Positions 1-36,078 of a stretch of 36,078 bases of DNA are shown piece by piece. A program made the translations under genes and the position numbers. How positions within the stretch are numbered: position 1 is the stretch's first letter; every line of letters starts with the position of its first letter. Source of the DNA: a virus (taxonomy: Duplodnaviria; Caudoviricetes); the IMG/VR virus record IMGVR_UViG_3300028712_000007, positions 1 through 36,078 of that record. The stretch is one strand, 5' to 3'. Under the pieces are notes generated by a model. The model made no database searches and was not told the origin of the DNA. It saw only the letters and a list, made by a program, of their open reading frames with translations.

Positions 1-810
1 CATGGCCTCGGGGCCGGTGCTCGCGACGAGGAGTTCCTTCGGAGTCTCCCGCTTGAACGCCATGAGGCTGTGCTGTTCGCGAATGTGCTGACCCCGTGCC
101 TGCGCGGCCTGGTACTGGCCGAGCGAGAACGAGCCGATGCGGCGGTCGAGCATCCTGCCCGCGTCGAGCCAGTCGAGTCCGGCGTGGTCCGCGTAGCCGA
201 GCGCGTCGCTTGTCGCGTAGGCCACGTCGCGCATCGAGCGGTCGGCGGTCTGCGGCTGGCGCTGGCGCTTCGGCGCGTTGCGGTTCGCGGAGCGGAGGTT
301 GATCGCCAGACGGCCTCGCGGCTGTGTGGTGCCTGCGGCGGTGACGACCTCGGCGGCTTCGTCGGCGGGAGCGTCGGCGCTGTCGTCCGCATCCTCGTCG
401 TCGGCGTCCTCGTCGTCCTCGTCGGTGTCCTCGTCCTCCTCGTCGCCGCTGTCTCCGGCGTCAGGGGTGGACTCGGTGGACATCGCGGGGCGGGCGCGGG
501 CGGCAAGCGCGGCGGCGGCTTCACGCCGCTCGTTCGCGGCTTCCTCGCGGCGGGCCTGCTCGGCGGCGAGCGCTTCGATGCCGGTGGTGAGGTCACCGAG
601 CGTGGCGTAGTCGGCGTCGCTGAGCGCGGCGGTGCCGTCGCCGTAGATCGTGTCGAACGCCTCGTCGGCGCGGGCGGCAAGGGCCGCGACCTCGTCGTCG
701 GTGAGCGTCGTCAGGTCTTCGGGAATGACCAGTGCGTCGTCCGCCTGGTCGGCGTAGCACGTGGCGAGAGTGATGAGCGTCCGGCTGGACCGGCGCGAGA
801 TGGTTGCCAT
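1..810 (-). CDS. Major capsid protein, N-terminal part (runs off window), with scaffold-like acidic/coiled-coil N-terminus
   Basis: Not in the ORF track because it has no stop in the window. ATG at 810 with GGAGG RBS; open to position 1 (MATISRRSSRTL...IPEDLTTLTDDEVAALAARADEAFD...EEDEDTDEDDED...). Lies downstream of the capsid protease in head-gene order. Confidence 0.7.
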   Translation of the reverse strand, partial: MATISRRSSRTLITLATCYADQADDALVIPEDLTTLTDDEVAALAARADEAFDTIYGDGTAALSDADYATLGDLTTGIEALAAEQARREEAANERREAAAALAARARPAMSTESTPDAGDSGDEEDEDTDEDDEDADDEDADDSADAPADEAAEVVTAAGTTQPRGRLAINLRSANRNAPKRQRQPQTADRSMRDVAYATSDALGYADHAGLDWLDAGRMLDRRIGSFSLGQYQAAQARGQHIREQHSLMAFKRETPKELLVASTGPEAM

Positions 811-938
811 GATGGGCCTCCGGGTCGGGGTGAACAAAGAGTCACGCCAAGGCCCGATCCGCCATCTGGTTCACGGCGAGCATAGCGCGCCGCCCGGACT
901 TCGCATAGAGCGCTGTCCGGGCGGCGAGTCTGCTGTGT

Positions 939-1211
939 TCAGGCGGGCTGTATGTCGCCGCCTCCTGAGCGCATCCGTTCGGCACGCGCTTCGAGCAACG
1001 AGCCGAACGACTGCGTGCGGCCATCGGCGGTGCGGAGAGCGAACGACTGTTGCCCGCCCTGCTCCACCGGACGCGCCGGGCCGATGCGCGATGTCGAGTG
1101 ATTTGCCGCCCGTTGCGCCTGCGCGTCAGCGGCGGTCTGCGCCGCCTGGCGTGAGCCGGTCGTCATCCCGGCAGGGGGCGTCTGCCGAGCGTTCGTCCCG
1201 CAGTTGCACAT
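939..1211 (-). CDS. Small hypothetical protein (MCNCG N-terminus) between protease and capsid genes
   Basis: 90 aa ORF, GGAAGGA RBS, fills the gap between protease and capsid genes. Confidence 0.7.
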   Translation of the reverse strand: MCNCGTNARQTPPAGMTTGSRQAAQTAADAQAQRAANHSTSRIGPARPVEQGGQQSFALRTADGRTQSFGSLLEARAERMRSGGGDIQPA

Positions 1212-1214
1212 ACG

Positions 1215-2690
1215 TCAATACTTCCTTCCACTACGGCGGGCGAACGCCGCCACCTTGACTCGGTTCCGGCGAGCCGCGAGGCTCGTGAGTTCTGCCCGCT
1301 TCTCGCGGTCGATGAAGGCCCGCAGGTAGGCGAGGTCGCCGTGCGACAGCGTGCTCGCAGTCTCGGCGCTGACCGGCACGATGATGCCGCTCGCAACCAG
1401 GCTGACCAGGTTGCCGCCCGCGACCATGCCCGCAGGGCGGGGCACGCCGAAGCCGGGTACGTTCACGCTCAGCGCCGCGACCAGTTCCAGCGCGAAGCCC
1501 ACCCGCCGCCAGTCGCCGGACAGCGGGGCCGCGCGGAACTCGCGCACCTGCTCGGGCGTCAGGTTCGACCGCATCCCGCCTGCGACGGCGATGCCGAAGC
1601 CGTCCTCGTAGGCGCGCACGTCTGCCGCGACGGTGCCGGTGTTGTCGTAGTGGCTCAGGGTTGCCGCAGGGCCGAGGTCATCCTTCGCGTGGCCGGTTGC
1701 CATCGTCAGGTGGCCGACGCTGACAAGGTCGCCCTCCTTGGTTTCGAGCGCGCCGGTGTGGAACCAGGAGTAGCCGCTGGGGCTGTTCGGCGGCGACACG
1801 CACTGCCCGCCTGCCGCGTGCGACAGGTGGCACGTGCCCCACAGCGCCAGGTGACCGTAGACGCGCCCATCCGGGGTGATGGTGAGCGCCGTGGGTTCGC
1901 TGAGATGCGGGTCAGCGAACCACGCGGCGGGCGGGTGGATCGGGGCGCTGGCGGCAAGGAGCGCGTCGGCCTCGGCCTGCGCGACAGCGTTGCGCACCGG
2001 GTCGCCGGACACATCGACCACGGCCAGTTCATCACTGCCTGCGGGGCTGGCGTCGTCGTCGTCCTCGGGGCCTTCCACGATGCCGATGCGGGCATTGGCG
2101 AAGGCGGGGATCGCCACGATGGTCGCGGAGCGGATGCGCGCGTTGGTCGTGAGCATGATTTCGTCGTCGCTGTTGATCGTCACGACGGTGACGGTGCCGT
2201 CCTCGTTCGGGGTCGGAACCTCGATGTCGCCGTCCTCCTCCATGACAGCGTTCATCGCCTCGACCAGTTCAGCGGCCACGCGAATCTCGAACGACACGTC
2301 ATCGAGGTCCATCGAGACACCGTTCTGGCGCGCTTCCTTCACCATGCGGTACGCCTCGCGGCCCTCCTCGGAGGCCATGTCGAAGTCGCCCTCGCCCCAG
2401 ATGACGCCGCCCTCGCGCCGCTCGATGAGGTCGAAGTTGCCCACCGTGACAGCGCCGTCGTGCAGGCCCACGTCCTGTGCGACGTAGCGGATCGGCGGGC
2501 GGTTGTCGGCGGAGACTTCCCAGCGCAGTGCGCCGCCCTGGATGCCGCGTCCGTCGCCGGTGAGTTCGTCCTCCATGCCGATAGGCCCGGCCCACCGCGC
2601 CGTGGCGGGGAAGTCGAGGCCAGGGGCGATGGTGTCAGGCTCGGCAACGGCGAGCGCGTACTTCGTGATGTCCCGCCGACGTGTGCTCAT
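1215..2690 (-). CDS. Capsid maturation protease
   Basis: 491 aa; TGDGR...HDGA...GVSMDLD...ATIVAIPAF prohead-protease-like motifs; C-terminal GRVYGHLALWGTCH...LSGDWR...LSVNVPGF domain typical of actinophage protease fusions; upstream of the capsid gene. Confidence 0.8.
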   Translation of the reverse strand: MSTRRRDITKYALAVAEPDTIAPGLDFPATARWAGPIGMEDELTGDGRGIQGGALRWEVSADNRPPIRYVAQDVGLHDGAVTVGNFDLIERREGGVIWGEGDFDMASEEGREAYRMVKEARQNGVSMDLDDVSFEIRVAAELVEAMNAVMEEDGDIEVPTPNEDGTVTVVTINSDDEIMLTTNARIRSATIVAIPAFANARIGIVEGPEDDDDASPAGSDELAVVDVSGDPVRNAVAQAEADALLAASAPIHPPAAWFADPHLSEPTALTITPDGRVYGHLALWGTCHLSHAAGGQCVSPPNSPSGYSWFHTGALETKEGDLVSVGHLTMATGHAKDDLGPAATLSHYDNTGTVAADVRAYEDGFGIAVAGGMRSNLTPEQVREFRAAPLSGDWRRVGFALELVAALSVNVPGFGVPRPAGMVAGGNLVSLVASGIIVPVSAETASTLSHGDLAYLRAFIDREKRAELTSLAARRNRVKVAAFARRSGRKY

Positions 2691-2743
2691 GGGGCACAGA
2701 CTACCGGCAGGCCCGGACCAGGGCTAGGATGCCCTGTCTACGG

Positions 2744-2779
2744 CTTCGCCCCCCGGTTCGGGAATGCCGGGGGGCGAAG
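2744..2779 (-). terminator. GC-rich hairpin, probable terminator closing the accessory island
   Basis: 13-bp inverted repeat CTTCGCCCCCCGG/CCGGGGGGCGAAG just after the stop at 2786; no clear U-tract. Confidence 0.6.
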
Positions 2780-2785
2780 GCTTGT

Positions 2786-3091
2786 CTAGCGACTGGAACT
2801 AGTCGCTACGTGCGCGGGGTCGTTCTTGCGCAGGCGCATGTGGCGGTTGAACTCCATGTCAACAATCGCCTGGCCGCTCGCGGTGTAGTACCACGTGCAG
2901 TGCGGGCACCGGATCGAGTACAGCGGGCGGCGGTACTTCTTCCAGCCCAGGAGCACGTTCATCTCGTGCGCGTAATCGCTGACGCTGGTGCCCTCGTTCA
3001 GTTCGACGGTGCTGTCCCGCCAGGAGGACTCACCGCCCTCGGGGTCGTCGCGGACCTGAATCTTCCAGGGGTGCCGCAGGGGGACGCTCAC
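2786..3091 (-). CDS. Hypothetical protein with CPHC...H zinc-finger-like C-terminus
   Basis: GTG start at 3091 overlaps the upstream stop (GTGA); 101 aa. Confidence 0.65.
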   Translation of the reverse strand: MSVPLRHPWKIQVRDDPEGGESSWRDSTVELNEGTSVSDYAHEMNVLLGWKKYRRPLYSIRCPHCTWYYTASGQAIVDMEFNRHMRLRKNDPAHVATSSSR

Positions 3092-3534
3092 GTGAGCACG
3101 TCCAGCGGGGGAATCTCGATCAGGCGAACCGCCTGCTGGACGAAGCCGGGGTCGATGTCGGCCAGCGGGTTGTGCGGGTAGCCCTCCTCGGCCCAGCACC
3201 TGTGGCAGAGGCCGACCTGCACCAGCAGGCGCGACCACTCCATGAGGTCCATCGGGTTCTGGATCGTGGCGTGCCCGGCGTCAACATCGTGCCCGATGCC
3301 GAACAGTGCGACGTTCAGCCCTGCGGGGTGATACTCGCGGCACTTGTCACAGGTGTAGTCCTCCTCGGGGGCCTTCGAGCGGGCGAACGAGTAGGACACC
3401 GAGAGGTTCGAGTGCCCCTCGTAGAACTGCTTGAGCGCCATCAGGCCAACGTCGCTCGACATGGCGATGGCTAGTTTCTCGGTCATCCACGGGGTCGTGG
3501 CGGGCAGGCCCTCGGCGGCTTGGTAGTGGGTCAT
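3088..3534 (-). CDS. Hypothetical protein with CxxC...CxxC
   Basis: 148 aa, TAATG coupling to the upstream gene. Confidence 0.7.
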   Translation of the reverse strand: MTHYQAAEGLPATTPWMTEKLAIAMSSDVGLMALKQFYEGHSNLSVSYSFARSKAPEEDYTCDKCREYHPAGLNVALFGIGHDVDAGHATIQNPMDLMEWSRLLVQVGLCHRCWAEEGYPHNPLADIDPGFVQQAVRLIEIPPLDVLT

Positions 3535-3725
3535 TACACACCTGCCCGGATGATGATGTCGTCCACGATGTCGAGGTCGAGCGGGGTGTCGATGTTGAGC
3601 GGGGTGACGGCGGTCACCTTGGCGATTGCTTCGCGCAGGCGGTAGACGACGTTCGTGGCGTCGATGTCAGCCGGGCGACCGACGAGCATCGCGACGCAGG
3701 CTTCGCGGAGAGTGAGAGTGTCCAA
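3534..3725 (-). CDS. Hypothetical protein
   Basis: TTG start at 3725 with AGGAAGGA RBS; 63 aa. Confidence 0.6.
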   Translation of the reverse strand: MDTLTLREACVAMLVGRPADIDATNVVYRLREAIAKVTAVTPLNIDTPLDLDIVDDIIIRAGV

Positions 3726-3736
3726 GGGGTTCCTTC

Positions 3737-3982
3737 CTAGGCGGTGATCGTGAGGGCCGAGCCGACCTTCACGTAGATGTCGTTGAACTTGCCGGGCTTC
3801 TTGGCCTTGACCTTGAACGAGACGGTGCCGTTGTTCCAGGCGTGCGCGGCGGGCTTGCCCCACGCGGTGACCGGCGTGTAGCCGTTGACGGCGACTGCGC
3901 CCCCCTTGACCATTGCGACGTTGATCGCGTCGGCCAGTGCGAGGGAGTTGTGCGCGGTGACAACTGCGGTGATGGAGGTCAT
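3737..3982 (-). CDS. Hypothetical protein
   Basis: 81 aa, GAAAGGC RBS, directly downstream of repeat promoter copy 1. Confidence 0.75.
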   Translation of the reverse strand: MTSITAVVTAHNSLALADAINVAMVKGGAVAVNGYTPVTAWGKPAAHAWNNGTVSFKVKAKKPGKFNDIYVKVGSALTITA

Positions 3983-3999
3983 GCGGTGCCTTTCGTGTC

Positions 4000-4058
4000 G
4001 GTTTGGCTTGTACTAATAGTTTAGCATCTGGCGGACCCCCCTCCTAATCCTGGTTAGT
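4000..4058 (-). promoter_or_regulatory. Composite promoter/operator repeat, copy 1
   Basis: + strand GGTTTGGCTTGTACTAATAGTTTAGCATC then CCTAATCCTGGTTAGT; minus strand gives TGC-TAAACT extended -10. Confidence 0.8.
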
Positions 4059-4236
4059 GGAGATTCCGCACCACCTGCCAGTACTTGCCGTGGCTGTCGA
4101 GCACCGCGACGAGCGCGCCGTCGCGGCGAATCTTGGACGCCAGGCCGAACTCGCTGTGGTTGTACTGCGCCTCGGCCTTGGCCTGGGCGAGCGTGTCGCG
4201 GGCTGAGATGCGGTTGTCGCACTCGATGTAGAACAT
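4054..4236 (-). CDS. Hypothetical protein
   Basis: ATG at 4236 with GAAAGGC RBS; 60 aa MFYIECDNR... Confidence 0.7.
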   Translation of the reverse strand: MFYIECDNRISARDTLAQAKAEAQYNHSEFGLASKIRRDGALVAVLDSHGKYWQVVRNLH

Positions 4237-4256
4237 GGGGGCCTTTCGGGGTGGGG

Positions 4257-4284
4257 GAATCAGGGGGGTTGCCCCCCCTGATTC
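4257..4284. terminator. Intergenic hairpin GAATCAGGGGGG-TTGC-CCCCCCTGATTC
   Basis: 12-bp perfect inverted repeat between two co-oriented genes. Confidence 0.55.
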
Positions 4285-4286
4285 GG

Positions 4287-4778
4287 CTAGAGGCGAGCGG
4301 CGCAGACCGGGCCGATGCCCGCCGCGACGCTCTCGGGGTCGGTGAGCAGGCGGGCGCACACGACGCACCGGCCAGTCTTGACGCCCATCTCTGCGGCCTG
4401 TTCCAGCGTGAGCCGGGTGGCCGACTTGAGCAGGCGCATCGCGCCCGGGGCGTACTCGTAGCCGGTGTCGCCGAACACCTTGGCGTACAGGTTGCCGGAT
4501 GACTTGCTGGCCTGCACCTTGTAGATCAGGCCCTCGACGTAGAAGTAGCCCTCACCGAGAACGTTGCCGTCCTCGTGGACTGCGGGCTTGCGGGGCGCGG
4601 CGAACAGCGCGTCGATGTAGGTGGACGCCTTGGCGCGGTCCAGGTAGGGGTCGCGGGCAAGCGACTCGAAGGTTTCCGGGGTGACGCGCTCGGCCAGCAG
4701 GCGGGCGATGAGGGCGACCTGCTTCTCGCTGGCCGGGGCGACGGTCGCGTTGCGCGGGGCTGAGATGTAAGCGGACAT
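4287..4778 (-). CDS. DUF6011-like zinc-binding protein
   Basis: C-terminal CVVCARLLTDPESVAAGIGPVC signature; N-terminal ASEKQ motif. Confidence 0.75.
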   Translation of the reverse strand: MSAYISAPRNATVAPASEKQVALIARLLAERVTPETFESLARDPYLDRAKASTYIDALFAAPRKPAVHEDGNVLGEGYFYVEGLIYKVQASKSSGNLYAKVFGDTGYEYAPGAMRLLKSATRLTLEQAAEMGVKTGRCVVCARLLTDPESVAAGIGPVCAARL

Positions 4779-4798
4779 AGGGTGCCTTTCGGGCTATC

Positions 4799-4857
4799 GG
4801 TTTGGCTTGTACTAATAGTTTAGCATCTCAGCCAGACAGAACCTAATCCGGGTTAGG
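4799..4857 (-). promoter_or_regulatory. Composite promoter/operator repeat, copy 2
   Basis: Identical 29-bp core plus perfect CCTAA-TCCGGG-TTAGG. Confidence 0.8.
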
Positions 4858-4957
4858 GTTCCTCGCTGTGCGTTCGCTGTCAAGCCGGGTGCGGCGCGAA
4901 CCCTGCGCCCCTAGCCTCGTTCCGGTCGCCCAGACAATGCGGCCAGGAGAGGACGCC

Positions 4958-5140
4958 ATGACCAAGCAGAGCCAGAACCAGAACCGCACGCCGGACGAGC
5001 AGAACGAGCAGGACGCGGACGAAGCGCGCCGCCGACTGGTCGAGGACACTCAGCCCACCGACCAGCAGGGCCGGACCCAGCGGCAGGGCCAGCGAGGCCA
5101 GACCCAGCAGATGGACGAGGACACCCCCAGCGTGCAGTAG
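4958..5140 (+). CDS. Small hydrophilic Gln/Asp/Arg-rich protein; the only convincing + strand gene
   Basis: AGGAGAGG RBS, ATG at 4958, 60 aa, occupies an otherwise empty gap. Confidence 0.6.
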   Translation: MTKQSQNQNRTPDEQNEQDADEARRRLVEDTQPTDQQGRTQRQGQRGQTQQMDEDTPSVQ

Positions 5141-5187
5141 CAGGCGACCCCCGCCTGCGAGCGGGCCGGGCACTCCCCCCGGCCCGC

Positions 5188-5469
5188 TCACTCGGGGGCC
5201 GGGGGCCGCAGGCGCTCCTCGATGTCCTGCCAGCGGGCGAAGGCCCTGCGGGTGCCCCGGACGTAGATCGCCACGATGCCCGCGTCGAAAGCGGCACCGA
5301 GCCACGACCACGGCGAGCCGTGCATCGCGAGCCACACGTTCCAGCCGCCCAGCCCCGTGAACAGCATCGCCAGCGAGCCGTAGAAGTACAGGTCGCGCCG
5401 GTGCCACTTCCGCATGTGTTCGAGGTACGGGGTGGTGGGGTTGGCGGGCAGGTGCCCCCGGTCACGCAT
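5188..5469 (-). CDS. Small membrane protein with two predicted TM helices
   Basis: Hydrophobic segments LYFYGSLAMLFTGLGGW and WSWLGAAFDAGIVAIYV; start uncertain. Confidence 0.6.
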   Translation of the reverse strand: MRDRGHLPANPTTPYLEHMRKWHRRDLYFYGSLAMLFTGLGGWNVWLAMHGSPWSWLGAAFDAGIVAIYVRGTRRAFARWQDIEERLRPPAPE

Positions 5470-5698
5470 CCTGATGCGCCGCCTCCCAGTCGCGCCTGTC
5501 GGCGTGCGCAGGGCACAACCACTGACCGTCGCGCGTCGTATAGGCGGGGTCACCGCAGGCCGAGCCGTGCCCGATGCCCTGCGTGCAGGCGTGGTCGGTG
5601 CGGAGGCGGGGTTCCGCCTGCACCGGCGCGTCGGCTAGGTGCGCTTGTGCCGTCCAGTCGTCGCCCAGGGCTGAGCGCTTGACGATGCCCCACTTCAT
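5462..5698 (-). CDS. Hypothetical protein (C...C...CxxH)
   Basis: ATG at 5698 overlaps the upstream stop (ATGA); GAAGGAG RBS. Confidence 0.6.
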   Translation of the reverse strand: MKWGIVKRSALGDDWTAQAHLADAPVQAEPRLRTDHACTQGIGHGSACGDPAYTTRDGQWLCPAHADRRDWEAAHQDA

Positions 5699-6081
5699 GA
5701 GTTCTCCTTCGGGTTGCAGTAGAGGGTCGCGTGATCCATCGCGAGGAAGTTCAGCCGGTCCAGGGTGTTGTCGCCCTGGTCGCCGGTGCCGAGGCCGTCG
5801 CGCACATCGCCGCTGACGGTGCGGTCGCACGTGTCGCAGACGAGGCCGACCCAGCCCGGGTAGAACAGCACCAGCCGGAACTTCTCGGGGTCATACAGCG
5901 GCGTCGGCACTTCGCGCCATTCGAGTTTCGCCTCGGGGAAGAACGTGCGGCTGGTGCCGTTCGGGTGCGTGATGCGCACCTTGTCGCCGTCCCGCTCGAC
6001 GCTCGTGGCGACGTTCCAGGTGTTGCCGAAGCGGTACTGCCGCCCCGGGGTGAGCATCTTCGCGCGACACATCGTGGTCAT
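5695..6081 (-). CDS. Hypothetical protein
   Basis: ~128 aa with CDTC motif; start uncertain. Confidence 0.65.
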   Translation of the reverse strand: MTTMCRAKMLTPGRQYRFGNTWNVATSVERDGDKVRITHPNGTSRTFFPEAKLEWREVPTPLYDPEKFRLVLFYPGWVGLVCDTCDRTVSGDVRDGLGTGDQGDNTLDRLNFLAMDHATLYCNPKENS

Positions 6082-6095
6082 GGCTTGTTCCGCAT

Positions 6096-6338
6096 CTATT
6101 CGGGCACCCACGAGAAGTAGAACCTCGGGGAGTGCGTGAATAGAAGCGTGCCCTTCTGGCCGGTGGCCTTGCGGGTGGCCGTGACGAACGGGGCCATGAA
6201 GCCGGTGATGTCGAAGTCGAGCCGCACAGCGGACGAGTCCCAGACCTCCCGCCCGGCGTCGAGTTCCTGCTGGACAAGGTGCGGTGTCTCCACGATCAGC
6301 GCACGGCGCACTGCCTCGGTGGGGTCGATGTCGGTCAT
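6096..6338 (-). CDS. Hypothetical protein
   Basis: 80 aa, AAGGAGG RBS. Confidence 0.75.
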   Translation of the reverse strand: MTDIDPTEAVRRALIVETPHLVQQELDAGREVWDSSAVRLDFDITGFMAPFVTATRKATGQKGTLLFTHSPRFYFSWVPE

Positions 6339-6499
6339 GCGGCCTCCTTCATTTCGCCTGCGTAGGCAAGGGTGATGCCGTCGCGCTCGATGGTTGCGAA
6401 CGGCTGGGTGAGAGCGAACGCCAGGGCGGCGTCGTAGGAGAGGAAGTCGGTAGTGACCTGCTCATCGGAGAGGGTGCCTTCGGTGACGACGGTGAACAT
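6335..6499 (-). CDS. Hypothetical protein (54 aa, below ORF-track cutoff)
   Basis: MFTVVTEGTLSDEQVTTDFLSYDAALAFA...; overlaps both neighbours (TGATG/ATGA). Confidence 0.65.
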   Translation of the reverse strand: MFTVVTEGTLSDEQVTTDFLSYDAALAFALTQPFATIERDGITLAYAGEMKEAA

Positions 6500-6786
6500 C
6501 AGACCACCTCGTATGCGGTAGTGATCTGCTCGGCGGTCGCGCCCTGCGCCATTGCCTGGTTGAGCAGGACATCGACCTTCGCGGACAGCGTGGCAATCTC
6601 GAAGGGGGCCTGCGTGCCGAGCGGCCCGTAGCCGAGGCCGGAGCCTGCCACGCGGTTGCCGCTTTCGAGCGCGACGACTGCGCGGGTCGCGTCGTCAATC
6701 ACGCGGTTCAGGGACGTGCGGAGTTCGCGAGTCGCGTTGGACAGGTCGCGGAGGGTGGAGTCGAGGACTGCGATGGAGTGAGTCAA
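6499..6786 (-). CDS. Hypothetical protein
   Basis: TTG start, GAAAGGC RBS, downstream of repeat copy 3. Confidence 0.75.
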   Translation of the reverse strand: MTHSIAVLDSTLRDLSNATRELRTSLNRVIDDATRAVVALESGNRVAGSGLGYGPLGTQAPFEIATLSAKVDVLLNQAMAQGATAEQITTAYEVV

Positions 6787-6803
6787 GGGGTGCCTTTCGT
6801 AAT

Positions 6804-6862
6804 GGTTTGGCTTGTACTAATAGTTTAGCATCTGGGCCGACCCCCTCCTAATCGGCGTTAGG
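6804..6862 (-). promoter_or_regulatory. Composite promoter/operator repeat, copy 3
   Basis: Identical 29-bp core plus perfect CCTAA-TCGGCG-TTAGG. Confidence 0.8.
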
Positions 6863-6864
6863 GG

Positions 6865-6972
6865 TCAGTCACCGCACTTCGGGCATCCGTCGATGGGGCC
6901 GGGGTGCCAGTAGCCGGATGCGGTCACGTGCCCTGCGGCGGGGATGCCGGGGTACACCGGCCAGGCGTTCAC
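6865..6972 (-). CDS. Tiny hypothetical protein (35 aa, CPKC)
   Basis: GTGA overlap with the upstream stop, GGGAGG RBS, fills the gap. Confidence 0.45.
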   Translation of the reverse strand: MNAWPVYPGIPAAGHVTASGYWHPGPIDGCPKCGD

Positions 6973-7241
6973 ACGCCCCTCCCCAGGCTGTTGCGGGCGT
7001 ACTCGGGGAAGCGCTCGGGGTGGCGCACGAGGATGACCGTGGAGCGGTACATGCCGGTCGCGGCGACGATGGCCTCGACCGACGCGCCCTTGTCCATGAC
7101 CTCGTTCAACTTGACGTTCCGCTTGCGGCTGAGGAACCGCAGGGTGTCGGGGTCGGCGGTCATCTCGACCTCGTGGGCGAGTTCCGCCAGTTCGTAGATG
7201 CCGGTGCCCTCCTGCGTGGTGGTGCCTGATCCAGATGTCAT
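6969..7241 (-). CDS. Helix-turn-helix protein
   Basis: ATG at 7241; GASVEAIVAATGMYRSTV HTH pattern. Confidence 0.65.
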   Translation of the reverse strand: MTSGSGTTTQEGTGIYELAELAHEVEMTADPDTLRFLSRKRNVKLNEVMDKGASVEAIVAATGMYRSTVILVRHPERFPEYARNSLGRGV

Positions 7242-7507
7242 GCGGTCACCAGGGCCTTCTCTGCGGCGAACACGTCGAGCAGGTGCTTCGCGGTGTTGAA
7301 CGCGCGGAACGCCTCGACGGAGCGCGGGCCGCAGAACTGCCGGTCGTACTCGGTGCAGTCGGCGTCGTCGGCCACGGCCTTGATCGCCTGCAACTCGGCT
7401 ACGGCGTCGGCCATGATGCGGTTGAGGTACTGCGGTGCGGAGCCGAAGGCATCGGCGCGCCAGGCGGCGGCATGGATTGCCTCGGGGGCGAACTCGGACT
7501 TGAACAT
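7238..7507 (-). CDS. Hypothetical protein
   Basis: 89 aa, GAAAGGC RBS. Confidence 0.7.
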   Translation of the reverse strand: MFKSEFAPEAIHAAAWRADAFGSAPQYLNRIMADAVAELQAIKAVADDADCTEYDRQFCGPRSVEAFRAFNTAKHLLDVFAAEKALVTA

Positions 7508-7560
7508 GGGTGCCTTTCGTGGGGGTGAGAGGCCCGCCCGGCGAGGGGCGGGCCTGCGGG

Positions 7561-7878
7561 TTAGAAGGAGGGGTCGCGGTAGTCGTCCTTGACGCCGACG
7601 AGCAGGTGCGTAGCACCGCGCTCCATCGGCTGTCCCTTGACGATCCAGCGCCCGTTCTTGCGGAGGGTCCAGGTGCGGTACTCGGGGGAGTCATCGAACA
7701 CCATCTCGGCACCGTTCCACGTCCAGCCCTTGACGGCCTTGCCGTCCCAGGTGAGAACCGTCTTGCCGTTCTCGCTGACGTGCGTGATCTTGGTGCTAAC
7801 GCGGTCGGTGACGTAGCAGACGGTTGCGTCCATGCCGACCTCGGGGGCGGTTGCGGTGACGAAGAATGCGTTGAGCAT
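7561..7878 (-). CDS. Hypothetical phage protein
   Basis: 105 aa, PEVGMDATVCYVTDR...TLRKNGRW...YRDPSF; downstream of repeat copy 4. Confidence 0.75.
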   Translation of the reverse strand: MLNAFFVTATAPEVGMDATVCYVTDRVSTKITHVSENGKTVLTWDGKAVKGWTWNGAEMVFDDSPEYRTWTLRKNGRWIVKGQPMERGATHLLVGVKDDYRDPSF

Positions 7879-7895
7879 GAGGGGCCTTTCTAGGC

Positions 7896-7945
7896 GGTTT
7901 GGCTTACACTAATAGTCTAGCATCTGCCGCGAGAGTCCTCCTACG
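7896..7945 (-). promoter_or_regulatory. Composite promoter repeat, copy 4 (degenerate palindrome)
   Basis: GGTTTGGCTTACACTAATAGTCTAGCATC; only a CCTAC half-site. Confidence 0.75.
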
Positions 7946-7948
7946 GGA

Positions 7949-8239
7949 TCACCAGGGTTCGCACCCCTCGTCCATGCGGGCTTCGCGCTCGGTGGTGTGG
8001 TCGATGGAACAGCCCGGGGTGCTTCGCTCGCACGCCTCGCTCTCCTCCCGATCCCAGGCGGTGATCCGCTGACGCACGTCGCCTTCGCGCAGATCATCCA
8101 CGGTGGTGCAGATCGGGATGCCGTGCCGGATGACGTGGACGAGCAGGCGCGGCTCGGGGTGAGCGGGGGTTCGCACGTAGGCGGGGCCTCCCGCTTTCAG
8201 GCGGGCAGTCTCGGCGTGCCAGGGGGTGCGGTGTTCCAT
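7949..8239 (-). CDS. Hypothetical protein
   Basis: ATG at 8239 (TGATG coupling), GAGAGGA RBS; CERSTPGCSIDH...CEPW motif. Confidence 0.65.
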   Translation of the reverse strand: MEHRTPWHAETARLKAGGPAYVRTPAHPEPRLLVHVIRHGIPICTTVDDLREGDVRQRITAWDREESEACERSTPGCSIDHTTEREARMDEGCEPW

Positions 8240-8697
8240 CAGGTGTCCTCTCGGTTGGTTTCGCTGTTGGCGCGGGGCAGGGTCTTGGCACCGGGGCGAC
8301 CTTCGTTCAGGCCGAGCGCCGCCGCAGTGCCCTTCCACATCGGCCCGTGCCCGCCGTTGCCGCGCTTGCCCTGCCGGGACATCTCAGCCCCGGTGATGGC
8401 GTGCGCGCACTCGTGGGCGATGACGTGCGCCAGCGATGTCGTCCACCAGGCGGTGACGAACTGCTTGCGGTAGCGGATGCGCCGGATCGACCAGTAGCAA
8501 TCGCCGTGGCGCTGGTGCGCCTGCGGCGGCAGTGCTTCCACGACCCACGTGCTCGGGTTCGGGACGCCGTGCATCCTGAGCATGGAGTGGGTTGCGGTCT
8601 TGACCGCTTGCCACTTGCGGGCGTCGGTCGCGTCGGCGGGGATGGTGCGGAGATAGGCGAGAACGTCATCGACGTTGCGCAGGCGGGGACGGCCCAT
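8239..8697 (-). CDS. SprT-like zinc metalloprotease
   Basis: VIAHECAHA (HExxH) followed by GHGPMWK, the SprT-family pattern. Confidence 0.75.
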   Translation of the reverse strand: MGRPRLRNVDDVLAYLRTIPADATDARKWQAVKTATHSMLRMHGVPNPSTWVVEALPPQAHQRHGDCYWSIRRIRYRKQFVTAWWTTSLAHVIAHECAHAITGAEMSRQGKRGNGGHGPMWKGTAAALGLNEGRPGAKTLPRANSETNREDT

Positions 8698-8713
8698 GTT
8701 GCCCTTCGGGGTT

Positions 8714-8771
8714 GGTTTGGCTTACCCCTAAGTTTAGCACGGATCGCGTCAGAACCCTAATCGGGGTTAGG
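8714..8771 (-). promoter_or_regulatory. Composite promoter/operator repeat, copy 5
   Basis: GGTTTGGCTTACCCCTAAGTTTAGCA plus perfect CCTAA-TCGGGG-TTAGG. Confidence 0.75.
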
Positions 8772-8991
8772 GCACGTGGCGCGCACCTTTCGGGATGGAG
8801 CGCCGGTCCCCGACCGTCACGTCACCTGTCTCGCGGTCCACGAACACCACTGCGTCGTTGAAGTGCCGTTCGGTGAGGATCACCGGCACGACGTAGACCT
8901 TGGCGGTGCCCAGGCCCGTGTCGGCGGTCGGCAGTCCGAACTCCTTCTCGACCGCACGCCGGGCACTCTCCCAGCCGATCTTGCCTGCCAT
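8767..8991 (-). CDS. Small protein coupled to the MuF-toxin gene; candidate immunity protein (Imm35/YrhB-like)
   Basis: 74 aa; ATG overlaps the MuF stop (TGATG); VFVDRETG motif. Confidence 0.55.
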   Translation of the reverse strand: MAGKIGWESARRAVEKEFGLPTADTGLGTAKVYVVPVILTERHFNDAVVFVDRETGDVTVGDRRSIPKGARHVP

Positions 8992-10364
8992 CACCCCTCC
9001 ACCCACGGTTTCACGTCCTCTGCCGGTGACCCTTGCACCAGGCTGTCCTGCGGCACCTTGTCGTCCACGCGGAGCCAGGCCACTTCATCCCAGTCGCCGC
9101 TGTCCAGGTACGACACGCGCCCCTCGCCGGTCTGGCCGTCCACTTCGTACAGCGTGGGCCAGCCGCGCTCGTCGTAGCGGACCTCGGCGTTCCAGACGTG
9201 CCCGCTCTGCGTGTCCTCGTCCCAGCCCGACACGATGAATCGGGAGCCGTCTGGTTGCGCGCGCATCTGCGTGAGCGCCTGCTTCGCCTCGACCGGGTAG
9301 GAGAAGGCGTCGGTCGCGGAGCCGAAGGCGTTGCGCCACTGCGCCGCGATGTTGTACTCGCTGGCGTTCTCGTCGGCCAGCAGGTTGCCGCCCGGCACCG
9401 GCAGGGCGCGCACGTCGTAGCCCCGGGCGCGCAGTTCCATCGCCTGCACGACGCGCGCACAGTTCGCGTTGTACTTCGGGTTCTCGGGATCGAGGAACCA
9501 GCCGGGGTTCACGGCGCGGGTGAGCGCTTCGCCGTTCGCGGCCATGTCCCAGTAGCCCTGCGGGTCGAAGTCGAGCGCGCCGAACTCCTGGCTCTGGAAC
9601 TGCCCTTCCGGCGCGGTGGTCACGCACCGGCAGTTCACCGTCAGGTACGTGGGCGCACTGCGGTCGCCGGGGTACATCAGCGAGAAGCCGTCGATGACGA
9701 ACGGCTGGCCGATGGGCACCACCTGCCGGTCGGCGGCGGCGTGGGCGTCGCGCACCCGCTCGTCGCGGCGCGTGACCCACATCTTCGTGGGCATCCCTGC
9801 CTGCCGCATCTGCTCGGTCGAGAGGTTGCCGTACAGGCCGGTGACGGCAGTGCGGGCATCGCGGCGCATCCGGGCGACCCACGAGATGCCCTCCTCGTCC
9901 AGATTCGCGGTGCGCCGGTAGATCGGCCTGCCGTCCTGGTCGTACTTGAGGATCGGTGCGGCGGCTGTCAGAAACGTCTCACCGCTGTCCATGCTCAGCG
10001 CCGCCCGCAGTGCCGCCTCCTCGTCTGCGGCGGTCCACGCTTGCTCGGTGGAGCGGGAGAGCACGGCCATCGCACTCGACCACGCCTCATCGGGGGTCGG
10101 GCTGTCGGCCAGGGTGACCGCGACGTACTCAGCGACTTCGGGCGGGAGCCGCCGCGACAGTGCGACGGCCCCCATGTGCTGTGTCCATGCGTCGGCATAG
10201 AACGCGCCGCTGACGTAGCGCCGCGCGGTGAGCGTTTCTGCGAGCACGTCGTCCAGGAACTTGCCCATCTGGCTCAGGAGCACCGCCTCGACGCGGGCTT
10301 CCAGATGGGCCTGCTGGGCGAGGGCCTTCGCCGGGGAGTTCAGGTCAGCCAGCATCGCGGGCAT
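8991..10364 (-). CDS. MuF-like head morphogenesis protein fused to a C-terminal papain-fold (Tox-PL-like) domain
   Basis: MuF motif KMWVTRRDERVRDAH...YPGD...NCRC; C-terminus NANCARVVQAMELRARG...GHVWNA...VDGQ (C-H-D). Confidence 0.8.
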   Translation of the reverse strand: MPAMLADLNSPAKALAQQAHLEARVEAVLLSQMGKFLDDVLAETLTARRYVSGAFYADAWTQHMGAVALSRRLPPEVAEYVAVTLADSPTPDEAWSSAMAVLSRSTEQAWTAADEEAALRAALSMDSGETFLTAAAPILKYDQDGRPIYRRTANLDEEGISWVARMRRDARTAVTGLYGNLSTEQMRQAGMPTKMWVTRRDERVRDAHAAADRQVVPIGQPFVIDGFSLMYPGDRSAPTYLTVNCRCVTTAPEGQFQSQEFGALDFDPQGYWDMAANGEALTRAVNPGWFLDPENPKYNANCARVVQAMELRARGYDVRALPVPGGNLLADENASEYNIAAQWRNAFGSATDAFSYPVEAKQALTQMRAQPDGSRFIVSGWDEDTQSGHVWNAEVRYDERGWPTLYEVDGQTGEGRVSYLDSGDWDEVAWLRVDDKVPQDSLVQGSPAEDVKPWVEG

Positions 10365-10797
10365 CCTCCATCTCGCGCACCGGCAGGCCGAGCCGCGATG
10401 CGAAGCGGTATTCCAGCCCGCCCTCGCCGTGGAGGGTGTGCGGGGTGCCGGTCAGGACGAGGTCGTGGACGTACTCGTCCAGCATCGAGGTCACCTGCAA
10501 GCCGGTCACGTCACAGCACGTGCCGTGAAGGTCGAGCAGGGCAGGCACCACGTCCCACGCGCCCCGCAGGGCACGCTCGGTCTGTTCGTCGCTGGCCTGC
10601 CAGATGGTGTGGATGACGTGGAGCGGCCTGCCCTGCGCCATCTGGTAGCGCTGGCGGCTGGCCCGGGTGATGAACTGCCCCACCCGTTCCAGCGCCTTGA
10701 CGCACAGCACGTCGCAGACGGCCACGAGCGTCACGGTCTGCTGGTCGGGCAGGAGCGAGTATGCCCCGCAACATGGGCACGGCGATGGAATGTTCAT
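10345..10797 (-). CDS. Hypothetical head-region protein
   Basis: 150 aa between portal and MuF. Confidence 0.7.
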   Translation of the reverse strand: MNIPSPCPCCGAYSLLPDQQTVTLVAVCDVLCVKALERVGQFITRASRQRYQMAQGRPLHVIHTIWQASDEQTERALRGAWDVVPALLDLHGTCCDVTGLQVTSMLDEYVHDLVLTGTPHTLHGEGGLEYRFASRLGLPVREMEDARDAG

Positions 10798-10798
10798 G

Positions 10799-12532
10799 TC
10801 ACACCGGCAGGAGGGCGCGTGCGCTTGCGGCGATGTCCAGGTCGGGGCGCTCTATGCGCCGGGGCGGACCCCCCTCGGTGTCTGCGTCGTCGTCGGCGTC
10901 GGGGTCGGGTTGCTCATCGGCTTCGGCGTCGTCGTCGGCCTGCGGCTGTTCTAGGCCCGGGGGCACCGGCTCGGGTTCTTCGACGGGGATCGCCGCCCCG
11001 GAGAGCAGGGCTTCCATCTGCTTGACGATCACGTCCAGGCCGGGGTCGGTCATCAGCGAGGGATGCTGGCGCACCATGTCCAGCGACACGCGCCGGGCCT
11101 CGCTCATCAGGCTCTCCTGCGGGGCGTCGTCCTCGCTGTAGCCGTATGCGTCGCGCAGGGCCTTGTCGTTGATCGCGCCTGCCTCGTGGGCGACCTTGGC
11201 GTCCTCGCCCTTGTTCGGCGCGATGATCAGATGATCCACGCTGAACCAGACGACGGTGTTCTCGATGTCCTCCTCGTTGCGATTCATCTGGCGCATCACC
11301 GGGCGGAGGTACTGCGTTGTGAAGGCGTCGGCCACGAGGGCGAGCGGCGGTTCCAGGTGGGTGTGGACCACGTCCTCCTTGACGATCCACGCGCCCCAGT
11401 GATTCATCGAGCCGACGCCGAGCAGGAGTTCGGGGGGCGCATCGGCACCGAGCGCGAACCGGCGAATGCTCTCGTCGCGCATGTCCTTCGCCTGGCTGTC
11501 CAGCATCCGGTCGCCCTGATCCAGATACCGGAAGATCGCCGCAGACTCGTCAGGGACCGTCCACACCAGCGGCACGTAGGCGGATGCGTTGGCCCGGTCG
11601 CTGATCGGCGTCATCATCGCCTTGATCAGCGCGTCGGTGAATGGGTCGTCGGGGCCGTCCTCGGGTAGCCCTGCGGCGCGGCGCGCGGCACGGGCGGCAC
11701 TGTCGGGGGCGATGATGATGCCTGCGCCCGCCAGGCGAGAGTCGATCTGGGCGCTGATGTGCATTGTCAGCCCGACCAGTTCGCGGAGCACGGGCAGGCT
11801 GGAACGGGTGGGGCTGTCGGCCTCCCACGAGCGGCGCGGGTGCGGGTTCCACACCCGAATCGGATACAGGTCGTCGGCGCGTGCGCGGACCTCCTGGTCT
11901 TTGCCCACCCCGAGCGACAGGATCATGTCGTCGCTCTCGAACTTGACTTCGCTCACGCTGAGCATCCGCCACACCAGGTCGTCCAGGATCACGACGCCAT
12001 CGCCGCGCGCCGGGGGCGGTGCGCCCTCCTGCCGGTTCTCGGGCATCAGCGCCTTCGGGATGCCCACCAGCCAGCCGTCGCCGGGGACGTACAGGTTGAT
12101 CAGGAGCCTGCGCACCAACTGCGACAGGCCGCTCGGCCCATCGCCGATGGCTTCGAGCGCGTCGATCAACTCCTGATCCTCGGTCGGCACGGGCGGGTCG
12201 GTCGGGTCGTCGCTGAGCGTGCCCACGTAGAAGCGCGCCTTTGCGCCGGTGGCCGCGATGACCGTCGCGAGGAAGCGGAGTTCGCCCACGAGGTCGTACA
12301 TCTCCCAGGCGTCCTCTTGCCACTGCTCCGCACTGCCGGTGCGATGCGTGCGGCTGGCGAGGAGCGATGCGCCGGTGAGCCGGGTTGCGGCGGCGAGCAG
12401 GCTGTTCATGGGGGCGGGGCGCGTCGTGGGGATGCCCGGCTCAGCGACCTTGGGCGTGATCGCGCCCGCATCGGGCAGGTCGGCGGGGGTTGGCCCCCCG
12501 GGCACGGGGACGTATGTGCGGGGAGTGGTCAT
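10799..12532 (-). CDS. Portal protein
   Basis: 577 aa; WQEDAWEMYDLVGELRF, VWNPHPRR, SRLAGAGI, NHWGAW motifs of actinophage portals; located after terL. Confidence 0.85.
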   Translation of the reverse strand: MTTPRTYVPVPGGPTPADLPDAGAITPKVAEPGIPTTRPAPMNSLLAAATRLTGASLLASRTHRTGSAEQWQEDAWEMYDLVGELRFLATVIAATGAKARFYVGTLSDDPTDPPVPTEDQELIDALEAIGDGPSGLSQLVRRLLINLYVPGDGWLVGIPKALMPENRQEGAPPPARGDGVVILDDLVWRMLSVSEVKFESDDMILSLGVGKDQEVRARADDLYPIRVWNPHPRRSWEADSPTRSSLPVLRELVGLTMHISAQIDSRLAGAGIIIAPDSAARAARRAAGLPEDGPDDPFTDALIKAMMTPISDRANASAYVPLVWTVPDESAAIFRYLDQGDRMLDSQAKDMRDESIRRFALGADAPPELLLGVGSMNHWGAWIVKEDVVHTHLEPPLALVADAFTTQYLRPVMRQMNRNEEDIENTVVWFSVDHLIIAPNKGEDAKVAHEAGAINDKALRDAYGYSEDDAPQESLMSEARRVSLDMVRQHPSLMTDPGLDVIVKQMEALLSGAAIPVEEPEPVPPGLEQPQADDDAEADEQPDPDADDDADTEGGPPRRIERPDLDIAASARALLPV

Positions 12533-12629
12533 GGGGTCATTGTCCCACCCGCGTCAATAGGATGCTGGTGACCGGGCCGCGAGCGAGTTGACACCTGGCA
12601 CCCGCCACGGCACGCGGCCCGGTCACTCG

Positions 12630-12800
12630 CTAGTCGTCCTCGGTGCGCTCGCTCTTGCGGGCGGGCCTGCCGTTCGGGCCGACTGTGCCCTCGGGCCAAT
12701 CGTTGTCGGCGTTGGTGAACGAAGTGCCGTCCTCGTGAGCGCCGATGGGCCTGACTTCCCGGTCGTTGGTTTCCGGCTGGTCTTTCTTCGTGTGCGTCAT
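12630..12800 (-). CDS. Small hypothetical protein (56 aa)
   Basis: MTHTKKDQPETNDRE...; ATGA overlap with the upstream stop. Confidence 0.5.
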   Translation of the reverse strand: MTHTKKDQPETNDREVRPIGAHEDGTSFTNADNDWPEGTVGPNGRPARKSERTEDD

Positions 12801-13090
12801 CCCTCGATGATCCGCCAGACATCGTGCGCGGGCAAGAGTTCGGCGTTGTGGTCGAGGGTCGTCACGCGGAAGTGCGGGTGGTCGAGGCGCGCGTCCAAGA
12901 ACACCGTCACGTCCACGACGCCTTGCGGCTCGACGTAGCCTGCGCGCCGGTGAATCTGCGTCCGGTAGTGCGGCACGATGCGCGCCTCGACGGTGCCCGG
13001 CACGGGTACACCGTCCGTCTCGTGCAGGGTGACGATGCCGTCGTCGTCCTCGACTTCGACCTCGACCCGGATGCGCCGGACGCGGGCCAT
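12797..13090 (-). CDS. Hypothetical protein
   Basis: ATG at 13090 (TGATG coupling); MARVRRIRVEVEVEDDDG... Confidence 0.65.
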   Translation of the reverse strand: MARVRRIRVEVEVEDDDGIVTLHETDGVPVPGTVEARIVPHYRTQIHRRAGYVEPQGVVDVTVFLDARLDHPHFRVTTLDHNAELLPAHDVWRIIEG

Positions 13091-13503
13091 CAGTCCAGCC
13101 TCGACCCGATGTGCCCGACGACGTAGTTGAGCGAGAACACCACCGCCACAGCCCGCCACACGGGGGCGAGCGCTGGCACCGCCCGCGTTATGGTCAGGCT
13201 GAGCAGAACCAGCGCCCCCAGCCAGAATCCCACACAGAAGGGGCAATCCAAACCCTTGACGAGTTTCCCCTGCCAGGTGAGCGGGTCGTCACCCAGGCTC
13301 ATCTCGCTCAGGGGAGGCATCGGGTCGCGCTTGTACGGGTCGCGCTGTGCCCCGGCGCGCACCATCGCGTCACGCTCGGCTCGCAGTGCCCATTGCTCGG
13401 CGGGCTTGCGGAACCACCAGAAGCCGACCCAATCTGTTGTGACGACGCGCGACAGCCTGAGCGTAAAGATCAGCGCGAGCAGGTTATCCACAGACTTATG
13501 CAC
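13090..13503 (-). CDS. Membrane protein, DUF1360-like
   Basis: RLSRVVTTD...GLDCPFCVGFW plus hydrophobic helices. Confidence 0.7.
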   Translation of the reverse strand: MHKSVDNLLALIFTLRLSRVVTTDWVGFWWFRKPAEQWALRAERDAMVRAGAQRDPYKRDPMPPLSEMSLGDDPLTWQGKLVKGLDCPFCVGFWLGALVLLSLTITRAVPALAPVWRAVAVVFSLNYVVGHIGSRLD

Positions 13504-13504
13504 A
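13484..13504 (+). promoter_or_regulatory. Tandem DnaA boxes TTATCCACA-gac-TTATGCACA
   Basis: Two matches to TTATNCACA (13484-13492, 13496-13504), 3 bp apart. Confidence 0.55.
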
Positions 13505-13509
13505 GGTAG

Positions 13510-15150
13510 TCAACCTCCGGGTGAGCGGCGGATGCCGGTGCGGCTCGCCGTGTAGCGGTTGGCGATGGCGGGTGCGTTCCGCTCGCCGGGGACAGTAATC
13601 GTGACGCCGCCGCTTTCGCGCAGTTCGGTGAGGGCCTGCGTCATGGCGTCCACTTGGTCATCGTGCGCGCCCGTAGGGAACGAGCGGCATTCCGCGATGA
13701 AGTCGAGCACCCACGGCGACTCCACTGGATGCGGCAGGTAGACGTTCCCGCTCTCAATCTCGGGCGTCACACTGCGGGCGCGGGCCTCTTTGCTGACGCC
13801 GGGGTTGATCGCCTTGATGCCGCTGATTTCGTCGTGGAGGGTGTCGATGATCGCAGGCCCGTTGGCCTTGTCCTCCACAAGCCGCTGATGCACCTTGTTC
13901 CCGTAGTCGCCGCCCCCGACCCACGCCTTCATCTGGGCGATGGTGCCGGTGAACGTCCACCTGCCACGCCGCTGTGCGATGAGGTAGCGGTTCGCGCCGA
14001 GGCGCATCCACCGCTGGCCCACCACGAAGTCGCTGTCGTCGGTCGCCTTGAAGGCCATGTCCCACGAGTCGAGCCAGCGCGTGCCGACCGCGCTTGCCGG
14101 GTCGAGGTATCGCACCTTGCCGTCCTCCGTGGCGAGGGCGGGGTTCGTCGTCCAGAACCGGAACGCGGCGATGTCGAATACGGCTCCCTCGGCGGGGGCG
14201 GGCCGCTGTTGGAACAGCGCCGACCACGAGTACATGCCGACCGACCGCTTGACGCCCGCCCACCGGACAAGCGCCTGCTCGGGTGTCTCGTCGCGGAGCA
14301 GGGGACTCAGGAGCGGGTCGCCCACACTGCGGCCCAGCACGTCGTCCTCCTCAGCGAGTGCCGGGAACGAGATGACTTCCCAGTCGTCGGGGTCGCCGTC
14401 GTACTCCTTGCTGAGAAGCCGCCCGATGAAGTCGTCCTCGTGCCAGCGGGTGCCGATGGCCACGACCAGCGACGGCGGCTCAAGCCGTGTCTCGGCGTTC
14501 GCCAGCCACCACTCCCAGATCGCCTTCCGGCTCGCCTCGCTGTGCGCGCTCGCGAAGTCCTTGACCACGTCGTCCAGGAGCATGACGTTGAAGCCGCGCC
14601 CCGTGATCGACTGCCCCGGCGCACTGCGGCTGGTCACGCCGCCGCGATCTGTCGTCTGCCACTCGCCCACGGCCCCGGCATCCGGCGCGATTGCCAGGCC
14701 GAGCCGGTCGCCGTGCTGTTCGACCAGGCCGCGCACCGCCCGGCCCCAGCCTGTGGCGAGGGTCGGGTCGTGGCTGATGAGGCCGATCTTCCACTTCGGG
14801 TTCTGCCGCAGGAGCCAGACCGGCAGGTAGACGGAGGTCAGTTGGCTCTTGCCACTGCGGGGCGGCATCGACACCACGAGCCTGCGCGTGATGCCGCGCT
14901 TCACGTCGGCGGTGGCGGCGGCGAGCCGGTCGCTCAGGTAGGTCAGGTGATCGCGCAGGACGTAGCCGCTGTCCAGTTCCACAGCCTGCGCGGCGGGGCT
15001 GGGCGGCAGGGTGCCGGTGGCCGCGCCGCCCAGCGAGCCGAGCAGGGCTTGCACTACGGCGTCGGGCAGGGCCTCAACCACAGCGGCCAGGTCCGCGTCG
15101 TCCTTGTCGAGTAGGGCCTGGATCAGTGCCGCGTCGGGGGCCTCTGTCAC
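13510..15150 (-). CDS. terL: Terminase large subunit
   Basis: Walker A MPPRSGKS, Walker B MLLDD, GTRWHEDD, nuclease motifs DSWDMAFK, VEDKANG, HDDQVDA. Confidence 0.95.
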   Translation of the reverse strand: MTEAPDAALIQALLDKDDADLAAVVEALPDAVVQALLGSLGGAATGTLPPSPAAQAVELDSGYVLRDHLTYLSDRLAAATADVKRGITRRLVVSMPPRSGKSQLTSVYLPVWLLRQNPKWKIGLISHDPTLATGWGRAVRGLVEQHGDRLGLAIAPDAGAVGEWQTTDRGGVTSRSAPGQSITGRGFNVMLLDDVVKDFASAHSEASRKAIWEWWLANAETRLEPPSLVVAIGTRWHEDDFIGRLLSKEYDGDPDDWEVISFPALAEEDDVLGRSVGDPLLSPLLRDETPEQALVRWAGVKRSVGMYSWSALFQQRPAPAEGAVFDIAAFRFWTTNPALATEDGKVRYLDPASAVGTRWLDSWDMAFKATDDSDFVVGQRWMRLGANRYLIAQRRGRWTFTGTIAQMKAWVGGGDYGNKVHQRLVEDKANGPAIIDTLHDEISGIKAINPGVSKEARARSVTPEIESGNVYLPHPVESPWVLDFIAECRSFPTGAHDDQVDAMTQALTELRESGGVTITVPGERNAPAIANRYTASRTGIRRSPGG

Positions 15151-15689
15151 AGCACGGACACCAGTTCGGCGGTCGGCTGGTTCGCGTCGAGCACGACGAC
15201 CGCCGAGGCGTACTGCTGTGCATCGCGGAAGGCGTTGGCGGCACCCTTGGCCGCGCCCCTGCGCCAGCCGGGGGCCTGCGCACTGCCGCGCTCCTCACAG
15301 CGGGCGTCGAGCACAGCCTCGTCCGCGACAAGGAGCACGACGGTCAGTTCGGTGTTCTCACCGAGCGCCCGCAGGAACCCCGCATTGCCCAGCCGTTGCC
15401 CCTCGCCCACGATGAAGCCGAGCCACGGTTCCAGGTTCCGCGCCCACACCCGCGCGTCGGGGGCGACCGCCATGCTGAGGGCATCGGTGCCGGGGAACTG
15501 CTGGCGATGCTTGCCCAGGTAGACGCCGGTGACCTCGCCGGTGCGGTCGGCCAGGTAGTGCCCGATGAGCGTGCGGTGCAGGCGGGTCGGCTCGGGCAGG
15601 GCGGTCCAGGCGTTGGCTTGCAGGTACGCCTTGACGAAGGTGCTCTTGCCCACCCCGGGTGCGCCGAGCACGTAGAGCGCGGCGGTCAT
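15147..15689 (-). CDS. P-loop nucleotide/adenylate kinase-like protein
   Basis: ATG at 15689; N-terminal YVLGAPGVGKST; GTDALSM; EGQRL; RCEERG lid-like motif. Confidence 0.8.
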   Translation of the reverse strand: MTAALYVLGAPGVGKSTFVKAYLQANAWTALPEPTRLHRTLIGHYLADRTGEVTGVYLGKHRQQFPGTDALSMAVAPDARVWARNLEPWLGFIVGEGQRLGNAGFLRALGENTELTVVLLVADEAVLDARCEERGSAQAPGWRRGAAKGAANAFRDAQQYASAVVVLDANQPTAELVSVL

Positions 15690-16693
15690 TGCTCGTACTG
15701 CTCCTTGTTGAACTCGCTCCACGTCTTGCTCGGCAGGCGGGCGGCACCGGCCTTCGGGCGGGTGTGGCCGTTCAGCACCTTCTCGCCCTCCATCTCCCAG
15801 GCCGGGTCGCCCATCTTGTCCTCGCGCTCGGTGCGCTTCACGCGGGCCAGGGCTGTCTCCTCGGCGAAGGTGTGGCAGTCCTTGAGTCCCTTGAGCGCGT
15901 AGTAGACCACGCTGATGCGATACGCCTCGGCGCTCTGCTTCGACATCGGCGTGACGCCATGCACCAGCCGACGCCCGAAGAACGCCACGGTGAACATGTC
16001 CCGGCAGGGCACCACGATGTCGTACTCGGGAATGTGCAGATGGCCCCCGCGCACCCCGCGCCGGATGACCGGCATGACGGACCACGCATCGAAGTTGTTC
16101 CCGTCGCGGTGGTACGGCAGGCTCGACTCCTTGTTGATCACGCCGCTTGTCCAGAGGGATGACTTCGAGAGCCGCCAGTCCGGGAGCACCTGTTCGATCA
16201 CGTCGCGCCCGGCAACCTCAATCTCGGGGAAGGCGTAGCCGAGTTGCACCGCGAGCACTTCGCTGTAGTGCGCCAGGAAGGATGCCTCGTCCGGGTAGTC
16301 GCGGTTGAACGCGGTGAGCACGCACGCCTCCTGGCGCATCATCGGCTTGCGCGGTCGGTAGCCGAAGGTGACGCTCACGTTGCGGTTGCCCGTTGCCGCC
16401 CGATAGGTGCCCCCGCCCGTGGTGCCCCCGAGTGCGGGCTGGCTTGCCAGCACAGCGGCGCGCAGGGCGTCCGGCTCCGGGCAGGGGAACAGGCCGAGCA
16501 CGGGTTCGCCGGTGTCGGCGTCCGTCCAGAGGCCCCCGTTGTTCAGGGCGGCGGTGGGGTGCATCGTGCCCACCTTCTTGCCGGTCAGGGCGGATGCCGC
16601 ATCGCTGTCCATCACGCGCCGCAGGGTGTGGCGAGGAAGGGCGTCCAGCACTGCTAAGTCGCGTTCGGAAAACAGGCTCATTTCGGCGGTCAT
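15686..16693 (-). CDS. TET/JBP-family 2OG-Fe(II) dioxygenase
   Basis: WTSGVIN...YHRDGNN (HxD)...GGHLHIPEY...LVHGVTPM (distal H)...YRISVVYY (2OG-binding R). Confidence 0.8.
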   Translation of the reverse strand: MTAEMSLFSERDLAVLDALPRHTLRRVMDSDAASALTGKKVGTMHPTAALNNGGLWTDADTGEPVLGLFPCPEPDALRAAVLASQPALGGTTGGGTYRAATGNRNVSVTFGYRPRKPMMRQEACVLTAFNRDYPDEASFLAHYSEVLAVQLGYAFPEIEVAGRDVIEQVLPDWRLSKSSLWTSGVINKESSLPYHRDGNNFDAWSVMPVIRRGVRGGHLHIPEYDIVVPCRDMFTVAFFGRRLVHGVTPMSKQSAEAYRISVVYYALKGLKDCHTFAEETALARVKRTEREDKMGDPAWEMEGEKVLNGHTRPKAGAARLPSKTWSEFNKEQYEQ

Positions 16694-16694
16694 G

Positions 16695-17384
16695 CTAACC
16701 CTCGTTTGCTTCGGCGTCGGGCATCAGGTCGATCAGGTGAGCCAGGATCGCCTCGGCATTCGACTCGGTGCCGGTGCGCTCCCGGAGCACCTTGAGCCGG
16801 GCGGTGACGGCGGGGTAGTCGTCCTTGTCATAGTCGAGCACGATGAGCCTGCGCCCCTGCTCGTCGTACCTGTCGCTGTAGTCGCTGATCGTGGTGGTGT
16901 CGTTGGTGTTGTCCTTCGGGTCGTGCTCACCCAGCCGGTCCATCAGGTCGTCAATGTCGTTGATGTCGAAGCCGATGCCGGTCAGGCCCGCGTCGCTGGA
17001 AGCGAGGGTGTCCAGGAGGGTGAGCAACTGCGCATCCTCCCATCCGCCCAACTGCCCGGTGCGGTTCAGGGCGATGAGCGCGCCCCGGGCTTCCGCGTCG
17101 TTGCGGGATGCCCAGCCCCCTACGACCGGCACCATCCACTCGCCGCGCTCGCCGATCTGCACGCCTTCGGGCGGGGCCTCGCCGCGTGCCTTGGCGTCAG
17201 TCAGGGTCTTGGTTCTGCCGTGCCCGCTGATGATGTAGCCGGTGCGCTCATCGAGGACGATGGGTTCCACGTAGCCGAACCGCCCGATGCTCTCCCCGAT
17301 GGTGTCGATGGCGTGCGCCTTCGGGTTCGCCGGGTCCGGTTGCAGTTGGGCCAGCGGGTAGTACGTCAGGGTGCGGTCGGTCAC
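16695..17384 (-). CDS. ParB-like N-terminal domain protein
   Basis: GTG at 17384 with AAGGAG RBS; LQPDPANPKAH...SIGRFGYVEPIVLD...ISGHGR. Confidence 0.8.
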   Translation of the reverse strand: MTDRTLTYYPLAQLQPDPANPKAHAIDTIGESIGRFGYVEPIVLDERTGYIISGHGRTKTLTDAKARGEAPPEGVQIGERGEWMVPVVGGWASRNDAEARGALIALNRTGQLGGWEDAQLLTLLDTLASSDAGLTGIGFDINDIDDLMDRLGEHDPKDNTNDTTTISDYSDRYDEQGRRLIVLDYDKDDYPAVTARLKVLRERTGTESNAEAILAHLIDLMPDAEANEG

Positions 17385-17839
17385 TGGCCTGTCTCCTTGA
17401 GAGTCATGAGTCGTTCGATGAGGAGGGTCCGGGCCAGGTCGGCGTCGGGGCCTCCCTGCTTCACCACGCCTGCGCGGTCGAGGATGCTGTTGGCCGCGCG
17501 CTGACGGTCGGCGCTGAACGGTGCGGTTGCCATCTCGCGGGCAAGCGTGGCGATGGCCGGGGCGATGAGTTCCAGGAGGCGAATCTGTGCGGCGCGCTTC
17601 ACCTGCGGGGCGGCTCCGCCGTGCATCCGGCACACTGTCGCGCCGTCGATGGGTGCGTTGCGGCATCCCCGGCCACTGCGCGTGCGGGCAGTGCAGGTCC
17701 GTGCCAGGGGTGCCCGGGCGCGTGCATGGGTGCGCTCTTGCATGGGGTGCCGCGCGTCATCCAGGATGATCACATTGCTAACCGGGGTTAGCGGCGGTGC
17801 CGGGCCGTCGTCGCTCATGGTGACCTCCTCGCTGTCCAT
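17381..17839 (-). CDS. terS: Terminase small subunit (probable)
   Basis: CTARTRSGRGCRNAPIDGATVCRMHGGAAPQVKRAA zinc-knuckle motif, ILDRAG; leads the packaging operon; start uncertain. Confidence 0.65.
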   Translation of the reverse strand: MDSEEVTMSDDGPAPPLTPVSNVIILDDARHPMQERTHARARAPLARTCTARTRSGRGCRNAPIDGATVCRMHGGAAPQVKRAAQIRLLELIAPAIATLAREMATAPFSADRQRAANSILDRAGVVKQGGPDADLARTLLIERLMTLKETGQ

Positions 17840-17846
17840 GATCCAC

Positions 17847-18056
17847 CTAGCGGTCGAAGTTGTAACGGTGCGGCTGTGCGGTGGTGCAGACGCTCTCGAT
17901 GATTGCGGCCTCCATCGGGCGCTCCGGGTTCGGTGTCGCCTCGCAGGCCAGGTCCACCAGCCACGGCGGGAGCATGATGCCGTTCCAGGTGTACGACACG
18001 ATGGGGCCGGGGTGCTCGGCGGTGAGCACGGCTTCGGGCAGGCGACAGACGCTCAC
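17847..18056 (-). CDS. Hypothetical protein
   Basis: 69 aa, GTGA overlap. Confidence 0.5.
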   Translation of the reverse strand: MSVCRLPEAVLTAEHPGPIVSYTWNGIMLPPWLVDLACEATPNPERPMEAAIIESVCTTAQPHRYNFDR

Positions 18057-18559
18057 GGCAGGCCGGTCGGCAGGCCCAGGTCAGCCGCGTTCACGTCGGC
18101 GGGGTTGGCAGGCTCGACGGCGGGCCGGTGCCGATGGAACCCTGCGGCGATGATCGCCTGCACCATGTCCTCGACGCACGTGCAGTAGCCGGGGTAGCGG
18201 TCGGGGTTCTCGCACCGCCAGGAGTGCGGGCTTGCGCCCCCGGTGTCCAGTCCTTGCTCGCGAAGCACCTGCCGCAGTGCGTCGGCGTCCTTCTGGCCCT
18301 CTGCGGCCTCCACGGATTCGCGCGCCAGCCGTGCCGCGAAGTGCTCGCCGTCGTGGCCGACCGGCTTCACGAAGTCGAGCGAGGGCAGGTCTTGCCGCTT
18401 GCCGCGTGCCAGGGCGATGCGTGCTCGCTCGGCGTTGTCATCGGCTTCCTTCTCGGTCGTGGTGCGCAGGTCGTCGGCGCGCACGCTGGTCGAGGGGTAC
18501 ACACCGTCCGGGTCGCCGGTCGTCGGGTGGAAGGTCGCGGCCACCTTGTCGTTGCTCAT
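18053..18559 (-). CDS. Hypothetical protein
   Basis: ATG at 18559 (MSNDKVAATF); HSWRCE...YCTC motif. Confidence 0.6.
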   Translation of the reverse strand: MSNDKVAATFHPTTGDPDGVYPSTSVRADDLRTTTEKEADDNAERARIALARGKRQDLPSLDFVKPVGHDGEHFAARLARESVEAAEGQKDADALRQVLREQGLDTGGASPHSWRCENPDRYPGYCTCVEDMVQAIIAAGFHRHRPAVEPANPADVNAADLGLPTGLP

Positions 18560-18831
18560 GCGGGCACTCCGTCCCAGATGTGGAACACCAGGCTCATCGG
18601 GTAGGCGACGGTGCCGATGAAGGGCACGTGCGCCAGGCCATCGGCGGGGTGTCCGGTGCCGCGCACGCTCAGGGGCCGGTCCTCGACTGGGGCCTTGGTG
18701 TCCACGAGCGCCCAGATGCACACGTCGGGATGCTGGAAGGCGGCGCTGATGATGCGCGCGCCTCGGGGCATCCTGAGCACGGGCTGATCCTCGATGGGGA
18801 CAACGAACTTCCAGACGGCCATCTTCTTCAC
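18556..18831 (-). CDS. Hypothetical phage protein
   Basis: VWKF...MPRGARII...IWALVD...GTGHP...FIGTV...LVFHIW, a pattern common in phage small proteins. Confidence 0.7.
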   Translation of the reverse strand: MKKMAVWKFVVPIEDQPVLRMPRGARIISAAFQHPDVCIWALVDTKAPVEDRPLSVRGTGHPADGLAHVPFIGTVAYPMSLVFHIWDGVPA

Positions 18832-19247
18832 GCCAGTGCCTCCGGGTGCTCGCTGGCCCACTCTGGATGCTTCGCGGCGATGTGCGCCTGCACATCATCG
18901 AAGTGCCGGTGGCAGTCCTTGACCGGGCAGACGCCGTTGGCGATGCGGTTGCGCAGGCGGGTGATCCAGCCCCGGTAGGCCGCGTTCGACCGCTCGGCGG
19001 CGTCGCGCTGATCGCGGGCGGCGGTGGCGGTGGCGCGGGCGATGCGCAGGCTGTGCTCCGTCTGCTTGATCTGCGCCCTGAGCCGGTCGGCCTCGGTTTC
19101 CTTCCAGACGAAGGTGTGGCCGAGCGGGCAGTAGACCGCGACACCATTGTTGTGCGCCTCGCGGTACAGGCTGGACGGTATCGCCAGGCGGATGCCGCAC
19201 CAGCAGGACGTGACGGTGAGTTCGCCGGTGAAGGTGAGTGTGGTCAT
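18828..19247 (-). CDS. Zinc-binding/coiled-coil protein
   Basis: CWCG, YCPLGH, coiled coil, C-terminal CPVKDC...H...H; GAAAGGC RBS. Confidence 0.75.
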   Translation of the reverse strand: MTTLTFTGELTVTSCWCGIRLAIPSSLYREAHNNGVAVYCPLGHTFVWKETEADRLRAQIKQTEHSLRIARATATAARDQRDAAERSNAAYRGWITRLRNRIANGVCPVKDCHRHFDDVQAHIAAKHPEWASEHPEALA

Positions 19248-19474
19248 GACGGGATGCCTTTCGTGTCGGCCTGCTGTTCGCGGAGGATGCGGGTGCGCGC
19301 GGCGCGCAGGTGGCGGTCGCCGCGAGCACGGGCCTGCGAGTACGTGGGGTAGTTGGCGCTCAGGATGCCCTCGCGCCCGCAGGAGCAGAACCAGCGAGCA
19401 CCGCCCGGTTCCTGGTGGACGGTCAGGCGGTGCTCGATGCGTAGGCGCTCGTTGATCGCGCGGTGGTCGATCAC
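19244..19474 (-). CDS. Hypothetical protein (CSCG...H)
   Basis: 76 aa, overlaps both neighbours. Confidence 0.6.
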   Translation of the reverse strand: MIDHRAINERLRIEHRLTVHQEPGGARWFCSCGREGILSANYPTYSQARARGDRHLRAARTRILREQQADTKGIPS

Positions 19475-19638
19475 CCGAAGGCCCCGACGAACCAGAGTGT
19501 GAAGGCCAGGATCAGGAAGCCGACAGCGGCGATGCCGGTCTTGACGTTCAGCGGGCGGGGCGAGTGCGCGGCGTAGAACACCACGGTCAGCGCGAGGGTG
19601 AACAGGAGGACGGCGATGATGGCAAGCGGCACGGTCAT
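19471..19638 (-). CDS. Small membrane protein (55 aa, two TM helices)
   Basis: MTVPLAIIAVLLFTLALTVVF...GIAAVGFLILAFTLWFVGAFG; GAAAGGC RBS. Confidence 0.65.
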   Translation of the reverse strand: MTVPLAIIAVLLFTLALTVVFYAAHSPRPLNVKTGIAAVGFLILAFTLWFVGAFG

Positions 19639-19641
19639 GGG

Positions 19642-19860
19642 TCAGCCTTTCGTAGCGGGGCGGCGAGCCGCCTTGAGAACGGCCACGTCACTCGTGCCTG
19701 CCTGCTCGGCAATCGCGGCCCAGGTGTTGCCTGCGGCGCGGGCCTTGCGCACGACCTCACCGAGATACTGGTTCTGATCGGCCAGGCGTTTGAGCAGATC
19801 ATCGCGCTTGCGGTATGCCTGCGCGACCTCGGCTAGCGTGTCCGGTTCGGCGGTTCTCAT
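19642..19860 (-). CDS. Helix-turn-helix DNA-binding protein
   Basis: ARAAGNTWAAIAEQAGTSDVAV HTH. Confidence 0.75.
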   Translation of the reverse strand: MRTAEPDTLAEVAQAYRKRDDLLKRLADQNQYLGEVVRKARAAGNTWAAIAEQAGTSDVAVLKAARRPATKG

Positions 19861-19869
19861 GGTGTACTC

Positions 19870-19887
19870 ATCCTAACCTAGATTAGC
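19870..19887 (-). promoter_or_regulatory. Stand-alone CTAA-N6-TTAG palindrome overlapping a TAGGAT -10 upstream of the HTH gene
   Basis: CCTAACCTAGATTAGC at 19872-19887; TAGGAT (minus strand) ends 9 nt before the ATG. Confidence 0.5.
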
Positions 19888-20547
19888 GTCCGGCGCCAGG
19901 ACGGACGTGTGGGTGTAGCCCCCGGGGATGAGGGGCACTTCGACGCGCTCGGGCGGCTCGCCGGAGAGCCACATGACCTTGACGCCGTAGGACTCGCCCC
20001 GATGGACGCGGCCCCGGCCTTCGGCCTCGTCGTGCCCGGCTGGCTCCGCGCACGTCACGGTGATCGAGCCGTGGTTCTGCACCCGGCCACAGCGCTGTAC
20101 CGGCACGATGGCGCGCAGGTTCCAGATGCACCCGCTGGCAACGTCCCATCCGGCGTACCAGAAGTTCGTGAAGTCGAACCGGGACTCGTGGCGGTAAGGC
20201 GTGATGATGATGCCGTCGTAGTCGGCCTGCACCTTGCGCCAGTCGATGCCGTTGATCTGGACGCCCTCGTACAGCGCGCCCTTGTACTTCTCACCGAACG
20301 CCTTGAACTCCTGCTCGGTGGTAATGATGAGCACGTTGCCCTCGGGCGTCAGCGCGAACTCCGTGGCGTAGGCGAGGCCCCCTAGGTTCCACTCCTCCCC
20401 CTCGCACCACTCGCGCCAGCCGAACTCGTCCTCGTCGCTGAGCCACAGGCCGCGCGGCTTGCCCACCATCGACGCAATCTCGTGGTCGTGGTACTCGTAC
20501 TCGGGATCGAATACCAGCGGTTCTGATGTGTACTTGACGAGCCTCAC
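19873..20547 (-). CDS. Conserved-looking hypothetical protein, possibly ART-like fold
   Basis: GTG at 20547, AAGGAGG RBS; KPRGLWLS...WREWC...IDWRKVQADYDGI...GWDVASGCIWN. Confidence 0.7.
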   Translation of the reverse strand: MRLVKYTSEPLVFDPEYEYHDHEIASMVGKPRGLWLSDEDEFGWREWCEGEEWNLGGLAYATEFALTPEGNVLIITTEQEFKAFGEKYKGALYEGVQINGIDWRKVQADYDGIIITPYRHESRFDFTNFWYAGWDVASGCIWNLRAIVPVQRCGRVQNHGSITVTCAEPAGHDEAEGRGRVHRGESYGVKVMWLSGEPPERVEVPLIPGGYTHTSVLAPDANLG

Positions 20548-21158
20548 GCGGTCGCCTCCTTGCCGGGCAGGTACAGGCCCTGCGGGTTGATGTCGGTGGT
20601 CATGCCGAGAATGTCTATCGGGACGAGAGCGCGCAGGGCTTCGGTGGCGTGCATCGCCGCGAACACTTCGCCCGCAGGCCAGCCCTCGACCGGCAGGTGC
20701 GCCACCTGCCCCCAGCCCCGGTAGTCGAACGGGGCACCGATGGAGAACAGGAAGCGCCGCGCCTTGGCGCTGAGGGTGCCGGGCAGGTGGATCGTCTCGC
20801 CGCCGTGGTGCGTGGGCGGGTTGCCGGTCATGAAGAAGCCTGCGCCGTGCGGCTTGTGGATGCCGTCGCGGAGGGAACCCTGCCAGACGCCGGGCACGCT
20901 CGGCACGTAGGACCACAGCGTGGCGTCGATGACGTAGGCGTCCTTGTCGTAGGGGTCACCGACGACGGCCCAGGAGTGCTGGCTGGACACGCCTTTCGCC
21001 CAGCCGCGTGCCACGCGCGCACCGGGCCAGAGGCCGCTCTGCACGATGGCGAGGCTGACGGCGTGGCAGTTGTGCCACACGTTCTTGGGGTCGCGCCCGA
21101 GCGCTTCACTCAGGTTGCGCACGTCCTCCGGGATGGTGATGTGATCAGGCGTCGTCAA
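20544..21158 (-). CDS. Transglutaminase/papain-like protein
   Basis: NCHAVS...QHSWAV...VIDATL gives a Cys-His-Asp order. Confidence 0.55.
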   Translation of the reverse strand: MTTPDHITIPEDVRNLSEALGRDPKNVWHNCHAVSLAIVQSGLWPGARVARGWAKGVSSQHSWAVVGDPYDKDAYVIDATLWSYVPSVPGVWQGSLRDGIHKPHGAGFFMTGNPPTHHGGETIHLPGTLSAKARRFLFSIGAPFDYRGWGQVAHLPVEGWPAGEVFAAMHATEALRALVPIDILGMTTDINPQGLYLPGKEATA

Positions 21159-21660
21159 GGGGAATCTCCTCTGCGTAGTCCTCGATGAATGTGGGGTCTA
21201 CGACCCACTCGTCCTCGCCCCGGCTTTCGTGGAAGCGGGCCAGGATCAGGTCGCGGGGCACTTCGGCCTTCCACAGCGAATGCGTGCCGCCGACGTGGCC
21301 GCTGAACCGCTTGGCGAACCAGCGGGCGCGGTCGATGTCCGCTGTCCAGGACATGCCGAACTCGTGCCCTTCCGCCGCGCCCCGGTAGAGGGTGAGCGTG
21401 TCGGGCAGTTCGGCGCGGGGCGTCACGACGCCTTCGTGCAGGTAGGCGTCGTCGTCGGCACCGGCGCACGCCATCTGCCACAGCATCAGCCACACATCGG
21501 CGTCGAGCGCACGGGCGGGCCACTCGGGCATCGTCCAGGCCCGCTCGATAGCGGCGGCGATGTCCTCCGGCTCGGTGAGGGTGCCGTGGGTGAACACGGC
21601 GTGGGCCAGGAGCGCCGGGTAGTCGGCGCGGCCTGCGCGTGAGAACACGTCGGTCGTCAT
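21145..21660 (-). CDS. ADP-ribosyltransferase-like protein (R-S-E class)
   Basis: LTLYRG...GMSWT...ARWFA...EDEWVV. Confidence 0.6.
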   Translation of the reverse strand: MTTDVFSRAGRADYPALLAHAVFTHGTLTEPEDIAAAIERAWTMPEWPARALDADVWLMLWQMACAGADDDAYLHEGVVTPRAELPDTLTLYRGAAEGHEFGMSWTADIDRARWFAKRFSGHVGGTHSLWKAEVPRDLILARFHESRGEDEWVVDPTFIEDYAEEIPLDDA

Positions 21661-21893
21661 GCTTGGCTCCTTGCCTCGGCTTCGTCAGCCGCGTAGTCGT
21701 AGTCGCGAGGGTCGTACTCGCTGTTGGTCAGGTCGTTGCTCTCGATGAAGGACACCAGGAGGTCGAAGCACTGCTCCTCCCACTCCTCGGCCTTGCTCTC
21801 GGCGTAGTCGCCGTAGGACGAGCGGATCATTGCGCAGGCGCGCTCCCACTGGTCGTGGAGCACTGCGGCCTCGCGCCGGGCGGCGGCGGTCAA
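21657..21893 (-). CDS. Acidic hypothetical protein
   Basis: 78 aa, overlaps both neighbours. Confidence 0.65.
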   Translation of the reverse strand: MTAAARREAAVLHDQWERACAMIRSSYGDYAESKAEEWEEQCFDLLVSFIESNDLTNSEYDPRDYDYAADEAEARSQA

Positions 21894-22093
21894 GCGTTCA
21901 CCCCCACGCCCGGGGCGATGGTCAGGACGGTTGCGCCTGCCGCCTTGAGGGCGACGGCCTTGCCGTTCTTGTAGACGGTGCAGGCGGTCGCGTCGTCAGC
22001 GAGGGCGATCTGGACAGCGTGCGAGTAGTCGGTGGCGATGTAGTAGCCGTAGCCGTCCTGGACGGTGAACTTTGCGGCGGTGGAAGCGGCCAT
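21890..22093 (-). CDS. Hypothetical protein
   Basis: 67 aa, GAAAGGC RBS, downstream of repeat copy 6. Confidence 0.7.
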   Translation of the reverse strand: MAASTAAKFTVQDGYGYYIATDYSHAVQIALADDATACTVYKNGKAVALKAAGATVLTIAPGVGVNA

Positions 22094-22110
22094 GAGGTGC
22101 CTTTCGATGC

Positions 22111-22169
22111 GGTTTGGCTTGTACTAATAGTTTAGCATCCGCACGACGAAACACCTAATCCGGGTTAGG
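22111..22169 (-). promoter_or_regulatory. Composite promoter/operator repeat, copy 6
   Basis: Identical 29-bp core plus perfect CCTAA-TCCGGG-TTAGG. Confidence 0.8.
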
Positions 22170-22500
22170 CTATTATTCCCGCTTCCCGCAGGGCCTCAAC
22201 CAGTTCGCTCTCGGCCCGATGCCACTCGGTCAGCGTCAGCCCGTGCGGCGGCGGCTCCACGATGCGCTTGAGCACACCGCCCTCGTTCACGTACCGGACG
22301 CCGGTGGCCCCGCACTCCCATGCGCAGTGCGGCGTCAGTGCTTGGCCCGCCATGCCGCCGTGGTGATGTACGTCGGTCGAGCCTTCGACCACATGAATCG
22401 CGCGGCTTGTGATCAGGTAGTCGCGGGCGGCAAGGAGGATGCGCGATGCCTCCCCAGCCCCAACCGGCAGGGCGGGTCCGTCAGGAGGGGTGTCGGGCAT
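22165..22500 (-). CDS. Hypothetical protein
   Basis: ATG at 22500 with GAAGGAG RBS; 111 aa. Confidence 0.6.
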   Translation of the reverse strand: MPDTPPDGPALPVGAGEASRILLAARDYLITSRAIHVVEGSTDVHHHGGMAGQALTPHCAWECGATGVRYVNEGGVLKRIVEPPPHGLTLTEWHRAESELVEALREAGIIA

Positions 22501-22790
22501 GGGGTGTCTCCTTCGATCAGGCTGTGCCACGTCGGCGTGGCGGTGGGCGTGGGGTGCCGGTCGAACGGGAACCCCTCGGTGTTGTGAACCCAGGCGTCCA
22601 GGGCCGCGTCGATCCAGTGCGCGCGCCACGGGCCGACCGTCCACGGCAACTCGGTGCAGGCGGCGCACAGCGCCTGCCAGCCGTCGTAAACCGCTACGCC
22701 GGGGCGCATGGCTCGGGAAGGCACCACCGTGCCGCGCTGGGGCGGGTTGCGCCAGTGCGGCAGGATCGTGTCGAAGTAGTCGTCGGTCAT
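22413..22790 (-). CDS. Hypothetical protein
   Basis: ATG at 22790 with GGAGG RBS; 3' end overlaps the next gene by 88 nt. Confidence 0.5.
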   Translation of the reverse strand: MTDDYFDTILPHWRNPPQRGTVVPSRAMRPGVAVYDGWQALCAACTELPWTVGPWRAHWIDAALDAWVHNTEGFPFDRHPTPTATPTWHSLIEGDTPCPTPLLTDPPCRLGLGRHRASSLPPATT

Positions 22791-22884
22791 GGTTGCCTCC
22801 GCGCCCAGCGTGCCAGCCAGATGCACAGCCCCGCCAGGGCCGCGAGCGCGAGCACGACAAGGAAGATGGAGCCGGGTTCGATGC

Positions 22885-23109
22885 TCAGAAGTCCATCTCC
22901 GTCCACGTCAGGTCGGCGGGCCGGGGCGGCGGCGGGGGGCGTAGCGCTTCCTGCGCCTCGGGGGTGCGCCGCACCACGGCAAGGATCGCCTCGGCTCGGG
23001 AGCGGCGCTCGCTGGACTCGGCGGGGTTGTCGCGGATGGCTGTCAGCCGCGCGACGAGTTCGCGCCACTGCTTCGGGGTGTGGCGAGGGGCGGTCACGAT
23101 GGCGCTCAT
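22885..23109 (-). CDS. Hypothetical protein
   Basis: ATGA overlap; 74 aa. Confidence 0.55.
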   Translation of the reverse strand: MSAIVTAPRHTPKQWRELVARLTAIRDNPAESSERRSRAEAILAVVRRTPEAQEALRPPPPPRPADLTWTEMDF

Positions 23110-23315
23110 TCGTGCCGGGCCGCAGGCGCGCGGGTGTCGTGCCACGCCAGGTTGATCTTCGTCCAGGCGCGCCGGAGCACGTCGCGCTCGGTGCGCGCAT
23201 CCCGGTCGCCTTCCTCCACGTTGTCATCCAGGAGCAGATCGCGTCCGGCGACAGCACCGGCAAGCGCCTCGTACTGCGGCTGGGTGAGGACGATGGTGAT
23301 GCGGCGGGCGGTCAC
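23106..23315 (-). CDS. Hypothetical protein, paralog of 33305-33481
   Basis: ITIVLTQPQYEAL...ERDVLRRAWTKI. Confidence 0.65.
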   Translation of the reverse strand: MTARRITIVLTQPQYEALAGAVAGRDLLLDDNVEEGDRDARTERDVLRRAWTKINLAWHDTRAPAARHE

Positions 23316-23578
23316 GGTGCTACCTCGTTCGCGGCGCGCAGTTCATCGAGCATGGAGCGCTTCTCCTGCTCGATCTTCACCGGGTCGATCTGGAAGTACT
23401 GGTACAGCCAGGAGTTGATCGAGCGGGACACCGGGAAGTAGCCGCGCCCCTCGTCGCCTGCGTTCTGCCACTCGCAGATCGTGTAGCGGTTGTCGTTCAG
23501 CCATTCGATGAACGCGCCGATGTGCTGGTTGGCACCGCCGAGGGCGGTGATCTTGTCGTGCTCGGGGTAGTCAGTCAT
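23312..23578 (-). CDS. Hypothetical phage protein
   Basis: ATG at 23578; YPEHDK...IGAFIEWL...YFQIDPVKIEQEKR. Confidence 0.7.
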   Translation of the reverse strand: MTDYPEHDKITALGGANQHIGAFIEWLNDNRYTICEWQNAGDEGRGYFPVSRSINSWLYQYFQIDPVKIEQEKRSMLDELRAANEVAP

Positions 23579-23637
23579 GGCGTTGCTTTCGTTGGGGAGT
23601 GGGCCGCGCCGCCCTCGCAAACGACGCGGCCCACGGT

Positions 23638-24510
23638 TCACAGGGGCAGGGGGATGCGGAGCGGCTTGCCCTTGGAGTCGCGGGTGTGCAGGGCCTTGAC
23701 CTTCTGCTTGTCGCGCCAGGCATTCCACGCCTGGAAGATGAGGCCGACACTCTCGCCGGGCCTGCGCAGTTGCCCCAGTTCGCGCATCTGCCGGATCGTG
23801 AACAGGAGCACGGCGCGCGGGTCGTCGCCGCCCTCTGTCGCGTAGCCCGCCAGTGACTCCCAGAAGATGTCCGCGTCGTGCGCGTCCAGGTCGTACAGGA
23901 CGGTGCGCGCCATTGCCTGCGGCCCGGGCGGGATGCCGATGCGCTGGTAGTCACGGGTGGCGTCGTGGACGGCATCGAGCAGGTCGGGCCTGCGCGTCAC
24001 CGTATCGACAATCTCCTGGTGCGTGGCACGGTCGTCGGCGCGGGTGCCGCTCGTCATGTGCGTCAGCCGGTCGCTCTCCCACAGCACCATGAGCCGTGCG
24101 GCGGCGGCAAGGGCGTAGGGGTTGTTCCCGCCCATCCCCGCCATGCGCAGGGCGTCGCCGCCGTTGCGCACCGCGCCGGTGTCGATCACGACGCGGGTGT
24201 CAGGGTCCAGGTCGCGCACCACCAGCAGGCGTTGCGTCTTGCCGGACTGGATGATCGCCTGTAGCCGGTGCTGGCCGTCGAGTAGTTCGCCGTGCCTGCC
24301 GATCTTGATTGTCTCGCCCGTGACAAGCCAGCGGTCGGCCAGCATGTCCCGGGAGTAGGCGCTCACCACGCGGGCGCGCATGTTGCGGTTGGCCTCGTTC
24401 GATTCGAGCAACTGCTCGGCGTCGCCGGGGCTGACCGTCATCCACTCGACCCGGGGGTCGGTGCCGATGTCCTCCGCTGTGCTCAGTGTGAGATTCATAG
24501 CCTTCGTCAT
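23638..24510 (-). CDS. ParB/Srx-like domain protein
   Basis: VSPGDAEQLLESNEANR...YSRDM...W...GETI...LLDGQHRLQAI. Confidence 0.7.
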   Translation of the reverse strand: MTKAMNLTLSTAEDIGTDPRVEWMTVSPGDAEQLLESNEANRNMRARVVSAYSRDMLADRWLVTGETIKIGRHGELLDGQHRLQAIIQSGKTQRLLVVRDLDPDTRVVIDTGAVRNGGDALRMAGMGGNNPYALAAAARLMVLWESDRLTHMTSGTRADDRATHQEIVDTVTRRPDLLDAVHDATRDYQRIGIPPGPQAMARTVLYDLDAHDADIFWESLAGYATEGGDDPRAVLLFTIRQMRELGQLRRPGESVGLIFQAWNAWRDKQKVKALHTRDSKGKPLRIPLPL

Positions 24511-24812
24511 TCCTTTGCCTTTCGTGTGTCCGGCGTCTGTGCCCAGCGCTCGCCGTTGGCGGCGGCGAGTTGGCGGCGCTGTTCGCGCGCCTCCATCCAG
24601 GCTTCGATGCTGGCGGGTCGCCAGGTTGGCGTTCGTACAACCACCACGTCAGGCGGTGGCATGTCTGTAGGGACCGGGTGGCCGTCGCGCCGGTTCTTGT
24701 TCGCCTGCGTGTGATAGGCGCGCACCGAGCCGGGGGCCAACCCAGTCATGCCCGCCACATCATCCAGCGTCAGTAGGCCCGCGTCAGCGGCAAGGCCCGG
24801 TTTCTGCGGCAT
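24507..24812 (-). CDS. AlpA/excisionase-like HTH DNA-binding protein
   Basis: ATG at 24812, GGAGG RBS; LLTLDDVAGMTGLAPGSVRAY...MPPPD...PTWRPASIEAW. Confidence 0.7.
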   Translation of the reverse strand: MPQKPGLAADAGLLTLDDVAGMTGLAPGSVRAYHTQANKNRRDGHPVPTDMPPPDVVVVRTPTWRPASIEAWMEAREQRRQLAAANGERWAQTPDTRKAKE

Positions 24813-24888
24813 GGTTCCTCCTTCGGTTATCCCTCTACCCCAAGCACCCGCGCCGGGGTGGCGCGGGTGCCGGGGGTTGCGAGGGGTG

Positions 24889-25611
24889 TCATGCGGTTGC
24901 GTCGGCGTCGGCGGGAGCCTCAGCGGGGGCGTCGGTGTGATCGAGCACCCAGGCCGCGACCCTCTCCTTGACGTTGCGGTTCGCCTCCACGATTGCGCGC
25001 ACGTCCTCGACGGCGGCGAGGTAGCCCTGCTGGTGCGCTGTCTTGCGTGCGGCGCGCGGGGTGCGCGTCCGGCCTGCACCGGCGTCACGGATGATGCGGC
25101 CCACGCGGATGAGGCCCGCCGTGTCAGCGAGCACCTTGCGGGGGATGCCCGCCTGCGCGCCCTTGACGATGGCGGCGTCACGGGTCGCGTGATCCGGCGC
25201 GTCAGCAATCTCAGCCAGGATGGCCGCGTGCTCGGCGCTGGTTTCGACCGCGTGATCTGCGACAACCTGCTCGGCGGCGGCAATGACTGCGCTGGCGTGA
25301 GCCAGGGCCTCATCGACTTCCTTCGCCTGCTCGGCGGTCAGTTCGACGGCGGCTTCCTCGTCCTTGGCGAACTCGATGCTCATGTCGCTGACGCCTGCGG
25401 CCTCGGCCTGGCAGAACTCGCAGAAGTCCAGTGCCGTGACAGCGAGGGCGTCCAACTGCGTGCCCGTGTTGACGAGAGTGTTGTGCTCGTCGCAGAGCGT
25501 GACCCACTTGCCACCCTCCGGGTCCACGCCAAGTTCTACGGCGCGGCCAACGGTGAGCGAGTGAGCGGCACCCTTGGGGGTGCGGGTGTAGGGGAATGTG
25601 ATCCCAGCCAT
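24889..25611 (-). CDS. Hypothetical protein (N-terminal Zn-binding domain, central HTH-like segment)
   Basis: 240 aa; CDEH...CEFC; GIPRKVLADTAGL; downstream of repeat copy 7. Confidence 0.75.
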   Translation of the reverse strand: MAGITFPYTRTPKGAAHSLTVGRAVELGVDPEGGKWVTLCDEHNTLVNTGTQLDALAVTALDFCEFCQAEAAGVSDMSIEFAKDEEAAVELTAEQAKEVDEALAHASAVIAAAEQVVADHAVETSAEHAAILAEIADAPDHATRDAAIVKGAQAGIPRKVLADTAGLIRVGRIIRDAGAGRTRTPRAARKTAHQQGYLAAVEDVRAIVEANRNVKERVAAWVLDHTDAPAEAPADADATA

Positions 25612-25635
25612 GATGTGCCTTTCGTTTATGAGTGC

Positions 25636-25695
25636 GGTTTGGCTTACACCTAAAGTCTAGCATCGGTGCCGACTGACTTCCTAATCCCGGTTCGG
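25636..25695 (-). promoter_or_regulatory. Composite promoter/operator repeat, copy 7
   Basis: GGTTTGGCTTACACCTAAAGTCTAGCATC plus CCTAATCCCGGTTCGG. Confidence 0.8.
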
Positions 25696-25712
25696 CCCGC
25701 AGGGAAAGAAGG

Positions 25713-25810
25713 GGGCGTCGCGCTAAATCGCCAAACCGAGCGCGACGCCCAGGGTCACTTACTACGAAAGGCGAGTGACCCCACCAGTGTATCTCCCTCG
25801 ACGCACTGGT
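25713..25810 (-). ncRNA. Triple-hairpin structured element 3' of ssb; candidate antisense sRNA/terminator
   Basis: Three adjacent stems (12, 8 and 7 bp), each with a 14-nt loop; the last hairpin on the minus strand is followed by CCTTCTTT. Confidence 0.5.
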
Positions 25811-25813
25811 TGC

Positions 25814-26302
25814 CTAGAACGGGGTGTCGTCCCCGTACAGCCCCGGCGTTGACCACGCCTGCTCCTGCGGTGCCGCCGCAGGGGCCGCAGAGCCGGGGGT
25901 TGCCCACGGGTCAGCCGCCACGCGCCGGTCGCCGCCCGGGGCGGTGCGGGTGATCTGCGCCGTCGCGTACTTGAGACTCGCGCCGATGTCCTCGACTTCG
26001 AGTTCTATCGCGGTGCGCTTCTCGCCCTCCCGTGTCTCGTAGGACCGTTGCTTGAGCGTGCCGGTGCAGACCACGCGACTGCCCTTCGTCAGCGAGCCGG
26101 TGACGTGCTCCGCGAGGTCGCGCCAGGCCGAGCACCGCATGAACAGCGCGTCGCCGTCCTTCCACTCGTTCGCCTGGCGGTCGAAGAACCGGGGGGTGCT
26201 GGCGACGGTGAAGCCTGCCACAGCGATGCCGGTCTGTGTGTACCGCAGTTCGGGGTCGGCGGTGAGGTTGCCGACGACGGTGATGAGCGTTTCCCCGGCC
26301 AT
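25814..26302 (-). CDS. ssb: Single-stranded DNA-binding protein
   Basis: [22 protein letters not shown]...[12 protein letters not shown]...DDTPF C-terminus; actinobacterial SSB. Confidence 0.95.
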
Positions 26303-26610
26303 CAGCCGCGCCCGTTGTCGCGCTGGACACTGCCCGGCGTTGCGATCTTCTCGGTGGGCGGGTCGAACGGCGGGTGCTCCTCGACCCGGCGCTCCGACTC
26401 CTCGCGGTATGCGGCGAGCGGGTCCGAGCCGTCCAGAATCCACTGCGCCACGTCGATCAGGTCTTGCGTGCCGAACCGCTTCGGCATGATCGCGTTGTGC
26501 GACACGAACGCCTGGCCGTTGTCGGTGAGGGCCGCGCGGGAGATTGCCAGCGCCTCCGCTCGCGCTCGCTGTTCGTCGGTCAGGGCGGTGCTGGGACTGT
26601 CGTCCGTCAT
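26302..26610 (-). CDS. Hypothetical protein
   Basis: ATG at 26610 with GAGAGGA RBS; TGATG coupling to ssb. Confidence 0.65.
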
Positions 26611-26624
26611 GGGATTCCTCTCGT

Positions 26625-27017
26625 TCATGCCCGTACCCACACTGCGACGATGGCCGCGTGGGACTTGGGGCGGGGTGACTTGACGTAGATGTCGGTGGGG
26701 ATCAGGAGGCCGGTCTTGCGCATGGCCGTCATTACCGCGCCGACAGCGTTCGAGCGGGGAGCCATGCCCACCGCCTCGATCACGTCGGTGCTGGTCAGCC
26801 GGTAGCCCTGCGGCAGTGCGCCGACCCAGGAATAGACGGCCTCGCGCCACTCGTCGCTGGCATCCAGCACCCGGGCGGTGCCCTCGTCCTTGAGGCGTTC
26901 CCCCTCGGCGCGGCCTGCGGTGCGCCGCAGTTCGTCCTCGGTGCGCTTGCAGGTACACAACATGCAACCGTCCGTGTAGTGCGCGGCGGTGTCGTGCGGG
27001 CAGTCGGGGCAGGTCAT
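26625..27017 (-). CDS. Hypothetical protein (N-terminal Zn ribbon, winged-helix-like C-terminus)
   Basis: MTCPDCPH...H...CMLCTC; [17 protein letters not shown]...SHAAIVAVW. Confidence 0.65.
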
Positions 27018-27289
27018 TCGATGCGCCCCAGCCCCAGCCCCGCGAGCACGGCGCGCTCGATCAGGTTCCACTCCTCCTCGCTGAACCAGACGGTGACGCC
27101 CTTGATTCGCACGGGGATGCCGTTCTGCTCGAACCGCCTGCCGTTGCTCCTGATGAGGATGCGCGTGATGGAGCCGTCGCGGTGCTTCTGCACCCGCAGG
27201 CGCGGCGCGCTGTCGGGGTGCGCCTTCCAGATCGCGTCACGTTCCCGCACTTCGCCCTCGAAGTGTTCCAGCACCGGCTCACCGTCCAT
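27014..27289 (-). CDS. Hypothetical protein
   Basis: 91 aa, GGAGG RBS. Confidence 0.6.
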   Translation of the reverse strand: MDGEPVLEHFEGEVRERDAIWKAHPDSAPRLRVQKHRDGSITRILIRSNGRRFEQNGIPVRIKGVTVWFSEEEWNLIERAVLAGLGLGRIE

Positions 27290-27665
27290 CGGGGCCTCCG
27301 TCCTCGTAGATCGCGTTCTGGATGATGGCGATGGCGGCGGTCACCGTCTGCTTCCACTCCGGGGTGTCCGGGATGCTGTCGCCGTGGTTGTGCCAGATGT
27401 GCGCGGCGATGTCCTCGGCGTCGCTGGTGTAGGGCAGGTTGGTGTTCCAGTCCTCCTCGCGGGCGAAGCCGATGCCGATGGTGAAGAACTTGGGGAAGCC
27501 GACGACGGCCTGCGTGTCGGTCAGCCGCACGCGGTAGGCCCAGTAGTTCTCATCGACCATCGGGCTGAACATCGTCGTGACGTTGTGCTCGCTGTCCGCG
27601 AGGATCGCCGTGGCGTTCTGCTGTGCCCGGCGTTCCAGGCCCAGTGTTGCGGGCGGGGTGCTCAT
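27279..27665 (-). CDS. Hypothetical phage protein
   Basis: ATG at 27665; YWAYRVRL...GFPKFFTIGIGFAREEDWNTNLPY. Confidence 0.7.
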   Translation of the reverse strand: MSTPPATLGLERRAQQNATAILADSEHNVTTMFSPMVDENYWAYRVRLTDTQAVVGFPKFFTIGIGFAREEDWNTNLPYTSDAEDIAAHIWHNHGDSIPDTPEWKQTVTAAIAIIQNAIYEDGGPDGR

Positions 27666-28195
27666 ACCTCGATCCCCCCTGCGATGCTGTCGGCCTCGTT
27701 CACCTGTTCTTCCAGGTGTTCCCGGCGACGCTCGTCCCACTCCTGCCACTCCTCGCTGTCGGTGTCCTCCGGCTCCTCCTCATCGAAGGCTTCCAGCGAG
27801 TGTGAATCCCACTCGTCCACTGCGGCCTGCGCGGTGTCCATCAGTTCTTCGAGTTGGCCGTTGCCGTTCTCCCAGGCTTCAAGCGCCTGCTCCCGCTCCT
27901 CAAGGAACTCGGTCAGTGCATCGCCGAGAGCGTCCCACTCGCTTTCCAGGTCGTCGTGGGATTCGATGCCCGCACTCACGGCGTCCTGCCACGCTTCCAG
28001 CGCTGACAGCGGCGCACTGCGCGCCGAGCGGGTCAGTTCGCTGGGGCGGAAGGGGTGGTTGACGCATCGGTAGATGGTGCTCCCGTGGTAGCCCGGCGAT
28101 GCGCTGAGGTAGGGATCACCCTTCGGGATGACGTGCCCGCCCCTGCCGCAGATGTGCTCCTTGCGAGAGCGCTCGGTGCGCTTGACTCGCGCCAT
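27662..28195 (-). CDS. Acidic hypothetical protein with N-terminal Zn-binding motif
   Basis: 177 aa, downstream of repeat copy 8. Confidence 0.75.
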   Translation of the reverse strand: MARVKRTERSRKEHICGRGGHVIPKGDPYLSASPGYHGSTIYRCVNHPFRPSELTRSARSAPLSALEAWQDAVSAGIESHDDLESEWDALGDALTEFLEEREQALEAWENGNGQLEELMDTAQAAVDEWDSHSLEAFDEEEPEDTDSEEWQEWDERRREHLEEQVNEADSIAGGIEV

Positions 28196-28214
28196 AGTTT
28201 TGCCTTTCGTTTGC

Positions 28215-28273
28215 GGTTTGGCTTACAAGTAAAGTCTAGTGCCTACAGTGCCGGGCACCTAATCGAAGTTAGG
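28215..28273 (-). promoter_or_regulatory. Composite promoter/operator repeat, copy 8
   Basis: GGTTTGGCTTACAAGTAAAGTCTAG plus perfect CCTAA-TCGAAG-TTAGG; lacks the TG extension. Confidence 0.75.
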
Positions 28274-28290
28274 TGCCCGGCCCGGGGGGA

Positions 28291-28524
28291 TCAGGCGTGC
28301 ATCACGGCTTCGATGAGGTCACCGATCATGTCACCGGCACAGATACCGCCTTCGGTGAGGGCGTCGGTGAGGACGAGCAGGAACGTGGTGTCGTCCATGT
28401 CAGCGCCCGCCTCCTTGAACTGCGCGGCAAGTTCGCCGCCGACGATGTGGACGCACAGCGGGTGATGGCCGGTGACTTCGGCAATCAGTTCGAGCGACTG
28501 CGTGAACGCGGGTGAGTGGGTCAT
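28291..28524 (-). CDS. Hypothetical protein
   Basis: ATG at 28524 with GAAAGGC RBS. Confidence 0.65.
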   Translation of the reverse strand: MTHSPAFTQSLELIAEVTGHHPLCVHIVGGELAAQFKEAGADMDDTTFLLVLTDALTEGGICAGDMIGDLIEAVMHA

Positions 28525-28581
28525 GGGATGCCTTTCGTGTGGCGGTGGTTTGGCTAGGGCTGAACTGCCCGACCCGCCCAA

Positions 28582-28597
28582 TGTTTCACGTGAAACA
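28582..28597. promoter_or_regulatory. parS site (chromosomal ParB/Spo0J consensus)
   Basis: Perfect intergenic palindrome TGTTTCACGTGAAACA, extending to 18 bp (28581-28598). Confidence 0.85.
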
Positions 28598-28615
28598 TCG
28601 AGCGAGCCGCGCGGG

Positions 28616-29617
28616 TCAGACCAGGGCCGCTTCCAGCGCCAGGTTCTTCGCGTCCGTCATGATGCGGTTCGGCTTGAGGATCGCCCGCTTGAAGCGAGTC
28701 TCGTTGTCCTGCGCGCGCCGGTAGTGCTCGGCGTACTCGCTGGATGCCTGCAAGAGTCCGTAGGCGGTGCCCTGGATGCCCTCGCCGGTGACGCCGTTGT
28801 AGACGCTCATCCACTCGCCGCGTGCGGCCTCGATGTTGGTGCGCACCCGGTCGCTCGTGATGCCCTTCGGCGGCTCCGGGATGAACCGGGTGATGAACTC
28901 CTGGACGCCCTGCGGGCTGACCTTGGTGTCCAGCATGTGCGCCGAGAACAGGTTCCACGCCTGCACCGACTCGCGCCAGCCGGACAGCGCCTCGCGGGCC
29001 TCCTCGATGCGGTCAGCGATGTTCTTGCTGTGGCGGAAGGTGAACTCGGTGCCTGCCTGCTGGGCGTCGATGTCAGCCATGCGCAGGGTGTTCGCGCAGA
29101 CCACGCGGGTTGCCGTGGCCGACCCCTTGAACGCGCCCGAACCGTCGTGCGAGTTTTGGAGCAGGTAGTAGTGCATCGTGGCACCGTTGGGATCGCCGTT
29201 GACGAACAGCGGGTGGTCGAGCGCCAGCATGAGCCAGACGCGCTTGCCGCCCCGGAGGGTGCCGCCCGTTTCGTACTTGACATCGACGCCGCCGCCCTGG
29301 ATGGCCTCACCGATGTCCCACATCTCGTCGTTGCTGACGGTGACGTAGGAGTCGCTGATGATGCCTAGGTGCTGGTGGTTGTCACTGCGCACGTTGCGCA
29401 TCTCGCCGGGAATCTCGACGTACTTCACGTCGGGTTCGCCCTGCTCGTTGATGTAGATTTCGCGCCCGAACACGGGTTCGCTGATGGGTTCCCAGCCGTG
29501 GACGAGAGGCTGGGCCTCCTCGCGAGTGGGGTACTCATCGAGGACGACGCCGAGGCGGTGCCAGGGCATTTCCCGCACGGAGAACATGTTGTCCGTGCCG
29601 GTGATTTCGTGAGACAA
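28616..29617 (-). CDS. DUF932 family (phage/plasmid-like) protein
   Basis: MFSVREMPWHRLG...ETGGTLRGGKRVW...NSHDGSGA...RVVCANTL...RHS...GTAYGLLQA. Confidence 0.85.
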   Translation of the reverse strand: MSHEITGTDNMFSVREMPWHRLGVVLDEYPTREEAQPLVHGWEPISEPVFGREIYINEQGEPDVKYVEIPGEMRNVRSDNHQHLGIISDSYVTVSNDEMWDIGEAIQGGGVDVKYETGGTLRGGKRVWLMLALDHPLFVNGDPNGATMHYYLLQNSHDGSGAFKGSATATRVVCANTLRMADIDAQQAGTEFTFRHSKNIADRIEEAREALSGWRESVQAWNLFSAHMLDTKVSPQGVQEFITRFIPEPPKGITSDRVRTNIEAARGEWMSVYNGVTGEGIQGTAYGLLQASSEYAEHYRRAQDNETRFKRAILKPNRIMTDAKNLALEAALV

Positions 29618-29635
29618 GGTGTGCCTTTCAGTTGC

Positions 29636-29695
29636 GGTTTGGCTTACACCTAAAGTCTAGCATCCGGCTCACCCACCGTCCTAGAGCGGGTCAGC
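29636..29695 (-). promoter_or_regulatory. Composite promoter repeat, copy 9
   Basis: GGTTTGGCTTACACCTAAAGTCTAGCATC plus degenerate CCTAG-AGCGGG-TCAGC. Confidence 0.75.
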
Positions 29696-29975
29696 GTGGG
29701 TCCATGCGCTCGAAGATCGGGTCGTGAATTGGAGGCGGCGGCGGCACGACCGTGGCGGCGGGCCGCGCCGCCCACACCGGCTCCTCGGGCGGGTGTGCCG
29801 TGGGGAAGCCCTCGATGCGCGGGTCGCTCTCGTGGACGGCCAGCGCTTCGGCGGCGGCGAACGCACTGCGCTTGATCGTGGCCTCGTCTGCGCCTGCGGC
29901 ACGGGCCGCATCGGCGGCGGCTTTCGCGGCCTTCGCCATCGCCTCGAAGTTGCTCGGCTTGTACTCCTTCGCCAC
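29691..29975 (-). CDS. Hypothetical Ala/Pro-rich protein
   Basis: GTG at 29975 with GGAGG RBS. Confidence 0.6.
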   Translation of the reverse strand: MAKEYKPSNFEAMAKAAKAAADAARAAGADEATIKRSAFAAAEALAVHESDPRIEGFPTAHPPEEPVWAARPAATVVPPPPPIHDPIFERMDPR

Positions 29976-29977
29976 GT

Positions 29978-30577
29978 TCAGAATCCTCCCACCTGCTTCT
30001 GACGCCACGGCGGCGGTGCCAGGGCCTTGTACTCCTGGATCAGCGCATCGGCCTGCTGAATGTTCATGTCCGACCACTCCCCTTCGAGTTCTGCGCTGAC
30101 CCAGCCGCCGCGAGCCTCGTACAGATCGTGGAGATAGGCCAGTTGCTTGTCGGTTGCGCGCCCAGCGCGTTTGTCATGGGTTTCTTGTTCATGGGTTTCT
30201 ATTTCAATGGGTTTCTTTATAGAGGGCCGATTATCGAACGTTTGGTTAGCCAACGGTGGAAAACCGAACGTAGGTGTTTCTTCGGCAAACGGGTCGGCCA
30301 GCATGTAGTCGGTGCCGCCGAGGCGACCGCCGCTGTCACGCCTGCGGTGCCGGGTGAGGTAGCCCGCCGTTTCGAGTTCCACGATGGCCCCGCGCAGAGC
30401 GGAGCGGCCTTCCGGCCCGGCCTCCATGAGAGATTCGATGGTGACCTCCCAGCCGGGGGTGTGGCTCATGAGTTCGGCGAGCAGGCCGCGCGCACGGCGG
30501 CTGATGCGGCTGTCCCGGACCCAGGCGTTGGGGATTGTTGTGGTGCGTTCAAACGGGAAGGTGGGCCGCTGGATCAT
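29978..30577 (-). CDS. HTH replication initiator-like protein
   Basis: TTIPNAWVRDSRISRRARGLLAELMSH...GRSALRGAIVELETAGYL winged-helix pattern of phage replication initiators; internal AT-rich repeats. Confidence 0.75.
   Translation of the reverse strand: MIQRPTFPFERTTTIPNAWVRDSRISRRARGLLAELMSHTPGWEVTIESLMEAGPEGRSALRGAIVELETAGYLTRHRRRDSGGRLGGTDYMLADPFAEETPTFGFPPLANQTFDNRPSIKKPIEIETHEQETHDKRAGRATDKQLAYLHDLYEARGGWVSAELEGEWSDMNIQQADALIQEYKALAPPPWRQKQVGGF
30176..30285. repeat. Iteron-like repeats / putative replication origin inside the rep gene
   Basis: ATGGGTTTCT x3 (30176, 30191, 30207) and C(G/C)AACG x3 at a 15-bp period (30235, 30250, 30265) in a markedly AT-rich tract. Confidence 0.65.
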
Positions 30578-30778
30578 TGTGGGGAGGGCCTTTCATGTCG
30601 AGAGCGGGAACGGCGAGACGGCCCAGCCCCTAACATGGAACCTGGCACGGCAAGCCGGTGACGCGGGTTACGTCACTTCAACTGCCACGCGCAGGGTCCA
30701 GGCGCTTAGACAACGCAACCCTACGCCGGAAGCCCCGACCCCCGCTTATGGCTGGGTGGGCCGGGGCTTCCGCCCTTC

Positions 30779-31222
30779 TCAGGGCGTCGCCTGGATGGGT
30801 TCGCACATCGTCAGCACTGTCTGCGCGTCCATGCCGAGGTCCGCGCCGAGCGTGACGGCGTTCGCCACGACGCGGTTGCGGGACTGCCGGATCGCGGTGA
30901 TGTGCGACGCCGGTGCCAGCGCCTGCGCCTCGCGCACGATTTCCGTCAGGGATTCCCTGCGCACGCGGTCCTCCCACCTGTTCAGCGCGGCGGCGGGTTC
31001 CGTGTCCGGGTCCACCACCCGCCAGTTCGAGTTCTGGCGGGCCTTCTCCGCGACGAGCATGACGCCGTGCTCCCGCAGGTGCGCGGCGGCGTCGGGCATG
31101 TACTTCGCCGTGCCCACGCGGTCGATGAGGCCCTGGTACATGTCGGCTGAGAGCACGGGCTGGCCGTCGTGTTCGCCGATGATGGCAAGCATGGCGGCGG
31201 CGGTGTCGCTGATCTTGGTCAC
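30779..31222 (-). CDS. Hypothetical protein
   Basis: GTG at 31222 with GAAGGA RBS; 147 aa. Confidence 0.65.
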   Translation of the reverse strand: MTKISDTAAAMLAIIGEHDGQPVLSADMYQGLIDRVGTAKYMPDAAAHLREHGVMLVAEKARQNSNWRVVDPDTEPAAALNRWEDRVRRESLTEIVREAQALAPASHITAIRQSRNRVVANAVTLGADLGMDAQTVLTMCEPIQATP

Positions 31223-32037
31223 AGTTCGATTCCTTCGAGTGAGTCGGGCACCTTGATGCCCTGGATGCTGAGATTCAGGCCCTCTGCGGCCTGGGCGAGT
31301 GCCGCCTGGAACGCGACCCACTGGCCCGGCTCCGAACGGCGGTGCAGGCCGCGCACGTCGGCGGCGGTCGCGTTGATAGCCGCGATCAGGCGGCGGCATT
31401 CGACTGCCGCCCGGTCGATGCCGAGGTCGTCCATCGGCATGTCGGGGTCGCCCCCGTGCTCGCGGACGATCTTGTCGTGGCGGTTCTTGTCGTGGGTTTC
31501 CAGCGCCTTCCGTGCGGCCTCGGCAGTCTTGGGATCAGCCTTGATCGCCGCCTGCATCGCCTTGGTGTTGCTCGCGATGTCCACCGCCTTCGCGGGGCCG
31601 GTGCCGTCCTCCTCGGCCTGCGCGCGGATTGCCTCGCGCCGGTCCTCCTCGGGCACCGCCCAGCCAACCGGCTGTGCGCGGGTGCCTGCGGCGAACTCGT
31701 CCCACGTGATGCCCTTGCGGAACGCCTTGTAGTGCGCATCCCAGGTGGAACTCGTCACCCACCGGAATGAAGGGGGGTTCCCCCCCTGATTCGCGCTGGC
31801 CCAGGCCGCGACGTTCCGCATCGTGCGGAGGTAGTCCACCGAGTAGTCGATGCCGACTTCGTCGCGGATGAGGTCAGCGACGTTCTTGAGCGACGCCTCC
31901 ACCGTGGGCGTCGTGTCGCCTGCCGGGTGCCGCCCCGCAGATCGAGGCGGGATGCCTCGGAGCAGGGATTCCGCGAGATAGAACTGGTTCTCGGCGACGA
32001 GCCGGGCCGCGTCCAGAATCTCGTTGTAGTTGTCCAT
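31219..32037 (-). CDS. Hypothetical protein
   Basis: ATG at 32037 with GGAGAG RBS; 272 aa, helical. Confidence 0.7.
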   Translation of the reverse strand: MDNYNEILDAARLVAENQFYLAESLLRGIPPRSAGRHPAGDTTPTVEASLKNVADLIRDEVGIDYSVDYLRTMRNVAAWASANQGGNPPSFRWVTSSTWDAHYKAFRKGITWDEFAAGTRAQPVGWAVPEEDRREAIRAQAEEDGTGPAKAVDIASNTKAMQAAIKADPKTAEAARKALETHDKNRHDKIVREHGGDPDMPMDDLGIDRAAVECRRLIAAINATAADVRGLHRRSEPGQWVAFQAALAQAAEGLNLSIQGIKVPDSLEGIEL

Positions 32038-32298
32038 GCGGTGTTCTCTCCGGCGAGGCCACCTGGAAGCCCTCGTAGGCTTGCATGGCAGGCGGTCTAG
32101 TCGCCTTGCGCCCGAGCCGTTCCCTGCGGGGGGCGGCTCGGTGCGTTTGACAGGCACACTAATGCACCGGGGCAATAACTCCTAGAGCGCTGTGCGCCGC
32201 TGTGCGGCGTCGGGCACCCCGGTTGGCCCTGCTACACCGGCCCGGCCATGCTGTGGCGCACAGCGCCGCCGTGTGCCCGCCTGCGTCCGATTCCGTGT

Positions 32299-32643
32299 TT
32301 AGGCGGCAAGCCTGCGGACGCGGTTCGCCGGGTCGTCGGTCAGTAGCACCAGCCCGTGCCAGGTGCGCACCGGCGTTTCGGCGGGGTCGGCCCACGATGC
32401 GACGATGAGGCCGAGATTGGTCGCCTCGGTGATGTGCGCGTGCGCCCAGCCATGACAGCCGGTGGTTCCACTGCCGCACAGACTGATCAGATTCGACAGG
32501 ACGTTCTTGCCGCCGCGACTGCGCAGTTGCCGGTGGTGCAGGTTCAGGCCATCCGCGAAGTAGCGGGAGCACTTCGCACAGCGGTTCTCGTCGCGGTCGA
32601 GCACGTCGGCCCGCATCGCCGCTGGGATCGGCCCCTCACTCAC
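32299..32643 (-). CDS. HNH endonuclease
   Basis: RDENRCAKC...LHHRQLRSRGG...SNLISLCGSGTTGCHGWAH. Confidence 0.85.
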   Translation of the reverse strand: MSEGPIPAAMRADVLDRDENRCAKCSRYFADGLNLHHRQLRSRGGKNVLSNLISLCGSGTTGCHGWAHAHITEATNLGLIVASWADPAETPVRTWHGLVLLTDDPANRVRRLAA

Positions 32644-32983
32644 GGAGCACCGCCCTCACCGGCTCGAACGCCACGCCCCACAGCCCGGGCCGCGCGCCCT
32701 TCGCCGCGTCCAGGTATGTACCCATCTGGAACTGCCGCGAAACACTCGCCCACGGGATGATCAGGTGCGCGTCCTCCGGGTCCGCCTGGAACTGGAACTC
32801 CATGCGGTTGCACTTGACGATGTTGTGGCTGGCCAGCCCCAGCGCCCGCGCCGTGGCGTGCGGGTCGAACGCCCACCACGACAGGCTGGTGCCGAGAACG
32901 GGGTGCCGGTGCGGGGTGACCACACCGGCCTCCTCGATCTGCCAGACGGAGTGCGCGCAGGTGCGGGTGAACCAGTCGGTCAC
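32636..32983 (-). CDS. Hypothetical protein
   Basis: GTG at 32983 overlaps the upstream stop. Confidence 0.6.
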   Translation of the reverse strand: MTDWFTRTCAHSVWQIEEAGVVTPHRHPVLGTSLSWWAFDPHATARALGLASHNIVKCNRMEFQFQADPEDAHLIIPWASVSRQFQMGTYLDAAKGARPGLWGVAFEPVRAVLRE

Positions 32984-33123
32984 GGTTGCTCGCCCAGCAC
33001 CCAGGCGAGCGCTTCGGTCCAGCCCCATTCGACGCCGACCTCGGAGGCTCCGCTGTCCTCCCACTCATCCATCCAGACGCGCTTCTCGGCCAGCAGGTCG
33101 CGTATCTCCTGCTCCGACCTCAT
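32980..33123 (-). CDS. Small hypothetical protein (47 aa)
   Basis: MRSEQEIRDLL...EALAWVLG; overlaps both neighbours. Confidence 0.6.
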   Translation of the reverse strand: MRSEQEIRDLLAEKRVWMDEWEDSGASEVGVEWGWTEALAWVLGEQP

Positions 33124-33308
33124 GGCTGATCGTCCTCGTGGCCCGGGATGCGGTCGGTGATGTACGGCGGCACGATGCCGCCCGTGTCGCTGTGCTCACA
33201 CTCGGGGCACTCGCACGGCACGATGGCGTCGTGCTCGTCCACGGTGAACTCCGCGCAGGAGCGGTGCTTCCCGGCGTGACACTCGGGGCAGAGCAGGGGC
33301 GCGCTCAC
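33120..33308 (-). CDS. Small Cys-rich protein
   Basis: LCPECHAGKHRSC...CECPEC. Confidence 0.6.
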   Translation of the reverse strand: MSAPLLCPECHAGKHRSCAEFTVDEHDAIVPCECPECEHSDTGGIVPPYITDRIPGHEDDQP

Positions 33309-33481
33309 TTCACCGCACTCCGGTTCCACCCGGCCTGAATCTGATTCCATGCTCGCTCCAAGGAGTTTCGTTCCTGCTTCGTGCCGGGGCGGTCGAGTTT
33401 GTCGAGCCGCTTCCGAATCGTCTGCGATAGGGCGCGGTACTGCGGTCCTGAGAGCCGGATCGTGAACTCTCGTTCGCTCAT
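33305..33481 (-). CDS. Hypothetical protein, paralog of 23106-23315
   Basis: FTIRLSGPQYRAL...ERNSLERAWNQI. Confidence 0.6.
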   Translation of the reverse strand: MSEREFTIRLSGPQYRALSQTIRKRLDKLDRPGTKQERNSLERAWNQIQAGWNRSAVK

Positions 33482-33488
33482 CGTCACG

Positions 33489-33845
33489 TCAGTACTCACC
33501 CCTGCCTGCGGCACCGTACATCGACATCACGAGTTTGCCCACCGTCTGGTAGGCCGACAAGGTCAGTTCAGCGGCCTTCGCCTTCCGCTCGGCGTACTTG
33601 AACGCGACCTCCGCGATGTCGAGCGCTTCCTTCTCGCCCTGGCACGCGAGCACCGCCAGGAACTTCCGCTCCTGCACCGGCCCGGTGGCGCGCATGTACG
33701 CCGACGCCTCGGCCACGTCGTAGATGCGCTGTGCGTCGCGGTAGGCCGAGAGCCGCTGGCTGACCACATCGACGCCCACGGCGACGGTGTTCGCCGCCTC
33801 CCGAATCGCCTGCTCGACTTCGACCGGGTTCAGAACCTCGCTCAC
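33489..33845 (-). CDS. Hypothetical helical protein of the recombination operon
   Basis: 118 aa, GTGA overlap with the ERF gene stop. Confidence 0.75.
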   Translation of the reverse strand: MSEVLNPVEVEQAIREAANTVAVGVDVVSQRLSAYRDAQRIYDVAEASAYMRATGPVQERKFLAVLACQGEKEALDIAEVAFKYAERKAKAAELTLSAYQTVGKLVMSMYGAAGRGEY

Positions 33846-34633
33846 GGGGTGTCCTCGGGGCTTGCCGGGCCTCCTGCCGATGCGGCCTCCTGCGCGGCGA
33901 CCTCGGCCTCATGCGCGGCGACTGCGGCGGCTTCGGCTTCCTCTGCCGTGGGCGGGAAGGACTTGCCGAGCGTGATGAGGTACTGGCCGAACTCCACGCT
34001 GTCAATCTCGCCGGTGTCCGGGTTCGGCACGCCGACGACGAGGGCCAGGTGCCCTGCGGCCTTGGCCTTGCGGAACATCGCGAGCGTCGCATCCTTCGTG
34101 GTCAGCGCCGCCAGGTCGTACAGCCCGGCAGGGAGCGGGTCGGCCTGCCGGGGAACCGGCGTGCCGCCGTTGGGCGCGGCCTGCCGGTTCGGGTCCGACC
34201 CGGCGCGTGCGCCCTCGCCGTCGTTGTCGTCGCCGCCCGGCGCTACGCCGGTGACGGCCAGGAGCGTGTAGCGGCGGGCGTAGGTGATGGACGAGCCGAG
34301 CGATTGCCAGTCCTGCCCGGCGCGGCCCACCGGCACCGATCCCGACAGCGATGTGTCGCTCGCGCCGTGCATCAGTTCCCACTTGAGGACGATGGCCCCG
34401 TTCTCGGCGGTGTCGATGGCTGTCGTCCAGGCCAGGCCGACGCGGGCCAGGCTCGGGAGCACCGCTTCGGACACATCGGTCAGGTCGGCGTAGTCGTAGG
34501 AGTAGCCGGTCTTGCCCTCCTTGCCGGGGATGCGGGCTGTCTGGCCCTTGGCGACGGTGGGCAGGGTTGCCTGGAACCCGGCGAGCGCATCGGCGAGGGT
34601 GTCGTACTTCTCGGGGGCAGGGTTGTCGGTCAT
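33842..34633 (-). CDS. erf: ERF-family ssDNA annealing protein
   Basis: YDYADLTDV...QSLGSSITYARRYTLLAVTGVA...DDNDG ERF signature. Confidence 0.9.
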   Translation of the reverse strand: MTDNPAPEKYDTLADALAGFQATLPTVAKGQTARIPGKEGKTGYSYDYADLTDVSEAVLPSLARVGLAWTTAIDTAENGAIVLKWELMHGASDTSLSGSVPVGRAGQDWQSLGSSITYARRYTLLAVTGVAPGGDDNDGEGARAGSDPNRQAAPNGGTPVPRQADPLPAGLYDLAALTTKDATLAMFRKAKAAGHLALVVGVPNPDTGEIDSVEFGQYLITLGKSFPPTAEEAEAAAVAAHEAEVAAQEAASAGGPASPEDTP

Positions 34634-34687
34634 GGAGTGCCTTTCGTGTTGTGCGGTTGTGGCGATGAACTCAGGTTAGTGCGGGGG

Positions 34688-35761
34688 TCATACATCGCGC
34701 GGCTTCACGTACAAGCCCTGCTTGGAGTACGGCTCGGCGTGGGTGTGCTTCTCGCGCAGGGCTTCGTAGCGCTCGATCAGTTGCCGGTCGCGGGCGAGTC
34801 GGCGCATCCCCTCCTCGTCCACGACGTGGCGAACCCCGTGCGTGGTGCTGACGGTAACCTGCGCGAATCCTGCGTCGATGCTGAGGTCCGGCCCGCCGAC
34901 GTAGTGCGCCACGAGTGCGTCCCACGCCTTCTTCTTCGCGGCGGTGGCGACAGCCTCGGCGTCGCGGGCGGCGAGCAACTGCGCAACCAGCATCGCCTCC
35001 TCGGTGGGGAGGTCGCTTGCCGGGGGCATGTCGTCCAGGCCCAGCCGTGCCGCGTCAATCTCAGCGAGGGCGCGCACCGACAGGTCGTTCACGAGGTAGT
35101 CGATGTGCTCCTGGTCGCGGGGAATCCAGCACCACTGCGGCGGGCCGGTGGGGGAGAAGTGCCCTGTCTCCGGGTCCACCTTGCTCTCGTGCTGTTCCCA
35201 GACGAACAGCGTCACGGTGGCGTTCATCACGTACATCTGCCACTGCATCTGCGTGTAGTAGTTCGTCTTGTCGAACGCACTGCCGCGCGTGATGCGGAGC
35301 AGGTACTTCGCGCCGTCGAGCGGCCCCGGCGTCAGGTCATCCACGGTGGTCTTTATCTCGGCCAGCGCCGCGTCGCCGGTGCCCACGATGAGCGCGCCGG
35401 TGAACGGGTCCAGGCTGACGCCGTCCGGCGAGGCCAGGTGCCGGGGGTTGTCGCCGTGGCTGTAGACGTAGCCGCACGGGCTGATGCCGAAGTTGTCCTC
35501 GACCCATTGCATGATGATCGGCTCGCGGTGGATGCCGTGCTCGTAGTAGCGATTGCTCGCCGCCTCGCCCACGTCCCACTCGCCGGTCACCTTCTCGGTG
35601 ATGATGGCCCGGCGTTTGGACCCCTGCCCCCAGTCGCGGGCATCGGTCGCGGTGAAGCCGCCCCTGCGCTGTTCGAGCCACGCGGCCCGCTTCTCGGGAA
35701 CGGAACGGTCGTTCTCCGCGCCACGCTTCGGCACGGTGTTGGAGAGGATTGCAGTGCTCAT
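34688..35761 (-). CDS. YqaJ/lambda-type exonuclease
   Basis: WLEQRRGGFTAT...HGIHREP...LASPDG...EIKT...YYTQMQWQMYV. Confidence 0.9.
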   Translation of the reverse strand: MSTAILSNTVPKRGAENDRSVPEKRAAWLEQRRGGFTATDARDWGQGSKRRAIITEKVTGEWDVGEAASNRYYEHGIHREPIIMQWVEDNFGISPCGYVYSHGDNPRHLASPDGVSLDPFTGALIVGTGDAALAEIKTTVDDLTPGPLDGAKYLLRITRGSAFDKTNYYTQMQWQMYVMNATVTLFVWEQHESKVDPETGHFSPTGPPQWCWIPRDQEHIDYLVNDLSVRALAEIDAARLGLDDMPPASDLPTEEAMLVAQLLAARDAEAVATAAKKKAWDALVAHYVGGPDLSIDAGFAQVTVSTTHGVRHVVDEEGMRRLARDRQLIERYEALREKHTHAEPYSKQGLYVKPRDV

Positions 35762-36078
35762 GTGTGTTGCCCTTCGGTGTCCGGTTCGGCTAACCCAACG
35801 CTACCCGGGGGCACATACACTGCCTGCGCAACCGGCACCGCCCGGAGCAGGCCGATGAAGTCGGACAGCCGCAGGGTGACGTACTGATCCGCCGCCTGCC
35901 CGTAGCCCCGGCGCTTGTGGGCGACGACGCCGAGCAGGGCCTTATCGTTCTCAGCCTCAACCACGGCCTCCTTGAGCCACTGGCCTAACTCCATGCGCGC
36001 CGCGTTCTTGCACTCGACCACGATGCGGTGCGGGCCGAGCCTGACGCCGCCGACATCGCCCTTGTCGAACCGGCCTGT
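35758..36078 (-). CDS. Holliday junction resolvase (PD-(D/E)xK type), 5'-truncated by the window edge
   Basis: DKGDVGGV...IVVECKN...W..EA..EA.N...VVAHKRRG. Confidence 0.75.
   Translation of the reverse strand, partial: TGRFDKGDVGGVRLGPHRIVVECKNAARMELGQWLKEAVVEAENDKALLGVVAHKRRGYGQAADQYVTLRLSDFIGLLRAVPVAQAVYVPPGSVGLAEPDTEGQHT

Follow-up and report, generated by a model that had tools for sequence, protein, structure and literature searches.

Satellite phage P4 makes an RNA, CI, which confers immunity and acts on a single operon through premature termination. To our knowledge, the known phage antisense RNAs directed against the phage's own genes (c4, OOP, and CI) control one message, and they do so in temperate phages. 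In the c4 RNA of phages P1 and P7, as described in the available portions of two reports, the b' loop occludes the ribosome binding site (RBS) and the a' loop, upstream, gives the specificity (PMC5320573; PMC12197685). Repeated motifs at gene starts have been described in other phages. In clusters EC and EI, an 18-bp motif is found 21–30 bp before start codons, and its role is called unclear in the sections available (PMC7302621; PMC9224216); the motif has been extended to 33 bp, including AAGCcaaaccgac (PMC12614000). The accessible text describes the EC phages as lytic, and EC and EI phages as lacking repressor and integrase genes (PMC7302621; PMC9224216). The SAS/ESAS elements of cluster K mycobacteriophages and cluster EF Microbacterium phages are over-conserved RBS tags on a subset of genes, with a role given as unknown in the excerpts at hand.

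The DNA analyzed here (the window) is the 36,078-nt stretch of IMG/VR virus record IMGVR_UViG_3300028712_000007, which matched a longer record, G001, with no mismatch where the two were compared. The genes examined, all on the minus strand, included RecE-like and Erf-like recombination genes, DUF932, ssb, terminase, and portal, and the best named relatives were the Microbacterium phages Nicole72, Megan, Jayden, Paschalis, and Terij. Judged by these matches, the window is a relative of the Microbacterium cluster EC/EI phages.

A unit located after ssb in the window is predicted to yield a small RNA with likeness to c4, which the partial descriptions present as a phage RNA of ~77 nt acting in trans on its own phage's mRNA through two loops, with a specificity loop that differs between related phages. 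In the window, loop 2 was complementary to CGAAAGGC and loop 1 to GCCAAACCG, in antiparallel order, and the specificity loop covaried with its target between related phages. There are differences too. According to the same portions, c4 folds into three stems (P1–P3), is cut out by RNase P, targets an antirepressor message, and serves lysogenic immunity, whereas the post-ssb unit has two hairpins with a predicted promoter and terminator of its own, 10–16 predicted targets in phages described as lytic, and no Rfam match. Instead of an antirepressor message, ten dispersed leaders were found as targets, and the relatives are described as having neither repressor nor integrase. Membership in the C4 family was rejected: the Rfam model did not match, the fold differs, the targets are many, and the phages are described as lytic. 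By analogy, the post-ssb RNA most likely works like c4, as a variant of phage two-loop antisense control.

The locus shares with P4 CI the scheme of a small phage RNA that pairs with its own phage's leader and shuts expression off, but no sequence or Rfam link was found between them. It also resembles the 3'-UTR-derived SdhX and the phage-encoded sRNA of lambda (bioRxiv 2024.10.31.621285), in its short-seed, multi-target pairing, and like them it may use the terminator of an operon; however, in the parts of the descriptions available, those act on bacterial mRNAs with the enterobacterial chaperones Hfq/ProQ, whereas the post-ssb RNA has a predicted promoter of its own and is predicted to target a tag built into its own phage's regulon. 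The window repeat is of the same type as the EC/EI motifs (TARACT box, TAAGCCAAACCG, 21–30 bp before starts, one orientation), as far as the accessible sections show (PMC7302621; PMC12614000; PMC9224216). A TAGACT..GTGTAAGC-type motif, read against the consensus in the portion available of PMC7302621, was found at this distance and in one orientation. No antisense partner is mentioned in those sections, whereas here the EC/EI motif can be read as a promoter (CTAA-N6-TTAG repeat near -35 and TARACT as -10) and, after it, a transcribed tag that has its complement in the predicted RNA. The window shares RBS tags over-conserved on a subset of genes with SAS/ESAS, which differ, in the excerpts at hand, by their sequences and by the absence of a described antisense partner.

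The hairpin unit downstream of ssb

A sequence-only reading of the window had described three abutting hairpins after ssb, and all of its coordinates were correct. The stems 25713–24/25739–50 (12 bp), 25752–59/25774–81 (8 bp), and 25783–89/25804–10 (7 bp) were perfect Watson–Crick helices, each with a 14-nt loop, and the loops read on the minus strand as it had given them (Table 1). When positions 25700–25820 were folded, both strands beat 200 of 200 shuffles (z -4.45 for the minus and -5.63 for the plus strand), so that folding alone gave no choice of strand. The interval 25704–25781 of the minus strand formed a two-hairpin fold of -42.2 kcal/mol (z -6.23), matched by none of 200 shuffles. 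The minimum free energy (MFE) structure added weak pairs inside each 14-nt loop, and since these close part of each, the loops are only partly open.

The window element is a real, conserved feature. Rfam gave nothing at the gathering score over the window (only a chance sR19 match at E<=5) and no match over the post-ssb element in five relatives, and a blastn search of GenBank phages with the element of the window returned nothing at E 10. A literature search whose coverage excluded most subscription journals found no description of a post-ssb antisense RNA, and a search for RNA datasets containing the EC-type stretch L011:6000-15000 listed none.

Table 1. Coordinates of the post-ssb unit, its neighbors, and the predicted targets in the window
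Feature	Position	Strand	Remarks
ssb gene	25814..26302	-	phrog_44, E 3.6e-44
Hairpin 3, inverted repeat ACCAGTG-N14-CACTGGT over the -10 box; likely promoter element	25783..25810	.	
Putative -10 (TACACT) in the predicted promoter of the RNA	25786..25791	-	4 nt before hairpin 2
Predicted small RNA, ~78 nt: anti-RBS hairpin, anti-leader hairpin, pyrimidine tail	25704..25781	-	ends inferred from -10 box and tail
Hairpin 2; loop 25773-25760 with GCCUUUCG(UA), complement of RBS tag CGAAAGGC	25752..25781	-	
Hairpin 1, terminator-like, 12 bp; loop 25738-25725 with CGGUUUGGC, complement of leader tag GCCAAACC(G)	25713..25750	-	
Pyrimidine tail CCUUCUUUC, 3' of hairpin 1; likely weak intrinsic terminator	25704..25712	-	sequence; similar tails in relatives
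Repeat promoter and leader downstream of the unit; predicted target	25611..25694	-	operator-like repeat 25681-94, -10 TAGACT 25654-59, leader tag, RBS, ATG
Leader at head of the gene run ending in ssb; predicted target	28195..28222	-	
Both-tag leader; predicted target	28524..28554	-	
Leader of DUF932 gene; predicted target	29617..29643	-	
Both-tag leader; predicted target	22093..22118	-	
Leader tag with variant RBS (GAAGGGC); predicted loop 1 target	8697..8721	-	
Both-tag leader; predicted target	7878..7903	-	
Both-tag leader; predicted target	6786..6811	-	
Both-tag leader; predicted target	4778..4806	-	
Both-tag leader; predicted target	3982..4007	-	
RBS-only site (example); possible loop-2-only target	19645..19652	-	

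The putative -10 box (25791–25786) runs from the end of loop 3 into the 3' arm of the same hairpin. Hexamers of the TAnnnT form are rare (47 in 60,000 sense-strand bases of G001), yet one lay within 31 nt of the ssb stop in all 26 family regions. The combination of TAnnnT and a terminator-like hairpin was found in 13 of 13 family regions and 4 of 169 other post-ssb regions, a comparison in which the family labels were partly post hoc, assigned after the data were seen. In most relatives the first RNA stem began at or near the predicted start site. A rare yet family-wide box, with stems starting where transcription would begin, indicates that the RNA likely consists of hairpins 2 and 1 plus the tail, ~78 nt in all. 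A hairpin with a pyrimidine tail was present 3' of ssb in all 22 regions tabulated; the consensus terminator scan missed the window tail. Over the window unit, the consensus scan called neither a promoter nor a terminator, and it missed the repeat promoters as well.

The sequence-only reading had taken the RNA for a 3'-UTR derivative of the replication operon. This may hold in part: with a likely promoter of its own, the RNA would not be merely a 3'-UTR product, and the -10 box just upstream suggests that it is a primary transcript. Read-through from the ssb operon may add RNA, and because that operon is headed by the tagged leader at 28222, RNA made in this way would close a negative loop.

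No target had been assigned to loop 3, and none emerged here: over 21 start regions, 165 (by energy) and 367 (by run length) of 1000 shuffles did as well. The idea that loop 3 guides pairing to the spacer between RBS and AUG was rejected, with shuffles doing as well and with its 8–9 nt matches all falling outside the leaders. In the EC and EI relatives, the position of hairpin 3 is taken by an operator-like repeat of CTAA-N6-TTAG-like form that overlies the -10. Given this repeat and a loop without a target, hairpin 3 is best read as a promoter element, likely outside the RNA, which would explain the absent target.

A CTAA-N6-TTAG inverted repeat overlies the -35 region of most repeat promoters of the window (25681–25694 and, for example, near 4040, 4845, 22155, and 28260). 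It recurs in EC, EI, G002, G009, and G013, and is degenerate over the sRNA -10 in EC and EI. The repeat looks like an operator. The EC/EI clusters are described as lacking repressors; an HTH gene at 29978–30577 (phrog_37920) is a candidate binder. An unrelated phage (L339) has, after ssb, a promoter whose -35 and -10 are separated by a perfect CTAA-N6-TTAG palindrome, and then a long hairpin whose loop is C-rich.

Tags and predicted targets in the window

The leader tag GCCAAACC occurred in 10 copies on the minus strand and one on the plus strand, at 25730 (chance mean 1.0), and the RBS tag CGAAAGGC in 14 copies on the minus strand and one on the plus strand, at 25765 (chance mean 1.2). Totals of 11 and 15, respectively, were reached in none of 100 shuffles. 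Each tag thus has one antisense copy, in loop 1 for GCCAAACC and in loop 2 for CGAAAGGC, which bears out the earlier claim of a sole inverted copy. The fuller record G001 gave sense/antisense counts of 11/1 and 15/1. The order proposed for antiparallel pairing was also found, since ten leaders read leader tag, RBS, and start codon, opposite to the order of the loops on the minus strand.

Loop 1 matched the promoter leaders of the window over 8–9 nt in nine of nine cases (equally good shuffles, 0/400), and loop 2 had a perfect 7–10 nt match in eight of nine (0/300). The best single site reached -7.8 to -10.9 kcal/mol in all nine promoter leaders by a seed-plus-accessibility energy, which is our own estimate and not an IntaRNA value. 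By this measure only 5 of the 39 other start regions reached -7.0 kcal/mol, and CGAAAGGC was present in all five. Further RBS-only sites, at 4241, 7512, 19256, 24517, and 34639, are possible targets of loop 2 alone. In the region 3982–8721, small non-structural genes make up five repeat-promoter cassettes, inserted between genes for head morphogenesis and for a protease, and much the same cassette insertion is described for EC phages in the available part of PMC7302621.

Loop and leader change together in related phages

The post-ssb DNA was compared in relatives from GenBank and IMG/VR. In each lineage the DNA after ssb held a non-coding, structured unit that closed with a strong hairpin and a pyrimidine tail. 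Over six leader types, a post-ssb loop was complementary to the leader of the same phage, and the complementary stretch always lay 3' of the -10 box. A single antisense copy per genome was present, in the loop of the post-ssb hairpin. The sense/antisense counts were 6/1 for GTAAGCCCGG in G002, 5/1 for GCCAAACAC in the EI type (G003), 5/1 for TCAGGCAC in the Megan type (G004), 5/1 and 6/1 for GTAAGCCA in two EC genomes (G005 and G006), 2/1 for CACTCCC in G007 and G012, and 6/1 for GCCAAAC in MO526; G029 has four CACTCCC leaders. Complementarity, uniqueness within the genome, order, and co-change with the leader across lineages are therefore all properties of this locus. The core of the sequence-only reading, a minus-strand RNA whose loops pair with a shared leader and RBS, is supported by this co-change.

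The median perfect run between a loop and its own leaders was 6–10 nt, and at most 1 in 400 shuffles was as good in 9 of 11 genomes, for leader sets chosen by promoter patterns that were written after the contexts were seen. Weaker matches were found in G007 (11/400 shuffles as good) and in G030 (28/400, with one leader), and several EC leaders matched the loop over only 4–7 nt. The CACTCCC-type loop was widened by 4 nt on each side because the MFE structure closes it to GGGA. On the leaders of other types, the Megan-type and CACTCCC-type loops matched only 4–6 nt. The window, EC, and EI types have a common AAGCCAAAC core and cross-matches of 7–9 nt, so that the six types amount to about four to five clear changes. 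The ssb tree resolved the leader types poorly (4 of 15 branches strong), too weakly for changes to be counted.

In a loose screen of 182 post-ssb regions, nine of the 13 from the family passed, as did 8 of the 169 others. The comparison of post-ssb DNA left out G013, G009, and G014, which are fragments lacking an ssb match. Searches for more lineages added little. A scan with the single DUF932 protein returned only the window's own record; a pattern scan of metagenomes gave four matches, one of EC type and three unrelated; a GGGAGTG pattern scan gave 20 matches, of which only two, both already known, were real; and a scan of genome contigs gave four distant loci, of which the three with ssb showed no such unit by eye.

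The cluster GA phages Appa, Warren, Blett, and Phonegingi have the same layout of -10 and hairpin after ssb. In Appa (L400:29033-29110) and in L402-L404, the -10 is accompanied by a hairpin of 14 bp whose CCCCCA loop is conserved. The C-rich post-ssb loop of Appa matched none of its own leaders, including those with its RBS tag GGAGATC, which occurs 21 times in sense and once in antisense. A host or RNA target, in place of its own leaders, is possible for the Appa hairpin.

RNA or DNA, and which strand

Stems changed compensatorily around conserved loops after ssb in related phages, a check named in the sequence-only reading. In four CACTCCC-type hairpins, all 11 stem positions paired, with two to four pair types each, around an invariant loop; these stems were counted gaplessly from the loop, as MAFFT misaligned the four hairpins (0 pairs). 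Compensatory pairs numbered 5 of 33 in the Megan type and 3 of 33 in EC. Among matches of at least 8 nt in six genomes, the first paired base lay 6–11 nt past the -10 and never inside it, in 40 of 40. Pairing that covers the predicted transcript from its first bases, and never the -10, fits an RNA target and is hard to reconcile with a DNA site.

These data bear on an element that acts as DNA or in cis only, either an inverted tag bound by a protein or terminators of the ssb operon with the relic of an inverted duplication. The perfect, strand-neutral stems of the window would suit it, as would the location of hairpin 1, at a point at which transcription has to stop ahead of the next promoter. 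Nevertheless, the inverted copy never contains the -10 or the operator part, it follows the leader of each lineage, the loops that carry the tag sit on stems that are wholly replaced between phages, and the unit is preceded by a TAnnnT of its own. Such an element is thus considered unlikely.

As an alternative, the sequence-only reading had offered a plus-strand RNA that would present the tags in sense orientation, as decoys, to an RNA-binding protein. The plus strand, whose fold is equally good, carries TAnnnT hexamers at 25651 and 25658, but these are the reverse of the neighboring repeat promoter. In the relatives, the conserved -10 and the pyrimidine tail are on the ssb-sense strand, on which G-U outnumbered A-C by 22 positions to 5 over 24 regions, counts that are not independent and that stand at 2:2 in the window itself. 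This excess favors the ssb-sense strand as the RNA, and with -10, tail, and G-U excess all on that strand, the decoy is disfavored and appears highly improbable.

The shape of the 5' domain varied among lineages, from a simple hairpin to a three-way junction. In most genomes it contained anti-RBS, anti-start-codon, or RBS-adjacent sequence (in 9 of 11 genomes, 0–16 of 300 shuffles did as well), with weak domains in the Megan type (61/300) and G030 (31/300). An exact anti-RBS of 7–10 nt was displayed in the window, the EI type, G012, and Sunny. The last, examined after the model was set, had the expected loop and an unrelated new 5' domain with an unpaired CCUUUCC; over this likely RNA gene (L414:314-457), GenBank annotates a 47-codon hypothetical protein.

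The RNA could also pair in trans and yet stabilize or activate the leaders by protecting their 5' ends, or trigger premature termination or decay, with no block of the ribosome. The loop covers the predicted first message nucleotides in the EC, G002, and Megan types (positions 6–9 after the -10), and the 5' domains of EC and Megan lack a perfect anti-SD, as such a role would allow. In the window, EI type, G012, and Sunny, however, the exact anti-RBS would occlude the ribosome, and this possibility is regarded as very unlikely.

Proposed mechanism and significance

The post-ssb unit is probably a regulon-wide repressor RNA, a two-loop antisense RNA acting in trans to block translation of the repeat-promoter genes. 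A ~78-nt RNA (25781 to ~25704, minus strand) would be transcribed from TACACT and would end at hairpin 1. Its 3' loop (loop 1) would pair with nucleotides ~5–13 of each tagged message and its 5' loop (loop 2) with the SD, blocking 30S entry; binding by both loops at once would have to bridge a spacer of 4–11 nt. Pairing initiated by the loops would involve about ten two-tag and about six RBS-only leaders, and all tagged cassettes would be repressed together by ribosome occlusion. As the -10 of the RNA is of the same class as those of its targets, it would build up during infection and serve as a delayed off-switch for the presumed early cassettes. Several points count against this regulon-wide repression: the seeds are short (8–10 nt) and partly closed in the MFE structure, the terminator tail is weak, the consensus scan called no promoter or terminator, several EC leaders match only in part, and the Appa loop matches no leader of its own.

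A second phage that enters the same cell and has this type of leader would be silenced by the RNA too. The main alternative use of the same RNA and pairing is exclusion of, or immunity to, such an incoming phage, or a quiet carrier state, with the co-change reflecting exclusion groups like the heteroimmunity of P1 and P7. The specificity loop indeed differs from lineage to lineage and the anti-RBS part is the more constant of the two, a pattern like that of the a' and b' loops of c4 in the portion available of PMC5320573. Lytic EC phages, and EC/EI phages described as lacking repressor and integrase (accessible sections of PMC7302621; PMC9224216), argue against it, and no integrase was found among 32 window proteins scanned against PHROG and 12 against Pfam. 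Exclusion as the main job seems unlikely.

A broader proposal, still short of an even chance, is that lytic Microbacterium phages use an RNA address code: cassettes would carry tags, one post-ssb RNA would read tag and RBS, and tag and loop would be re-coded together. This RNA-only master repressor would double as a lineage-specific exclusion device and could explain the repeated start motifs of actinobacteriophages.

If the repressor function is true, 10–16 genes scattered over the genome of a lytic phage would be shut off by one RNA, an RNA switch at the level of a regulon. Such a switch would give a concrete function to the motif called unexplained in the available text of PMC7302621 and PMC9224216, and a model for the SAS elements. 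Cultured phages carrying the element allow direct testing: their GenBank records number 56 of EC type and 15 of EI type, duplicates of one phage being counted separately, and many of these phages are grown on M. foliorum. The natural orthogonal loop/leader pairs are possible translation switches for actinobacteria.

Additional observations

Three DUF932-bearing phages without an ssb match (G016, G018, and G024; L152-L157, L161-L163) have another repeated motif, TTACGTATGTCAGC, on both strands. In a fragment in which no ssb was found (L246 in G013), the Erf-like recombinase has an acidic tail of SSB type (DDTPF), and an operator-like site and a long hairpin come after its gene. Just before the terminase gene of the window, a queuine tRNA-ribosyltransferase-like gene (15686–16693, phrog_6059) lies beside a ParB-like gene (16695–17666), and the two possibly form a DNA-modification module.
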